A DNA stretch of 63,719 nucleotides, filler included. It is 8 parts of 8 records of this genome, joined end to end, with 100 filler letters (N's around TTAATTAATTAA, not from the genome) between each part and the next. Parts side by side here need not be neighbours in the genome. Positions count along the whole stretch, not along the records: positions 44,689 to 50,363 come from SRR31156797_14232; 7 more parts are not named here. One strand, 5' to 3'. Each line of letters starts with the position of its first letter. Position 1 is the stretch's first letter. The position numbers were made by a program, and so were the translations under genes. The notes under the pieces are model-generated. The model was given only the letters and a program-made list of their open reading frames with translations, did no database searches and was not told the origin of the DNA. Below, piece after piece: positions 1-63,719 of the stretch.

Positions 1-615
1 GGAATTCATTTTCATATTGGCAGCCAGATTACCGATATTGAAGTTTTTAAGCAGTTGAGTTTAAAAATTAATTTTATTCAGGAATGGTTTGAAAAAAATG
101 GATTTCATCTGGAAACTATTAATGTTGGCGGTGGTTTGGGAATAAATTATAACGAACCTGAAAAAAACAGGATTCCCGATTTTGCCACATATTTTAGAAT
201 ATTCCATGAAAATCTGGAACTAAAACCGGGGCAGGAATTACATTTCGAGTTGGGTCGATCGCTGGTAGGACAGTGTGGAAATCTGATTACCAAAGTTCTT
301 TTTGAAAAAAGTGGATTGGAAACTAAATTTTTGATTGTAGATGCCGGAATGAATGATTTGTTGCGGCCCATGCTTTATCAGGCACATCATAAAATTGTTT
401 CACTAACTTCTGATAAATCCGGAAAAAAATACGATGTGGTTGGCCCGGTATGCGAATCGACCGATGTATTTGCAAAGGATATTTCAATTGCTGAATCGGG
501 CAGGGGAGACTTGCTGGCCATTTATTCGGCCGGTGCATATTCGCAGGTTATGGCGTCGACATATAATTTACGCTCCCTGATTCAGGGATTCGATTCCGAT
601 TCGATTTTTGAATAA
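1..615 (+). CDS. lysA: Diaminopimelate decarboxylase, C-terminal part (5'-truncated)
   Basis: Frame open from base 1 (GIHFHIGSQ). Contains INVGGGLG, ELGRSLV, GPVCESTD and AGAY..M.STYN motifs of group IV PLP decarboxylases. Confidence 0.9.
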   Translation, partial: GIHFHIGSQITDIEVFKQLSLKINFIQEWFEKNGFHLETINVGGGLGINYNEPEKNRIPDFATYFRIFHENLELKPGQELHFELGRSLVGQCGNLITKVLFEKSGLETKFLIVDAGMNDLLRPMLYQAHHKIVSLTSDKSGKKYDVVGPVCESTDVFAKDISIAESGRGDLLAIYSAGAYSQVMASTYNLRSLIQGFDSDSIFE

Positions 616-1374
616 TTATACCTGATAAATTTCACCCACTTTATAACGCGATGTAAGTTTCACTTCAAACTTTGTTTCCAGTGGTTTTATTGCTTCAAAG
701 GCAATTTCAGGTGAATTGTTTTCTTTTGAAAGGTGACTTAGGAAAACACATTTCAGGTTTTCTCCCGCATGGTTTTCCAGTAAATCGAAGGCTTGTTTAT
801 TTGAAAGGTGACCGTTTTCAGAAGCAATTCTTTTCTTCAAAAACCAGGGATATTTCCCATCCCAAAGCATTTTTTCATCGTAATTGGTTTCCAGAAAAAG
901 GGCGTCGCATTTTCCGAGGTGTGTGGTTACATTTTCGCAGGCCTCACCAATATCGGTAAAAACACCAATGTTTTTCTTTTTATATTCTACTCTGAAGGAA
1001 CAGGGCTCAGAAGCATCGTGGTTTTTAAGAAAAGGGAAAACATTAAATTCTCCAATTTCAATATTTTCATCAGGATTAAAGAATTTTGGATAATCGGGGC
1101 GAAGATTTTTATAAGCTCCGTTAAATGTTTTTGCTGTTAAATAAACCGGAATCTGTAATTTCTTGTTTATTCCGCGTGCTCCCCGCATGTGATCGCTGTG
1201 TTCGTGCGAAATAAAAAGTGCTTTTACTTTTTTGGGATCCAGTTCCTTTTCTTTCATACGTAAAATAATCTGTTTCCCTGAAATTCCGGCATCCACCAAA
1301 ATGGCATCTTTTTCATTTCCTATGTAATAACAGTTTCCGTTACTTCCCGACGCTATCGCACAAATCTCCAACAT
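616..1374 (-). CDS. MBL-fold metallo-hydrolase (YycJ/WalJ-like)
   Basis: ASGSNGN, SHEHSDH, NHDA, ETNYD, GHLSN and HLSKENN motifs. ATG start at MLEICAIASGS chosen. Confidence 0.9.
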   Translation of the reverse strand: MLEICAIASGSNGNCYYIGNEKDAILVDAGISGKQIILRMKEKELDPKKVKALFISHEHSDHMRGARGINKKLQIPVYLTAKTFNGAYKNLRPDYPKFFNPDENIEIGEFNVFPFLKNHDASEPCSFRVEYKKKNIGVFTDIGEACENVTTHLGKCDALFLETNYDEKMLWDGKYPWFLKKRIASENGHLSNKQAFDLLENHAGENLKCVFLSHLSKENNSPEIAFEAIKPLETKFEVKLTSRYKVGEIYQV

Positions 1375-1404
1375 TCTTTCTTTTTTAATGGTTGCCAAAA
1401 TTAC

Positions 1405-3672
1405 TTATTTTTTTGCTGAAATAAGGTATCTGCCACCTTTCAAACGCAACAAATTTCTCGATTTTCCAAGGTAATGAATCTGGGATGCTGGAGTGAATGA
1501 ATTTTCATTTACTTTCAGATTTGACAATTCCGCAGGAATAAGAATAAATGCTTCGCTGTTTCCTGGAATGGAAATATTGATTTGCCACTCTTCAGAGCCC
1601 GATTCCAATTTAAAACTAATTGCACCCCGGATGGTTGGAACTTTAATTTCAAAATTATTTAATCCTGTAGGTTGCGGATTTACAGTAAAGGTTTCAAATC
1701 CGGGATCCAGTGGCTGAATTCCTGCCAGCCGCCGCGGGATTATATTTCCGGGAGCTGCTCCCCAGGCATGGTTCCAGGTAAGGTTGGGTTTGTAATATTC
1801 GTCCCACGCTTCGGTGGTCATTGTTGAGCCAACATTTAGCATATTCATCCAGCTTCGTTTATTTTCCGAAGTTATTAAGCCAAGTGCATATTCTGCTTCG
1901 CCGGCATTGTATAACGCTTCTAAAAGATACTGTGCGCCATAAACACTGCAGGCCATTCCCCGGGTTTTTAAGAAACTGGCAACAGTTTTTATGTTTTCCT
2001 CCGGAACTAAATTAAAAGCCAGTGGAAACATATTGGCGTGTAAGCTGGAATGGTCAGTATCAATTCCATCGGTAAAAATTCCTTTTTCATTGTCGAACAT
2101 TTTTTCCATTACACTTTTTTGTACTTTTTCAGATTGTGTTTTATAGAAGTTTTGATCTTCTGTTTTTCCGAGTGCACCGGCTATTTCGGCCATGCATTTT
2201 AATGCGTAAAAATGAAATGCATTAACCACAGTATTATAATCGGTAAATACAAAACTGTCGCGTTCGCCTTCGGGAGTAGGGCCAGCCATACTGATTTGTT
2301 CCTGGCCTTCAGGTGTTCCGGCAGGCCAGTCAACAATATCGCTGAAATTGTCACCGGTAAAATGAATGTTTTCCAGAAATTCCGGAGTTACTTTTCCGGT
2401 TCGCGTACTTATTAATCCATCTTCGCTGGCCAGGTCAATCAGTGTTTTCTTTTTTAAATCGTCATAAACCATGGCAAGAAATTCAGTGTCGCCAGTATAC
2501 ATATAATGTTCGCGTGCCATCATTACCGAATGCATTTGCCATTCGGTTGGCCAGCTGGCATGCGAAAGCAAAAATGCCGTTGTGTAGCGCGCTGCCGAAA
2601 ATTCGCGATCGACAGAATAATGCCCCATTTGCTGAATATATGCATCGGCTTCGTAAGGCATTCGTTCGCGGTTCCCATCGCAGTAAACTCCTAAAAACGG
2701 AGTGGCTTTTAACGTGTATTTGCATAAATCCCAAACTTTGTTCAGGTTTTCATTCGGACTGTTAAATGAAGATGCATAATCATCAAAATAGTAATACAAA
2801 GCTTTTTGACTTACCGATGATATTTCAGTATTTTCTGTTCCTTTTATTTCAACATAACGAAAAGGCAAAACTTCAGGATAAAATGGTGCCATTTTCTGAC
2901 TGTGCGGGTAGTGCGCAATGTGGCGGGGGATTTCAACAGAATAATTATGCTCCCCTTTTTTTAATAAAAGCTCGTATTTAAAAAATCCAATATTTGAAAC
3001 TCCGGGATTTTTATTAACAGATAAATCTTCATTTTTCCTTTCACCCAAAAAAATTTCAATTGTTTCATTTTCTAATTCTGAAGAAACTGTTAGTTCAAGG
3101 GTTGCAAAAGCGGCTTTTCCAAAATCGGCAAACCATGTTTTTGAGGAAGTTTGCTCGAATATTTCGGGTTGGGTATTTTTAAAAGCAGCCATTTGGCGAT
3201 CTTCTGCTACCCAAATATTTTCTCCTGTTTCCACCCAGTTACTTTGTCCGGGCCATTCATCGTTGCGCTGAAAGTTACCGGTGTTAAATTGCTGTGGAGC
3301 ACTGTAATCACTTTCAAAATTATTTTCTCCCCAAATTTTTACTTTCCACCAATTTGCAGTGTTGCTTTTAAGTTCTTTGCCTTTATATGAAATATTTACT
3401 GAGATAGCTGAATTTATTTTGCCGCTGTCCCATAAATCTCCTTTTCCCTGTTCCAGCAGTTCGGACGATGAAGCCACTAAAATCTGAAAGGCAGTTTGTG
3501 AAATTGCTGCTTGTGGGAAAATCCATCCAAATTCGGGCGAAGTATCTGTGATTACTGCTTCCGAAGGAGAACGTAGAAGTTCCACCATTAATCCTTCCGG
3601 TTTTATTAATCTTTGGGCCGATACAGAGATGCAGAAAATAGCGAACAGAATAAACGTGGATATTTTTTTCAT
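1405..3672 (-). CDS. Secreted alpha-L-rhamnosidase-like glycoside hydrolase (GH78)
   Basis: Signal peptide, DLWDSGK Fn3-like N-domain, DGNRERMPYEAD and TTEAWD...NHAWGAAP motifs. Confidence 0.85.
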   Translation of the reverse strand: MKKISTFILFAIFCISVSAQRLIKPEGLMVELLRSPSEAVITDTSPEFGWIFPQAAISQTAFQILVASSSELLEQGKGDLWDSGKINSAISVNISYKGKELKSNTANWWKVKIWGENNFESDYSAPQQFNTGNFQRNDEWPGQSNWVETGENIWVAEDRQMAAFKNTQPEIFEQTSSKTWFADFGKAAFATLELTVSSELENETIEIFLGERKNEDLSVNKNPGVSNIGFFKYELLLKKGEHNYSVEIPRHIAHYPHSQKMAPFYPEVLPFRYVEIKGTENTEISSVSQKALYYYFDDYASSFNSPNENLNKVWDLCKYTLKATPFLGVYCDGNRERMPYEADAYIQQMGHYSVDREFSAARYTTAFLLSHASWPTEWQMHSVMMAREHYMYTGDTEFLAMVYDDLKKKTLIDLASEDGLISTRTGKVTPEFLENIHFTGDNFSDIVDWPAGTPEGQEQISMAGPTPEGERDSFVFTDYNTVVNAFHFYALKCMAEIAGALGKTEDQNFYKTQSEKVQKSVMEKMFDNEKGIFTDGIDTDHSSLHANMFPLAFNLVPEENIKTVASFLKTRGMACSVYGAQYLLEALYNAGEAEYALGLITSENKRSWMNMLNVGSTMTTEAWDEYYKPNLTWNHAWGAAPGNIIPRRLAGIQPLDPGFETFTVNPQPTGLNNFEIKVPTIRGAISFKLESGSEEWQINISIPGNSEAFILIPAELSNLKVNENSFTPASQIHYLGKSRNLLRLKGGRYLISAKK

Positions 3673-3732
3673 GATTTAGTCTAAATGGTTCAGAACAGAT
3701 ATCAAAAATAGTAAAGAGAATCCAGATTCAAC

Positions 3733-4773
3733 TTATAAATACTTTTTAGGAGCAAAATATCTTCTCCAGAATTTAAATTTTGTAAGTGAAGTGTTTGTAA
3801 TCAACCAGTTAAAAAACCGGTATTTCATTAGAAAATGAAGAATCCGGTAGCTGAAAAATATAATGGGTAATCCTGCAATAAACAGGTAAATCCATACTAG
3901 TAAATTATAATTCTGCTGAATAAAACCACCGGGTTCTGAAATTATTTTTATAAGGGAAATGGGAATAATTGAAAATACCAGCCACCACAGAATGGCAACA
4001 AAAAAGTGCGGAGTTTGAATGGCTTTTTTGGGGCAAACATTCATGCAATGCATACAACTTTCACATTTTTTTGTCCAGAAAGGGCGGTTGTTTTTCATTT
4101 GAATAGCATTTACCGGGCATTCCTTTTCACAAATTCCACAACCGTTACATTGGTTTCCGGCAATGAAAGTTTTTGCCAGTGCGAACCGGCCGTAAAAATA
4201 ATAACCAGCTGAAATTGGGCTGATAAAAAGATCGATGGGAATTGAAATCAGGCCTTTGTAAATTTTGTTTCCCGCTATAAGTTTTCCTGCAAAAGTTTTC
4301 GTAATTCTTTTGCAGCGTTTAAAAATCGAGTCGACCACTTTTTGTCGTAATCCCGGGTGAATAGATATCCAGTTTGAAGGCAAATCCAAAGGTTGCAATC
4401 CAACTATTTTACATCCTTTTAACCGTAAAATTAATGCCGGAAAAAGTTGGGCCATTCCGCTTAATCCGGGCGTAAAAAGTTTTAATATTTTCATGCCGGC
4501 GCGGGTGTTCAGTAAAAACACAGGGTTTTTTGATTTCGGAAAATGCAGTATAAAATCGATAACAACCGGCGGAGCGTTAAATCCATGTGTAGGATAACAG
4601 AATCCAATCAGTGTATTTTTATTTAATTCCGATTTATCAATCTTTAAATCGGGTGTGATTTTATAGATTTTAACTGAAATGTTGTTTTCTGAAAAAATCC
4701 CGGTTATCCAGTTTGCAGCAGCCAGTGCATTTCCGGTTCCTGTAAAATAGTAAAGCAGCAGGTTGTTATACAT
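3733..4773 (-). CDS. EFR1-family flavodoxin plus 2x[4Fe-4S] ferredoxin protein with C-terminal hydrophobic helices
   Basis: YFTGTGNA flavodoxin loop. CNGCGICEKECP and CESCMHCMNVCP ferredoxin motifs. Confidence 0.85.
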   Translation of the reverse strand: MYNNLLLYYFTGTGNALAAANWITGIFSENNISVKIYKITPDLKIDKSELNKNTLIGFCYPTHGFNAPPVVIDFILHFPKSKNPVFLLNTRAGMKILKLFTPGLSGMAQLFPALILRLKGCKIVGLQPLDLPSNWISIHPGLRQKVVDSIFKRCKRITKTFAGKLIAGNKIYKGLISIPIDLFISPISAGYYFYGRFALAKTFIAGNQCNGCGICEKECPVNAIQMKNNRPFWTKKCESCMHCMNVCPKKAIQTPHFFVAILWWLVFSIIPISLIKIISEPGGFIQQNYNLLVWIYLFIAGLPIIFFSYRILHFLMKYRFFNWLITNTSLTKFKFWRRYFAPKKYL

Positions 4774-4810
4774 TTCAAAAATATTTCAACCTAAATTTAC
4801 GAAAACGATT

Positions 4811-6217
4811 TTAAGAATAACTTGATCCATCCCAACAATGGGTACATAATTTTTCTTTGGGCAATCCAATCGCTTCAACCAGATCGTTTAATTTTTGATA
4901 TTTTAATGATGTTAATCCCAGGTTTTTTCTGATTCTTTCAACCATGTTTTTATACTCTTCCGTTTCAGGATCGGAATATTTTTTCAAATCGACATCCTCT
5001 GTCCCTTTTAGCTGGCTAATTGCAGTTCTGGTTGCCAGTTCAAGGGTTTTTCTTGAGCGTGAGAAATTAAGAAACTCACAGGGATATGTTAATGGAGGGC
5101 ATGCAATTCGCATGTGAACATCTTTTATTCCTTCAGAATGTAAATCACGCGTATTATCTTTTAACTGTGTTCCTCTTACGATAGAATCGTCAAGAAAAAT
5201 ACCACGTTTATCTTTTATTAATGCAGGGTTTGGGATTAGTTTCATTTTAGCAACCAAGTCGCGCATTTTCTGGTTTTGAGGCATAAAACTTCGGGGCCAG
5301 GTTGGGGTGTATTTTGCATAAGGTCGTGTGTATGGGATTTTACGTTTGTTGCTGTAGCCTATTGCATGGCCAACTCCCGAGTCGGGGATTCCTGCGACAA
5401 AATCGGCTTCGACAGCGTCGTTTTCGGCCAATGCAGCTCCACAACGATAACGCACTTCATCTACATTTATTCCTTCGTAGTACGATGGCGGATAACCATA
5501 ATAAACCCATAAAAACGAGCAAACCTGCATTTTTTTCTCTGGTTTGCGAAGCTGAACAATTCCGTCGGCTGTTATTCTTATAATTTCTCCCGGACCAATA
5601 TACTTATCGATTTCATAATTTAAGTTTGCAAAAGAACAACTTTCCGAAGCCACAGCAAATCCATCGCAGTTTTTCCCAACTACAATTGGAGTCCGACCAA
5701 GTTTATCGCGGGCTGCAATTATTTCATTCTCGGTAAGTATAATTATAGAGCATGATCCTTTTATTTTATTAAAAACATTTTCAATGCCGGAAACAAAATC
5801 TTGTCCGCCAGCAATGAGCATGGCAACCAATTCTGTTGGATTAACACTTCCCTGGCTCGTTTCAGAAAAAGTTCTGTTATTATCGAGTAGTTCTTTTTCA
5901 AGTTCCTCAGCATTGTTTATTTTGCTAACTGTTGCTATGGCAAACTTTCCCAAGTGAGAATTCGCAACAATGGGTTGAGCTTCATTATCACTGATAATTC
6001 CTATTCCGCTGTTTCCTTCAAAGTTTTTGATGTCATTTTCAAACTTGCTTCTAAAGTACCCATCTTCCAGGCTATGTATAGATCGTTGAAATCCTTTTTT
6101 TTGATTGAAAAATGCCAGCCCGGCTCTTTTTGTTCCCAGATGTGAATGGTAGTCAGTTCCATAAAATACGTGGGCAACACAGTCAGTTTTAGAGTTAATC
6201 CCGAAAAATCCGCTCAT
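4811..6217 (-). CDS. purF: Amidophosphoribosyltransferase family protein, variant without the N-terminal Cys nucleophile
   Basis: GIPDSG and FLDDSIVRGT PRPP loop, ACPP and LCTHCWDG Fe-S ligands. N-terminus is MSGFFG rather than MCG. Confidence 0.85.
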   Translation of the reverse strand: MSGFFGINSKTDCVAHVFYGTDYHSHLGTKRAGLAFFNQKKGFQRSIHSLEDGYFRSKFENDIKNFEGNSGIGIISDNEAQPIVANSHLGKFAIATVSKINNAEELEKELLDNNRTFSETSQGSVNPTELVAMLIAGGQDFVSGIENVFNKIKGSCSIIILTENEIIAARDKLGRTPIVVGKNCDGFAVASESCSFANLNYEIDKYIGPGEIIRITADGIVQLRKPEKKMQVCSFLWVYYGYPPSYYEGINVDEVRYRCGAALAENDAVEADFVAGIPDSGVGHAIGYSNKRKIPYTRPYAKYTPTWPRSFMPQNQKMRDLVAKMKLIPNPALIKDKRGIFLDDSIVRGTQLKDNTRDLHSEGIKDVHMRIACPPLTYPCEFLNFSRSRKTLELATRTAISQLKGTEDVDLKKYSDPETEEYKNMVERIRKNLGLTSLKYQKLNDLVEAIGLPKEKLCTHCWDGSSYS

Positions 6218-6348
6218 TAGTTTTTGGTTTTATAGATTTATGAATTCGGGAAATTATTGGTTTTTCTTTTTAACTCTGAATAAAAGCACAAATCTTTTTT
6301 AACAATCTACCAACAACGATTTAGTTTTTCGGGAGCCAAGGATACAAT

Positions 6349-6891
6349 TTATTTCACTAATTTAGAAATTGCTCTGAACTCCGGAGCTTTGGCTGTTCTG
6401 GTCAATTCAAACAAAATCGATTCGTATGAAGTCATCATAATACCTTCAATCCGGAATCGTTCTTTTGCCAATTCGATATTTTCTTTGCTCCTTGAAGAAA
6501 TACAATCGGTAACCACAATTGGATTATAACCGGCTTCTTTTAAATCTACTGCAGTTTGAAGTACGCAGACATGCGATTCTATCCCGCAAATGATGATGTT
6601 CTTTGCATTTATTTCATTCAGTTTAGTTACTACTTCTGATTCGTCGTAACAACTGAAATCGCTTTTTTCAATGTATTCAAAAGCGGGTGCCACCGATTTT
6701 ATCTCGGGAAGAGTTTCGCCAAGTCCTTTTGTATATTGTTGCGTGAAAATGGTTGGAATCGATAATTCTTTTAAACCTTCAATTAAAATTTTACAATTAG
6801 TAAGCAGTTTTTCTTTCTCCCACATTACAGGAAATAACCGTTCCTGAATATCTATAACCAATCCTGCTGTATTTTCTTTTGTAATCCTCAT
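6349..6891 (-). CDS. Isochorismatase-family (YcaC-like) hydrolase
   Basis: VIDIQERL, TQQYTKGLG and GIESHVCVLQT motifs. ATG start at MRITKEN chosen. Confidence 0.9.
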   Translation of the reverse strand: MRITKENTAGLVIDIQERLFPVMWEKEKLLTNCKILIEGLKELSIPTIFTQQYTKGLGETLPEIKSVAPAFEYIEKSDFSCYDESEVVTKLNEINAKNIIICGIESHVCVLQTAVDLKEAGYNPIVVTDCISSRSKENIELAKERFRIEGIMMTSYESILFELTRTAKAPEFRAISKLVK

Positions 6892-6919
6892 ACTAAAACT
6901 ATATTTTACTTTTAACAAT

Positions 6920-7531
6920 TTATTTTTTCAACTTGGCTTGTTTTCGCGATTTATCACCTAAATAACCGCCGTGGTGTCGTTTTGCATAATCTTTACTTGT
7001 AAACCCGATTTTATTCATGAGTGTAACTACCAGTGCATCGCCAATTACTGTCATAACTGTAGTTGAAGTAGTTGGCGATAATCCTAACGGACAAACTTCG
7101 GCGGGATTTCCTGTGTAAATAAAAGCATCGGCATTTTTTGCCAGATTACTTTCCGGATTTCCTGAAATAACAACAACAGGTAAACCGTGGTGAAGATTTT
7201 CAGCCAGTTCAACAAGTTCTATTATTTCGCGGGTTTTCCCTGAATTTGAAATCAATAAAAGAACATCGTTTTCCTGAACTACACCCAAATCGCCATGCTG
7301 CGAGTCGCTGGGGTGTAAAAAAACAGATGGTGTTCCGGTTGAACTAAAAGTAGTAGCAATATTCAGGGCAATCTGTCCGGCTTTACCCATACCACTGGCC
7401 ACCAATTTCCCCTTTTTTTTATGAACTTGCGTGAAAATTAATTCAACAGCATCTACAAAATTATCGTTTACCGGAATATTACTAATGGCTTTTGCCTCTT
7501 GTTCAATAACTTTTCTAATTGATTCCTTCAT
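6920..7531 (-). CDS. KpsF/GutQ-family arabinose-5-phosphate isomerase (SIS domain only)
   Basis: SGMGKAG, HGDLG, SNSGKT, EVCPLGLSPTTST and HHGG motifs. No CBS domains. Bacteroidota-type TAGCTTTG -7 element just upstream. Confidence 0.9.
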   Translation of the reverse strand: MKESIRKVIEQEAKAISNIPVNDNFVDAVELIFTQVHKKKGKLVASGMGKAGQIALNIATTFSSTGTPSVFLHPSDSQHGDLGVVQENDVLLLISNSGKTREIIELVELAENLHHGLPVVVISGNPESNLAKNADAFIYTGNPAEVCPLGLSPTTSTTVMTVIGDALVVTLMNKIGFTSKDYAKRHHGGYLGDKSRKQAKLKK

Positions 7532-7892
7532 GATGAAAAATTTGCACAAAGCTACATGAAAATTTATTTTGTTGTAAACGTTCGTTGCAATAAAATGTAA
7601 TTATTGATAAAAAAATGGCTTGCTAATTTTAATTGTCAGGTAATCAGGTATGTTTGATTTTACATTAGAAATAAATCTTTTAATGTAAAATAACGGGGAA
7701 AAGTAATTGATTTTGTCTATGAATTTTTACTTTTATAACAAGATTTTAAATTTTTAAATCATCTGTTGAAACAGTAGCCTTACATGTTGCAGGTCATAAA
7801 AAAAGGTAAATATTGATAGGTCTGGATATGTAAATATTTGGTATTTTTGACGATTATTTTTTTACTACATATATCATTTCTAATAACTAAAG

Positions 7893-7919
7893 ATGAAAAT
7901 TCACGAATATCAAGCCCGA
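7893..7919 (+). CDS. sucC: Start of succinyl-CoA ligase beta subunit (truncated by contig end)
   Basis: MKIHEYQAR matches the conserved SucC N-terminus, but only 9 codons are visible. Confidence 0.65.
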
Positions 7920-8019
7920 NNNNNNNNNNNNNNNNNNNNNNNNNNNNNNNNNNNNNNNNNNNNTTAATTAATTAANNNNNNNNNNNNNNNNNNNNNNNNN
8001 NNNNNNNNNNNNNNNNNNN
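7920..8019. other. Artificial contig linker N44-TTAATTAATTAA-N44; also at 22222-22321, 33129-33228, 38909-39008, 44589-44688, 50364-50463 and 57812-57911
   Basis: Identical 100-nt spacer with stops in all six frames. Genes are truncated at most junctions. Confidence 0.99.
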
Positions 8020-8080
8020 TAGTGCTTAGGGTTTTAGAGCTTAGCAAAATAATCTAAGCCCTAAGCAATAAGCTCTAAGC
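8020..8080. repeat. Inverted arrays of ~7-nt repeats (GCTTAGR / CTAAGCN)
   Basis: tagtgct-tagggtt-ttagagc-ttagc followed by ctaagcc-ctaagca-ataagct-ctaagc. Confidence 0.75.
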
Positions 8081-9451
8081 CTATTTCACATATTCATCAT
8101 GTATCGCCCTTATAGTAGCGGCCCTGTCTGTCTTCTTGACAATAAAATAAGCCGCTACCGGAGATGCTCCCACTGAGATGATCTCAATATTGATCCCTTT
8201 TTCTGATACGGCTGCGAATATTCTGGCTGCCAATCCGACCTTTTCTGTAATTCCATGACCCACTGCTGCAATTACGGAAATATCATCCTCGGCTACAACT
8301 TCAGAAATCGCATGCAAGTCTAATTCACTGACCAGTTTTTTTGAGCGTTTTAAATACGACATCTCGATCAAAATATTGATCGTCGTTTGTGATGTGATCA
8401 CGGATTTAATATTTATTCCGGCATGATCCATTGCTGAAGAGACTTTGGACAATATACCGGGTTTATAACCGACGCCTGGGCCTTTTAGCTTCAAAATGCC
8501 TATCTCATCGGAAAAAGTCACACTTTTGATCACATCATCGTGTACATTTGCCTTATTTTCAACTGTTGTTAACGGTTCATTAAGTTTTTTCACCGTAGCA
8601 ATATTAAAGATCCGGATCGGGATACCCGATTCTCGAAGTGGCTCAACTGTTCTAGGATGCAGGATCTTTGCACCAAAATATGATAATTCTGCCGATTCCA
8701 TGTAAGAAAGAGACTTTATTCTTTTGGGATTTTCCACATAACGTGGATCACCTGTCAGAAAACCATCAACATCTTTGAACAGATCCAAACTTTTCGCGTT
8801 GAGGCATTTAGCAATAGCTGCTGCTGAATAATCACTGCCTCCCCTGCCTAATAAAGTTGTTTTACCTTCCTCAGAAACACCATAAAATCCCGGGACTACC
8901 ACAACGGGCTTGCCTTTAACGGAGTCAGATACTTTCCTGGAGGCTAATTCAAAATCAACAGTAGCGTTTGAAAATTCACCGTCGGTGATCAATCCCAGAT
9001 CTTCAGGTAAAATTTCTTCAGCATTTACATTAAGGTATTTAAGTATTCCGGCTAGCATAAGCGAACTTAGTCGTTCCCCATAAGAAAGAATGGTATCATT
9101 AACAAAAGCCGGGATATCACCAAAGAAATTCACACCTTGGAGATATCTCTTGAGTTGTTTGATCCTATCAAGTAATGCTGAAAAAATCTCATCACGCACT
9201 GCCGGATCATCAACTACTTCCTCAAGCGTTTCAATTTTAAGTGAAAGAAGTTTATCCGTTAATCGATCAATGGCCGTTTCATCAGTTTTAACCTCTTCCA
9301 ATGCCTTGACCAACATATCCGTCACACCGTAAAAAGCAGAGACAACGATAAGCAAATTGTCGTCATATTTTTCAATAACATCAACGATCCTTAAGATATC
9401 ATCTTTTTTCTTTAGATTTGAACCACCGAATTTTAATACGTGGGATGACAT
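8081..9451 (-). CDS. Aspartate kinase with C-terminal ACT domains
   Basis: LKFGGS, VVSAFYGVTD, SYGERLSS, TLLGRGGSDYSAA and ELSYFGAKILHP motifs. Confidence 0.95.
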   Translation of the reverse strand: MSSHVLKFGGSNLKKKDDILRIVDVIEKYDDNLLIVVSAFYGVTDMLVKALEEVKTDETAIDRLTDKLLSLKIETLEEVVDDPAVRDEIFSALLDRIKQLKRYLQGVNFFGDIPAFVNDTILSYGERLSSLMLAGILKYLNVNAEEILPEDLGLITDGEFSNATVDFELASRKVSDSVKGKPVVVVPGFYGVSEEGKTTLLGRGGSDYSAAAIAKCLNAKSLDLFKDVDGFLTGDPRYVENPKRIKSLSYMESAELSYFGAKILHPRTVEPLRESGIPIRIFNIATVKKLNEPLTTVENKANVHDDVIKSVTFSDEIGILKLKGPGVGYKPGILSKVSSAMDHAGINIKSVITSQTTINILIEMSYLKRSKKLVSELDLHAISEVVAEDDISVIAAVGHGITEKVGLAARIFAAVSEKGINIEIISVGASPVAAYFIVKKTDRAATIRAIHDEYVK

Positions 9452-9516
9452 ATGCGTGACCTTTCCATTACATCGTAGTTGAAACTTATTTACTTCATCA
9501 TTTCAATATTATTTTT

Positions 9517-9583
9517 GCTTAGGGCTTAGAGTTTTAAAGCTTAGTCTGATTTAAATATTTTCTAAGCCTCTTAAACTCTAAGC
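9517..9583. repeat. Second inverted GCTTAGR / CTAAGC short-repeat array
   Basis: gcttagg-gcttaga-gttttaaa-gcttag ... ctaagcct-cttaaact-ctaagc. Confidence 0.7.
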
Positions 9584-9600
9584 GCTTTTTTCATTCAATG

Positions 9601-9628
9601 AAAAAAGCTAGCAGCTATGCTGCCAGCC
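9601..9628 (-). terminator. Intrinsic terminator downstream of tRNA
   Basis: Minus strand GGCTGGCAGC-ATA-GCTGCTAGC followed by T6. Confidence 0.8.
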
Positions 9629-9632
9629 CTTG

Positions 9633-9704
9633 CTGGGACGGAGGGACTCGAACCCCCAATAACCTGATTAACAGTCAGGCGCCTTGCCATTAGACGACAT
9701 CCCA
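9633..9704 (-). tRNA. tRNA-Asn(GTT), CCA not encoded
   Basis: Cloverleaf: TGGGATG/CGTCCCA acceptor stem, GTCT/AGGC D-stem, CCTGA-CTGTTAA-TCAGG anticodon arm, GGGGG-TTCGAGT-CCCTC T-arm, discriminator G. Confidence 0.95.
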
Positions 9705-9862
9705 TATTATCAATCGTTTGGAATATGCAAACAATACCGCTAATATGCAACATAAATTTGCAAATATTATTAATATTGTTCGTATTTATCATAATTTTCC
9801 TAATATTATTCGTTACATACCATAGGTTTGCCGTTAAATCACCGCTTTTTTGCAGGCATTCT

Positions 9863-10459
9863 TCATTTCTTATGCCTGTTCTTTAAAGTTAAATTGATAT
9901 CGTCCAGACTGATATCTCTTGCAGCCATCAGGACTAAAAGATGGTACATCAAGTCCGAGATCTCCTCTTTTAACAATTGATCATTGTTAGACATTGCTTC
10001 GATCACAACCTCTGTGGCTTCCTCACCTACTTTTTGTGCTATCTTGGCAATACCTTTATCAAATAATTTATTCGTATATGCTCCTTTTACAGGATACTTT
10101 TTTCTTTCATTGATAACAGCTTCAAGTTCATTGATGAAATTCGGAAAATCCTGATTGGATTCACCAAAGCAAGTATCGTCACCCGTATGGCAGGTAGGTC
10201 CCTGAGGAATAGCTCTTACAAGAAGCGTATCACCATCGCAATCTTCAGAAATTGATACCATATCAAGATAATTTCCTGAAGTTTCACCTTTTGTCCATAT
10301 CTCTTTTCTGGAGCGACTGTAAAAAGTTACTTTTTTGCTTTCTATGGTCTTATTATATGATTCTTCGTTCATATAGCCTAACATCAGGACTTTGTTAGTT
10401 CTATCATCCTGAATGATTGCCGGCACCAGCCCTTTACCTTTTTTAAAATCGATTTCCAT
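9863..10459 (-). CDS. hisIE: Bifunctional PR-AMP cyclohydrolase / PR-ATP pyrophosphatase
   Basis: [23 protein letters not shown] and KVGEEATE motifs. Confidence 0.97.
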
Positions 10460-10468
10460 ATTATCCTC

Positions 10469-11227
10469 TTATTTCATTCTCACGGGAATACCGTTATTAT
10501 TCAAATATTCTTTTAATTCGGGAATAGGTATCTCACCAAAGTGGAAAATACTGGCAGCTAAAGCTGCATCAGCTTTCCCCTTTTCAAAAACATCCATAAA
10601 GTGTTCACACCTTCCCGCTCCTCCGGAAGCAATAACGGGCACATTGACCAATTCCGATACAGCTGAAGTTATTTCCAGCGCAAATCCGTCCTTTGTTCCG
10701 TCGTGATCCATGGAAGTCAGCAGTATCTCCCCTGCACCCCTGTCCACGGCTTCCCATACCCATTCAAGTGTTTCTTTTTCTGTTGCTGTTCTTCCACCGT
10801 CAAGATGTACTCTTGATGTATCGCCATATTTCTTGCAATCTACAGCAAGCACCACACATTGTGAGCCGAATCTTGCAGCAAGTTTGTCAATGAGACTTGG
10901 ATTACGAACGGCTGCCGAATTAACGGTTATTTTATCCGCTCCGGCATCCAATAGCCGTGCCACATCATCCACTTGTTTAATTCCACCACCCACTGTGAAT
11001 GGAATATTGATATTGTGTGCTATCTTTTCAACCAATTCGGCAAATGTTCTTCGCCCTTCTATTGTAGCTGTAATATCAAGAAACGTCAATTCATCCGCAC
11101 CGGAAGCAGCATAAAGCCTTCCCAGCTCCACAGGATCACCGGCCTGTCTGATCTGTTCGAACTTAACACCCTTAACGGTCTGACCGTCTTTGATATCCAA
11201 ACAGGGTATGATGCGTTTCGTTAACAT
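10469..11227 (-). CDS. hisF: Imidazole glycerol phosphate synthase cyclase subunit
   Basis: [17 protein letters not shown] and [13 protein letters not shown] motifs. Confidence 0.98.
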
Positions 11228-11949
11228 ATTTTCATATACTCCGCGATCTCTTTCAATGAGATCTTGTTTTCATATATTGCTTTACCGACGATAACACCGT
11301 CAATATTCAATTCATCAAGCTTTTTGATATCATCCATACAAGATATTCCACCACTTGCGATCAATTCTAAATAAGGAAATTTCGATTTTATATATTCATA
11401 AGTTTTCTCGGCTGAACCCTCAAGCATGCCATCTTTCGAAATATCGGTAGAGATCACCGTTTTAATGCCCCGAGATACGTAATCATCCAGGTATTGTATC
11501 AGGTCAAAACTGCTTGACTCCTGCCATCCCGATACCGCGATCTTTCCATGTTTGAAATCGGCGCCTAAAATGATCTTATCAGGACCGTATTCCTTTAACC
11601 ACTTTTCAACTTTTGCAGGCTCTCTGGCAGCAATACTACCTGCTGTTATCTGCTTGGCACCCAAAGCAAAGGCTTTGCTGATATCTCTGTCTGACTGGAT
11701 GCCTCCACCCAGATCAACATGAAGCTCACTCACAGAGCATATTGATCTAATCGCCTCATCATTAATAAGTTGACCAGCTTTTGCTCCATCAAGATCAACA
11801 ACATGTAGACGTTTAATTCCTGCATCAGCATAGCCTTGTGCTACGCTTTTAGGATCTGAATCGTAAACCTTCTTGGTTTGATAATCACCCTTTGTAAGCC
11901 GTACGCACTTTCCATCAATAATGTCTATGGCAGGAATAATTGTAATCAT
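11221..11949 (-). CDS. hisA: ProFAR isomerase
   Basis: [22 protein letters not shown] and TDISKDGML motifs. Confidence 0.97.
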
Positions 11950-11980
11950 AATATTCTCTTATGGATTAAACCATAAACTC

Positions 11981-12568
11981 CTAAACTTTTAAACTCAAAA
12001 AATTCTGAAGAATTTTTTGTCCCACATCCCCACTTTTTTCAGGATGAAATTGCAATGCATGGAAATTGTCTTTTTGCAGTGCTGAAGCAAACTCAACGAT
12101 ATAATCTGTCTCAGCAATCATCACTTTACCTTGTTCTGCAAAAAAAGAATGTACAAAATATACATGTGAACCGTCTTCTACACCTTCAAACAAAGGACCC
12201 TTTAGCCCATAGATGCTATTCCAACCCATATGAGGGACTTTATCAGTTTCAGGAAAGCGCAGAACTTTATTGTCAAATATCCCAAAACATTCCGTATCGG
12301 CTTCTTCACTGTGCGAACACATCAATTGCAATCCCAGACAAATCCCCAATACCGGTTGTTTTAATGACTTAATAAGTTTATCCAATCCTCGCTTTTTCAA
12401 ATACTTCATGGCACTGGACGCCTCTCCCACTCCGGGAAAGATCACTTTATCCGCCGAACTGATGATTTCGGGGTCATCTGTAACAATAGAATCCACGCCT
12501 AGCCTCTCAAGTGCGATCTGCACTGAACGAATATTACCGGCAGAGTATTTTATGACGGCAACTTTCAT
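11981..12568 (-). CDS. hisH: Imidazole glycerol phosphate synthase glutaminase subunit
   Basis: PGVG, GICLG, VPHMGWN and QFHPEKS motifs. Confidence 0.98.
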   Translation of the reverse strand: MKVAVIKYSAGNIRSVQIALERLGVDSIVTDDPEIISSADKVIFPGVGEASSAMKYLKKRGLDKLIKSLKQPVLGICLGLQLMCSHSEEADTECFGIFDNKVLRFPETDKVPHMGWNSIYGLKGPLFEGVEDGSHVYFVHSFFAEQGKVMIAETDYIVEFASALQKDNFHALQFHPEKSGDVGQKILQNFLSLKV

Positions 12569-13653
12569 TACAGTAAGCCTTTTGTCGTAGGCAGATCATC
12601 AGATGTGATCTTACATGCCTGTTTCATGGATCGAGCCAAAGCCTTGTATATACCTTCAATAATATGATGTTCATTCTCGCCCTCAGCGCTAACATGCAGA
12701 TTGCATCGCAATCCATCAGAGAAGGACCTGAAAAAATGCTTTACCATTTCAGTTGGCATTTCACCTGCATATTCTCGTTCAAGCTTTACATTCCATACAA
12801 AATACGGCCTTCCGGAAAGATCCAGGGCGACCTCTGCCTTGGATTCATCCATAGGCAGTAAAAAACCATAACGTTCAATACCGCGTTTATTTCCTAAAGC
12901 GCTCAATAATGCCTCTCCAAGTGCTAACCCGGTATCTTCAATGCTGTGATGTGCATCAACTTCAAGATCACCCACCACGTCAATTTCACAATCAATGCCC
13001 GAATGCTTTGAAAACAATTCAAGCATATGATCAAAAAAACCTATTCCGGTAGATATCTTGGATTTTCCTTTTCCGTCAATATCCACTTTTACTCTAATAT
13101 CCGTTTCATTGGTTTTTCTGCGTATAGCGGCAATTCGTTTGGGTTTGACAAGATAATCTCTAATTTCATTCCAGGATGTCGTGCAAAGTTCAGCTATAGG
13201 ATTCATCTCGCCGATAAATATGCCTTTAGAATGTAAATTCTTAGCCAATTGCATATCAGAATCACGATCACCGATCACATATGAATTTCCCAGATCATAA
13301 TCGGCATTCATGTATTGCGTTAACATACCCGTATTAGGTTTGCGCATGGGTGAATTCTCTTCTTCATAATGCCCGTCGATCAGAACTTCTTTAAATTCTA
13401 TACCTTCATTTTTTAAAAGATCCATCAGAAAATTATGAGGTCCCCAAAAACGTTCCTCAGGAAAATCCGGACGACCTAATCCATCTTGATTACTTACCAT
13501 AACCAATTCATAATCAGTATATTTTACAATATCTCTTAAAGCGCCGATAACACCGGGTAACAGCTGAAGTTTATCCATTGTATCGATAGTTTCATCTGCA
13601 ACTTCAGAGATAATGGTTCCGTCACGATCTATGAAAAGCACGCGTTTCATCAT
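12568..13653 (-). CDS. hisB: Bifunctional histidinol-phosphatase / IGP dehydratase
   Basis: HAD motif FIDRDGT followed by FFDHML, DAHHSIED and NEHHIIE dehydratase motifs. Confidence 0.97.
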   Translation of the reverse strand: MMKRVLFIDRDGTIISEVADETIDTMDKLQLLPGVIGALRDIVKYTDYELVMVSNQDGLGRPDFPEERFWGPHNFLMDLLKNEGIEFKEVLIDGHYEEENSPMRKPNTGMLTQYMNADYDLGNSYVIGDRDSDMQLAKNLHSKGIFIGEMNPIAELCTTSWNEIRDYLVKPKRIAAIRRKTNETDIRVKVDIDGKGKSKISTGIGFFDHMLELFSKHSGIDCEIDVVGDLEVDAHHSIEDTGLALGEALLSALGNKRGIERYGFLLPMDESKAEVALDLSGRPYFVWNVKLEREYAGEMPTEMVKHFFRSFSDGLRCNLHVSAEGENEHHIIEGIYKALARSMKQACKITSDDLPTTKGLL

Positions 13654-14717
13654 GATTCCTTTTTGGCATATTTATTTAATGCTTTACACAGCATTTCATT
13701 TTGCTTTCGTGTTCCAACCGTAATTCTTAAACATCCTTCGCAATGCAATTGCTTTGAACGGTTTCGGACAACAATACCCTCATTGGTCAGGAATTGATAT
13801 ACTTTATCCGGATCTTCAAACCTTGCCAGGAAAAAATTGGCTTGTGAAGGAAGAACTTCCTTTACCAGCGGCATTTCCATTAACATATTCATCAAAAAGC
13901 TTCGTTCAATTTTCAGTCCTCTGACCATTTCTTCTTTTCGGCGAGGATCCTTCAAGGCTTCCAATACACTGCCTGCGGCACAATCACTAATATTGTAAGG
14001 GTATTTTATCTTATTAAGTACATCAACGATCTCTGCATCTGCAAAAGCCATACCCAGTCTGGCTCCCGCCATGCCCCAAGCTTTAGAAAAGGTCTGTAAA
14101 ACGATCAAATTATTAAATTCATCCAAACGTTCTATCCATGAAGGTGAATCTGAGAAATCAATATAGGCTTCATCGACAATAACTAATGAATTAACATTGT
14201 TTAAAACCTTTTCTACATCTTTTTCAGCATAAACGTTTGCAGAGGGATTATTAGGTGAGCAGATAAAGATCACCTTCGGGTTTTCCTTATCGGCTAATTC
14301 AATGATCTTATCAGTATCTAAAGAAAAGTCGGTATTTAGCGGGACTTCAAGTATCTTTACATCATTCACATTTGCTGTAACCGAATACATGCCATATGTC
14401 GGTGGAAGTAACATCAAAGAATCTTGACGCGGCTCACAAAAAGCCCTTAAGATAAGGTCTATGGCCTCATCACTTCCGTTGCCAAGAAAGAGACGTTCAG
14501 GTGAATAAAGTTCCTTATACGCGCTTATTTTATCCCTTAATTGCTTTTGTAAAGGGTCAGGGTAGCGGTTCAGTTCCTTTTTGGCCGGCGATCCGAAAGA
14601 ATTTTCGTTCGCATCAAGGAACACTTTCGCTTTTCCGCTGAATTCATCACGCGCAGAAGCGTATTTTTCCATTTTTTTAACATTGTCTCTTATCAATGAT
14701 GCTATTTCAATTTTCAT
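13650..14717 (-). CDS. hisC: Histidinol-phosphate aminotransferase
   Basis: LDANEN, GNGSDE, SPNNPS, DEAY and TFSKAWGMAGARLG motifs. Confidence 0.97.
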   Translation of the reverse strand: MKIEIASLIRDNVKKMEKYASARDEFSGKAKVFLDANENSFGSPAKKELNRYPDPLQKQLRDKISAYKELYSPERLFLGNGSDEAIDLILRAFCEPRQDSLMLLPPTYGMYSVTANVNDVKILEVPLNTDFSLDTDKIIELADKENPKVIFICSPNNPSANVYAEKDVEKVLNNVNSLVIVDEAYIDFSDSPSWIERLDEFNNLIVLQTFSKAWGMAGARLGMAFADAEIVDVLNKIKYPYNISDCAAGSVLEALKDPRRKEEMVRGLKIERSFLMNMLMEMPLVKEVLPSQANFFLARFEDPDKVYQFLTNEGIVVRNRSKQLHCEGCLRITVGTRKQNEMLCKALNKYAKKES

Positions 14718-14729
14718 TATAGGCTTTCT

Positions 14730-16019
14730 TTAGTTTTCAATTTTGGACAATCTTCGTGATACGGCTTGTCTATGTGCATCAAGACCTTCGGTTTTTGCCA
14801 TATGTTCAACAGCGGGCCCCAGATTTTTCAAACCTTTCGACGAAAGTGCCTGAAAGGTTACCATTTTATAGTAGGAGTCCAGTGACACTCCACTGTAACT
14901 TTTTGCATATCCTGCGGTAGGTAATGTATGATTCGTTCCCGATGCATAATCCCCTACCGACTCAGGTGTTAGATCACCAACAAATACCGAACCGGCATTT
15001 TTTACACCTTCGATCAGATCGACGGCATTTTCAGTATTCAATATTAAGTGTTCAGGTGCATATTCATTTGAGAATTCCATGCACGCTTCCATATCCTCAA
15101 AATAAATGATCTTACTATTGATCAATGAATGCTCGGCAATTTCAGCTCTTTTTAGCGTATCAAGTTGCTCGATCACTTCAGATCTTACCTTTTCAGGCAT
15201 TTCTTCATCGTTAGTTACCAGGATCGCCTGCGAATCCTTCCCATGTTCAGCTTGTGAAAGCAGATCTGCTGCGATAAACTCAATATCAGCATGTTCATCT
15301 GCAATAACCAGAACTTCGGAAGGGCCTGCCGGCATGTCGATAGCCACATTTTCAGTAGATGCTACATATAACTTAGCTGCGGTAACATATTGATTACCGG
15401 GTCCCAATACTTTATTAACTGCAGGTACACTTTCAGTTCCATAGGTCATGGCGGCGATTGCCTGAGCACCACCCGCTTTACAAATATGCGTTACCCCGGC
15501 CTCTTTTGCAGCCCAAAGAATAGCGGGATGAAGCGTTCCATCCCTTCTTGGCGGTGAACAAAGTACAATCTCTTTACAACCGGCCAAAACTGCCGGCACA
15601 GCAAGCATTAGTACGGTCGAGAATAAAGGTGCCGTACCACCGGGTACATAAATACCGACTTTTTCTATCGGTCGCGCTTCTCGCCAACACCTTACGCCCG
15701 GCATGGTTTTGATAAATTTCTTTTTCGGCATCTGTGCTTCATGGAATTTTTTAATATTCGCGATCGCAAGCCGAATATTGTCTTTAAGTACTACAGAAAT
15801 GTCTTTTTCGGACTCCTTGATCTCTTCAGGAGTACAAAGGACATTCTTCAAGTCGGCCTTATCATACTTCTTTGCATATTCGACCAGTGCCTTGTCACCT
15901 TTCAGCATAACCATTCTGATTATATCCTTTACAGATGCGATCAGACGTGTCTGATTCATCAAAGGCCTCTCACAGAGTGATTTCCATTCTTCTCGCGGTG
16001 GATTCTTGTAGATCTTCAT
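14730..16019 (-). CDS. hisD: Histidinol dehydrogenase
   Basis: YVPGG, GPGNQYV, IDMPAGPSE, QAEH and GDYASGTNHTLPT motifs. Confidence 0.98.
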   Translation of the reverse strand: MKIYKNPPREEWKSLCERPLMNQTRLIASVKDIIRMVMLKGDKALVEYAKKYDKADLKNVLCTPEEIKESEKDISVVLKDNIRLAIANIKKFHEAQMPKKKFIKTMPGVRCWREARPIEKVGIYVPGGTAPLFSTVLMLAVPAVLAGCKEIVLCSPPRRDGTLHPAILWAAKEAGVTHICKAGGAQAIAAMTYGTESVPAVNKVLGPGNQYVTAAKLYVASTENVAIDMPAGPSEVLVIADEHADIEFIAADLLSQAEHGKDSQAILVTNDEEMPEKVRSEVIEQLDTLKRAEIAEHSLINSKIIYFEDMEACMEFSNEYAPEHLILNTENAVDLIEGVKNAGSVFVGDLTPESVGDYASGTNHTLPTAGYAKSYSGVSLDSYYKMVTFQALSSKGLKNLGPAVEHMAKTEGLDAHRQAVSRRLSKIEN

Positions 16020-16026
16020 ATTACCC

Positions 16027-16881
16027 TCACAGTATCATTTTCTCAATGTCGGTAACCAAGAGGCTCTCAGCACCGGCATCCTTAAGTTGTTCGATCACTT
16101 CCCAAAATATATCTTCTTTTATCACCGAATGGATCGAGCTCCATCCTTCCACACCCAATGGCATGATAGTGGGACTTTTCATACCAGGAAGAATATCACA
16201 TACCAGATCCAATTTTTCATTCGGGACGTTTAACAGAATATATTTGTAATCTTTTGCTGTATTGACTGAACGGATCCTGAAACACAATTTGTTGATCAGA
16301 TCCTTTTTCTCTTTTGAAATAGATAAATTGCTGTAAATGCCTGCTTCTGATTCCAATATTTTTTCAACTTCTTTCAAGCCATTAGAGATCAGCGTACTGC
16401 CTGTGCTGACAATATCAAAGATCGCATCAGCCATATCAATACCGGGAGCGATCTCAACTGAGCCGGATATTTTATGTATATCGGCATTTACATTATTTTT
16501 ATCAAGATAGGATTGAAGAATACCATCATATGAAGTTGCAATACGTTTCCCTTCAAGTGAAGTGATATCTTTGTAATCTTCTTGTTTAGGAACGGCAATG
16601 GACATTCTGCATTTACCAAATCCAAGTCCCATGACCTTTTCGATATCTGCTTTTGTTTCCAGAACCACGTTATCTCCAACAATACCTATATCGGCAATAC
16701 CATCTTCTACACATTGAGGGATATCGTCATCGCGTAAAAACAGAACTTCCAACGGGAAATTCACAGCAGAAGTTTTCAATTTATCATGACCGGTGTTTTT
16801 CAGATGAATGCCGCAATGTTCCAGCAGTTCGATGCTTTTGGTTGACAGTCTACCTTTTTTCTGAATGGCCATGGTTAACAT
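16027..16881 (-). CDS. hisG: ATP phosphoribosyltransferase (long form)
   Basis: AIQKKGRL, LRDDDIP, SGSVEIAP and DIVSTGSTL motifs plus C-terminal regulatory domain. Confidence 0.98.
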   Translation of the reverse strand: MLTMAIQKKGRLSTKSIELLEHCGIHLKNTGHDKLKTSAVNFPLEVLFLRDDDIPQCVEDGIADIGIVGDNVVLETKADIEKVMGLGFGKCRMSIAVPKQEDYKDITSLEGKRIATSYDGILQSYLDKNNVNADIHKISGSVEIAPGIDMADAIFDIVSTGSTLISNGLKEVEKILESEAGIYSNLSISKEKKDLINKLCFRIRSVNTAKDYKYILLNVPNEKLDLVCDILPGMKSPTIMPLGVEGWSSIHSVIKEDIFWEVIEQLKDAGAESLLVTDIEKMIL

Positions 16882-16908
16882 TGTACTTCCTTTATATTTA
16901 TTGTTGTT

Positions 16909-16941
16909 AAAAAAATCCCGATCCTGTCAGGGGATCGGGAT
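16909..16941 (-). terminator. his attenuator terminator hairpin
   Basis: Minus strand ATCCCGATCC-CCTGACA-GGATCGGGAT followed by T6, ending about 27 nt before the hisG start. Confidence 0.9.
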
Positions 16942-16975
16942 AGATTTTTTATCGTATTTTACACATCCCGGCCCC

Positions 16976-17020
16976 CTATGGAGCGTTATGAAGAAGATGG
17001 ATGTGCAAATTCATTATCAT
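16976..17020 (-). CDS. hisL: his operon leader peptide MIMNLHIHLLHNAP (not in ORF track)
   Basis: 14-aa ORF with 3 His codons. Preceded by AAGGA and followed by alternative antiterminator/terminator helices. Confidence 0.8.
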   Translation of the reverse strand: MIMNLHIHLLHNAP

Positions 17021-17046
17021 TTTCAACTCATTCCTTTTAACTCTGG

Positions 17047-17075
17047 AATTTAACCACGCAAGCTTAGGAAGTCAA
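17047..17075 (-). promoter_or_regulatory. sigma70-type promoter of the his operon
   Basis: Minus strand TTGACT-17 nt-TAAATT upstream of the leader ORF. Confidence 0.7.
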
Positions 17076-17188
17076 AGGGTTTTATTCAATATTTTATGAT
17101 AATTCGGTAGAATTACCTTAAAAGACTAACTATTACAGGTGATAACATCCAATGTCTTACGATATTTCAAATATATTTTAATAATAAA

Positions 17189-17215
17189 GAAAAACCGCCC
17201 CTTAATTAGAGGCGG
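17189..17215 (-). terminator. Intrinsic terminator after OMP gene
   Basis: CCGCC-TCT...AGG-GGCGG hairpin followed by a T-run on the minus strand. Confidence 0.65.
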
Positions 17216-17248
17216 CAGGTCTTTCAAATATCTTCTGTTAAATAATTC

Positions 17249-17869
17249 TTAGAAGATATAGAGTCCAAGTGAGAGGCGTACCAGGTTAGAGAACGTCGTT
17301 GTCGTTTCTGTGGTCTCTGTGGAATAAATGTCCGTCAAACCCTGAACGTAACGAAGTTCAACATCAACCATATCAAGAACTTTTACACCGGCTGCAAAAG
17401 CAAGTCCGATCTTCGTAAAATCAAAGTTCTCAAGATCAATGCCTTCAGCCTCAGTTTCCAGAGGAATTCCAAGATTTACACCAGCAGCAACGAATGGTGC
17501 AACAACAGCCAGATCAATGTTGTATCTTGCCAATGCAGCAATATTCAGGTAGTTAGTCTGAATTGTTACTCCATCAAAGATCATTGAGGGATCTTCAATA
17601 GTCAATAGATCTTCCGGTGCAAAACCTTCAACTGAGAAAAGGCCTTCCAACTGAACGCCAAAGTTACCGAAACCAATTACAGCAAATGCACCTCCGACAA
17701 CGCCGGTGATATTTTGCAGTTCACTGAACTGGTCGATGTAAACTTGGGGGTCGAACTCTTCGTTTGCAATGTATGAATAGTTAGCACCCAGTTTAAGGCC
17801 CAGGTCAAATTGAGCAAATGCAAATGATGCTAACAACACAGACATCAACACGATTACAAGTTTTTTCAT
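17249..17869 (-). CDS. Outer-membrane beta-barrel protein (porin/PorT-like)
   Basis: Signal peptide ending AFA-Q, alternating amphipathic strands, ELRYVQGL and C-terminal Phe. Confidence 0.8.
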   Translation of the reverse strand: MKKLVIVLMSVLLASFAFAQFDLGLKLGANYSYIANEEFDPQVYIDQFSELQNITGVVGGAFAVIGFGNFGVQLEGLFSVEGFAPEDLLTIEDPSMIFDGVTIQTNYLNIAALARYNIDLAVVAPFVAAGVNLGIPLETEAEGIDLENFDFTKIGLAFAAGVKVLDMVDVELRYVQGLTDIYSTETTETTTTFSNLVRLSLGLYIF

Positions 17870-18104
17870 TTCCAGTCTCCTTTTAAATGTTAATCAATTA
17901 ATCACTTCATATGAATTTAATAGATACTTATTGAGCATTCAAGCACTTTTTTCAATTATTTATAATCGTTTACCTGTCAAATAAATTATCAAATACACTA
18001 ATCAAATGTATTAAATAAGCATTCTGTTCCAAAAAAAGCTTTGAAATTGGAAAAATCTGAATATATTAATCCCGGTAAAACTGTCACTCTATCAGAGGAA
18101 GTGA

Positions 18105-18764
18105 ATGAAAACGATCAAGCCCTTGATCGAAAAAGCAAGAAGATCATCTGAGGTACTCGAAACTTTGGATGTAACTGTTATGAATGCAGTTCTGCATGAT
18201 ATGGCAGATTCATTGATAGAACATCAGGAAATTATCATAGGTTTAAATAATCAAGACGTTAAAAATGGGAATGCTATGCTGCTTTCCTCATTGGCTATGG
18301 ATCAATTACTGTTGAACAGTGATCGTTTGTCCGAACTTACCTTAGCCATTCGAAAATTAGCGAACAATACCAAGGCATTGGATATTTACGACGAGAACAA
18401 TGAAAAAGTATTCTCCCCTTCTTTACTTTCAATTGTATATGAATCCCGCCCGCATATAACGGCCGAAGCCTCCTGTGTTGCTTTCAGATCGGGAAATGCT
18501 ATTATCTTAAGAGGTGGCAAAGAAGCCTTTCACACAAATACCGCAATAGCCTCAATTCTTTGCGATGTATTGGAGCAAAACGGATTACCCCGAGAGTTGA
18601 TCACTCTAATTCCTACAACCGATAGAGTTTCCATGACGGAATTGATCGGGCTAAAAGGAATGATCGATTATGTCACACCCAGGGGAAGTGAAGGCTTGAT
18701 GCAGTACATTCAAAAGAACTCTAAAATCCCCATTATTCCACGACTCCCGGAATTCAATAAATAA
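18105..18764 (+). CDS. Half-length gamma-glutamyl-phosphate reductase (ProA)-like protein; cofactor-binding domain only
   Basis: IVYESRP, SGNAIILRGGKEA and PRGSEGL ProA motifs. Ends at 219 aa before the catalytic domain. Confidence 0.8.
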   Translation: MKTIKPLIEKARRSSEVLETLDVTVMNAVLHDMADSLIEHQEIIIGLNNQDVKNGNAMLLSSLAMDQLLLNSDRLSELTLAIRKLANNTKALDIYDENNEKVFSPSLLSIVYESRPHITAEASCVAFRSGNAIILRGGKEAFHTNTAIASILCDVLEQNGLPRELITLIPTTDRVSMTELIGLKGMIDYVTPRGSEGLMQYIQKNSKIPIIPRLPEFNK

Positions 18765-18845
18765 ATTTTTCTTTAAATATTCTTCCATAGAATGTAATTT
18801 CGACCTATATTGGCTTTGATCTATTAAACAACTCGGAGAAGAAAG

Positions 18846-20003
18846 ATGAAAAAACGCAATTTTTTGTTCATCGCGATCATGTTGTTCACTTGCTCATTTT
18901 TGATCGCAGGTTCATTCAATGGTTTAACATCATCAATGAATGATCTTTACAGGCTTTCTAATGCTAAAACACGTTCGATCTCACCGGAAAATCCCACAGG
19001 TGAAGTCGGAAAAGGTGGAATGGCAACACTTGAAGAAGGTTCCGCGGCAAATGCCGCTCGTGATCTTGGACAGGGTTGGAAAGTAAATCCTTACATTATG
19101 ATCCCAGGTAAGGAGACTGCAGTTCTTGCCGATATTAAAGGTTCCGGAGCCATACAACATATCTGGATGACCCCGACCGGAAATTGGCGTTTTGCTGTGA
19201 TCAGATTCTATTGGGATGGAGAAGAAGAACCCTCAATTGAAGTTCCACTTGGTGATTTCTTTGCTTCCGCATACTATTTCAAGCAGATCTCATCGCAGGC
19301 TGTTTGCGTGAATCCCGGATCTGCCTTTAACTGTTATTGGGTCATGCCTTTTAGGAAAAATTGCAAAATAACAGTAGAAAATATTGCCGAAAGTGATATG
19401 AGATTATACTTTCAGGTTGATTATGCTTTAACCGACATACCTAAAGATGCAGCATATCTACATGCACAATTCAGAAGAACAAATCCTTTACCATATAAAG
19501 AAGTTTATACCATCGTTGATGATATTAAGGGTAAAGGCCAATATGTCGGCACATACATGACATGGCAATCCAACAACGATGGTTGGTGGGGTGAAGGCGA
19601 GATCAAATTCTACATGGATGGTGATACGGACTTCCCGACCATTTGCGGAACCGGGACAGAAGATTATTTCTGCGGTTCATACAGCTTTTTGAAGGTATTG
19701 GAAGATGGCTCAAGAGAATATTGTGATTATACTACACCTTATGCCGGATTTTTCCATTATCCCCCTCACCCACCTATCTGGCACAAAACGATCACACGCT
19801 ACGGAATGTACAGATGGCATGTTACGGACCCAATACGATTTGAAGATGACCTGAGAATCACTATACAAGCCTTAGGTTGGCGTTCCGGTGGTCGATACCT
19901 GCCATTAAAGGATGATATTTCATCTGTTGCGTACTGGTATCAGGTCGAACCGCATAATCCGTTTCCCGAGCTACCATCAAAAGATGAGCTAGAGATAAAA
20001 TAA
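18846..20003 (+). CDS. Secreted DUF2961 / GH172-family glycoside hydrolase
   Basis: Signal peptide. RSISPENPTG, WWGEGEIKFYMDGD, CGTGTEDYF and YRWH motifs. Confidence 0.9.
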   Translation: MKKRNFLFIAIMLFTCSFLIAGSFNGLTSSMNDLYRLSNAKTRSISPENPTGEVGKGGMATLEEGSAANAARDLGQGWKVNPYIMIPGKETAVLADIKGSGAIQHIWMTPTGNWRFAVIRFYWDGEEEPSIEVPLGDFFASAYYFKQISSQAVCVNPGSAFNCYWVMPFRKNCKITVENIAESDMRLYFQVDYALTDIPKDAAYLHAQFRRTNPLPYKEVYTIVDDIKGKGQYVGTYMTWQSNNDGWWGEGEIKFYMDGDTDFPTICGTGTEDYFCGSYSFLKVLEDGSREYCDYTTPYAGFFHYPPHPPIWHKTITRYGMYRWHVTDPIRFEDDLRITIQALGWRSGGRYLPLKDDISSVAYWYQVEPHNPFPELPSKDELEIK

Positions 20004-20028
20004 TATCTAAGAAATAAATTCAGTGACT

Positions 20029-20056
20029 GAAGAGACGCAATATCTTGCGTCTCTTC
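20029..20056. repeat. REP-like / terminator palindrome
   Basis: GAAGAGACGCAA-TATC-TTGCGTCTCTTC, a 12-bp stem. Confidence 0.65.
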
Positions 20057-20124
20057 TTATTAAGAATAATTTTATGGACGTAATATTTATTTTTTGCTAA
20101 TACATTTTACACTATATTAGTTGG

Positions 20125-20817
20125 ATGAAATATTTACACCAAGAAAAAACATCAGCAAAAGCACGTTCATTCAGTGATTTTCTTAATAAAACTGATTATC
20201 AAACAGTTTTAGATGTCGATGGAACCCGGGATTATCTTTCAAAGATAGATATTCATACTGCCGGTCAATATATCGGAAAGTTGAATGTATATTACAGTCC
20301 CAAAAAGGATAGCTATAAAATAACATGCCAGCAGATAACAATTTCTTCATATAAGGAAGTGCTTGAAAAGTTATGGCAAGAGTTTGAGTATTCTGCTGAA
20401 GCACCATTAGATAATAATATGATTTCCGCGTATGTTGATGGTTCATTTTTAAACAAGACCATCGGTTATGGATCCGTCATCTTGCAGGGAAATAAGATCC
20501 TTCATGAAATATCCGGTAAAATGGATGAAAAATATGAGGAACATCATCAGATAGGTGGAGAACTAAAGGCTGTTATTGAAACAGTGAATTGGTGTAATCA
20601 ACATAATATCAAAGATGTTCACATATATTACGATTACAAAGGTATTGAGATGTGGGCTCGAGCTAAATGGAAAGCCAAAAAAGAGCTAACTCAAAAATAT
20701 CAGGCTTTTATGATAAAACAATCGATCATTTTTCACTTTCATAAAGTTGCCGCCCATAGCGGTGATAAATGGAATGAACACGCGGACATGCTTGCAAAAA
20801 AAGGCAGCACGTCATAA
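20125..20817 (+). CDS. RNase HI with extra ~95-aa N-terminal domain
   Basis: YVDGS, GGELKA, YYDY and KVAAHSGDKWNEHAD motifs give the D-E-D-H-D set. Confidence 0.88.
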   Translation: MKYLHQEKTSAKARSFSDFLNKTDYQTVLDVDGTRDYLSKIDIHTAGQYIGKLNVYYSPKKDSYKITCQQITISSYKEVLEKLWQEFEYSAEAPLDNNMISAYVDGSFLNKTIGYGSVILQGNKILHEISGKMDEKYEEHHQIGGELKAVIETVNWCNQHNIKDVHIYYDYKGIEMWARAKWKAKKELTQKYQAFMIKQSIIFHFHKVAAHSGDKWNEHADMLAKKGSTS

Positions 20818-20830
20818 ACCGGGAGTTGAT

Positions 20831-22177
20831 ATGAAAAAAGTACTTATTATTGTCGTAAGCGTTCTACTTGTTGTACTGGTTGGTGTCGGGTTATATTTAA
20901 ATCCCCTTTTACCTATCATTACGGGATATGCCGCAAAAGGACTGGCGTCGGGAGTATTCCTATCCGAACGCACACAGGAGAGTCTTGAGGCTGTTGACTT
21001 GAATTTCTCTTTTATTAAGTTCACGAAAAACAAAGTGGATCATGAGAACAAGACAGTAACATCCAGATTTTTATGGCACAAATCTGAAGTTATTTTCGAT
21101 GAAGATTACGGTTGTACGATCGTAAGAGACTACAGCAAAGAAGAGATCCTTAATCGCCCTTCCCTGCTCTATAAATCTACAACAGATCTCAGAAAAGATG
21201 TCGATTGGCCCCTGGGGGACAAGATGTTATACTTAAATCATGATGAAATAAATTACAAAGAACTTGATGATGCTATAACAAAAATACTTGGCGATGCTCC
21301 TCCTTTCTATGGAACCAGAGCTCTTCTAGTTGTATACAAAGATGATCTGGTCGTAGAACAATACGCTGATGGTTTTGGCCCCAGCACAAGAATGTTAAGT
21401 TGGTCAATGGCAAAAAGTGTTACCAATGCCTTGGTAGGTATACTTTATAAACAGGAAAAAGTCGATATCAATATGCCAATTCTTATGCCTGGATGGGAAA
21501 ATGACGACAGAATGGCCATAACCTGGGCAGATATGATGCACATGAGCAGCGGTTTGGAGTGGGAAGAAGACTACGGAAATGAATCTGATGTTAATGTCAT
21601 GCTCCACAAGGTTGGGGATTTCGGTTCATATACTGCAAGTAAAGAAATGATCGCACCCACGGACACAAAATGGAATTACTCATCAGGTTCTACCAATCTT
21701 GTAACATTAAAAATGAAAGAACTTTTTAATACCAAAGAAGAATACTACAATTTTCCTTACACTTTTTTGTTTAGAAAGATCGGTATGAACTCGGCAGTTT
21801 TTGAAACCGATGCCTCAGGTACTTACGTCGGATCATCCTATATATACGCAACAGCACGTGATTTCGCTCGATTTGGTATGCTGTATTTGAATAATGGCGA
21901 ATGGTTTGGTGAAAAAATACTTCCCGAAGGATGGGTTAAATATACAACATCACCGGCAATGGCCTCAAATGGTGTTTACGGATCCTATTTCTGGTTAAAC
22001 GATTCCGGGGAAAAAATGCCGGATGCGCCCAAAGATACATATTATTGTCAAGGTCACGATGGGCAATGGATCATCATGGTACCTTCAAAGGATCTTGTTA
22101 TTGTGCGATTGGGATATTCAGATAAATCTGAATTTTCTAACAATTTGATGATGAAGGAACTTCTGGAAGCCTTTTAA
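20831..22177 (+). CDS. Beta-lactamase-family serine hydrolase with N-terminal membrane anchor
   Basis: SWSMAKS (SxxK), WNYSSGST and ARDFARFG motifs. ATG follows GGGAG RBS. Confidence 0.88.
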   Translation: MKKVLIIVVSVLLVVLVGVGLYLNPLLPIITGYAAKGLASGVFLSERTQESLEAVDLNFSFIKFTKNKVDHENKTVTSRFLWHKSEVIFDEDYGCTIVRDYSKEEILNRPSLLYKSTTDLRKDVDWPLGDKMLYLNHDEINYKELDDAITKILGDAPPFYGTRALLVVYKDDLVVEQYADGFGPSTRMLSWSMAKSVTNALVGILYKQEKVDINMPILMPGWENDDRMAITWADMMHMSSGLEWEEDYGNESDVNVMLHKVGDFGSYTASKEMIAPTDTKWNYSSGSTNLVTLKMKELFNTKEEYYNFPYTFLFRKIGMNSAVFETDASGTYVGSSYIYATARDFARFGMLYLNNGEWFGEKILPEGWVKYTTSPAMASNGVYGSYFWLNDSGEKMPDAPKDTYYCQGHDGQWIIMVPSKDLVIVRLGYSDKSEFSNNLMMKELLEAF

Positions 22178-22199
22178 AAATAAATGAATTATGGTTAAG

Positions 22200-22221
22200 A
22201 CGCCCCGAAGCTTCGGGGCGT
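22200..22221. terminator. GC-rich hairpin, probable terminator (cut by contig end)
   Basis: Perfect palindrome ACGCCCCGAAGCTTCGGGGCGT. Confidence 0.7.
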
Positions 22222-22322
22222 NNNNNNNNNNNNNNNNNNNNNNNNNNNNNNNNNNNNNNNNNNNNTTAATTAATTAANNNNNNNNNNNNNNNNNNNNNNN
22301 NNNNNNNNNNNNNNNNNNNNNC

Positions 22323-23120
22323 GAACTGTTAGATCTTGAATTGAGTTATATGAATTCTCAATTGGCCTTAACACGCGCAAAGCTGGAACTGGAAAGAGCT
22401 GAGGCTCAATTAAATTCGTTTTTGGGGTATGAAAAGGATACAAAAATTGAGTGCATTATTCCTGAACAACTTCCAGACCTTCAGGTAAATGCCTTGGAGG
22501 CTGTACAAAAAGCACTAACAAACAATCCTGAAATTTTAGGCTATAAACAGCAACTACTGGAGGAAGATGAAAAGGTAAAAATAGCTAAAAGTGAAACAGG
22601 TGTTAGTGGAGATGTATTTGCGCTGTATGGATTAAACCAGAATTCAGAAGAATTTAATGAAGTTTACCAGGATCCGTTAAACAGACAACGGTTCAAAGTT
22701 GGGATTAACGTTCCGATTTTAGACTGGGGACGTCGAAAAGGTCAGCTATCAATGGCAAAATCAAACCGTGAGGTTGTACGATTAAGCATCAACCAGGAAA
22801 AAATTGATTTTGAACAAGATGTTATTATGAATGTGATGGAATTTAATTTGCAGCGTAATCAGGTTATTAACACTGCAAAGGCCGACACCATTGCTCAAAT
22901 GAAATATGATGTTACTCAACAACGTTTTTTAATTGGGAAACAAGACATTACACGTCTTAACATTGCACGCTCCGATAGGGAAGAAAACAGAAGAGCTTAT
23001 ATTCTCTCCTTGCGTTCGTACTGGAATTACTTCTATTCTATTCGAAAACTTACCCTTTTTGATTTCAAGAAAGATGTGTCTCTATCCGAAGATTTTGATA
23101 AGATTGTAGCTAACCTTTAA
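22323..23120 (+). CDS. TolC-family outer-membrane efflux protein (5'-truncated)
   Basis: Helical repeats, ALTNNP and GINVPILDWG motifs. Lies upstream of an MFP gene. Confidence 0.88.
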   Translation, partial: ELLDLELSYMNSQLALTRAKLELERAEAQLNSFLGYEKDTKIECIIPEQLPDLQVNALEAVQKALTNNPEILGYKQQLLEEDEKVKIAKSETGVSGDVFALYGLNQNSEEFNEVYQDPLNRQRFKVGINVPILDWGRRKGQLSMAKSNREVVRLSINQEKIDFEQDVIMNVMEFNLQRNQVINTAKADTIAQMKYDVTQQRFLIGKQDITRLNIARSDREENRRAYILSLRSYWNYFYSIRKLTLFDFKKDVSLSEDFDKIVANL

Positions 23121-23130
23121 ACTTACAATT

Positions 23131-24381
23131 ATGTCAATTATTAAGAATAAATATTTCTGGATACCTGTAGTTGTTCTTCTGTTAATTATTACAATGGTAG
23201 CACTGGGACGAACAAATCTGGGAAAAGAAAAGATGCACACCGTGCAAACCGGGCCATTTGAACTTGCATTAAATACCAAAGGTGAAATTAATGGAAAAAA
23301 TGCAGTGGTAATCAATCTTCCTGATGAAATAAAAGACAGAAGCCTTCGTATTTATGAAGTAAAAATTAAGGATCTGATTGCAGAAGGTACCGTCGTTAAA
23401 AAAGGTGATTGGGTTGCAACACTCGATGCTGCCAATGTAAGTCAGCAAATGCAAAATAATAAGCAAGATCTGGATAAAAAAAGAGCAGAACTGAACGATG
23501 CAAAAATTGATTCTACCATTCAACTAACCCAACTTCGGGAAGAGCTGGAAGAGTTTAAATATGATCTTGAGTACAAAAAGTTAGAACTGGAACAATCCAA
23601 ATACGAATCGCCGGCTTACCAGAGAAAGAAACAGGTTGAATACAACTCAACCATTCGCCAAATGGATAAAAAACGACGTGATTACGAACTGAAGCGTATT
23701 GAACTTAGGACAAAAACAAAAAGAATTGAAGAGAAATTTAATTACTATGATAAACGTGCACAAAAATATATGCAGGCCATGCAAGCCTGCCGGGTTAAAG
23801 CCCCCAAAAATGGAATGGTTATGTACGCTAAACTTTGGGGAGGAAGAAAACTCAGAGTTGGCGATGATGTCAGCATATGGAATCCGGCTATTGCAACGCT
23901 TCCCGATATGTCGATACTCGTTTCGGAAACATACGTTCAGGAAATTGATATTACTAAAATAAACAAAGGCGATAGCGTTGCGATTAAGATAGATGCTCTT
24001 CCGAAAAATACCTATTCCGGCAAGATTTCAAAAATCACAAACATTGGACAGGAGATACAAGGATTTGACACTAAAGTGTTTAGAGTGATGATTGATTTAC
24101 AGGAGAATGGAGAAGAGTTAAAACCATCAATGACTACCGATAACCGTATTATTATTGAAAAAAGGGAAGATGTTGTTAAAATTCCAAGATCCCTGATTTA
24201 CGGCAGCAATGGAGAAAGTTATGTCTATTTTAAAAAGGGCGGTAAAACATGGAAGAAAAAAGTAATACTTGGATCGGAGAATGATGAAGAGGTTATCATT
24301 AAATCAGGATTAAATGTTGATGATAAGATTTTCACAACCCTTCCTCCTGATTCTGAAAACATTCCCTTTTACGAAAGTTAA
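23131..24381 (+). CDS. Efflux periplasmic adaptor (membrane fusion protein)
   Basis: N-terminal TM, EGTVVKKGD lipoyl-like half, coiled coil, KAPKNGMV and VQEIDI. Confidence 0.9.
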   Translation: MSIIKNKYFWIPVVVLLLIITMVALGRTNLGKEKMHTVQTGPFELALNTKGEINGKNAVVINLPDEIKDRSLRIYEVKIKDLIAEGTVVKKGDWVATLDAANVSQQMQNNKQDLDKKRAELNDAKIDSTIQLTQLREELEEFKYDLEYKKLELEQSKYESPAYQRKKQVEYNSTIRQMDKKRRDYELKRIELRTKTKRIEEKFNYYDKRAQKYMQAMQACRVKAPKNGMVMYAKLWGGRKLRVGDDVSIWNPAIATLPDMSILVSETYVQEIDITKINKGDSVAIKIDALPKNTYSGKISKITNIGQEIQGFDTKVFRVMIDLQENGEELKPSMTTDNRIIIEKREDVVKIPRSLIYGSNGESYVYFKKGGKTWKKKVILGSENDEEVIIKSGLNVDDKIFTTLPPDSENIPFYES

Positions 24382-24387
24382 CCATAC

Positions 24388-24415
24388 AACGGGCTGAAGA
24401 TTCAGCCCGTTTTTT
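24388..24415 (+). terminator. Intrinsic terminator
   Basis: AACGGGCTGAA-GA-TTCAGCCCGTT followed by T-run. Confidence 0.85.
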
Positions 24416-24430
24416 CATTACTTTCGCAGC

Positions 24431-25654
24431 ATGCAAAAAACGGAGAGTCCAAACATTTACTTGTTTAATCCCACTTGCGAGTATGCAGTTGCAAATGGCC
24501 ATGCTTCGTGGCAACCAAACCGGCTTCTTCAAAAAATGGAAGCCGACCTGGCAACCCTTCCGTTGTATTTTGCAAAAGAAACCGACATTGTAATTGTTCC
24601 TCAGCTCCCTTCGGCTGATTTTCAGAAAAGACTTGGAAAACTGGGAATTAAAGTACCTCATTTTAAAACATTAAAAGAACTAAACGAAAATCCACCTGAA
24701 AACATTCATGAGTTACGTCCCTGGGGGTGGAGTCCAGCTGCTCATAAACGCCTGGAAACTCTGAAAAAATATTGCTCAGTAAGATCTCAGAAATCTCCGG
24801 TATTTCAATGGCAAAACAGTTACAAAGAATTATACTCCAAAACATTTGCACGGGAAATTTTACACCAACTTGTAATCCAGTTTCCTTCGGAGCATTATTT
24901 AGAAGAAAATATGCTAACCGAAGTTTGTACCAGTCGCGAAACCTACGAACAACTGATACAGAAATGGGGCAAACTAATGGTAAAAGCCCCTTGGAGTAGT
25001 TCCGGGCGCGGACTTCAACCCGTTAGGTACACTCCCATACATCCAAAAGTTTGGGACAAATTACTTGGGATAATAAAAGAACAAGGCAAGGCAATAGTTG
25101 AACCATACCTGGATAAAATAATTGATCTGGCTTTTCAGTTTGAATTGAGAAATAAAAAGGTAAGCTTTATCGGGATCAGTAACTTTACAACCGACTACAA
25201 AGGACAATACAATGGCAATAGTCTGAACGGGCTTCCCGATTCGCTCAACACTGATGTAAAATCGTTTATTAACCAATTACCGGAAATAATACTTCCGCCA
25301 TTGATGACAATTCTGGATTCTAGTAAACTGGCTGAAAATTATGAAGGTTTTTTTGGCGTTGACACACTTATTTTTAAGGATAAGAAAGATCGGCTTAAGG
25401 TAAATCCATGTCTTGAAATAAATGTTAGACAAAACATGGGATTATTGTCGCTATATTTAGAAAAGTTTATCAATAAAGAAACAAAAGGCAAATTCAGAAC
25501 TTACTATAATCCGAATGTTGGATTTAAAGACTTCTGTTCAGCAATGCAAACTAAATATCCCTTATGTATTACGAATAAAAATATAGATGCCGGGTTTTTC
25601 CCTTTAACCGATATTCAAAACAATTCGCAGTTTGGAGCCTATTTGCTGGTTTAA
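24431..25654 (+). CDS. Uncharacterised ATP-grasp-fold protein
   Basis: PWGWS pre-ATP-grasp motif, VKAPWSSSGRG, IVEPY, GVD and EINVR motifs. Confidence 0.7.
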   Translation: MQKTESPNIYLFNPTCEYAVANGHASWQPNRLLQKMEADLATLPLYFAKETDIVIVPQLPSADFQKRLGKLGIKVPHFKTLKELNENPPENIHELRPWGWSPAAHKRLETLKKYCSVRSQKSPVFQWQNSYKELYSKTFAREILHQLVIQFPSEHYLEENMLTEVCTSRETYEQLIQKWGKLMVKAPWSSSGRGLQPVRYTPIHPKVWDKLLGIIKEQGKAIVEPYLDKIIDLAFQFELRNKKVSFIGISNFTTDYKGQYNGNSLNGLPDSLNTDVKSFINQLPEIILPPLMTILDSSKLAENYEGFFGVDTLIFKDKKDRLKVNPCLEINVRQNMGLLSLYLEKFINKETKGKFRTYYNPNVGFKDFCSAMQTKYPLCITNKNIDAGFFPLTDIQNNSQFGAYLLV

Positions 25655-25716
25655 ACCAAGAGCCTTGATTTTAGTTGCTTTTTTACTAACTTTAGGTGAA
25701 CTAATCATCTAACGTT

Positions 25717-26526
25717 ATGGAGAAAACAAATATCAAATACACCAAAAGTGGTAAATTATCAAAAAAATTTTACGAGGCTGAACTGAACCGTTTACAAATT
25801 GAATTGGTAAGACTTCAGGAATGGATAAAACACGAAAAACTAAAAGTTGTTGTCATTTTCGAAGGTCGCGATGCTGCCGGAAAAGGAGGTACTATTAAGC
25901 GAATTATTCAAACCCTTAATCCCCGTATTTGTAGAGTAGTAGCTTTAGGTACACCAACCGAACGCGAGAAAACACAATGGTATTTCCAGCGTTATGCTCC
26001 ACACCTGCCAGCCGCAGGTGAAATGGTTCTGTTCGACAGGAGTTGGTATAACCGGGCCGGTGTTGAAAAAGTGATGGGTTTTTGTACAAATGATGAATAT
26101 TGGGAGTTTCTGCGTTCTTGTCCGAATTTTGAACGAATGCTTATCCGATCAGGTATTATTTTAATAAAATATTGGTTCTCGGTTAGCCAGGACGAACAGG
26201 AAAAACGATTCCGTTCGCGCTTAAACGAACCAACAAAGCGATGGAAATTAAGCCCGATGGATGTTAAGTCGATGGAAAGATATGTTGAGTATTCTAAAGC
26301 CAAAGATGAGATGTTTGCTTACACCGATACCAAAATAAGTCCCTGGTACATGGTTGATGCCGATGATAAAAAACGTGCACGTTTAAATTGTATCCATCAC
26401 CTCTTATCTTCAATTCCTTATAAAGAATTGGAACAAAAAGCAATTGAATTGCCAGAACGAAAAGAACATAAAGGATACGTTAGACCGCCACTTGATGAAA
26501 TGACATATGTTCCGCAAGTCTACTAG
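25717..26526 (+). CDS. ppk2: Polyphosphate kinase 2
   Basis: FEGRDAAGKGG, FDRSWYNR and WKLSPMD motifs. Confidence 0.97.
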   Translation: MEKTNIKYTKSGKLSKKFYEAELNRLQIELVRLQEWIKHEKLKVVVIFEGRDAAGKGGTIKRIIQTLNPRICRVVALGTPTEREKTQWYFQRYAPHLPAAGEMVLFDRSWYNRAGVEKVMGFCTNDEYWEFLRSCPNFERMLIRSGIILIKYWFSVSQDEQEKRFRSRLNEPTKRWKLSPMDVKSMERYVEYSKAKDEMFAYTDTKISPWYMVDADDKKRARLNCIHHLLSSIPYKELEQKAIELPERKEHKGYVRPPLDEMTYVPQVY

Positions 26527-26542
26527 CAAGTATAAAATAAAC

Positions 26543-26567
26543 AAAGGGGAGCTCAACACTCCCCTTT
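26543..26567. terminator. Probable bidirectional terminator between convergent genes
   Basis: AAAGGGGAG-CTCAACA-CTCCCCTTT. Confidence 0.75.
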
Positions 26568-26586
26568 CTCTTTCCAAACTACTCTC

Positions 26587-27510
26587 TTAATTATCCCTGG
26601 TTTTTGTCATATCAAACAGGTGCCTGGCCTGATCACCTAAAAATCCTGAAAACACCTTTTCTTTTCCATTTTCAAATACCTTTCCCCTTTGGGCGAGTTC
26701 ATAGTAGGCATAAGTCCAACTAATTTTTTCAATGCCATCGTCTCCCAATACTTCTACCTCTTCTTTTACTGCCTGGGTGGCCGATTGCTGTAACTTACTG
26801 CCTTTCTCTCCTTCCAACGACTCCTTCATAGGTATACCTGCATTGGCTAATCCCACACAGGTTGTTTCTAAATCGGACCATTCGTTTACATCCTGGTAAT
26901 TAATATAAGCAGTAAAATGATTTACCGAATTTCCGTGTAATAATACCCATGCTCCGTATTGTGTAACATCATTCAATTTCAACACATCTTCTTTCCGCGG
27001 AATGTTCCACGGTCTACGAAAATATTGAATCAGATCATCAACCAACGATTCTCCTGCAACCTTTGGTAGTTCTCCGTTGGCTTTTAAGGTGCCCAGTAAT
27101 TCTATACTTGAATCTGACAAAAGATAGGGAGTATCTTTAACAGTACTCTGAATTATTTGTTGCGCCCAATCTGGTAAAAGATCCACCTCAAGCTGACTGA
27201 CAAAGATTTTGGGAAACATAGGATCGGGATGCTCAAAATGAACGGCTTTGAGTTTTTTCTTTTTGAACTCGTATTTTGTGGTTGGGTTATAATCTAAACA
27301 GGTAATAATGTGTTTTAATGCTCTAATACCCTCAGGTTGTTCTCCGGTATGCGTATTAAACGAACGAAATGCAATATGATCGTTAACAACTTTACCACCT
27401 TTCGCTTCCACCAAAGTGGCATACTGCCTGGCATAATCTACCCTTTCGACATAGTTTTGCCATAACTTGCTAAACAATGCCTGTGCTATTTGTTTTGCTG
27501 TAACCCTCAT
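26587..27510 (-). CDS. DUF1338 family (2-oxoadipate dioxygenase/decarboxylase-like, VOC fold)
   Basis: NDHIAFRS, KIFVSQL, NHFT, LQQSAT and YYELAQR motifs. Confidence 0.8.
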   Translation of the reverse strand: MRVTAKQIAQALFSKLWQNYVERVDYARQYATLVEAKGGKVVNDHIAFRSFNTHTGEQPEGIRALKHIITCLDYNPTTKYEFKKKKLKAVHFEHPDPMFPKIFVSQLEVDLLPDWAQQIIQSTVKDTPYLLSDSSIELLGTLKANGELPKVAGESLVDDLIQYFRRPWNIPRKEDVLKLNDVTQYGAWVLLHGNSVNHFTAYINYQDVNEWSDLETTCVGLANAGIPMKESLEGEKGSKLQQSATQAVKEEVEVLGDDGIEKISWTYAYYELAQRGKVFENGKEKVFSGFLGDQARHLFDMTKTRDN

Positions 27511-27610
27511 AGTGATGTTTTATTTTGTTAAACATAAAAACATGCACTTTTGTTACTTAATTTCTAATGTTTAAGAATATTGTTTTAAAAGAAAAAATGA
27601 TGTATGCTTG

Positions 27611-28516
27611 TTAATTCTGTTCTGTATTTTCGATAAAATCCAATACGTCATCTTTTGAAAACAGAACAGTAGCGCCTTGTTTTGTGGAGTTTAATGCTCC
27701 TGCTGCATTTCCAAATTTTAAGGCGTCTTTTATTGAAATACCATTTAAATAACAATGAAGAAATCCGGCGGCAAATGCCATCCCCGAACCAATATTATCT
27801 TTCATTGTAATTTTATATCCTTTTTCAAAAAACAGTCCTTCTTTATCATGAAAAGCTAGTACCCCGGTACTTCCCCTTGTAATTAATACAAGTTGTATCC
27901 CGTATTTTTTTGAAAGTTTCTCTGCGAAATCCTCCAGGTTCAGTAATTCGATATTAAGTTTTTGGGCTAAAAAACCAATCTCTTTTTCTTTGATCCGAAC
28001 CACATGAGCTGCTTTCAGCAATCGTTCAACAACTTTTACATCAAAAAAATGTTCAAACAATTTTAGATCGAAAAAATGAAGTGCACCTTGCGATTCTTTT
28101 AGCAATTCCCGAAGGGTATTCTTCGACAATCCAAAACGTTGAGGTAGTAAACCAAACACCAAACAGTCTGCCTTACGCACCAATTTTAACGCCTCAGCCG
28201 AGAATTCGATATGATCAAAAGCAACATCAGGAGCAACATTGTATTTCGCCTCGTAGTTTTCGTTAAATGTAACCTCTACTGTACCTGTTTTAAACACCGT
28301 ATCCATCTGAACATTCCTATCCGATATGCCCAACTCATTTAACTTCTTAAGGGCTTCGTGTCCCAGCTCATCATCCCCTAGCCGCGAAAGCAAAAATCCC
28401 TCTTCACCAAGCGAATTGCAACGAAAGATAAAGTTCGAAGGAGTTCCTCCTAATACCTTACCGTTTGGTAAAATATCCCATACAATTTCTCCAAATGCTA
28501 CTATTCTTTTCGTCAT
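27611..28516 (-). CDS. PfkB/fructokinase-like protein with non-canonical active-site motifs
   Basis: FGEIVWD, LGGTPSN, GDDELG and ITRGSTG motifs. DNIGSGMAF replaces the usual DTxGAGDAF. Confidence 0.85.
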   Translation of the reverse strand: MTKRIVAFGEIVWDILPNGKVLGGTPSNFIFRCNSLGEEGFLLSRLGDDELGHEALKKLNELGISDRNVQMDTVFKTGTVEVTFNENYEAKYNVAPDVAFDHIEFSAEALKLVRKADCLVFGLLPQRFGLSKNTLRELLKESQGALHFFDLKLFEHFFDVKVVERLLKAAHVVRIKEKEIGFLAQKLNIELLNLEDFAEKLSKKYGIQLVLITRGSTGVLAFHDKEGLFFEKGYKITMKDNIGSGMAFAAGFLHCYLNGISIKDALKFGNAAGALNSTKQGATVLFSKDDVLDFIENTEQN

Positions 28517-28689
28517 AATTATTTAATCGCACGCAAATGTAAACATTAAAAAAAAGCTAACAAAAAGCTATTTTAACACGTCTGCATAATATTTAACTCC
28601 GCTTCCCTTAACCATCTGATAATGAACAACCAACCCAACCTATTTTTGTAGTATATAAAACAAATTATCTTTGCATATGTTTGAGAGTT

Positions 28690-29301
28690 ATGAATTACTT
28701 AGCCCATTTATATTTATCAGGAGATTCGGAAAAACGAATTGTAGGAAACTTTATTGGGGACTATGTTAAAGGAAGGAAATACCTTGACTATTCTGATGAG
28801 GTTGCACAAGGGATTCTGCTTCACCGAAAAATCGATTCTTTTACCGACTCGCATACTTTGCATAAAGAAGCACGCAATTTATTCCGTCAGGATTTTGGAC
28901 TATACTCAGGTATTGTTGTCGATTTCTTTTACGATCATTTTCTGGCAAAAAACTGGAAAGACTATTCAGAAGACACTTTAAGAACATTTGCAAAAAGAAC
29001 ACATGCCATATTACTTTCCAGTTATCCGATCTTACCAAGAAGGGTGCAGGGATTTCTACCATTTCTAATTCAGAACAAGAGACTGGAGTCATACGCTTCG
29101 GTAAAAGGCATTATTCAGTCGTTAAAAATAATGGGAAAGTATTCCTCTCTTCCTCAAAAATCTGACGTTGCAAAAAAGATTCTTCTTCAACACTACGATT
29201 TTTTAGAACACAACTTCCAGGAATTTATGAAAGACCTTTCTGAGTTTGTAATTGGAGAAGGTATAACAATAAAAAAACCCGATTATTCAATCGGGCTTTA
29301 A
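28690..29301 (+). CDS. acpH: Acyl carrier protein phosphodiesterase (DUF479)
   Basis: MNYLAHLYLS, GNFIGDYVKG, HRKIDSFTD and DFFYDHFLA motifs. Confidence 0.9.
   Translation: MNYLAHLYLSGDSEKRIVGNFIGDYVKGRKYLDYSDEVAQGILLHRKIDSFTDSHTLHKEARNLFRQDFGLYSGIVVDFFYDHFLAKNWKDYSEDTLRTFAKRTHAILLSSYPILPRRVQGFLPFLIQNKRLESYASVKGIIQSLKIMGKYSSLPQKSDVAKKILLQHYDFLEHNFQEFMKDLSEFVIGEGITIKKPDYSIGL
29271..29299 (-). terminator. Terminator overlapping the acpH 3' end
   Basis: A7-CCCGATT-ATTC-AATCGGG-CTTT between convergent genes. Confidence 0.7.
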
Positions 29302-29317
29302 AGTATTATATCTTTTC

Positions 29318-30613
29318 TTAAGCTAAAAGTTCAATAAACGATTGCTCGTAAAAGAAGTTCGATTCTCCAAATGCCGGTTTAAGATCGTCTAACCAAACGG
29401 CATCAGGATTGTATTTAGCAAAGAAAGGTTTTCCAACCCAGTTTGGATCTCTGCCCTGAAGGAAGTTCAAAACAAAAACCTTTTCTCCGTTAACCTCACT
29501 TACACCAACAATCTGAACCTTTCCGGGATTACAAGACATGCTTGGTCCTTTCACTGTACGACAAATTCCACTAACATGATTATAGGCATTGCGGAATATT
29601 TGCCAGGCACGGTTTAAGGTAACGGCAAAATAATCTTGAGCCCCAGTATCACGGGCAATAAACATATAATAAGGTATAACACCTTGTCTTACTTGTTCTT
29701 TCCAGTTTTCTACCCAAAGCTGACTATTATCGTTTATGTTTCTTAAAAGCGGAGATTGCGATCGAATCTGAACACCAGCACCAATTAAGCGTTGTATCGC
29801 TTTTTGAACCGCAACCGTTTTTAATTCGGCAGGGTGATTAAAATGAGCCATTAAAGCTACGTTTATCCCTTGTTTTTTTACTTTCTCGAATAAACGCAGT
29901 AAATCATCCGCATCGTCATCAGTAGTGTATCTATATGGCCAGTATGCTAACGATTTTGTACCAATTCTAATGTTCTTCAGATTGGGAAGATCTGCTTCGA
30001 GTAAAGCATTAAAATAAGTCTCGAAAAATTTGGTTTTCATTACAGCGGGATCACCACCGGTAAATAATACATCGCTAACATGCGGATTCGCTTTCAGGTA
30101 TTCAACCATTGTATCCGCTTCTTTCATGGCAAACTTAAAATCGTTTAAAGCAAACTGTGGCCACCGAAAACAAAATGTACAATAAGCATGACATGTTTGA
30201 CCTTGAGTTGGAAAAAACAACATGGTTTCGCGGTACTTATGCTGTATCCCGGTTAACTTTTTTCCTTCAAAAACCGGAACATTACTTTCTTGTCCTGCAG
30301 GATTCGGATTTAATTTAAGCCTTATTTGGGTTACCTCGTCCTGAATTACTTTACGAGGAGTATTTTTACGTAATAATGAAGCAACTTTATTAAAGCTTTC
30401 TTCATCCAGCATTTCTTTTTGTGGGAAGTTTAAAATAAAAAACGGATCTCTTTCAAAATTCTTCCAATCAATTAATTCATCTACAACATAATTATCGGTT
30501 TTAAATGGCAATACCGTACCCACAACCTCAATTTCCATTTTCTTTTCTTCCGAAAGAAATTCCATTTGCGGTATTTGCCTAAAATTATGAAGAGAATAAG
30601 GTTTATATATCAT
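29318..30613 (-). CDS. KamA-family radical SAM (lysine 2,3-aminomutase-like) enzyme
   Basis: HKYRET, CHAYCTFCFR, DVLFTGGDP, HFNHPAEL and PYYMF motifs. Likely start is MIYKPY; the 79 extra ORF-track codons span a TACCTTTG promoter element. Confidence 0.88.
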   Translation of the reverse strand: MIYKPYSLHNFRQIPQMEFLSEEKKMEIEVVGTVLPFKTDNYVVDELIDWKNFERDPFFILNFPQKEMLDEESFNKVASLLRKNTPRKVIQDEVTQIRLKLNPNPAGQESNVPVFEGKKLTGIQHKYRETMLFFPTQGQTCHAYCTFCFRWPQFALNDFKFAMKEADTMVEYLKANPHVSDVLFTGGDPAVMKTKFFETYFNALLEADLPNLKNIRIGTKSLAYWPYRYTTDDDADDLLRLFEKVKKQGINVALMAHFNHPAELKTVAVQKAIQRLIGAGVQIRSQSPLLRNINDNSQLWVENWKEQVRQGVIPYYMFIARDTGAQDYFAVTLNRAWQIFRNAYNHVSGICRTVKGPSMSCNPGKVQIVGVSEVNGEKVFVLNFLQGRDPNWVGKPFFAKYNPDAVWLDDLKPAFGESNFFYEQSFIELLA

Positions 30614-30861
30614 CTCACTAAAGTTTTTAATGGGAACCATTGCATATAACCTGCAAAATTGAACACACAACATTAAGTATTCGCCTTTGGAATAAATCGT
30701 GCTGTTCTTCCTCCCATAGGATATTAAAGAACTACTATAGTTAACTGTTTGTTTTCCCGTGGTGAACCTTAAGATTTCACCGATTTTTAAAAGCCCCACA
30801 AAGGTAACAAAAAGGGGAAATGAAAAAAATGTTTTACAATTCCCTAACAATTCCCTCAGAA

Positions 30862-32289
30862 TCAGCCAGATAGCTTTTCAAGCCGACTAGCATCGAGCCG
30901 GATAAAGATAAATAGCAATATTGTAAACGACCATAAAGAAGAACCACCATAACTAAAAAAAGGTAGTGGGATTCCGATTACGGGCATCATGCCAATCGTC
31001 ATTCCAATGTTTACCATAAAATGAAAAAACAGAATTACTGCCACTGAATATCCATAAATGCGTGAGAATTTTGATCGTTGACGTTCGGCCAGCCAGATCA
31101 ATCGCATCAAAAAAACCATAAACAACAGTATAATGATAAAAGTCCCCATGAATCCCCATTCCTCGCCAACCGTGCAAAAAATAAAGTCGGTACTTTGTTC
31201 GGGCACAAAATCATATTTTGTTTGCGTTCCCATTAAATAACCTTTACCCCACAAACCTCCTGAACCAATTGCTATTTTACTCTGATAGACATGATAACCG
31301 GCACCCTGTGGGTTAAATTCAATACCCAGTAATTCCTCAATTCGGTCCTGTTGATAGTCAGATAACACATTTTCAAAACCATAATCCACAGATAGTGTAA
31401 ATAAAACAGAGCCGATAAAAATTATGGCAATCTTGGTATAATTAGGTATTTTGTTTATGATACTCTTAAAAAGAATATAAAGAGAACCTAAAACACTACC
31501 AGCTAAGATAAAATATGCAAGTTCATAATCAGGTTTAAGAATTAATCCCAAACTTATACCCACACCAACAGTAACGGTAAAAACGATGAATGTTTGGAAA
31601 AACTGTTTTAGTTTTGGATTAAAAATTAAGAACATAAATATTGCCACACCCAACATTAGTATAGCCAATGTCAGGGTAGGTAAAATTAAAGCCAATACGA
31701 ACAGAATGGCAATTAATGTTCCAAAAAACAGTACTACCCCTGAAAGGCCTTCGCGGTATAAAACCAAAACAAAAGAAAAATAAACCAATGCAGATCCGGT
31801 ATCATTTTGAAGTAATATAAACACTACCGGAGTAAAAATAATTGCCGCAACAATTAACAGCGACCTTATTTCCAGCAATTTAAAACCATGCGAGCTCATA
31901 TACCGGGCTAATGCCAACGCGGTAGCAAACTTGGCCAATTCCGAAGGTTGGAAAAGTATTCCTCCAAACGAGAACCACGATTTTGCGCCATTAATTTCCT
32001 TCCCAATAAATAAAACCAGTATTAACAGAAATATTAAAACACCATATATAATGAAGGAAAAGAACACATAAAAATTAACCTCAATTAACATTATGGTAAG
32101 CGCCAGAATTGCTGCTGCTCCAATCCACATCAATTGCTTTCCATATTGCTGCGACATATCGAAGATGCTCTGGTGTTCATCGTTGTACAAAGCGGCATAA
32201 ATATTTAACCACCCCAAAAGTACCATAAGTAAATAGAGCAATACAATTACCCAGTCAGTATTAGCCCATATGTTGCTTCGTCGTTGCAT
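30862..32289 (-). CDS. rodA: Rod shape-determining SEDS protein
   Basis: GAKSW, FQPSELAK, QNDTGSAL, AIGSGG, PEQSTDFIF and SYGGSS motifs. Confidence 0.96.
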   Translation of the reverse strand: MQRRSNIWANTDWVIVLLYLLMVLLGWLNIYAALYNDEHQSIFDMSQQYGKQLMWIGAAAILALTIMLIEVNFYVFFSFIIYGVLIFLLILVLFIGKEINGAKSWFSFGGILFQPSELAKFATALALARYMSSHGFKLLEIRSLLIVAAIIFTPVVFILLQNDTGSALVYFSFVLVLYREGLSGVVLFFGTLIAILFVLALILPTLTLAILMLGVAIFMFLIFNPKLKQFFQTFIVFTVTVGVGISLGLILKPDYELAYFILAGSVLGSLYILFKSIINKIPNYTKIAIIFIGSVLFTLSVDYGFENVLSDYQQDRIEELLGIEFNPQGAGYHVYQSKIAIGSGGLWGKGYLMGTQTKYDFVPEQSTDFIFCTVGEEWGFMGTFIIILLFMVFLMRLIWLAERQRSKFSRIYGYSVAVILFFHFMVNIGMTIGMMPVIGIPLPFFSYGGSSLWSFTILLFIFIRLDASRLEKLSG

Positions 32290-33128
32290 TAATCTAATAA
32301 ATTTGGATTATTCGGATCAAGCAGAACAGCCTTCATCATTTCTTCTTCATACTTCAACCTGTTGCTGGCAATTGTATCGTTTAGGTACTTCTCTATGATT
32401 AAACTAGCGATGGGAGCAGCATAACTTGCTCCCCATTTGCTATGCTCCACATAAACATAAAGAGCAATCTTAGGATTTTCTGCCGGTGCAAATGCAATAT
32501 AGGCTCCATGATCAATACCTTGGTTGTTTTGAATGGTTCCGGTTTTTCCACAATAATCTATTCCCGGAATGTTTCGGTTTAAACGTGCTTTTGTTACCTG
32601 CTCCATTCCTTTGTAAACAGGATCGAAATGCCTTGCTTCAATTCCGCTTTCATGCCTAATTTTAATGCTGGAACCTACTGTGTCGTTCTTAATTTTTTTA
32701 ATTACATGTGGTTGGTAATAATATCCTTTATTGGCCAAAATTGCTGCACAATTTGCCATTTGCAAAGGAGTTGCTCCCAATTCCCCCTGTCCAATTGCAA
32801 GAGACCGGATAGTCAGAGCTCTCCACCAGGTTCCATGGTGTTTTTTATTGTAAAATTCAACAGTAGGTCTTAATCCGGGATTTTCGTTATAAAATTCTTT
32901 TCCAACTTTAGCTCCCAATCCAAACCGTTCTACATAATTGCTCCATACTGTAAAACCTTCAGCAGTCGTTTTATATTTCTCAATCGTATTTCGGAATGTT
33001 TGCCACAAAAATGGATTACACGATTCCCTCACTGCATCTACAACACTTGCCGGAGAAACATGATCGTGCGTACATCTTATGGGCTGAGAAGCTTTCCCGT
33101 TACAAGTATACCTACTATAGGTATTGAT
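32289..33128 (-). CDS. mrdA: Penicillin-binding protein 2, C-terminal part (5'-truncated)
   Basis: SCN (SxN), AIGQGELGATPLQMA and GKTGT motifs. Directly upstream of rodA. Confidence 0.93.
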   Translation of the reverse strand: MNTYSRYTCNGKASQPIRCTHDHVSPASVVDAVRESCNPFLWQTFRNTIEKYKTTAEGFTVWSNYVERFGLGAKVGKEFYNENPGLRPTVEFYNKKHHGTWWRALTIRSLAIGQGELGATPLQMANCAAILANKGYYYQPHVIKKIKNDTVGSSIKIRHESGIEARHFDPVYKGMEQVTKARLNRNIPGIDYCGKTGTIQNNQGIDHGAYIAFAPAENPKIALYVYVEHSKWGASYAAPIASLIIEKYLNDTIASNRLKYEEEMMKAVLLDPNNPNLLD

Positions 33129-33228
33129 NNNNNNNNNNNNNNNNNNNNNNNNNNNNNNNNNNNNNNNNNNNNTTAATTAATTAANNNNNNNNNNNNNNNN
33201 NNNNNNNNNNNNNNNNNNNNNNNNNNNN

Positions 33229-33255
33229 TAAGTTAGGAGAGGGTTGGGTGAGGTC
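33229..33255. repeat. Partial REP-type palindromic repeat (CCTCACCCAACCCTCTCC family), cut by contig edge
   Basis: TAAGTTAGGAGAGGGTTGGGTGAGGTC resembles widespread intergenic CCCTCTCC/GGAGAGGG repeats. Confidence 0.55.
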
Positions 33256-33257
33256 TG

Positions 33258-33443
33258 TTAAAACACTTTAGCGGTGATTAGCTGAACTTTAAATTTAAAT
33301 CGATCCAAGTTTTAAACGAAAGCAGTTTTGTTTTTTAAATTGCGAAAGAGCAAAACCACAATGATGTTTTTCCATTGTGCATAAATATCAATTAATTAAA
33401 ACACTTTAGCAGTGATTAGCTGAACTTTGAAATTAAATCGATC
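33258..33443 (-). repeat. 48-bp direct repeat: 3' end of the 717-aa gene (33396-33443) recopied at 33258-33305
   Basis: 45/48 identical, offset 138 nt. Confidence 0.95.
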
Positions 33444-35549
33444 TTGAAAATCATATTCGCTTTCAGTAATCATATTTCGTTCAGTTCCATAAAATGGATA
33501 TTCAGCGAAGATGATACGGTTGTCAATGTTGACTTTTAAACCAGTAGCATCATAATTTTCCTGACTTGTAACAAGACCGTTACTATCACTTAAATAAATA
33601 GTAGATTTATTATTTTTTACAAATACAAAAGTTGTATTTCGTAAATGATCCAAATGTTCTTCTCTGCACCCTTTACATCCTACAACACTCTCTGCGCAGA
33701 TTTTGCAGTGCGTATCACCATAAACTCTTGTAAAATTAAAAGTAATAATATCATCTGAAACAGTTCGGATATTTGCTTCTAGTAGTTTGGTGATTTCCAG
33801 TTTATCTACAACTTTGCCTAATTCTTGAAACCCTTCTACTTTTTTTTCATTTAAAATTGTATAATTGTATTTTTTATTACCAGAATAATCTTGTGAGAAA
33901 TAATTTACTACATTTCTTTTTTTCATATCTATTGCGAGATGTTCTTTTTCAACGTATTTACAATGTAAAACCAAATCATTTAACGGCTCATTTCTTCGTC
34001 CAATTTTAATGATTTTATCTCTTCGTATGATTATTTTATAATATCTGTTTTCCAATTTATCATAAATATCTAAATTATAGTTTTCAGACGGAATTTTAAG
34101 GTCTTTTATAAGTGATTGGTATTCCTCTATAAAATAATGATGAATCTTATCTTTTATCTCTTTCCCAATATTTTCATTTTTTAATATCTCACCTTGGAAT
34201 TTCTCAATAGCCCTAAGTTTAGGTAATCCATGTGGTTGAAGAGAAATGACTCTCATCTTCGCTTTAATAGGATTAACAGTACCTTTTAGGGTTTTTAGAG
34301 ATTTAATCTTATCTTTAGTTTCCTCTGATAGTGTTTCGTAGGCTAATATATCGGGATCGATTTCTAAATTCTCGTTTTTACCTTTAAAACTATCAAGGAC
34401 ATTAAATTTCTTTTCATTGATAAGTCTTTCAAATTCAGTTTTTAGTTCAATTTCCATTTTATTTTTAATCATTTCAATACTATCACGTAGTTTTGGAAAT
34501 TTTTCAATATTTCTAAAATTCTTCTGATCGTTTACTATCTCAATTTTTCTTTCAACAGAAAAATCCTCATAATTACGAATTGTTTTTAGGTAAGTAATTA
34601 TCTCTTTTTTAGATTCGGAAGCTATTTCAGCATCTTTGATTGCTGAATTAAGTTTTTCGGATATTAACTGTTGGCTATATTGTTTTACCTGTAGTATAGT
34701 CTCATCGTAATAAGCTATACTATCTATATTTAGTGTTACTGCATTAATTTGATGGATTAACTTTTCTTCTATGAAGTCCTTGATATCTTTTTTTCTTTCC
34801 ATTAGTGTATTATATCTTTCACGCATGTTTTTCACACGAATCTCAATAGAGAGCTTCTTATGGTATAAGTCTAGTAACTCAGAAATTTCTCTTTCACGCC
34901 AATTAATATGACTTTCGAGGAAACATTTGATGGTTTCTCTATCAGTTTCAATCTGCTTGGACAACTGAGTGAATTCAAGAAGAGTTGTAATGTTGAATTT
35001 TTCCTGAATCTTTCTTAAATTTTTCAGCTTAACATCTAATTCAGCATAAGTTGAATATTCTTTATTAAAGTAAGATGTTTGAATCTTTTCAACAACTGCT
35101 GAGAAATTCATTTCAGCAAGAGCTTTAAATTTTACTCTGTTTTTTGAAATCTCCTCGTCTAGCTCTTTTTCTTCTTTGAATAATATAGACTGATTATGAA
35201 ATGAAACTAATGAATCCAAAAAACTAAAGAAGCTGTTGTAGTCATACAACAGTCCTGTAGAGGATATTTTTTCATTTATATCTCGAAATCTATCCTGCCT
35301 GATCTCTATTCTCTTTATTATATTCTTAAGTTTTATTCTATGCTCTTCATTTATCTCTATTGCATCTTGATCACTTCTAAGTTTTATTTTCTTTAAATAA
35401 TTAATTTCAGAGTCAAAATTTTCAATTTTAACCTCATTTTCTTTATTATATAATTTATATTCCTCGTTTTTCATAAGAATTATTTTATAATATTCCTCAA
35501 TAAACTTATCAACAGGAAGCGCTGTTTTAAAAGTTCTGTTAATAATCAT
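33396..35549 (-). CDS. Hypothetical 717-aa protein: long helical region, FHA-like domain and Cys4 cluster
   Basis: E/K/I-rich helical N-terminal two thirds. IKIGRR..LNDLVL..YVEKEHLAI resembles an FHA domain, followed by CKIC-x6-CKGC. Confidence 0.7.
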   Translation of the reverse strand: MIINRTFKTALPVDKFIEEYYKIILMKNEEYKLYNKENEVKIENFDSEINYLKKIKLRSDQDAIEINEEHRIKLKNIIKRIEIRQDRFRDINEKISSTGLLYDYNSFFSFLDSLVSFHNQSILFKEEKELDEEISKNRVKFKALAEMNFSAVVEKIQTSYFNKEYSTYAELDVKLKNLRKIQEKFNITTLLEFTQLSKQIETDRETIKCFLESHINWREREISELLDLYHKKLSIEIRVKNMRERYNTLMERKKDIKDFIEEKLIHQINAVTLNIDSIAYYDETILQVKQYSQQLISEKLNSAIKDAEIASESKKEIITYLKTIRNYEDFSVERKIEIVNDQKNFRNIEKFPKLRDSIEMIKNKMEIELKTEFERLINEKKFNVLDSFKGKNENLEIDPDILAYETLSEETKDKIKSLKTLKGTVNPIKAKMRVISLQPHGLPKLRAIEKFQGEILKNENIGKEIKDKIHHYFIEEYQSLIKDLKIPSENYNLDIYDKLENRYYKIIIRRDKIIKIGRRNEPLNDLVLHCKYVEKEHLAIDMKKRNVVNYFSQDYSGNKKYNYTILNEKKVEGFQELGKVVDKLEITKLLEANIRTVSDDIITFNFTRVYGDTHCKICAESVVGCKGCREEHLDHLRNTTFVFVKNNKSTIYLSDSNGLVTSQENYDATGLKVNIDNRIIFAEYPFYGTERNMITESEYDFQDRFNFKVQLITAKVF

Positions 35550-35932
35550 TGTAATTCCCCCATGAATTATGTAATTTATCTTTCCCTATAGTAAGAGTTT
35601 AACTTATAAAATAGAAAAAAGCCAGTATTTATTAATTTTATTGCTTTAGAGAAATTTTAAAGCTCAGAACTAATCATATTTATTGTTCAAATTTTAGGAA
35701 AATTGGTATAAAAATTTATTACAATTCTTGAAACCAGTTTCCAGGTTTTTTCAATAGTTTATTTTTATTAAATAATTACTATAATTTTGAATAAAATGCC
35801 GAAATAACTCATAGAATTAAGCTATAAAGTTCTATAAAACTAACAAAAACAAGCCTTTGAGTCAAATCGAGGCATCCGAAACTATATCAGAACACAATGT
35901 TGGGAAGTAGTATGAAAAAACTAAAAAAAATA

Positions 35933-35988
35933 TTGACAAACATGAAAAAATGTTGTAAAGTATTATTGTTAGATGTAACTGATTACAT
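35933..35988 (+). promoter_or_regulatory. sigma70 promoter plus LacI-type operator upstream of the lacI-family gene
   Basis: TTGACA-17 nt-TAAAGT (35933-35961). Near-palindrome ATGTAACTGATTACAT (35973-35988) just before the GGAGGTGA RBS. Confidence 0.7.
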
Positions 35989-36006
35989 TTGCGGAGGTGA
36001 GAATTA

Positions 36007-37020
36007 ATGAATATTAAGCAAGTAGCTGAGATATGTAATGTTTCTGTAGCGACTGTTTCCAGAGTAATAAATAAAAAAGGAAATGTTAAGGAAGAGACGA
36101 AAGAAAAAATATTGAAGGTTATTAATGAGTTGGATTATGTTCCAAATGCACTTGCTAGAAATCTTTCCAGAAATGATAGTGATATTATAGGAGTTATAAT
36201 TCCTGATGTTGAGAATGCCTTTTATTTACAATTGATAAAGGGGGTAATGAGTGCAGCAACAGAAAATGGTTTAAACGTTGTATTCTATAGCACGGATGGT
36301 GTTATGGAGAAAGAGATGAAGTATTTAAAACTTCTAAGAGAACAACGAATAAAAGGAGCCGTACTTATTAGTTGTGTTCGTAGAAACCAAGAGGATGCAT
36401 TTAAAGAAAATCTAAAAACATTGGGCGTTCCACTAATTCTGCTAAATAAATTTATTGAAAATGTTCCTTTAGACGGAGTATTTACAGATGATATTATGGC
36501 AGGTTATCTTCTAACAGAAACCTTGATAAATGAAGGTCATAATGAGATAACTCTTGTAACCGGTGCAGTTGATTCAATAGTGGCAAATAACAGATTAAGA
36601 GGTTATAAAAAAGCACTTAAGGATTACAAAATTACTTATGATAAAAAAAACGTTGTATTTGCTGACTTTAACGATGCTGAAAACAGTTACAAAATTATAT
36701 CTGAAGAGTTTAAAGAAAATGTGCCGAAAGCAATTATTACAGGTAACAATAATATAACGATGGCTTGTATGAAAAATTTACGAATAAAGAATTTGAAAAT
36801 TGGTCAGGATATTTCATTAGTAGCATTTGATCAAATATCCGCTCTGGAATGGCTGGGAATTAATCTGACGGTTGTAAGTCAGAATCCATATGAGATGGGA
36901 CATGAAGCTTTTAATATGTTGCTCGAAAGATTAGTTAATCCTGAGATGCCTATTAACAGAGTGCATGTAGTTCCGGAAGTAACGTTAAACGGGTCAGAGA
37001 AGAGTAAGTATAGTCAATAA
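36007..37020 (+). CDS. LacI-family transcriptional regulator
   Basis: NIKQVAEICNVSVATVSRVIN HTH, YVPNALARNL hinge and periplasmic-binding-like domain. Confidence 0.96.
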   Translation: MNIKQVAEICNVSVATVSRVINKKGNVKEETKEKILKVINELDYVPNALARNLSRNDSDIIGVIIPDVENAFYLQLIKGVMSAATENGLNVVFYSTDGVMEKEMKYLKLLREQRIKGAVLISCVRRNQEDAFKENLKTLGVPLILLNKFIENVPLDGVFTDDIMAGYLLTETLINEGHNEITLVTGAVDSIVANNRLRGYKKALKDYKITYDKKNVVFADFNDAENSYKIISEEFKENVPKAIITGNNNITMACMKNLRIKNLKIGQDISLVAFDQISALEWLGINLTVVSQNPYEMGHEAFNMLLERLVNPEMPINRVHVVPEVTLNGSEKSKYSQ

Positions 37021-37150
37021 AATATAATATTAAATATAGTGAAAAAGATTGAGAAAAAAATTAAATTATGATTGTTAATTGAATTTTGGGGAAAAATAGT
37101 TTTCTGAAATAATTGCTAAAGCATCAATTAACTTGAGGAGGAAAGTCAAA

Positions 37151-37765
37151 ATGGCAAACTGGGTAGAATGGTTAGGATATTCTGCATCATTAGTGGTACT
37201 GATCTCATTAACAATGAGTTCGATATTAAAATTAAGATGGATCAACTTAGCAGGATGTATAATGTTCGCAGCATACGGATTCAGAATTGGATCTATTCCA
37301 ACAGGATTTATGAACGTTGGAATCGCGTGTATCAACATTTATTTCTTGTACAAAATTTACACAACAAAAGAAAGTATCAAATTAGTAAAGGCTGAACAAG
37401 ATTCAGAATATCTAAAATATCTATATGATGTAAACAAAGATGATATTACAGCGTTTATGGCTGATTGGGATTTCTACAAATCAACTGATATCTACTATAT
37501 GCTGAGAGATAATAATGCAGCTGGTATTTTAGCAGGTAGAAAGATGGAAGATGGAGAAACATTCTTTATCGATATTGATTATGTAACACCAAAATACAGA
37601 GATTTCAAACTTGGAGCGTTTTTCTTCAATCAAAACTCAAAAGTCCTTAGTGATATGGGTTATAAAAAACTTAAAACAACTAGTGTAAATCAATTACATA
37701 ATAATTATTTAGAAAAAATGGGATTTGTTAAAGATTCTGACGGAATATATTCTAAAACTTTATAA
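37151..37765 (+). CDS. YgjV-like small membrane domain fused to a GNAT-like domain
   Basis: Three N-terminal hydrophobic helices with LRWINLAG. C-terminal IDYVTPKYRDFKLG and YLEKMGF resemble GNAT motifs. Confidence 0.7.
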   Translation: MANWVEWLGYSASLVVLISLTMSSILKLRWINLAGCIMFAAYGFRIGSIPTGFMNVGIACINIYFLYKIYTTKESIKLVKAEQDSEYLKYLYDVNKDDITAFMADWDFYKSTDIYYMLRDNNAAGILAGRKMEDGETFFIDIDYVTPKYRDFKLGAFFFNQNSKVLSDMGYKKLKTTSVNQLHNNYLEKMGFVKDSDGIYSKTL

Positions 37766-37900
37766 TTGATTATTAGAGGTAAACTGGGTAATATTAAATA
37801 TAGTGTAATATATAGTTAAAATATAAAATTAAAAAAATAAGAATTTGTTAATTGGTTTACGGGAAGCAAGTTTTATCAATTAACATAGAGGAGGAGCAAA

Positions 37901-38713
37901 ATGTACGATAGAGTAGCAGAAACAGTTGAATTTTTAAATGAGAAGGTAACATCAAGACCAAAAACAGCAATTATTTTAGGATCAGGACTTGGAGATATGG
38001 TAAACTTCATCGAGGATAAAGTTGAAATTTCATATGAAGAAATTCCTAACTTTCCAGTGTCAACAGTAGCAGGACATGCAGGAAAATTAGTATTTGGTAA
38101 AATCAACGGAGTAGAAGTTTTAGCTATGAAAGGTAGATTCCACTTCTATGAAGGTTACGATATGAAGACTGTTACATATCCTGTATATGTAATGAAACAA
38201 TTCGGAATTGAAAACATCGTTGTAAGTAATGCAGCTGGTGGAATCAATAAAACATTTGAACCTGGAACATTAATGCTAATTACTGATTTCATTAATAACT
38301 TTGGAACTAATCCATTAATGGGGCATAACGACGAGAGATTTGGAGTTAGATTCCCGGATATGTCTGAGGCTTACAGTTTAGAATTAAGAGAAAAAGCAAA
38401 AAAATCTGCTGAAGAATTAGGTATTGAATATAGAGAAGGTGTTTACTTAGGTTGTACAGGTCCATACTATGAAACAGCAGCTGAAATTAGAATGATGGCT
38501 TCTATGGGAGCAGACGCTGTAGGGATGTCGACAGTACCAGAAACAATAGTTGCAAATTACCTGGGAATGAAAGTTTTAGGAATTTCTTGTATAACTAATA
38601 TGGCAACTGGAATTTCAGAAACTAAGCATTCACATGAAGCAGTAGTTGACATTGCAGTTAAAACTGGAGAAAAATTCTGTAAGTGGGTTATAAATACCAT
38701 TGAAAAATTATAA
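37901..38713 (+). CDS. punA: Purine nucleoside phosphorylase (trimeric PNP-I type)
   Basis: ILGSGLG, VAGHAG, GRFHFYEG, GPYYETAAE and VGMSTVPE motifs. Confidence 0.95.
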   Translation: MYDRVAETVEFLNEKVTSRPKTAIILGSGLGDMVNFIEDKVEISYEEIPNFPVSTVAGHAGKLVFGKINGVEVLAMKGRFHFYEGYDMKTVTYPVYVMKQFGIENIVVSNAAGGINKTFEPGTLMLITDFINNFGTNPLMGHNDERFGVRFPDMSEAYSLELREKAKKSAEELGIEYREGVYLGCTGPYYETAAEIRMMASMGADAVGMSTVPETIVANYLGMKVLGISCITNMATGISETKHSHEAVVDIAVKTGEKFCKWVINTIEKL

Positions 38714-39037
38714 TTATTCATGTATAATTAACATATTTGTGTTTGCTTATTAACTAAACAAACGCTTAGTGTGATGTAGGGTTCATGATAGTTAAGTAGT
38801 AAGCATTTTATAGCGATAAAGTTATTTATTAGTAATTTTCTATAAAATGCTTTCAAAAAATTATAAGATTAAATATTGATTTAGGAGGTTATCCGTGAGT
38901 AATTATATNNNNNNNNNNNNNNNNNNNNNNNNNNNNNNNNNNNNNNNNNNNNTTAATTAATTAANNNNNNNNNNNNNNNNNNNNNNNNNNNNNNNNNNNN
39001 NNNNNNNNAAAAATTACGACTTCCGGAGGCTAGTGAC

Positions 39038-39802
39038 ATGTTTTTTATTCTTTCAAAAATACTTTCATTTCTGCTTTCGCCTATTTGGTGGATTACGGTT
39101 CTATTGTTGGCTTTTCTAATTTTAAAGAAATATGCTAAACGAAAACGTTTTTTATTTGCAGCGCTGGTTATATTATTGCTGTTTTCCAATCCCTTGTTTT
39201 TTTATCACGTAAGTGGATGGTGGGAAGGAGAACTGCAAAATCCAGCGACTCTGGAGCAACATGATGGCATTATCTTATTAGGAGGATTATCTAATTATCG
39301 TTCGAAACCGCAACGAATTCATTTTAATTCAAGTGCCGATCGCTTGTTGCAGGCAGTTGAGTTATATAAAAAAGGAAAAGCCAATACCTTCGTTTTTACC
39401 GGAGGTGCAGGCAGTTTGATTGTGCGTGAGAAAAAGGAAGGTGAATATATTAAGGATTACCTGGAATTATTGGATATTCCCAAGGACAGCATTCAGGTTG
39501 AATGGAACTCTCGAAATACACATGAGAATGCAGTTGAAACTTTAAAACTTTTACAGGCGAAGGACAGACAAAACGGACGGTATATTTTGGTTACATCCGG
39601 TTTTCATATGAAAAGGGCTTTGGGATGTTTTCAAAAGCAAGGCATTCTCGTAACTCCATATGCTACGGCTCCTCTGCAAGGAAATTTGCCTCCCGAAAAT
39701 TGGGATAGTTTTACGCCATCAGCTTCCGCATTAGCTACGTGGGAGCAATTATTCAGAGAATGGGTGGGATACTTTGTTTATAAAATGAAAGGGTATGTTT
39801 AA
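39038..39802 (+). CDS. YdcF/DUF218 (ElyC/SanA-like) membrane protein
   Basis: ILLGG, FTGG, SRNTHENA, LVTSGFHMKRA and REWVG motifs. Confidence 0.9.
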   Translation: MFFILSKILSFLLSPIWWITVLLLAFLILKKYAKRKRFLFAALVILLLFSNPLFFYHVSGWWEGELQNPATLEQHDGIILLGGLSNYRSKPQRIHFNSSADRLLQAVELYKKGKANTFVFTGGAGSLIVREKKEGEYIKDYLELLDIPKDSIQVEWNSRNTHENAVETLKLLQAKDRQNGRYILVTSGFHMKRALGCFQKQGILVTPYATAPLQGNLPPENWDSFTPSASALATWEQLFREWVGYFVYKMKGYV

Positions 39803-39803
39803 C

Positions 39804-39922
39804 AGCTATTAGTTTTTAGTCATTGGCTATTGGTCAATTGTCATTAGGCTGTAAAAACTGCTAACTACCTTCTGCTAATTGTTTACTGAAGACTGTTTAC
39901 TGCTAACTGAAAACTGTCCACT
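39804..39922. repeat. Degenerate heptamer tandem arrays
   Basis: ctattag-tttttag-tcattgg-ctattgg-tcaattg-tcattag, then (actgNNN) repeated about 9 times. Confidence 0.8.
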
Positions 39923-39968
39923 CTTTTTCTTATTTTTGCAGGATATTTACTACACAGATACAGAATAG

Positions 39969-41948
39969 ATGAATTTTAAACCGGAGTTGTTGATCCCGGC
40001 AGGGAACATTGAGTCGTTTCATGCGGCAGTAGAAGGTGGAGCGGATGCTATTTTTTTAGGCTTAAAGCAGTTTAATGCGCGCGGACGTGCGGTAAACTTT
40101 TCAAATCCACAGTTAATTACCATGTTGGATATAGCCGAAAAGAATAATGTAAAAATATACGTTACGCTGAATACGGTGATCAAAAACCATGAAATTCCGG
40201 AATTGTTGGATGTACTGAATTTTCTATCGCAGACTAAAGTAAGCGCGGTGATTATTCAGGATTGGGGTATCTGGTATCTGGCTAAAAAGTTTTTTCCAAA
40301 GTTGGTGATTCATGCCAGCACGCAAATGGCGAATCATAATTCCGTAGGTGCTAATTTCTCAAAAAAGGCAGGAATTGAGCGAGTGATTCTGGCCAGGGAA
40401 TTAACGCATCAGGAGTTGGAAATCATCATGCAAAAAACACAGAGTGAAATTGAGATTTTTGTGCATGGGGCTTTGTGTTACTCTTTTTCAGGATTGTGTT
40501 TGTTTAGTAGTTACCTGGGAGGAAAGGGTGCTAACAGAGGTCAATGTACCCAGCCTTGCCGAAGGGTTTTTAAGGATAATGGAAAGGATCATGCTATTTT
40601 CTCCTTAAAAGATAATCAGCAAATAAAATTGGTGCCCGATTTTGCTAAAATGAAGGTGGCCTCATTGAAAATTGAGGGGAGAATGAAATCGGCAGCTTAT
40701 GTGTATCGTGTTGCCCAGGCTTATAGAATGGCTATCGATAATCATCAGAAATTGACGGAAGCAGAGGAGATGCTGAAGTGGGATTTTGGTCGCGAGAAAA
40801 CCGCTTATTTCATGGGAGGTAAAGTAAAGGGAGCTATCTCTGATAATACGAATAACGGTATCTTTTTAGGGTTAGTGAAAAAACTAACTGAAGATGGTTT
40901 TATGGTAGATGCCAGTATGGAGCTTGAAAAGGGACAGCAGTTGCGTGTGGTAAATAAGGTAGGTGAATCGGTTTCCGTAAAGGTAAAAGAGTTGGAAAAA
41001 AGTGGTGCAGCTACCCATGTTTTTACCACAAAAAGTATTCGCAAAGGCGATGATGTTTATTTGATTGGTTTGCCATCGAAGAACTTCCCGAATAAATTTG
41101 AAGAATTAAAACATCAAAATATTAAGCCTGTAAGTGGTGCTTATAAACGTAAAATAAGGCAGGATATTCAAATACGAAATCAGCAAAGTAGCCGAAACGA
41201 GTTTTTTGTTCGTATTGATAATGTGGATTGGCTTCGTAAACTACGAGTTGACGATTTTAAAGGTATCTTTTTAGATGTTTCGAAAAAGGATTGGCGAAAA
41301 ATTCCATTCGATAGTCCTTTCTTTAAAAAGAATTCGTTTCGTTTTTATGTGGAACTTCCTGGTTTTATTCCGGAAACTCACCTGGATGAGTTAAAACAGG
41401 ATATCAAATGGATTACCCGTAAGGGCATAAAGAATTTTGTAATTAGTCATCTGTCACAATTAGATATTTTACCTAAAGGTTGTAAGGTGATTACCAATGA
41501 GAGGGTGTATGTATATAATGATGCGGCTATTCGTGGTATCAAATCGTTTGGCGTGCAGCATGTGACTTATCCGGTTGAAAACGATTTTGAAAACCTGCAA
41601 AAAGGATCTTCGAGAGATGGCATTATACCAGTTTATGCTAATCCAGAATTGTTTTTTGCCCGTATGCCGGTTGAGGTGTATCATCCCGAAAACGAATTTA
41701 TGGATAACACGGATAAAGAGTTTAAGCGTTTTATCCGAAATGGAATGACATCTGTATATTCGAAAACCCCGGTTGCCTTAATGCAATACGCCAAAGCGCT
41801 GAATAAAGAAGGCTTTTTCCGATTTATGTTTGATTTAAGAACCGAAGCGCCTTCGAAACATTTACCGGTAAAATTATTTAAAAAGTTTAAAGCTTCGGAG
41901 CAATTGCAGCCTTCCACTACCTTTAATTTTAAAAGAGGATTAAGCTAG
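39969..41948 (+). CDS. U32 peptidase-family Fe-S protein (RlhA-like 23S rRNA hydroxylation protein)
   Basis: PELLIPAG, HASTQ, LARE, CYSFSGLC...RGQCTQPCRR and LKIEGRMK motifs with a long C-terminal extension. Confidence 0.85.
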   Translation: MNFKPELLIPAGNIESFHAAVEGGADAIFLGLKQFNARGRAVNFSNPQLITMLDIAEKNNVKIYVTLNTVIKNHEIPELLDVLNFLSQTKVSAVIIQDWGIWYLAKKFFPKLVIHASTQMANHNSVGANFSKKAGIERVILARELTHQELEIIMQKTQSEIEIFVHGALCYSFSGLCLFSSYLGGKGANRGQCTQPCRRVFKDNGKDHAIFSLKDNQQIKLVPDFAKMKVASLKIEGRMKSAAYVYRVAQAYRMAIDNHQKLTEAEEMLKWDFGREKTAYFMGGKVKGAISDNTNNGIFLGLVKKLTEDGFMVDASMELEKGQQLRVVNKVGESVSVKVKELEKSGAATHVFTTKSIRKGDDVYLIGLPSKNFPNKFEELKHQNIKPVSGAYKRKIRQDIQIRNQQSSRNEFFVRIDNVDWLRKLRVDDFKGIFLDVSKKDWRKIPFDSPFFKKNSFRFYVELPGFIPETHLDELKQDIKWITRKGIKNFVISHLSQLDILPKGCKVITNERVYVYNDAAIRGIKSFGVQHVTYPVENDFENLQKGSSRDGIIPVYANPELFFARMPVEVYHPENEFMDNTDKEFKRFIRNGMTSVYSKTPVALMQYAKALNKEGFFRFMFDLRTEAPSKHLPVKLFKKFKASEQLQPSTTFNFKRGLS

Positions 41949-42019
41949 GCAGTTATCAGTGAACAGTTAACTGTAATCGGTTAATATTGGATTTTGTATA
42001 CAGTAGGATTTTGGGTTTT

Positions 42020-42251
42020 GAAGCTTTGCTAGTTTGAACAAAGCTTCAAAATTGGAGAGCGACGTAATTTTCATACGAGCAAAGCTCGAAAAATCGTCAG
42101 CAAAGCAAATTTCATATAAACAAACCTTATTTTTTTAAAAAGTGGAGCTTTGTCTGTATGTACAAAGCTTCGCTGGCAAAAAGTTACCCTTTGGTCATTT
42201 GCCCAAAGCTCCGCCGACAAAAAGTTGACCTTTGGGTAAATAACCAAACCT
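42020..42251. repeat. Six degenerate units with 41-bp period, four containing CTTTG-N10-CAAA(G/C) palindromes
   Basis: CAAA(G/C)C recurs at 42039, 42080, 42121, 42163, 42204 and 42245. Confidence 0.75.
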
Positions 42252-42345
42252 AAATGAACTTCTATTTATTACTACAACTAACTAATGATCTAACGACCTA
42301 TTATCCTTATGACCTAATTAGTGACCAATAGCTAATCTAAAATCC

Positions 42346-42373
42346 CCATTCATCCCGAAAAAACAACCATTCG
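42346..42373 (+). promoter_or_regulatory. Candidate LytTR-type direct repeat upstream of TonB-dependent receptor
   Basis: CCATTCA (42346) and CCATTCG (42367), 21-bp period. Confidence 0.55.
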
Positions 42374-42438
42374 GTAATTCCTTTTTTCTAAAGCCTTGCA
42401 TTGTTGGCAATTTTGAACTGTCATTAAAAACTAATGCA

Positions 42439-44588
42439 ATGCGAATACTTCTTAGCTTATTATTCATAGTATCATCTATACCCATGTTGGCTCAAACTGA
42501 AGTCAGCGGAAGGGTGACTGATAAAAAAGGGGAGCCTTTGGTAGGAGTAAATATTTATTTTAAAGATACCTATGATGGCACCATCACTGATGCAGAAGGA
42601 TATTTTCAAGCAGCCTCCTCCGAACCTGGTGAGTTAATATTAATTGCCCGTTTTGTAGGATATAAATCCTTTGAACAAGCCTTAAATGAAGGTTCCCATA
42701 CTTTAAATATTGTATTAAAAGAAAGTGCTCAGAGTCTGGAAGCCGTAACGGTTACTGCCGGTAGTTTTGCTGCCGGTGATAAACACAAAGCGTCGCTAAT
42801 GAAATCGTTAGACATATATACTACGGCAGGTTCATTAGGCGATGTTTCCAGTGCACTGAATACATTGCCGGGAACGCAACAGGCAAGCGATGATGGGCGT
42901 TTGTTGGTGCGTGGAGGCGAGGCTTACGAAACCAAAACGGTGATTGATGGAGTGTTGGCTGGTAAACCGTATTATTCTAAAGTGCCGGATGCACCTACCC
43001 GGGGACGTTTTTCACCTTCTCTTTTTTCAGGTGTCATGTTTAATACGGGCGGATATTCAGCAGAGTATGGTCAGGCTTTATCCTCGGTATTGGTTTTAGA
43101 AAGCAATGATTTGTTTACAGAGGATGTATTGTCACTTTCGTTTATGAGTATTGGCGGAGAAGTAAATTATACCGAATCGTGGCAAAATAATTCGTTATCA
43201 GTTTTGGGGAGCTATATCAATTTCGCACCATATGTGGGACTCATCAATACTAAATTCGATTATGAAAAACCTACGGAGTCCTTTAGTGGGAGTTTGATTT
43301 ATCGTTATAAAACGAAAAAGAATGGAATGGTAAAAGCTTATTTTACCAGCGATGCCGGAAAAACAAGATTTAGAAGTGATTCAGGTGTTGAAGGGCAGCA
43401 ATATATAACCCAATCCCAAAATAATAATTACTATGGAAATGTTACTGTTCGTCAGCCTTTAAATAATAAAACATCCTTAAAAGCGGGAGCTTCAGTTACT
43501 TTGGATAATCCGGATATTATTTATCATACCCAACATATTCAGAATAAGGAAACCAACCTGGAAAGTCGAATATTGCTGGTGCATGAATTGGCCGATGGTC
43601 TTAAATTCAAATATGGGATAAGTAATACGGCTACTGATTTTTTGCAACACTATCAGGCACATCCCGATTCAGTAAAATATAAACCTTCTTATACCGATTT
43701 TTTGACCGGAGTTTTTACTGAAGCACAGTGGCAGATTTCTAAAAATGTGGCACTTTCTGCCGGATTAAGATATGAGTATTCCTCTTTATTAAATAAGAGT
43801 AGTATGGTACCCCGGTTAGGTATGGCCGTTGCTACCGGAAAAAGAAGTCAGCTTACAGCTTCGTACGGTCATTTCTATCAGAATCCGCAAAGCGATGAAC
43901 TAAAGTTTACCGATCAATTAGATTTTGAGAAAGCAGCGCATTACATTCTGGGTTTTCAGTCCGGAAGTACTGATAAACGATTTTTTAGGATAGAATCATA
44001 TTATAAAAAGTACACTAATCTGGTTAAATATGGTTCGGGAGAATATTATAATCCAACTTATTATTCTAATTCCGGAAAAGGAGATGCTTTGGGGTTGGAT
44101 ATGTTTTGGAGAGATAATGTTTCTGTTAAATTCCTGGATTATTGGATATCCTATTCTTATATCGATACCCAAAGAGAGTATAAGTACTACGATTTTATGG
44201 CAAAGCCTTCTTATATATCCAATCATAATTTTTCGGCTGTAGGAAAATACTGGATTCACAAGTTAAATTGTCAGGTTGGCGCTACTTATTGGTTATCTAG
44301 TGGAAGAAACTGGTACGAACAAACCAATAATAACTTGATAACTCATAAAGGCGCTTTGACTAATCAACTGGATTTAAACTTAAGTTATATCACGCAAATA
44401 GCGGGAAACCAAACAATACTTCACCTTTCATTGTCCAATGTATTGGGAACAGATCAGGTATTTGGTTACCGCCAGGGACCTATCCGTAATAACGACGGAA
44501 GCGCTCACTACCTACCAATTTCAAACAACATTAAGCAGTTTGCCTTTGTAGGATTATTTATTAACCCGAGTTCGATTCTAAAAAAGAG
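42439..44588 (+). CDS. TonB-dependent receptor with N-terminal CarboxypepD_reg-like domain (3'-truncated)
   Basis: Signal peptide, SGRVTD..GEPLVGVNI, plug LPG..VRGG, GGYSAEYGQALSS and barrel strands. Confidence 0.92.
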
Positions 44589-44688
44589 NNNNNNNNNNNN
44601 NNNNNNNNNNNNNNNNNNNNNNNNNNNNNNNNTTAATTAATTAANNNNNNNNNNNNNNNNNNNNNNNNNNNNNNNNNNNNNNNNNNNN

Positions 44689-44835
44689 TAAACTGTCTCT
44701 TCAGCTCTTCCACTTTTTTTGGTTCTGGATAGTCAGAGAGCTGTCCTGGATATTGCCAGGTGTGAGGCTTAAAATTTCACCGGTGCGCATATCACCTCTC
44801 GCCATAAGTTCCAGTATCAGCCTGTTTCGGTTACG
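44689..44835 (-). pseudogene. Frameshifted tyrosine-recombinase fragment
   Basis: RNRLILELMARGDMRTGEILSLTPGNI is box-I-like. Removing one base from the A7 run (44714-44720) continues as NQKSGRAEETV. Confidence 0.75.
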
Positions 44836-44993
44836 TTATCACAACGTTAAAGCTTTAAGGTGGTAATATTCGTAAACTGCAGCCATATCCGTTTATATGG
44901 TTAACGGTTTCCCCTGCTTTAGCAATCAATTAAGGCCCGTGTTCCCATCGGGTGTGCTGCATATGACGATAAATCTATTGCGCCCCCCTTGCG

Positions 44994-45082
44994 ATGCAAA
45001 ATATTTGCATTACAATATATGAATTGTCGAATATATAGGCTAATATGCTTGCGCGGTTGCAGTGAGTGCAATTGAGTTGCAC
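44994..45082. promoter_or_regulatory. Two candidate Zur boxes
   Basis: 17-bp palindromes ATGCAA-AATAT-TTGCAT (44994-45010) and GTGCAA-TTGAG-TTGCAC (45066-45082) upstream of znuA. Confidence 0.75.
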
Positions 45083-45125
45083 ATTAAATGGCTTGCAGTA
45101 TTAACTTAATTTGAAGGAGAAGGAA

Positions 45126-46055
45126 ATGTATCAAAATGTTCGTAGTTTTTTACTTTTCTTAGTTGTGACATGGGTGATGCCGGTGACCTGTTTTGCATCA
45201 GGCCAGCTCCCTGTATTTGTCAGCATCGTACCCCAAAAATACTTTGTGCAACAAATTGGCAAGGATTTGGTGGATATTCAAGTCATGGTCTTGCCCGGTG
45301 CCAGTCCTGCAACATATGAACCCAAACCCCAGCAGATGGCTGCTCTTTCAAAGACCAAAATTTATTTTACCATCGGTGTCCCGTTCGAAAACGCATGGCT
45401 GGAAAAAATCACCGACTCAAATCCCAACATGCGGATAATCGATACGGATCAAGGTATCGAAAAGCTCCCCATGGAGGCTCACCACCATGATAATGACCAC
45501 GCAAAAGAACATCATGAAGGCCTACACCATGATGAGGCCGCGCACGATGAAGAGCATCATGATCAAGCCGGGCTTGACCCTCACATCTGGTTGTCGCCAA
45601 CGCTCGTGAAAATCCAGGCCCGAAACATACTGAACGCACTACTGGAGGCCGACCCAGCGCATCGGAGTGTTTATGAAGCCAACTTCAAGAAATTTATAGA
45701 AAAACTAGACCAATTGGACACTGATTTCAAAAAAACTTTCGCAGGGAAAAAGGGGCTGCAGTTCATGGTATTTCATCCAGCCTGGGGATATTTTGCCCAT
45801 GACTATGGGCTGCAACAGGTTCCCATCGAGATTGAAGGCAAGAGCCCAAAACCTGCCCAGTTGAAGAAATTGGTCCAACATGCCAGGGAAAGCCGGATAA
45901 AGATAATTTTTGTCCAACCCCAGTTTTCAGTCAAAGATGCTGAAGTCGTGGCCCAGGAGATTGGCGGCCAAGTAGTTTTTGCCAATCCTTTAGCTGAAAA
46001 TTGGATGGACAATTTGCATCAAGTCGCAGCTAAATTCCAGGCAGCGCTGAAATAA
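45126..46055 (+). CDS. znuA: Zinc ABC transporter substrate-binding protein with His-rich loop
   Basis: PGASPATYEP, HHHDNDHAKEHHEGLHH, DPHIWLSP and FHPAWGYFA motifs. Confidence 0.93.
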   Translation: MYQNVRSFLLFLVVTWVMPVTCFASGQLPVFVSIVPQKYFVQQIGKDLVDIQVMVLPGASPATYEPKPQQMAALSKTKIYFTIGVPFENAWLEKITDSNPNMRIIDTDQGIEKLPMEAHHHDNDHAKEHHEGLHHDEAAHDEEHHDQAGLDPHIWLSPTLVKIQARNILNALLEADPAHRSVYEANFKKFIEKLDQLDTDFKKTFAGKKGLQFMVFHPAWGYFAHDYGLQQVPIEIEGKSPKPAQLKKLVQHARESRIKIIFVQPQFSVKDAEVVAQEIGGQVVFANPLAENWMDNLHQVAAKFQAALK

Positions 46056-46071
46056 TATAAATGGGCTTCCC

Positions 46072-46851
46072 ATGGCGATTATCGAAATAAATAATCTTGA
46101 TTTTACCTACAACAGAGAAACTATCCTAAAGGATGTGAATCTTGCCGTTCCGGAGAAGGATTTTGTCGCGATTATCGGTCCCAACGGCGGTGGCAAGACC
46201 ACCCTGTTGAAACTGATTTTAGGGTTGCTAACGCCGGATAAGGGGACAATCCTCATCGATGGGAAACTTCCCCAGAAGGCTTCATCGTGCATAGGCTACG
46301 TACCGCAGGATATCCATTTGAACCAAAGCTTTCCTATCACTGCCATCGACGTGGTGCTGATGGGAAAGCTTGATCCCAAACACCGTTTGTCTCGAAGATC
46401 CGCTGCTAATCGCTGTGATGCCTTGGCAGCTCTCGAACGTATGGATATGAAAGCCTATGCTGACAAGAAAATCGGTACGCTTTCCGGAGGTCAACGCCAA
46501 AGGGTCTTCATTGCCAGGGCATTGGTGACTAAGCCCAAGCTGCTTTTATTGGACGAACCCACCTCCAGTATCGACACTAAGGGGCAGGCGGATTTTTATC
46601 AGCTTCTCCAGGAATTCAACCAAGATATTACTATTTTAGTGATCAGCCATGACCTGCTGGTTGTATCCCGTTATGTGAAATCGGTAGCCTGCGTCAACAA
46701 AAAACTGCATTATCATGACCAGGCTGAAATAACCGGCGATATGCTGGAGGCCATGTATCCTTGCACCGCCGAGGAGGTTTGTCCCGTAGAATTGGTAGCC
46801 CACGGTCTGCCCCACCGAGTACTATCAGAACATGAGAACCAATCGTTATGA
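46072..46851 (+). CDS. znuC: Zinc ABC transporter ATPase
   Basis: GPNGGGKTT, LSGGQRQR and LLDEP motifs. C-terminal CPVELVAHG. Confidence 0.93.
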   Translation: MAIIEINNLDFTYNRETILKDVNLAVPEKDFVAIIGPNGGGKTTLLKLILGLLTPDKGTILIDGKLPQKASSCIGYVPQDIHLNQSFPITAIDVVLMGKLDPKHRLSRRSAANRCDALAALERMDMKAYADKKIGTLSGGQRQRVFIARALVTKPKLLLLDEPTSSIDTKGQADFYQLLQEFNQDITILVISHDLLVVSRYVKSVACVNKKLHYHDQAEITGDMLEAMYPCTAEEVCPVELVAHGLPHRVLSEHENQSL

Positions 46852-47678
46852 TTGAAGCCCTGCAATTTGAATTCATGCGCAATGCCCTGGCTGCGGGCCT
46901 GCTGGCCAGCGTAATTTGTGGTATCATAGGCACTCTGGTAGTGGTCAACCGAATCGTCTTTCTTTCCGGTGGCATCGCCCACGCCGCATATGGTGGTATT
47001 GGGCTGGCGTCATTTTTCAAATGGCCCTATTTGCCAAGCACAATCGCTTTTTCCCTGTTCGCTGCTATGCTCATGGCTTCTGTGAGCTACAAGATGAAGC
47101 ACCGGGCCGATACGGTCATCGGCGTTATATGGGCTCTTGGAATGGCGCTGGGCATAATTCTCGTTGACTTGACACCTGGGTATAACGTGGATCTGATGAG
47201 CTATCTGTTCGGCAGTATACTCGCTGTTCCCAGGTCGGATCTGTTCTTCATGACATTTATCGGCATTGCGATGATACTCCTTGTGACCTATTATTATCAG
47301 GATCTGCTGGCCATCTCCTATGATGAGGAGTTCGCCAAAATCAGGGGGGTACCGGTTAAAGAGCTCTACTTTGTATTGATCGGCATGTTGGCTGTTACCG
47401 TTGTTCTGGTCATCCAGGTCGTCGGTCTCATTTTGGTCATTGCCCTGTTGACGATTCCACCTTTTATGGTTGAAAAATATGCAAAATCACTTTTTCAGAT
47501 GATGGTGGCGTCCAGCTTACTTGGAGCAGCTTTTACGGTTACCGGACTCTGGCTCTCGTATCAGTACAACCTCACATCAGGCGCTTCGATTATACTGGTT
47601 GCAGGTGTTGTGTTTTTGATTTCCCTGCTTGTAGATAAAATACGTTCTGCTTGCCACAGAGCACCAAATGTGTCATGA
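46848..47678 (+). CDS. znuB: Zinc ABC transporter permease
   Basis: GGIAHAAYGG, YLFGSIL and SYDEEFA motifs; multiple TM helices. Confidence 0.93.
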   Translation: MIEALQFEFMRNALAAGLLASVICGIIGTLVVVNRIVFLSGGIAHAAYGGIGLASFFKWPYLPSTIAFSLFAAMLMASVSYKMKHRADTVIGVIWALGMALGIILVDLTPGYNVDLMSYLFGSILAVPRSDLFFMTFIGIAMILLVTYYYQDLLAISYDEEFAKIRGVPVKELYFVLIGMLAVTVVLVIQVVGLILVIALLTIPPFMVEKYAKSLFQMMVASSLLGAAFTVTGLWLSYQYNLTSGASIILVAGVVFLISLLVDKIRSACHRAPNVS

Positions 47679-47698
47679 GAAACCTATAAAAACGACTT

Positions 47699-48139
47699 AT
47701 GTGTGACCAATGCAATTATGAAAATCTGTTGTCGAATGCGGATCTGGATGCGACCAAAAATCGTATTCAAGTTCTTGAAATTGTAGGAAATAACACGTTT
47801 CCTCTTTCCGCCGGCGACATCTACGCTATCCTGGAGCGTACCAGTTCTATCAATCGTGTGACGGTCTACCGTATTCTTGATCTATTGGTAGAACATGGTG
47901 TTGTTGATCGTATAAGTACTGGCGGCAGAGCCTTTTACTACGGTATTGCTCCCAACGAACACCATAAACCGCACCCTCACTTTTACTGTAGAATCTGCGG
48001 GCAGATGGACTGTTTAAGCCCCGCAAGTTTAATTGTTGACATCGGCCCTTTATTAAAGACGTATCCCGGAAGGATTGAGAAGGTGGAAATTCGTGTAGAT
48101 GGAATATGTAAAAATTGTGCAAAAGTGGGAAAAAAGTAG
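47699..48139 (+). CDS. zur: Fur-family regulator, probably Zur
   Basis: TVYRILD, HPHFYCRICG and GICKNC motifs; located in the znu operon. Confidence 0.85.
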   Translation: MCDQCNYENLLSNADLDATKNRIQVLEIVGNNTFPLSAGDIYAILERTSSINRVTVYRILDLLVEHGVVDRISTGGRAFYYGIAPNEHHKPHPHFYCRICGQMDCLSPASLIVDIGPLLKTYPGRIEKVEIRVDGICKNCAKVGKK

Positions 48140-48190
48140 GTGTAGTAGTAGGTAAAAATCAAACCAAAAAAACTTCACAAGGAGGATTCC

Positions 48191-48352
48191 ATGGCTAACT
48201 GTTGCGACATGAAAGAAGGTGATCTGTTTGTGTGTGAAAAATGCGGGTTGGAACTCAGTGTCAAAAAGCCTTGCACATGCGATGCTAACGCTCCAGATAC
48301 CTGTTGCACCGTACCACTGCAGTGTTGTGGTCAGGAGATGACGAAAAAGTAA
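48191..48352 (+). CDS. 53-aa Cys-rich metal-binding protein (desulforedoxin/metallothionein-like; not in ORF track)
   Basis: AAGGAGG RBS, then MANCCDMKEGDLFVCEKCGLELSVKKPCTCDANAPDTCCTVPLQCCGQEMTKK (10 Cys), followed by a hairpin. Confidence 0.88.
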   Translation: MANCCDMKEGDLFVCEKCGLELSVKKPCTCDANAPDTCCTVPLQCCGQEMTKK

Positions 48353-48374
48353 AAGTAGAACATCTCCCGCATTA

Positions 48375-48409
48375 AAAGGGCAAAGGTTGTTGCACTACCT
48401 TTGCCCTTT
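48375..48409 (+). terminator. Hairpin after the small Cys-rich gene
   Basis: AAAGGGCAAAGGT-TGTTGCACT-ACCTTTGCCCTTT. Confidence 0.75.
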
Positions 48410-48460
48410 ATTATTTGCGCAAACGACAGTTCAGATAAAAAGACTAATCTCCGAGGAAAT

Positions 48461-49552
48461 ATGGCGAAAAAAGATAGCCCGCCACCAATACCGATTTACC
48501 AGAAATCAGGTGCAGAACCTGAAAGTGATGTAGATATTTTTTCGAGTTCCTTAGGAAGTACTGTCGGAGTATTTTTTCTTGTTGTTGCTTTTCTGCTCTT
48601 TCTTTCAGCTCACTCCCAAAACCAGAATTTTGCCTCTTTTACAGGTCTTTTTTCGATTAATTTCACTTCTATTGTTTTAGAGGCAATACCTTTCATGTTG
48701 ATTGGGACCCTTGTAGGAGGAGTCATTGAAGTCTTTGTTCCAACGCCACTCATTGACCGTTTCTTGGGGAAAAACAGAAAAAGTGGAGTTTTGCTGGCAG
48801 GTGGCCTGGGCTTGCTCTTTCCGACATGTGAGTGCGCAATAGTCCCTATTGTTCGTCGGCTTATAATTAAGGGTGTTTCAATTCCTTCTGCTGTTTGCTT
48901 TATGCTCAGTGGCCCGATTGTGAATGCTATCGTGGCCTGGTCTACAGCAATCGCCTACACCTACAACTGGAAAATGGTCCTACTAAGAATCAGCTGTGGC
49001 TATGGGGTTGCTGTCATAATTGGGTTACTGCTTACCCGTTTTTCCAATCCAGAGAAGCTTGTATTAGAAAATGTTGCAGAGCTGTCTCTTCGTCAATGCG
49101 GCTGCAGCGATGAAGAGTTTCAAAAACATCAACTTTTATCCAAATTTTTACATGCGATTGGACATGCACGAGATGACTTTTTAGAGGTAGGTAAGTATCT
49201 GGTTCTCGGGGCTTTTATAGCAGCTTTCATACGCACTGCCACTCCTGTTACGAACTTTGAGGCTTTGTCCGCCTCGCCGTGGTTGATGATTTTAGTCATG
49301 ATGGTGATGGCTATGGTTATGAATCTTTGCAGTGAAGCGGATGCATTTATTGCTGCAAGTTTCAGGTGGCTCATACCAGGTAGTGCTCAACTGGGATTCT
49401 TGGTGTTAGGCCCTATGCTGGACCTTAAGCTTATGCTGATGTACCTCACTGTTTTTCGCAAGCGAGCCATTATACTCTTTTCTGTTGTAACATTTGCTAC
49501 GGTCTACGCTCTAATGCTCATTATTGAATTCTTTCTACCTCCATTTGTCTGA
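48461..49552 (+). CDS. UPF0718/DUF318 (YcgR-like) permease
   Basis: EAIPF, FPTCECAIVP, NLCSEADAF and GPMLDLK motifs. ATG follows GAGG. Confidence 0.88.
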   Translation: MAKKDSPPPIPIYQKSGAEPESDVDIFSSSLGSTVGVFFLVVAFLLFLSAHSQNQNFASFTGLFSINFTSIVLEAIPFMLIGTLVGGVIEVFVPTPLIDRFLGKNRKSGVLLAGGLGLLFPTCECAIVPIVRRLIIKGVSIPSAVCFMLSGPIVNAIVAWSTAIAYTYNWKMVLLRISCGYGVAVIIGLLLTRFSNPEKLVLENVAELSLRQCGCSDEEFQKHQLLSKFLHAIGHARDDFLEVGKYLVLGAFIAAFIRTATPVTNFEALSASPWLMILVMMVMAMVMNLCSEADAFIAASFRWLIPGSAQLGFLVLGPMLDLKLMLMYLTVFRKRAIILFSVVTFATVYALMLIIEFFLPPFV

Positions 49553-50253
49553 TGATACTGAGGTCAATCAACATCATATTGCTCTCTGTATGGGCTATTT
49601 TCCTCTTCTGGCTCCTTACTTTTGGAAGGAGTGATTTAGTACGCTTACTCCATCCTAGATTATGGTGGGTACTCGGCATTGCTGCTGTTGTATTAGTGTT
49701 ATTTCTCGTTTCTCTCGTCATTCCTAACAGGCATGCTAAGAGGTATAAACCTATACTTATGGAGCTCCCAGGCATTTTGATCATGCTTGTCCCCATTCTG
49801 TATTTTTCCATTGCCGCAGAAGCAAGACTTGATGGGACTTCATTGCAAAACAGAATTATCCAAAGCGATAACGGCATGTACCTTAACAGCCTGCCATCTT
49901 TTAAAATATTTGATGAGACTCAGTCATCAGGCATGGTGTTTTCACAGATACTACGTAAGCCAAAGGACTTTGATGGGCAGCGGGTTGAAGTTGTGTGCCA
50001 GAGTTTTGTTAATGAGAAACTTCCTGAGAATATAGCAATGTGTTACCGCTATATGATTACCTGCTGTGCGGCCGATGCCCTTCCAGCGTTTATATTCCTC
50101 AGTCATACAAGCGAAATGGAAATTGAAAATGACCGCTGGGTACAGATAAACGGCCCACTTTCAATCATCAGAAACAATGGAATGGAGTTTCCATCTATTG
50201 AAATTGAAGCACTCGAATATGTTGAAGAACCGGCCTTTCCATGGGCGATGTAA
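49552..50253 (+). CDS. TIGR03943/DUF1980 (YcgQ-like) membrane protein
   Basis: Three N-terminal TM helices, RYMITCCAADA motif; coupled to the YcgR-like gene. Confidence 0.85.
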   Translation: MILRSINIILLSVWAIFLFWLLTFGRSDLVRLLHPRLWWVLGIAAVVLVLFLVSLVIPNRHAKRYKPILMELPGILIMLVPILYFSIAAEARLDGTSLQNRIIQSDNGMYLNSLPSFKIFDETQSSGMVFSQILRKPKDFDGQRVEVVCQSFVNEKLPENIAMCYRYMITCCAADALPAFIFLSHTSEMEIENDRWVQINGPLSIIRNNGMEFPSIEIEALEYVEEPAFPWAM

Positions 50254-50463
50254 AAGAAGGTGCCGACTCCATATTCCCTTGCATGTATACCGGAGCGCTG
50301 GTCCAACGATAAAACCCACTCAAGGAAACGTGAAGGCTCTGGCACATTTTCTTCACCGGAAAANNNNNNNNNNNNNNNNNNNNNNNNNNNNNNNNNNNNN
50401 NNNNNNNTTAATTAATTAANNNNNNNNNNNNNNNNNNNNNNNNNNNNNNNNNNNNNNNNNNNN

Positions 50464-51021
50464 AACATACCCTGAGTCATGGAACAATCTTTCCATGGAC
50501 CTTTTTGAAAAAAACCTTAAATGACCGGGGTGCTGCAATTCAGTCAGGGTTTTTCCCATCAAACCCAGAATGCGGTATACCCAAAACGCGGAATTGGCGG
50601 TCGATACGAATAAAAGGCCTCCAGGCTTCAAAACGCGGTGTATTTCCGTCATAAAAAAGTCTTGATCGGCCAGGTGTTCTATCACGTCAGAGGCGAAAAC
50701 CACGTCAAAAACGTTATCTTCGAATATCAGTCCTCCGGAAATATCATTAACTTCGCCCTTAAACCCCAGCCCGCAATATTGCTCAACCGCGACGGGCGAT
50801 ATGTCAATACCGGTAATCTCATAACCCTTGACCGCCAACTGCTCGCTGTTGAGACCCGTGCCGCATCCCACATCCAATAATTTCTTGCCCGGCCCTTCAG
50901 GCACAAGATCAATAAGAAATCTCTTGTAGGAACGCTCATACTCACGGGTTCGAGAGTATTTATCGTCGGAAATTTTTTGGGCCAGCGGCCTGGTTGAATT
51001 GTTTTCGGCATCCGGTTTCAT
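50464..51021 (-). CDS. Class I SAM-dependent methyltransferase (3'-truncated)
   Basis: LLDVGCGTG, DVIEHL and RVLKPGG motifs. Confidence 0.9.
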
Positions 51022-51758
51022 AGGCTGTCTCTTTTTTTAAGATATTTCCTGCATTCATCAATGTCGGGCCGGCAGGCTTCAATATAATGATAAAAACTCA
51101 AATGACGACACGGAAAAGGATATTGATCCGATTTCACTTCCCTGAAAAAATGTTTTACCAGTAAAATGATTTCCAGGGCATTATTTACATGCTCGTGGCG
51201 GACGCGCTCCATGTAGTCCAAACCGTAGCGGCGCTTAAACATGATCCCGGTCGTCATCCGCTGGGCCAGGCCCCATAAAATACCGCCCTCGCTCGGTATT
51301 CCGGCCTGGAAAAAGCCTTCCGCCTCCAAATGGAGCCCGGCCTTGGCCAGGCACAAAGGCAGATCCGTCAAATGTTCCAAAACCGCAATGGATATAATCC
51401 GGTCGTACAACTTACCCCGTGGGATTTCCGAAATATCATTATAAAAATGTCGAATGCCTTCCGCCGCTTCCATGTCTTCATACAAGTTTCTGGTCGGCTC
51501 CACGACATCGTATGACTTGGCGCTTTTTTCGTAACAAACATGATTCAAGGTTCCGCCGCCGATCTCCAGGACAACCCCGCCCTGACGATCCGCGACTTTA
51601 CGATGCATCCAGCCTTCCAGGTTCTTTGAAGCCCTGGCCGCGACATTACCGCCGGATCTGTTCATTTTTTGAGCTTCCAGGGCAATGGCCTGCTGTTCCT
51701 TGCTCAGCGGCGGCCGGGTTTTGGGAAAAGCATCCAATATGGAATTAATGTCTTTCAT
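51018..51758 (-). CDS. Class I SAM-dependent methyltransferase-like protein
   Basis: VLEIGGGT and ISIAVLEHL motifs. Confidence 0.8.
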   Translation of the reverse strand: MKDINSILDAFPKTRPPLSKEQQAIALEAQKMNRSGGNVAARASKNLEGWMHRKVADRQGGVVLEIGGGTLNHVCYEKSAKSYDVVEPTRNLYEDMEAAEGIRHFYNDISEIPRGKLYDRIISIAVLEHLTDLPLCLAKAGLHLEAEGFFQAGIPSEGGILWGLAQRMTTGIMFKRRYGLDYMERVRHEHVNNALEIILLVKHFFREVKSDQYPFPCRHLSFYHYIEACRPDIDECRKYLKKRDSL

Positions 51759-51777
51759 ACTATATTCTATTTCAATA

Positions 51778-53106
51778 TTACGCTTCGGGGCGTCCGATTT
51801 TTCCGGCTTGAATCCTAACGAAACTGCCGCGGAACCCGGAAACAGCGGTAAGCAGCAAATAGTATAGAAACATGATAATGTTAAATCCCAGGTAACTGAA
51901 AGCCAAACCCTCTATCCCATCCGGGCGCGCCCATAACCAGAAAAATAAAAAACCTCCCGCGGGGACCAATAAAAGCAACGGATGCCAATCAAGGCCCCGG
52001 GCGAACTGAACCATTATCATCAACCGGATCAGGGCCAGGGGCACGGCCGACCAGGCCGCCGCGGCCATAATGCTGAATTGGCACTTTTCAACCGATATGA
52101 TGATCGGGCAAACATACTCTTTTAACACTATCAAGGCCAGAACCATTAAAACGGATAATGAACCTGTCAGAAAAGCTCCCCTCAATACGATGCCGGCTTT
52201 TAATCGCCGGTCGGACTGGGGATTGGCGATCATTGGAAAAAACACCTGCAGCACCGGCATCAGAAGCATTAAAAAAGCCTTGGGCAGTATGCAATATTTC
52301 GAATAGATTCCCAAATCAACCCTGTCCAGGGTGAAATAGGCCAGTATGACGTCCATGTAGGTCATGGCGACAAAAAGTCCATACCCGGCCATGAATAACG
52401 GCATTTTACGGAAAACCAGGGGCTCGGACTTTATTTCACCTGCGTGCGATTCCGTTTTTTTTCTGATTTTCGGATAAAAAATCAAGAAGACAACGGCCGT
52501 GGCCAGGGCCATTCCGACCAGCCCGGGCCAGACCTTTTCCGTAGACCATATTCCCGCAAGAACAAAAACAAATCTCAGGGTCATCCAGGTCAGGCCTGTC
52601 AGGCCGAACCATATGAACATGTGAAGACCCTGGAACGTTGTTCTCACGGTTTCGGTAATGTAGGTAAGATATGAACAAAAAACTATTAATAATATAATTT
52701 CCAGCGATTCCACCTTTATGGAAAACGCAGTAAACAAGGCCAGAACCGGGCTTAACACCGCCCCCCATTTTAAAATTATCACGATCAGGGATTTAAAATC
52801 GGCCCCCACTGCTTCCGGTCCGTGCAAGGCCAGATTTTGCGTCATGTGCCTGGCTGCGAAAAGGCCGATAAAAATCCCGGGCGCGGTCAGAACGTTTATT
52901 GACGACAAGGCTGTGTAAAAGATGCCGAAAGCGGGGACGGATATTATTTTATTTACTATCAGCAATAATCCAAGGTTGAGAAAATACCCCGGGACTGTCA
53001 GGCAAAAAACCAGTAGAGATCTGCGTATTACCGAATTCTCTATCTGGAAGATCTTGTGACGCTGAAAATTCCGCACGGAATCGGCCTTGTTGATAGTTTT
53101 AAGCAT
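51778..53106 (-). CDS. Wzx-like oligosaccharide flippase
   Basis: About 12 hydrophobic segments, MDVIL..F...LGIYS and FFPMI motifs; glycan-cluster context. Confidence 0.8.
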   Translation of the reverse strand: MLKTINKADSVRNFQRHKIFQIENSVIRRSLLVFCLTVPGYFLNLGLLLIVNKIISVPAFGIFYTALSSINVLTAPGIFIGLFAARHMTQNLALHGPEAVGADFKSLIVIILKWGAVLSPVLALFTAFSIKVESLEIILLIVFCSYLTYITETVRTTFQGLHMFIWFGLTGLTWMTLRFVFVLAGIWSTEKVWPGLVGMALATAVVFLIFYPKIRKKTESHAGEIKSEPLVFRKMPLFMAGYGLFVAMTYMDVILAYFTLDRVDLGIYSKYCILPKAFLMLLMPVLQVFFPMIANPQSDRRLKAGIVLRGAFLTGSLSVLMVLALIVLKEYVCPIIISVEKCQFSIMAAAAWSAVPLALIRLMIMVQFARGLDWHPLLLLVPAGGFLFFWLWARPDGIEGLAFSYLGFNIIMFLYYLLLTAVSGFRGSFVRIQAGKIGRPEA

Positions 53107-53138
53107 AAAACCTTTAATGCAGTTTTAAAACCGTTTTA

Positions 53139-53933
53139 CTATTCCTTACTGTCATTATCATAATCAATGGTTCCCATGTCCTGCCTGGACCACATGTGAT
53201 AATGAATGGATGAATTCAGTGGATATTTCCGCATTTCCCGCTTCAGCCTGGTAATGTCCACAAGGTTGCGGTAGATCTTGGTCAGCATCAGGTTGCGCTG
53301 CCGTCGTTCCTCGACTATGGGCACGGGAACTTCAGCTATTTTCATACCCTGGCGCTGAGCCTTCAATGTGAACTCGGTGTCGAACTGCCCCCTGCGCATT
53401 ACACATTGTTTGAACACGGGTTTCATGGTTTCCAGCTTGAGCAGCTTTTGACCGTGCGTATCCGTTCCGAAAAATCCAAAAAGAAGATGAAGGATTGAAT
53501 TGAGGCCCCAACTAAGGGTCCGACGATACTTGGGCTGCCGGTTTAAGGTGGGGTCGGCTCTTTTGGATCCGATTATGATGTCATAACGCAGGCGGGCGCT
53601 CCAGGCCCATTTAATAAACAAGGGATCCCAGAAGTCAACATTGATAATCCAGGCATAATCGCCGTCGGCCTTCATCAGCCCGTGGTACAACGCTTCTCCA
53701 TAATCGGGCCTGGCCAGCCTGACGCTTATGGATGTGGGCCATTCATTTTTAATTTCGTTTATTATACTGGGAGTTTGATCGGTGCTCCCGTTATCGACCA
53801 TCACAAACTGCCAGCAGCCCTGGCCCGCGGCCCGGTCCAGATGACCGGCCAGCCCACGGGCCATATCCATGAGTGAATTTTCTTCATTAAAAATCGGTAC
53901 AATGACCGATAACTGAACAACAGGTTTTTCCAT
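53139..53933 (-). CDS. GT2 glycosyltransferase (Dpm1-like)
   Basis: SVIVPIFNEE, VDNGSTD, DTHG.K and FDTE motifs. Confidence 0.88.
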   Translation of the reverse strand: MEKPVVQLSVIVPIFNEENSLMDMARGLAGHLDRAAGQGCWQFVMVDNGSTDQTPSIINEIKNEWPTSISVRLARPDYGEALYHGLMKADGDYAWIINVDFWDPLFIKWAWSARLRYDIIIGSKRADPTLNRQPKYRRTLSWGLNSILHLLFGFFGTDTHGQKLLKLETMKPVFKQCVMRRGQFDTEFTLKAQRQGMKIAEVPVPIVEERRQRNLMLTKIYRNLVDITRLKREMRKYPLNSSIHYHMWSRQDMGTIDYDNDSKE

Positions 53934-53986
53934 AATCAAGGACCTAAAAGTCGATCTAAAGTCAGCCTTGCTCAATAAATAAGGCG

Positions 53987-54970
53987 TTAATCAAGGGTTC
54001 CCAAAAAATATTCTATAGTTTTTCTTATCCCGCTTTCCAAATCCTGTTTCGGCGACCAGCCCAATAACTTTCCAGCTTTGGATGTATCCGAATAATTTCG
54101 CAACACGTCCCCTACCCGGGGCTCGGTATGAACCAGCTTCATACCGATTCCATATTCCAGTAAAAGCTTCTTTATAATAGCAGCTGCTTCGTTAACCGTG
54201 TGTTCCCTGTTTGTGGCGATTTGAAAAATTTCGCCGCCTTGCCTGTATTGTGAAGACAATATAACCGCCTCGACCAGATCATCAATATAAATGAAATCCC
54301 TGGTCTGGCTGCCGTCTCCATATATCCGGCAGACCTCGCCGGCCGCCGCCTGCTTGATGAATTTAGCCACAACGCTGGATTTCTTTTTTGATCCCGGGCC
54401 GTACACATTTCCGAAACGCAGCACTACCGTCCGCAATCCGTAAGATCTGTAATAGGCTGAACAATAACCCTCGCCGGCCAGTTTGCTCGCCCCGTAGGGG
54501 CTGACCGGATGAGGGGCGATTTCCTCGTGTATGGGCGGGGTTGTTTCTCCGACCGGGGCGCCGGATGAAGCGAAAACAAAGCTTTTCACTCCATGGAGCC
54601 GTGAAGCTTCCAGAAGATTGAATGTACCGATTACATTCGCTTCCATATCCGCACGCGGGTCTTCAACCGACGGGCCTACGCCGGTGTTCGCAGCCAGATG
54701 AACGATGCAGTCGGCGCCGCGGGCCGCGCACAGGTCCGCATCCTTATCCCGAATATCCCCTATAAGCAGTTGCACGCCTGTCCATCCGGGCGCGGCGTCC
54801 CCTTGTTCAATTTCTACAAAATCAGCGATTTCCCCAAGGTCTTCCCGCGTTCCAACCGAAAGGTCGTCCAGTAGGCGGATGTTGGTTTCAGGGGATTCGG
54901 CGAGCAACCGCCGGATGATGTTGGTTCCGATAAATCCGCAGCCGCCGGTTATCAACCATCTCATTTCCAT
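53987..54970 (-). CDS. NAD-dependent nucleotide-sugar epimerase/dehydratase
   Basis: TGGCGFIG, HLAA, SPYGASK, RFGNVYGP and TRDFIY motifs. Confidence 0.93.
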   Translation of the reverse strand: MEMRWLITGGCGFIGTNIIRRLLAESPETNIRLLDDLSVGTREDLGEIADFVEIEQGDAAPGWTGVQLLIGDIRDKDADLCAARGADCIVHLAANTGVGPSVEDPRADMEANVIGTFNLLEASRLHGVKSFVFASSGAPVGETTPPIHEEIAPHPVSPYGASKLAGEGYCSAYYRSYGLRTVVLRFGNVYGPGSKKKSSVVAKFIKQAAAGEVCRIYGDGSQTRDFIYIDDLVEAVILSSQYRQGGEIFQIATNREHTVNEAAAIIKKLLLEYGIGMKLVHTEPRVGDVLRNYSDTSKAGKLLGWSPKQDLESGIRKTIEYFLGTLD

Positions 54971-56109
54971 GAAACCCCGCGGAATATCCGGCCTTCATCA
55001 ATATTGGCCTTATGCCTGATAACAAACTCGATCATCTCGGCCAGGACTTCATCCGTAAGGTAATTCGGCTCAAGTCCAAGCTCCAAAAGGCCGGTATACT
55101 TGGGATTGTAGTAATGTTCCTCAGCTTCCGTCCTTGGATTTTTCACAGATTTTACTTCTACATCCAATCCGCACTGCCGGCCGACCCCGACCACCCGCTC
55201 GGCAAGTTCATTAACCGTGAAAGTCTCCGTTAATTGGTTGAAAATCCTTAGTTCGCCGCTATTGGCCGGATTTTCCAGCGAAAGCCGGACGCAATTAAGC
55301 GTGTCTTTAATATTCAAATATCCCCGGGTCTGGCCGCCTTTACCATAAACAGTCAACGGATAGCCCGCCGCGGCCTGGACCACGAACCGGTTCAGCACGG
55401 TTCCAAAAATTTCATCATAATTAAAAAAAGGCAGTAGCGATTCGCGCCCCGCGTTTTCATCCGTAAACAAACCGTAAACCGGTCCCTGCATCAGGTCCGT
55501 AACCCTTAGATCCCAGGTCCTGACATAAAACCACAACAGGTCCGTATCCATTATTTTAGTGGTATGATAAAGGCTGCCCGCCTGCCTGGGATATAGAAAA
55601 ACATCCCGGCGCCCCTTGTGTTCGATATCCAGCCAGCCTTCCTCAATATCAATATTCGGCACGCCGTATTCACCCATCGTCCCTATTTTGACAATATGCG
55701 CCTGTGGGCGGAATTCCCTTACCGCGAATATTACATTGGCGGTTACGCTTATATTATTGGATATGGTCAAGGACGCGGCCCGGCGATCCAGCATGGAATA
55801 GGGGGCCGAAGGCTGCTCCGCGTAATGAATCACCGCCTCCGGTTCAAAGGACTTGAAAACCTCGCTTATAAAATCCCACTCGCAAAGGTCGCCGATATAT
55901 ACTTCCGTTTCATAGCCGGACGCCTCACGCCAAATTGCGCAACGCTCGTGAAGGTTCGGCGCATCGAAAAGAGGCTCGCAGTTTAATTCCCGGAAAATCC
56001 GGCGCCTTAAATAATTGTCGACAACAGCAACCTCATGGCCTTTGGCGGTCAGATGCATGGCCGAGGGCCAACCCAAATAACCGTCTCCGCCCAATATCAA
56101 TATTTTCAT
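54961..56109 (-). CDS. sqdB: UDP-sulfoquinovose synthase (SqdB/SQD1/Agl3 family)
   Basis: GGDGYLGWP, AEQPSAPYSM, KIGTMGEYG, SLYHTTK, TDLMQGPVYG, TVYGKGGQTRG and NPRTEAEEHYY motifs. Confidence 0.9.
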   Translation of the reverse strand: MKILILGGDGYLGWPSAMHLTAKGHEVAVVDNYLRRRIFRELNCEPLFDAPNLHERCAIWREASGYETEVYIGDLCEWDFISEVFKSFEPEAVIHYAEQPSAPYSMLDRRAASLTISNNISVTANVIFAVREFRPQAHIVKIGTMGEYGVPNIDIEEGWLDIEHKGRRDVFLYPRQAGSLYHTTKIMDTDLLWFYVRTWDLRVTDLMQGPVYGLFTDENAGRESLLPFFNYDEIFGTVLNRFVVQAAAGYPLTVYGKGGQTRGYLNIKDTLNCVRLSLENPANSGELRIFNQLTETFTVNELAERVVGVGRQCGLDVEVKSVKNPRTEAEEHYYNPKYTGLLELGLEPNYLTDEVLAEMIEFVIRHKANIDEGRIFRGVSWK

Positions 56110-56132
56110 GGCTATGTCCTTACCGCTTCATT

Positions 56133-57272
56133 TTAAACGCCGTCCGGCCAATACCTTTCGGCCGGTTGGTATTCCTCCGCGGCTGCTTCTCGAAGAAGGT
56201 TGTTGCGCAGTAGAAATGACCGCAACTCATCAATGGATAATGGTTTTTGATTGGCTGAATTATAGGGGAGTTCAATGTCTCGGGCTATCTCATCCTGGTA
56301 GGAATATTCCACGCTGCGATGAATTGAAGTGTAGGCCGGCAGAACCACGAAATAGCGCTCCAATTCCACGGAACGCCTCATTTCCTCGACATTCATCAAC
56401 TCTTCGAACATTTTTTCACTGGGCTTGGCGCCGATAGTCCGTATCTCGATATTCTCCGGCCTGCGCCCATAATGGGCCGCCAACTCGTCAATCATCACCC
56501 TCGCCAGGTCCTTGATCCTTATCACGGGCATCTTGGTGATAAAAACCTCCCCGCCCCTGGCGAACGCCCCGCTTTCCAGAATCATGCGCACGGCTTCTTC
56601 GATGCTCATTATAAACCGGGTCATTTCAGGGTCGGTCAGCGTGACCGGGCCGCCTTTTCTTATCTGCTCCCGAAAAATCGGAATTACGGAACCCCTTGAT
56701 CCCAGCACATTCCCAAACCTTGTGGATGTAAACAATGGAAGCCGGCTGTTGCTGTTGCTGTTCGCCGCGGTCATCAGGCGTTCGCCCATCAGCTTGGACG
56801 TCCCCATTACATTGGTCGGGTTGACGGCTTTGTCCGAACTGGTGAATATCACCTTTTCAACCTTATTTTGAACGGCCGCGATTATAAGATTCTGAACCCC
56901 GATAATATTTGTCCGGACCGCTTCGAACGGGGTTCTCTCGCATAGGATGACATGCTTGAACGCAGCTGTGTGCAGCACTACATCCACGCCGGCCATTAGC
57001 CTCATCAGCTTGTCCTGGTCGCGAACGTCTCCCAGATAATACCGGGCATTGGCGTAACTGGAAAAACGCTGTTCGAGAAAAAAAAGCTCGCTTTCATTAT
57101 TATCAACGCAAACCAGTTCCCCTGCCGAATCGTTTTCAAGAAGCTGACGCACAAGCTCGCTGCCGACCGTCCCGCACGCTCCGGTCACTAAAACGCGTTT
57201 ACCGTCCAGATATTTCAGGCTCGTAATGGGCCGCTCTGTATTTTCACTGGAATCGTTGGGATTCTCTTCCAT
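56133..57272 (-). CDS. UDP-HexNAc 4,6-dehydratase (CapD/PseB-like)
   Basis: TGACGTVG, AAFKHV, SSDKAVNPTNVMGTSK, RFGNVLGSRGSV and MTRFIM motifs. Confidence 0.92.
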   Translation of the reverse strand: MEENPNDSSENTERPITSLKYLDGKRVLVTGACGTVGSELVRQLLENDSAGELVCVDNNESELFFLEQRFSSYANARYYLGDVRDQDKLMRLMAGVDVVLHTAAFKHVILCERTPFEAVRTNIIGVQNLIIAAVQNKVEKVIFTSSDKAVNPTNVMGTSKLMGERLMTAANSNSNSRLPLFTSTRFGNVLGSRGSVIPIFREQIRKGGPVTLTDPEMTRFIMSIEEAVRMILESGAFARGGEVFITKMPVIRIKDLARVMIDELAAHYGRRPENIEIRTIGAKPSEKMFEELMNVEEMRRSVELERYFVVLPAYTSIHRSVEYSYQDEIARDIELPYNSANQKPLSIDELRSFLLRNNLLREAAAEEYQPAERYWPDGV

Positions 57273-57627
57273 TTATCGCCCCCGTAAAAGGCCTGCATAG
57301 GAAATAGTTTTCCTTTTACATAATCAAGACCGTTCAAGTTTATACTGGCTCGCCGCCAAGGCTTTTGCAACCGCTCCGTATATTGCATCCGTATTATTTT
57401 TAATGCGGATTTATATATTTATCGCGAGGTCGAACCTTTGTCAATGTTTGCTGCCAAATCGGTTCCGGCCCAAATGTCCCATTGACGGCTCAATGTCTAA
57501 CCGCCATAATGAACTTCACATTCGCCGCCCGACTTAAGGGGCTGGTAAGCGATTTTATTTGAGGTCGTCTAAACCGGTTTGGCAATACTGTTTGGCCGCC
57601 CGGCCCATATTCAAGGAATATATTATA

Positions 57628-57811
57628 ATGAACATTCTTAACCATGGAGCAAGCAACCGAATTCCCAGAAGCGAACTGTGGATTGTATCTGAAGCAATTG
57701 TCCGCACCGGATTTGAAGATGATATTGACGGCTGCCTGGCCCTCAGAAAAAAAATGGGCATGGACCTTCTGGCCCTGCCCTTGTGCGAACATCGTCTCGC
57801 TCACCCCACAC
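57628..57811 (+). CDS. Start of a hypothetical protein (truncated)
   Basis: AAGGA RBS, ATG and an open frame (MNILNHGASNRIPRSELW...) to the contig end. Confidence 0.5.
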
Positions 57812-57911
57812 NNNNNNNNNNNNNNNNNNNNNNNNNNNNNNNNNNNNNNNNNNNNTTAATTAATTAANNNNNNNNNNNNNNNNNNNNNNNNNNNNNNNNN
57901 NNNNNNNNNNN

Positions 57912-58191
57912 CTTCGGCAGCCATTTTGCCGATCTCAGGTTTTCCTCCTGCTCCCTGACCTTTTGTAAGCTCTGGACCAAGCTGGATCATAACATTTGAT
58001 CTTGTTCCTTCCAGTGCCTGAACATCGGTATTGGCCGAAAGGATCTTAACATCGTTAAAAACTGTGTAGGAGTTATCACCTTCATTTTTCCTGTCCCTTT
58101 CCTCACACATCATTTCAACAGCATTACATCCACCGCCACCAACGCCGATAACACCGACCTTTACGATCGAATTGTTGCCTACAGATGCCAT
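57912..58191 (-). CDS. ftsZ: Cell division protein FtsZ, N-terminal part (truncated)
   Basis: VIGVGGGGCNAV, ANTDVQAL and TKGQGAGGKPEIG motifs. Confidence 0.95.
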
Positions 58192-58203
58192 TTACGCCTC
58201 CAT

Positions 58204-59433
58204 TTATTCAAAAAATTTCTTAAAAAACTCAGTTAGCCAACCAAAAAAGCCTCCGGAACCTTCTGCTATCTTCAACTTTCCTCTGTTGGCAAAATAATTA
58301 ATTATTCCCACCGCACTCGAAAAAGAAGGAGAGCTCAGAACATCCTGAAAACCACTGCTCGCTTCATTTATTTTCGGTTTACCAATTCTCACAGGCTGTT
58401 CAAAAACTTCTTTTGCTAAAGATTGAATATCCTTAAGCTCGGCAGTCCCACCTGTAAGAACAATATTTGTCTGTATTACATTTTCTTTCATTTCCTCATT
58501 GAGCCTTTTTCTTGCGGCCATGAGGATCTCTTCTACCCTCGGAGCAAGAACACTTGCTAGAAAATGAACCTTTTTAACTTTTTTCTCATCAGTTCCAATT
58601 ATACTAACTTCTATCTCTTCATCACTTGAAACATAATCAGGTCTTGCGCTACCGTGTCTGCATTTTATCCTTTCAGCTTCAACTGGCGGTATCCTCATTG
58701 CGTAACTGATGTCCTTAGTAACATAGTTTCCGCCCATAGGTATTACAGATGTATAAACAGGATCTCCCTGATGATAGACTGTTATATCAGTAGTGCCTTC
58801 ACCAATGTCTATTAATGCAACGCCAAGTTGCTTTTCATCCTCTTCAAGAACTGCCCAACTAGCTGCGATTCCGTTTACAAGCACATCTTCAACATGTAAT
58901 CCGGCATCTTCAACAGATTTTGCTAAATTTCTAAGCATTGCTGTAGATGATGTGAGTATATGAACCTTCACTTCCAGACGTCTTCCAGCCATGCCTTTAG
59001 GATTTCTGATACCTGCCTGATCATCAACTACAAACTCACCGATTTCAACATTTACTATCTGTCGATCACTTGCAAGACTAATGTTTCGAGCTTGTTCAAT
59101 AACTCTGTCAATGTCTGTCTGTGCGACTTCCCGTCCTCGAACAGTAACAACACCATGACTATTTATTGATGACACGTGCTCTCCTGAAAGCCCGATATAA
59201 ACAGATTTTATGTGAATATCCGCTATTTTCTCGGCTTCTTTCACGGATTCCTGGATAGCTTTCGTTGTTGCTTCCATATTAACAACGCTGCCTGCGATAA
59301 TGCCATTTTCATTATAGGCGACGCCCTTTCCTATAAACTGTACATTTCCTAAAGTATCAACCTTTGCTACAAGAGTCGTCACCTTTTTAGTGCCCACATC
59401 AAGTGCCACGATCGTATTTTCGTTCTTAGGCAT
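58204..59433 (-). CDS. ftsA: Cell division protein FtsA
   Basis: ALDVGTKKV, IDIGEGTT, AERIK and VLTGG motifs. Confidence 0.96.
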   Translation of the reverse strand: MPKNENTIVALDVGTKKVTTLVAKVDTLGNVQFIGKGVAYNENGIIAGSVVNMEATTKAIQESVKEAEKIADIHIKSVYIGLSGEHVSSINSHGVVTVRGREVAQTDIDRVIEQARNISLASDRQIVNVEIGEFVVDDQAGIRNPKGMAGRRLEVKVHILTSSTAMLRNLAKSVEDAGLHVEDVLVNGIAASWAVLEEDEKQLGVALIDIGEGTTDITVYHQGDPVYTSVIPMGGNYVTKDISYAMRIPPVEAERIKCRHGSARPDYVSSDEEIEVSIIGTDEKKVKKVHFLASVLAPRVEEILMAARKRLNEEMKENVIQTNIVLTGGTAELKDIQSLAKEVFEQPVRIGKPKINEASSGFQDVLSSPSFSSAVGIINYFANRGKLKIAEGSGGFFGWLTEFFKKFFE

Positions 59434-60268
59434 TTTCCCCCCTGTTTATATTCTGGAAAACTTTTCCAACGATTATTCTTATTTTATCACCCTGTCTTTC
59501 AAAAATATACTCGCCAGCCCATTTATTGCTCTTAACAAGTTTACGAGAAACATTAAAAAATCTTGTTTTCATGCTTTCAAGTTCTTCACGAGACCTAATG
59601 TTCCCGAAGTTAATAACAGATGTCATTGAGCTTTTTCCTTCACAATCAGCAGAAAACCCTCTTGTCAGATCATAGCTGATGCTGCCAACTGTACAGATAT
59701 CAGACTTTTTCCACATTCTTGAGATATCTACGGCCATCTTAATTATTGTCTCTCTTTTTTTTGAATCCATCAGGTCGTAGTCAATATGGAAAAATGGTAA
59801 TGTGATATCCGTTTCTCCGGGAAATGCTCTTTTAAAAACTATTCCCTTAGAATCTGCAAACCACATTGTATAGAGATCCTTCTTTCCTTTATTTTTCTTT
59901 ATACTATTAACTATTATTGATGGTTCATATTCTTTCAGCTTAATAGTTACGGAGTCAGGAAAGTGCTTAATAACAGAAACATTCTTGACCCAGCCACTTG
60001 ATATTAAATAGGCTTCGACCTTTTTCTTATCAATATCAAACCAACTCTTTTTTCTATCCAGACCAGATAGTAAAAGAACTTCCTTTTCACTTAACCTTAT
60101 ATTTCCTTCGATCATTATTTTATCAGAAGTCACTGTGACACTTTCACTTTTCTCAATATTATCAACAACTTTTGCAGAAATGCTAAAAAGGCCAATAAAC
60201 GAAAATGTCATAACATAAATAGCAAATGAGTATAAAATTATCTTTAAACCTTTAAGCACTTTACTCAC
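59426..60268 (-). CDS. ftsQ: FtsQ/DivIB-like POTRA-domain protein (divergent)
   Basis: N-terminal TM, IEGNIRLS and WVKNVSVIKHFPDSVTIKLKE; lies between ddl and ftsA. Confidence 0.85.
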   Translation of the reverse strand: MSKVLKGLKIILYSFAIYVMTFSFIGLFSISAKVVDNIEKSESVTVTSDKIMIEGNIRLSEKEVLLLSGLDRKKSWFDIDKKKVEAYLISSGWVKNVSVIKHFPDSVTIKLKEYEPSIIVNSIKKNKGKKDLYTMWFADSKGIVFKRAFPGETDITLPFFHIDYDLMDSKKRETIIKMAVDISRMWKKSDICTVGSISYDLTRGFSADCEGKSSMTSVINFGNIRSREELESMKTRFFNVSRKLVKSNKWAGEYIFERQGDKIRIIVGKVFQNINRGENA

Positions 60269-61173
60269 CTGGATATCGCCTCCTCTATAAGCTTTTCTAT
60301 TAAACCAAGATAGCTAATTCCTATTTCCTTTGCGATCATTGGAACAAGTGAATGAGATGTCATGCCTGGAAGAGTATTAATTTCAAGCATTATATAATCA
60401 TCACCATTAACCATAAAGTCACTTCTGGTAACTCCTTTGCATCCAAGAGTTTTATGGATCTTCAAAGAAGCATTCCATATATCGGTACAGGCTCTGGAAC
60501 TATAATCGGGGTTGGTGACATACTGAGTTGCATCACTTTCATATTTTGATTCAAAATCATAAAAATCATTTGCCGGAATGATCTCAACATCACCAATAAT
60601 CTGATCATTAAGAACGGCCACATTTATTTCACGACCAGTAAAGTATCTCTCACAAAGAAAATTTCGCCCTTCAACTATTTCAGAAACAGCATTTTCCCAA
60701 TCATCTTGAGTCTTTATAATGTATATACCTCTGCTTGAGCCATTAACCGGATCTTTTAAAACTAATGGAAACTCAAACGGCGGTTTAACTTTTGGAGTAA
60801 CTCTTAGACAGACACCTTCTGCTACCTTTATTCCCAGATCTTTCATTATCGCTCTGGAAATATACTTATCCATTCCAAATGCACTGGCTCCAACGCCAGA
60901 ATTTGTATATGGTATCTGGAGCATTTCTAATAATCCCTGAACTGTCCCGTCTTCCCCATATTTCCCATGAAGACCATTTATTATAACATCAGGAGAGGAA
61001 GCTCTTAGGGTTTTATCAAGGTTAAAGTCGACATCAATAAGAGTAGTATTGATGTAGCCACCTTTAATTAGGGCATCATACATCATTTTACCGGTTTCAA
61101 GACTTACACTTCTTTCATCTGACATGCCACCGGCAATAACGGCTATTTTCATTTTCCTGTCTAGTTTAGCCAT
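60265..61173 (-). CDS. ddl: D-alanine-D-alanine ligase
   Basis: GGMSDERSVS, LHGKYGEDG, FYDFESKY and EINTLPGMT motifs. Confidence 0.96.
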   Translation of the reverse strand: MAKLDRKMKIAVIAGGMSDERSVSLETGKMMYDALIKGGYINTTLIDVDFNLDKTLRASSPDVIINGLHGKYGEDGTVQGLLEMLQIPYTNSGVGASAFGMDKYISRAIMKDLGIKVAEGVCLRVTPKVKPPFEFPLVLKDPVNGSSRGIYIIKTQDDWENAVSEIVEGRNFLCERYFTGREINVAVLNDQIIGDVEIIPANDFYDFESKYESDATQYVTNPDYSSRACTDIWNASLKIHKTLGCKGVTRSDFMVNGDDYIMLEINTLPGMTSHSLVPMIAKEIGISYLGLIEKLIEEAISR

Positions 61174-62008
61174 TCCAGAATTTCACCTCAGGTTCCAGTA
61201 TTATATTAAACTTACTTTCAACTTTATTTCGCGCCTCATTTAAAAGCATCTCAAAATCGCTATAAGTTGCATTTCCTTTATTTATTATAATGTTCGCGTG
61301 ATCATCACTAAGAGCGGCATCATTCACTGAGTACCCTTTCATTCCTGCCTCATCAAGTAATCTTCCCGCTTTCTCATCTTCCGTATTCTTAAATAAAGAC
61401 CCCGCACTTGCATGCTTAATTCTTATCCTTCTTGAAAGATAGTACAGGACTCTTTTTCTTACATTCTCAGGAGTATCTTTGATCAATACAAGATCAATGC
61501 CGTAAATTATAAAAGGAGCTTCCGGAGCATTTTCAAGTTTTCTATACGAGAACTCTGGAACCAGCATTGATACAGCACCATCCTTAATATAATAAACGCC
61601 CCCTGCAACATCTTCCCAGCTACTTCCAGCCGGTGCTGCATTTCCACAAACAGCTCCTGCAACAGTTCCTGGAATTCCGGCCATAAATTCAAGACCCGAA
61701 AGACCATTCTTGACTGAATAGTTTATTAGACTGCTTATCGGGATCCCGCCCGGCATAAATGCTTTTACAGCATTTTCACTTACATCTTCTGTTGTGCTTG
61801 AGCCAACCATAGCCCCCATGTAAATAACAGGTTTTTTAACATCACCAGCTACTATGTTGCTGCCTCCTGCAAGCACATAATAATCTTTAAAATCATAGGA
61901 GAAACGCACAATATCATCAATAGTATCAGGAACATAAAGATCGCATTGAGCATCTTTGACCTTCAGTGTCAGAAGCGATGACATTTGAGCATTCTTTTTT
62001 AACTTCAT
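61166..62008 (-). CDS. murB: UDP-N-acetylenolpyruvoylglucosamine reductase
   Basis: GGSN, GIPGTVAGA..NA, SAGSLFKN, HAN and LEPEV motifs. Confidence 0.93.
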   Translation of the reverse strand: MKLKKNAQMSSLLTLKVKDAQCDLYVPDTIDDIVRFSYDFKDYYVLAGGSNIVAGDVKKPVIYMGAMVGSSTTEDVSENAVKAFMPGGIPISSLINYSVKNGLSGLEFMAGIPGTVAGAVCGNAAPAGSSWEDVAGGVYYIKDGAVSMLVPEFSYRKLENAPEAPFIIYGIDLVLIKDTPENVRKRVLYYLSRRIRIKHASAGSLFKNTEDEKAGRLLDEAGMKGYSVNDAALSDDHANIIINKGNATYSDFEMLLNEARNKVESKFNIILEPEVKFWNG

Positions 62009-63360
62009 TGAGCCACCAGATAGCTGTTAATTTTGTTAACATCACCTGCACCAACAGTTATTAGAGCTGAGATATGAAGCTTTTCAACACTGATCTTAAA
62101 AAACTCAAGAGCTTCTTGGATAGAGTCAAAGTAATAAACTTCATTATCTGTAGTTCGTTTTATATCTTCATATAGCATTTTCGAATTCATTCCAACCTCT
62201 TTTTCACCAGCTGAAAAAACAGGCAGAATAACAAGAGGCTCAACCTTACTAAGCACTTCAACAAATTTGCCATAAAAAGCATTAAACCTAGTAAATCTAT
62301 GCGGTTGGAAGACCATTCCAAAGCTCTTGAATTCAAACTCAGCTTGTTCGGCCAAAGCAGCAAGTTCAGACGGATGATGAGCATAGTCATCAACAAGAGA
62401 TACTCCCTCGTATTCTCCTACAACCTCAAAACGCCTGTCAACAGATGGCAGCTCTGCCCAGAATTTTTCATCCAGATCAGGAAGTTTGCTCTCTAACGAG
62501 TTTAAATATGCTTCACATATCATAAGTGCCGCACTTCTATTTTGAAGTACATGTGCCGGTTCTCTTCTATTTCCAATATAAACTTCTCTCGTATCACTAA
62601 GAAGATACCAGTTATCATCTCTCATATAAAAATCATAATCCTCAATATTCTGAAAAGGTTTCCCACCTCTGATCTCTTCTGCAGTAGGAAAAGAGCAAGG
62701 AGTAAACATTGAATAAAGAGAGTCACTTAGATCAAAACCTCTTCCAACAACAAGTATATCAGGCCTGTTATTTAGAAGATATCTTTCGAATCTGGACAAC
62801 ATTTCGTCAGAATCCTGATAGTGGTCCGGATGTTCAAATTCAAGGTTATTTATCAACAAAATATCCGGAGAAAACTCAAAGATAGATCCATCACTTTCGT
62901 CTAGCTCGATTATCTGTAGATCACCATCTGTTACATTGGATCTTCCTGCGCATTTTCCACCTGTGTAAACAGATGGATTTTGTCCGGCAGCTTTTAGAAC
63001 ATGAAAAATGATCCATGCCGTTGAAGTCTTCCCATGACTTCCTGAAACTCCTATCACCGTTTGATCTTTAACTAATTTAGCAAGGAACTGTCCTCTGGAA
63101 AGAACCTCTATGCCTTCCTCTTTAGCCTTTAATATCTCAGGATTATTCAATGGAATAGCTGTTGAACGGACAACAATATCGACTCCTTTAATATGATCAG
63201 AAGAGTGGCCTGTAAAACATTTCACACCCTCATTCTTAACCATTGTCAAATATGGGCTTTCAGACAGATCACAACCTGATACTTCATACCCTTTTGATCT
63301 AGCCATCAGACTAAGTCCGCTGACGCCGCTTCCACCTATTCCTACAAAGTGAACATGCAT
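62005..63360 (-). CDS. murC: UDP-N-acetylmuramate-L-alanine ligase
   Basis: HFVGIGGSG, GSHGKTST, ELDESDGS, DDYAHHP and FQPHRFTR motifs. Confidence 0.95.
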   Translation of the reverse strand: MHVHFVGIGGSGVSGLSLMARSKGYEVSGCDLSESPYLTMVKNEGVKCFTGHSSDHIKGVDIVVRSTAIPLNNPEILKAKEEGIEVLSRGQFLAKLVKDQTVIGVSGSHGKTSTAWIIFHVLKAAGQNPSVYTGGKCAGRSNVTDGDLQIIELDESDGSIFEFSPDILLINNLEFEHPDHYQDSDEMLSRFERYLLNNRPDILVVGRGFDLSDSLYSMFTPCSFPTAEEIRGGKPFQNIEDYDFYMRDDNWYLLSDTREVYIGNRREPAHVLQNRSAALMICEAYLNSLESKLPDLDEKFWAELPSVDRRFEVVGEYEGVSLVDDYAHHPSELAALAEQAEFEFKSFGMVFQPHRFTRFNAFYGKFVEVLSKVEPLVILPVFSAGEKEVGMNSKMLYEDIKRTTDNEVYYFDSIQEALEFFKISVEKLHISALITVGAGDVNKINSYLVAQ

Positions 63361-63361
63361 T

Positions 63362-63719
63362 TTATTTCCCGCTTAAACATCTATCAATATCATTTGCCAT
63401 TTTTGTTGCAGATCGCTCAAAACCCATTGCCTCAAGGTTAGGAGTTAACTTCTCAGGATTATCAATAAATGAAGACAAAGCTCTATAGAGCTTTTTAATT
63501 CTTTTATCCAAACTGCCAGTATCTTCTACAAGATAAGCCAGGCCTCTCTTACTCATTAGTTTAGCATTCTCTTTCTGATATTTATCCTGTTTTGGAGATA
63601 ATGGTAATAAAACACCGGTTTTCTTAACACCTATCAGCTCTGCGATAACATCCGATGTAGGACGACACAGAACAATATCTCCAGTCTGATAATATTTGCC
63701 CCTATTCTCATAACTCATA
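63362..63719 (-). CDS. murG: Divergent MurG-like glycosyltransferase C-terminus (5'-truncated)
   Basis: Directly upstream of murC. Y..GDIVLCR....IAEL and Q..NA resemble the GT28 C-terminal motif. Confidence 0.65.
   Translation of the reverse strand, partial: MSYENRGKYYQTGDIVLCRPTSDVIAELIGVKKTGVLLPLSPKQDKYQKENAKLMSKRGLAYLVEDTGSLDKRIKKLYRALSSFIDNPEKLTPNLEAMGFERSATKMANDIDRCLSGK

Follow-up and report, generated by a model that had tools for sequence, protein, structure and literature searches.

The locus described here lies within a window of 63,719 nucleotides (the whole stretch of DNA that was analysed) and consists of a zinc-uptake operon that carries a small, cysteine-rich gene at its 3′ end. 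All of its genes are on the plus strand. They run from znuA (45111-46055; PF01297, 7.6e-72, with a His-rich loop) through znuC (46072-46851; PF00005, 2.2e-34) and znuB (46848-47678; PF00950, 3.2e-72) to a gene for a Fur-family regulator (47699..48139; PF01475, E 2.5e-13), and end with the small gene (48191..48352), with gaps of 16, -4, 20 and 51 nt along the series. The regulator falls below the cut-off for every NCBIfam Fur/PerR/Zur model and is called Zur-type by its position; we refer to its gene as zur.

The zinc-uptake operon and its surroundings

Two candidate Zur boxes lie upstream of znuA, both listed without strand. The first (44994..45010) is a 17-bp palindrome with the core TGCAA-N5-TTGCA and sits between the hexamers of a promoter-like site at 44989-45016, and the second (45066..45082) has the same core and lies some 30 nt 5′ of the znuA start. 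Perfect palindromes of this type occur only twice in the window, where 0.16 are expected, and both are found in the ~120 nt that precede znuA. Their core is identical to that of the ZUR consensus predicted for Desulfovibrio, according to the available part of its source (PMC545781, Table 5). With up to one mismatch allowed, no box is found between the small gene and the permease gene that follows, nor upstream of the TonB receptor.

No terminator-like sites are seen on the plus strand between 45111 and 48190, and the first strong hairpin is 3′ of the small gene (48378..48416, plus strand). It resembles an intrinsic terminator, with a 9-bp G+C-rich core stem (48378-48386 / 48398-48406), an 11-nt loop and then a U-rich tract (48407-48416). 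Its folding energy is -24.1 kcal/mol (z = -4.27) and 0/200 shuffles fold equally well, in agreement with the original prediction, which gave the small gene a 3′ hairpin of its own. A simple terminator scan misses this hairpin because the loop limit of the scan is 8 nt.

The small gene is, then, the last cistron of a znuA-znuC-znuB-zur-small operon that is closed by a terminator-like hairpin. With two Zur-type boxes in front of the operon and this hairpin at its end, the small protein should be made when zinc is scarce; that is, its expression would be zinc-responsive. Control by Zur, as first proposed, would fit the two perfect boxes upstream of znuA and the zinc-linked context of 35 of the 80 homologue loci discussed below. 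In two runs of a single study, RNA-library contigs of a relative that is ~93% alike extend across both zur and the small gene, a weak hint of expression that is also compatible with DNA carry-over or with separate transcripts. The same contigs cover little of the permease region.

Downstream of the hairpin is a gene for an ArsP_1-family permease (48461..49552, plus strand; PF03773, 3.3e-57), with only distant similarity to the SO_0444 Cu/Zn efflux family (87 bits against a cut-off of 300). Its stop is overlapped by the start of a gene for a putative DUF1980_C / TIGR03943-like permease subunit (49552..50253, plus strand; 3.9e-16, and 87.0 bits against a cut-off of 88.8). The CEC and CGC motifs of the first and the CC motif of the second, which had been pointed out before, are visible in the translations. 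The small gene does lie between zur and this pair, as described originally, but the terminator-like hairpin at 48378..48416 stands between the gene and the pair. The uptake-storage-delivery hand-off suggested there is conjectural. Our literature search returned nothing on the small-protein family or on the ArsP_1/DUF1980 (TIGR03943) permease pair. Among the papers listed for the permease family names, most concern the unrelated E. coli PilZ protein YcgR.

A conserved gene for a small protein

The small gene encodes 53 residues and is supported by its translation, homologues, a profile search and a predicted fold; a GGAGG ribosome-binding site (48181..48185, plus strand, read from the sequence) lies 5 nt 5′ of the ATG. 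The 53-aa, 10-Cys ORF with a ribosome-binding site that had been called here is therefore present as described. A short ORF that no curated family matches at threshold could be a chance reading frame in the 3′ region of zur, and we considered this explanation. It is rejected because of the relatives at 60-94% identity, which are spread over dozens of genera, the AGGAG-type sites 5′ of nearly all the homologues displayed, the invariant cysteines, and an excess of third-position differences (15336, 11506 and 32082 at codon positions 1, 2 and 3 among 48 gapless homologues of 52 aa). We regard a chance ORF as barely credible, and conclude that the ORF at 48191-48352 is a real and conserved gene.

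All 60 of the 60 database candidates are relatives at E ≤ 0.01 and are at most named ‘hypothetical’; 60 representative clusters match at E ≤ 0.001 among 1.84 billion proteins. Together with 113 genomic relatives of the gene, the 60 database relatives are almost all from Thermodesulfobacteriota. The homologue in Desulfogranum marinum is 94% identical, is annotated as a ‘hypothetical protein’, and is carried by the cultured strain DSM 2058. Among 201 genomes sampled from the order of D. marinum the family is found in two, and a family so sparsely distributed does not belong to the core of zinc uptake.

None of the Pfam and NCBIfam models reaches threshold with the small protein, and tblastn finds no second copy of the gene within the window. 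Among 6876 candidates only one longer or fused form is seen, a 262-aa methyltransferase fusion in one cluster, which may be a gene-call artefact. In the ESM Atlas, a score of 0.95 is obtained for unnamed clusters only, and one of 0.88 for a cluster that has PF06397 on 13% of its members, which we treat as a lead only.

A predicted desulforedoxin-like scaffold with added cysteines

The small protein has 10 cysteines, at positions 4, 5, 15, 18, 28, 30, 39, 40, 46 and 47, or 19% of its residues. Their spacing is CC-x9-CxxC-x9-CxC-x8-CC-x5-CC, which is the pattern first reported in all but one interval, the gap from CxC to CC having been given as x7. Conservation among the 52-aa homologues is very uneven across these positions: C4, C15, C18, C28, C30 and C46 are present in 48/48, C40 and C47 in 47/48 each, C5 in 27/48, and C39 in the closest relatives only. 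C5 and C39 are therefore lineage-specific. The aromatic residue F/Y13 is also kept in 48/48.

Part of this pattern is that of desulforedoxin (Dx), the compact single-metal-site domain of ~36 residues known from Desulfovibrio gigas (1dxg, 1cfw) and from the N-terminus of 2Fe superoxide reductase/desulfoferrodoxin (1dfx, 2ji1; PF06397). Both share with the small protein an EGD-aromatic-x-C-x2-C-G ... C-C-G-x-x-M-x-K frame. A PDB profile search returns Dx as the best match (E 0.0022, residues 8-52), with C15-x2-C18-G19 and C46-C47-G48 of the small protein aligned to the Dx cysteines. Of the 52-aa homologues, 48/48 keep the CxxC pair of this core; the first cysteine of the CC pair is kept in 48 of them and the second in 47. 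At E ≤ 10, 54 of the 70 family members weakly match PF06397 (Desulfoferrod_N), the best of them at 2.7e-4; the window protein itself reaches 7.2 bits against it (E 5.5, below the cut-off of 23), and the Pfam scan gives it no hit at E ≤ 0.1. The Dx entries in the PDB include ones titled Ga-substituted, among several others.

Structure comparison points in the same direction. The AF2 model of the small protein has a mean pLDDT of 81.4, with a lower value of 63 for the insert, and predicts an ordered, Dx-like fold with two short strands. Foldseek places Dx or the Dx domain of superoxide reductase at all of ranks 1-6, although with E-values of only 0.24-1.3 and for a model whose predictor was trained on the PDB; against 1dxg the probability is 0.99, the TM-score (target) 0.83 and the rmsd 1.7 Å. 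VIA-align ranks Dx (1cfw) first, with a Z of 4.5, an rmsd of 1.7 Å, all 36/36 Dx residues aligned and 39% identity, and its runner-up has a Z of 2.6. These searches support a Dx-like scaffold for the small protein, as had been proposed from the sequence.

That said, the small protein departs from Dx in several respects. It has 52-53 residues where Dx has 36, and its gene belongs to a zinc-uptake operon that has no redox partner genes. The Dx alignment leaves a 10-residue gap that holds the CxC...C of the small protein, and C4 sits in an N-terminal extension. A second conserved group, C4, C28, C30 and C40, is thus carried by this extension and by the ~10-residue insert. Even where positions have shifted, at least four cysteines outside the Dx core are found in 84 of 94 core-intact family proteins. 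The proposal of six cysteines added to a Dx frame holds for these four, but not for C5 (27/48) or for C39 (closest relatives only). As only four of the six extra cysteines are conserved, the family signature is 4+4 Cys.

There is also some resemblance to the LysW-type zinc ribbon (PF21344), to which 13 of 70 members show a weak similarity at a G-D-x-x-x-C-x2-C-G-x-E-L knuckle (best E 7e-4); the LysW-type structure 3wwl gives an E of 0.07 in the PDB profile search. This match covers only ~15 residues, has no counterpart to the CC of the second knuckle, and the rest of the fold differs.

The cysteine content raises the question of whether this is a true metallothionein, with all its 8-10 thiols joined in a single bridged M3-M4 thiolate cluster for the storage or detoxification of Zn, Cd or Cu; this is the multi-metal version of the original prediction. 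Modular duplication is typical of metallothioneins, and the family has a tandem two-domain form of 114 aa with 2 matched stretches (P0074); CC, CxC and CxxC motifs in a protein with 19% Cys are also what one would expect. However, the predicted fold is ordered and Dx-like, with F/Y13 in 48/48, and is not a coil templated by a cluster, two of the ten cysteines are not conserved, and the 15 Pfam families matched by the 70 members at E ≤ 10 do not include a metallothionein family. The gene's companions are also uptake genes; neither efflux genes nor a sensor of the ArsR/SmtB type is among them. A metallothionein in this strict sense is very unlikely in our view, and the 4+4 signature fits two tetrathiolate sites better than one large cluster, the second of them being formed, we infer, by C4, C28, C30 and C40.

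The comparison is still useful. Like the bacterial metallothioneins (the SmtA/BmtA type and those of Pseudomonas), the small protein is small and Cys-rich, and likely to be zinc-binding and cytosolic. It differs from them in lacking a metallothionein sequence match, in its fold and in having no His ligands, and also in that its presumably Zur-repressed operon would have it made in zinc deficiency and not in sufficiency. There is a precedent for tying a metallothionein gene to Zur in Synechococcus WH8102, in the available part of the report (PMC9337993).

Zinc, iron and the neighbours of the small gene

The genes around 80 homologue loci were labelled as zinc, redox or box, with labels of our own. 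Zinc-uptake-type genes are present at 35 of these loci, peroxide or redox genes adjoin ~12, and 28 carry neither label. The association with zinc genes implied by the original prediction is thus found, but not throughout the family, and for one clade it partly fails. Clusters similar to ZnuC and to ZnuB are each found at 21 of the 80 loci, and a Fur-family cluster at 20, in 17 of them at position -1; in 15 relatives a zur homologue is directly upstream of the small gene. ZrgA is a neighbour at two loci (L050, L078), DUF3299 at three (L003, L029, L050) and ZIP at one (L059). Remnants of the zur 3′ end appear by eye upstream of the small gene in L029, L041 and L048, but with tblastn at a limit of E ≤ 1e-3, only L056 and L063 give confirmed fragments.

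Boxes with at most one mismatch accompany the gene outside the arrangement of the window. They precede copies that lead a znu operon (L014, L025, L038, L077), and four copies with no zur or znu gene within ±6 kb: L008, L070, L028 (beside COG0523) and L032 (beside a TonB receptor). Matches to TGGAAGGCATTTGCA at -62 in L007, L011 and L021 lie inside the coding end of zur and were not counted as operators.

The main rival to a zinc-binding role draws on the same survey. The site of Dx, which is a homodimer with an Fe(III)/Fe(II) redox centre, natively binds Fe, and the nearest relatives of the small protein in both structure and sequence are the iron-binding Dx and the Dx domain of superoxide reductases. 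It could accordingly be a Dx/rubredoxin-type electron carrier with one or two Fe(Cys)4 sites that feeds peroxide- or oxygen-detoxifying enzymes. The ~12 redox loci include genes for AhpF-like reductases (L052, L058, L061), peroxiredoxins (L047, L069), a catalase (L049) and a superoxide reductase (L009), as well as rubrerythrin-like, hemerythrin, prismane and DJ-1 genes, and in five loci (L047, L069, L052, L058, L061) the redox gene follows the small gene on the same strand. These loci are concentrated in a separate clade of 29 rows, with support of 99/94. An iron protein in a zinc operon would be explained as a zinc-independent substitute for a zinc-ribbon protein, or by shared Fur-family regulation. 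Zinc contexts, however, dominate the 47-row clade to which the window belongs (29 Zn, 5 box, 2 redox and 11 unlabelled rows), the operon of the window has no redox partner gene, and Zur-type boxes precede the four copies lacking any zur or znu gene within ±6 kb. Nor are Dx and rubredoxin characterised by CxC and CC pairs combined with four additional conserved thiols. We consider an iron carrier unlikely, and if it were correct the finding would shrink to a new desulforedoxin subfamily.

Another possibility is that the cysteine sites are structural only and that the protein is a regulatory micro-protein, one that may bind and modulate a membrane transporter (ZnuBC or the ArsP_1/DUF1980 pair), a COG0523 GTPase or Zur. 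An example of this kind is MntS of E. coli, which belongs to the MntR regulon, is not Cys-rich and acts on the Mn exporter MntP. Both are very small proteins of a metal-starvation regulon, and by analogy the protein studied here could act on metal trafficking and not in catalysis, but the sequences are unrelated, the metals differ and the present protein is Cys-rich, so that the analogy is functional only. A size of 52-53 aa would suit such a regulator, as would its standalone form (the single fusion among 6876 candidates notwithstanding) and its recurrence beside ArsP_1 (11/80 loci, 6 at +1), DUF1980 (7 loci) and COG0523 (3 loci: L017, L028, L045). On the other hand, none of these partners is constant across loci, and eight invariant cysteines in 52 residues exceed the need of a single structural zinc ribbon. 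We think a regulator of this type quite unlikely.

We tentatively favour, at slightly less than even confidence, a member of the Zur regulon that holds metal at two thiolate sites and serves as a Zn acceptor or buffer. Under zinc scarcity the small protein would probably bind a metal, and zinc is the likeliest. Our proposal is of a small cytosolic protein on a Dx fold, in which site 1 would be made by C15-x2-C18 and C46-C47, a second tetrathiolate site by C4, C28, C30 and C40, and C5 and C39 would be spare thiols in the lineage of the window. Made under zinc scarcity through the Zur boxes upstream of its operon, it would bind about two Zn(II) per monomer and would accept, pass on or buffer, with high affinity and in the cytosol, the zinc that enters by the derepressed importer. 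Such buffering would also blunt the zinc surge on resupply. Both the choice of zinc as the metal and the buffer or relay role are suggested by sequence and gene context, and against them it can be said that a tight Zn(Cys)4 binder would, in zinc starvation, compete with essential zinc proteins.

Zinc allocation under starvation has already been proposed for other proteins from Zur-type clusters. The COG0523 zinc metallochaperones (YciC/ZigA/ZagA) belong to Zur regulons, as stated in the accessible part of PMC2770081. The small gene is like them in its setting in Zur-type clusters and in the role suggested for it, and it adjoins COG0523 in three relatives; it differs in size (~50 aa as opposed to 300-400 aa), in having no GTPase domain and in its unrelated sequence.

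Importers, COG0523 chaperones and zinc-free paralogues without cysteines are the familiar members of Zur regulons. The available portion of a 2018 review of these regulons has no Cys-rich small protein among their members (PMC6103462). It is possible, if somewhat doubtful, that the small protein represents an undescribed class, a zinc-starvation-induced Dx fold with an added Cys4 site that acts as the zinc acceptor or buffer of a Zur-repressed operon and has been redeployed beside peroxide-defence genes in a sister clade. As the protein is small and standalone, and a copy exists in the cultured D. marinum DSM 2058, it could be tested at little cost. If the proposal is true, a ‘metallothionein-like’ protein would be produced under zinc scarcity and not under abundance. 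A thiol-rich protein that is co-expressed with an importer would raise the question of how incoming zinc is handed over or buffered in starvation and on resupply, and it would also show a route by which a 36-residue iron-protein fold gained a second metal site.

A conserved gene with eight family cysteines

The ORF at 48191-48352 (+), with 53 residues, was first described as having its own ribosome-binding site and 3′ hairpin, and translation, sequence and folding against shuffles recover all three. A GGAGG stands at 48181-48185, five bases 5′ of the ATG, and 3′ of the stop codon a core stem (48378-48386 with 48398-48406, 11-nt loop) is directly followed by a U-rich tract (48407-48416). The folding energy of the hairpin is -24.1 kcal/mol (z = -4.27), equalled by 0 of 200 shuffles; our simple terminator scan left it out because loops were limited to 8 nt. 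Pairwise differences among 48 homologues of exactly 52 aa each (15336, 11506 and 32082 at the three codon positions) are a clear coding signature. This is a real gene and a family, and we give next to no credence to the ORF being a non-gene.

The window protein has ten cysteines, at residues 4, 5, 15, 18, 28, 30, 39, 40, 46 and 47. Their spacing is CC-x9-CxxC-x9-CxC-x8-CC-x5-CC, which differs from the pattern first described in a single spacer, x8 in place of x7. Among the gapless homologues (window numbering), C4, C15, C18, C28, C30 and C46 are found in 48 of 48 and C40 and C47 in 47 of 48; C5 is a cysteine in only 27 of 48, and the extra C39 is restricted to the closest relatives. These counts point to a family signature of 4 + 4 cysteines, not 4 + 6: four of the six cysteines that were thought to be added to the desulforedoxin (Dx) frame are conserved. 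Distant members can lose the CxC, yet show other cysteines nearby. By our pattern the CxxC...CC core is intact in 94 of 115 family proteins, the remaining 21 being truncated, frameshifted or odd. At least four further cysteines accompany the core in 84 of these 94, and the ten with fewer include calls starting at an internal Met. That the protein is a cluster-type metallothionein, one of the two roles first proposed, we judge quite unlikely.

The small protein is conserved, stand-alone and about 52 aa long. In a word-indexed protein search 60 of 60 candidates matched at E<=0.01 (46-85 aa, 51-94% identical), and the sole name among them is 'hypothetical protein' (Desulfogranum marinum, an uncultured Desulfobacter and a Desulfobacterales MAG). 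HMMER run in full against 1.84 billion representatives gave 60 clusters at E<=0.001, nine of these at <=1e-10, and 113 of 128 pattern-matching stretches in one-genome-per-species contigs encode a relative. The hosts are nearly all Thermodesulfobacteriota (Desulfocapsaceae, Desulfobulbaceae, Desulfobacteraceae, Desulfosarcinaceae and others), with one record labelled Sedimentisphaerales. The family is sparse, being present in 2 of 201 sampled genomes from the order of the D. marinum genome. Only 1 of 6876 candidates has a longer form. The database relative P0074 (114 aa) is a tandem two-domain version, with two matched stretches and the full cysteine set in each.

A znuABC-zur unit and its candidate operators

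In the lineage of the window the small gene closes a znuABC-zur unit that bears Zur-type boxes. Upstream of it on the + strand lie ZnuA (PF01297, 7.6e-72; His-rich loop), ZnuC (ABC_tran), ZnuB (ABC-3, 3.2e-72) and a Fur-family protein (PF01475, 2.5e-13). The gaps from znuA through the small gene are 16, -4, 20 and 51 nt, and the terminator scan found no + strand terminator-like site between the two. The regulator falls below the cut-off of every NCBIfam Fur, PerR and Zur model; its label as Zur-type comes from where it lies and from the candidate operators upstream. The small protein could also be a regulatory micro-protein with structural zinc, a reading we hold to be rather improbable.

Two 17-bp palindromes upstream of znuA are candidate Zur boxes: box 1 (44994-45010), between the hexamers of a promoter-like site (44989-45016), and box 2 (45066-45082). 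Across all 63.7 kb of the window, the core TGCAA-N5-TTGCA is present in just these two copies, where shuffling would give 0.16, and 1 of 100 window shuffles reaches two copies. The ZUR consensus that was predicted for sites preceding znuABC-zur in two Desulfovibrio genomes, ATGCAACnnnGTTGCAT, has the identical core (PMC545781, in excerpt). Across the relatives' loci, boxes with at most one mismatch number 13 in 19.6 kb within the 250 nt before the small gene and 55 in 762 kb elsewhere, a ninefold difference in density. Three of the 13 (L007, L011, L021) lie inside zur coding sequence and were discounted as operators. In four of the other loci box and small gene lead a znu operon (L014, L025, L038, L077), in two the box is common to the small gene and a divergent znuA (L039, L054), and in four it precedes the small gene with no zur or znu within the ±6 kb covered (L008, L028, L032, L070); in L028 a COG0523 gene follows. 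These ten boxes are the best evidence for the predicted Zur-type control of the small gene itself, not just of its neighbours.

L023, L024 and L026 have in common a different, partly repeated palindrome-like motif around GCAATGATCATTGC, some 40-110 nt before the small gene. In those lineages it may act as the operator for a further Fur-family regulator.

Downstream of the hairpin, spanning 48461-50253, is an ArsP_1 permease (PF03773, 3.3e-57; CEC and CGC motifs) whose gene is overlapped by that of a DUF1980_C/TIGR03943-like protein (87.0 bits, cut-off 88.8; CC motif). The pair recurs in relatives beside the small gene or znu genes, and no description of its function was found in the literature. 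Its closest named relatives are efflux proteins but far under cut-off, so transport may go in either direction; for the permease, the similarity to SO_0444 Cu/Zn efflux is only distant (87 vs 300 bits). A TonB-dependent receptor (42439-44640), whose N-terminal domain is CarboxypepD_reg-like, immediately precedes the znu operon. It extends at its 3′ end into a masked N stretch, and has no Zur-type box upstream at <=1 mismatch. Masked stretches lie at about 44589-44688 and about 50370-50420, and ORFs entering them show X runs.

Of the sampled words, 94% are present in one DNA run and 7-9% in two metatranscriptomic runs of one study. Contigs from RNA libraries, belonging to a relative that is about 93% alike and placed on the window (X13, 47777-48255; X16, 47702-48318), run from zur over the 51-nt gap into the small gene, and a further contig covers 48272-48469. 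They are a weak hint of expression: strand, level and the existence of one continuous transcript cannot be read from contigs, and libraries of this type may also contain DNA.

A likeness to desulforedoxin

At E<=0.1 the window protein matches nothing in Pfam or NCBIfam; at E<=10, PF06397 scores 7.2 bits against a cut-off of 23. The same family matches 54 of 70 aligned members (best E 2.7e-4), and the second-ranked, a LysW-type zinc ribbon, matches 13. A 33-member profile run against all PDB sequences has Dx as its best match (E 0.0022 sequence, 0.42 stretch), with profile positions 8-52 aligned to Dx residues 2-36 and one 10-residue gap exactly at CxC...C. The AlphaFold2 model built from the 70-sequence alignment (mean pLDDT 81.4, pTM 0.57) is weakest at residues 31-40 (pLDDT 63). 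Its top Foldseek match is 1dxg (prob 0.99, target-normalised TM 0.83, rmsd 1.7 Å, E 0.24), followed by five superoxide-reductase chains with a Dx-like N-terminal domain. In an independent all-against-representatives alignment, the top place goes to Ga-substituted Dx (Z 4.5, rmsd 1.7 Å, 36 of 36 residues, 39% identity), the runner-up reaching only Z 2.6.

The three methods agree on a likeness to Dx, as the scaffold first proposed had it, with scores that are modest because the domain is tiny. The small protein probably works like a Dx-type domain and probably descends from one. Unlike Dx, it stays below the Pfam threshold and has two Cys-bearing additions, so we do not count it as a plain Dx member. 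None of the sources names a function, and the protein stays under threshold for every curated family. A description of the family was not found in full-text literature, where coverage of subscription journals is thin and absence is not proven, and the excerpted text of a 2018 Zur-regulon review (PMC6103462) mentions no Cys-rich small regulon member.

Two apparent settings for one family

ORFs were called in the best 80 of the 113 genomic relatives' loci, numbered L001-L080, and compared with the window proteins. Neighbours were clustered over three genes each side, and 230 otherwise unassigned ones, up to two genes per side, were scanned with Pfam. ZnuC-like and ZnuB-like clusters are largest (21 loci each), then the Fur-family regulator (20 of 80 loci, 17 at position -1), ArsP_1 (11, six at +1), ZnuA (10) and DUF1980 (7). 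With the window regulator as tblastn query, the 400 nt preceding the small genes gave matches in 18 loci. In 15 of these a zur on the same strand extends as far as the small gene; the rest are two fragments (L056, L063) and one distant opposite-strand match (L018). Further zinc-type neighbours are COG0523 (L017, L028, L045), ZrgA (L050, L078), DUF3299 (L003, L029, L050), ZIP (L059), DUF4198 (L003, L059) and TonB receptors (L009, L017, L032, L034).

Several genomes have two copies of the small gene (assemblies common to L016 and L022, L032 and L041, L045 and L048). The zur fragments in L056 (about 2669-2803) and L063 (about 5788-5943) lie directly upstream of second copies, and even shorter 3′ remnants are visible by eye in L029, L041 and L048. 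The arrangement points to a duplication that took in both the small gene and the end of zur.

By our own labels, the expected company of zinc genes is kept by 35 of 80 loci, whereas redox or peroxide genes adjoin the small gene in about 12 and 28 are unlabelled, several of them on short contigs. L049 adjoins catalase, yet is labelled zinc-linked because of its ArsP_1/DUF1980 pair, and five more loci are labelled solely by an upstream box or a by-eye zur-like remnant. The redox neighbours include AhpF-like reductase (L052, L058, L061) and peroxiredoxin (L047, L069), both directly downstream, as well as superoxide reductase (L009), rubrerythrin-like (L046), hemerythrin (L057), prismane (L065), DJ-1 (L067) and FMN reductase or flavodoxin (L027, L040). 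In L009 (5690-6082, -), a single case, the superoxide reductase has one domain, Desulfoferrodox without the Dx N-domain, and is convergent to the small gene.

In the five loci with peroxiredoxin or the roughly 550-aa thioredoxin-domain/pyridine-nucleotide-disulphide reductase (AhpF-like), the redox gene follows the small gene on the same strand (about 6000-8000 in the locus). These loci sit in a clade separate from that of the window. Their arrangement suggests that this protein family is also put to use under peroxide stress.

The maximum-likelihood tree of 81 proteins is built on few columns and leaves many forks unresolved. Its split (support 88/89) leaves 47 rows with the window (29 Zn, 5 box, 2 redox, 11 unlabelled) and 34 opposite (10 redox, 7 Zn, 17 unlabelled); the latter contain a 29-row clade (99/94) of 9 redox, 3 Zn and 17 unlabelled, and the window's own clade has 13 rows (99/98). 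The Zn label changes 9 times against a shuffled mean of 14.6, with 0 of 500 shuffles as low, a measure that near-copies inflate. Context labels are clustered on the tree, so the family seems to be deployed in two settings, with the window's copy in the zinc one.

Thiolate chemistry would equally suit the peroxide-linked clade, as an oxidant-sensitive zinc/thiol buffer or as an Fe redox carrier. For the window protein, an Fe redox carrier is conceivable given the Dx likeness, but we consider it unlikely. Our tentative preference is for a zinc-binding protein of the Zur regulon. The Dx-like core is joined by four further conserved cysteines, which may form a second tetrathiolate site, and the bound metal would be Zn(II). 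Zinc limitation would raise expression of the small gene, and its product may accept, relay or buffer zinc entering via the derepressed importer. What is new would then be that a domain of desulforedoxin fold acquired a second Cys4 group and was taken into a zinc-starvation operon.
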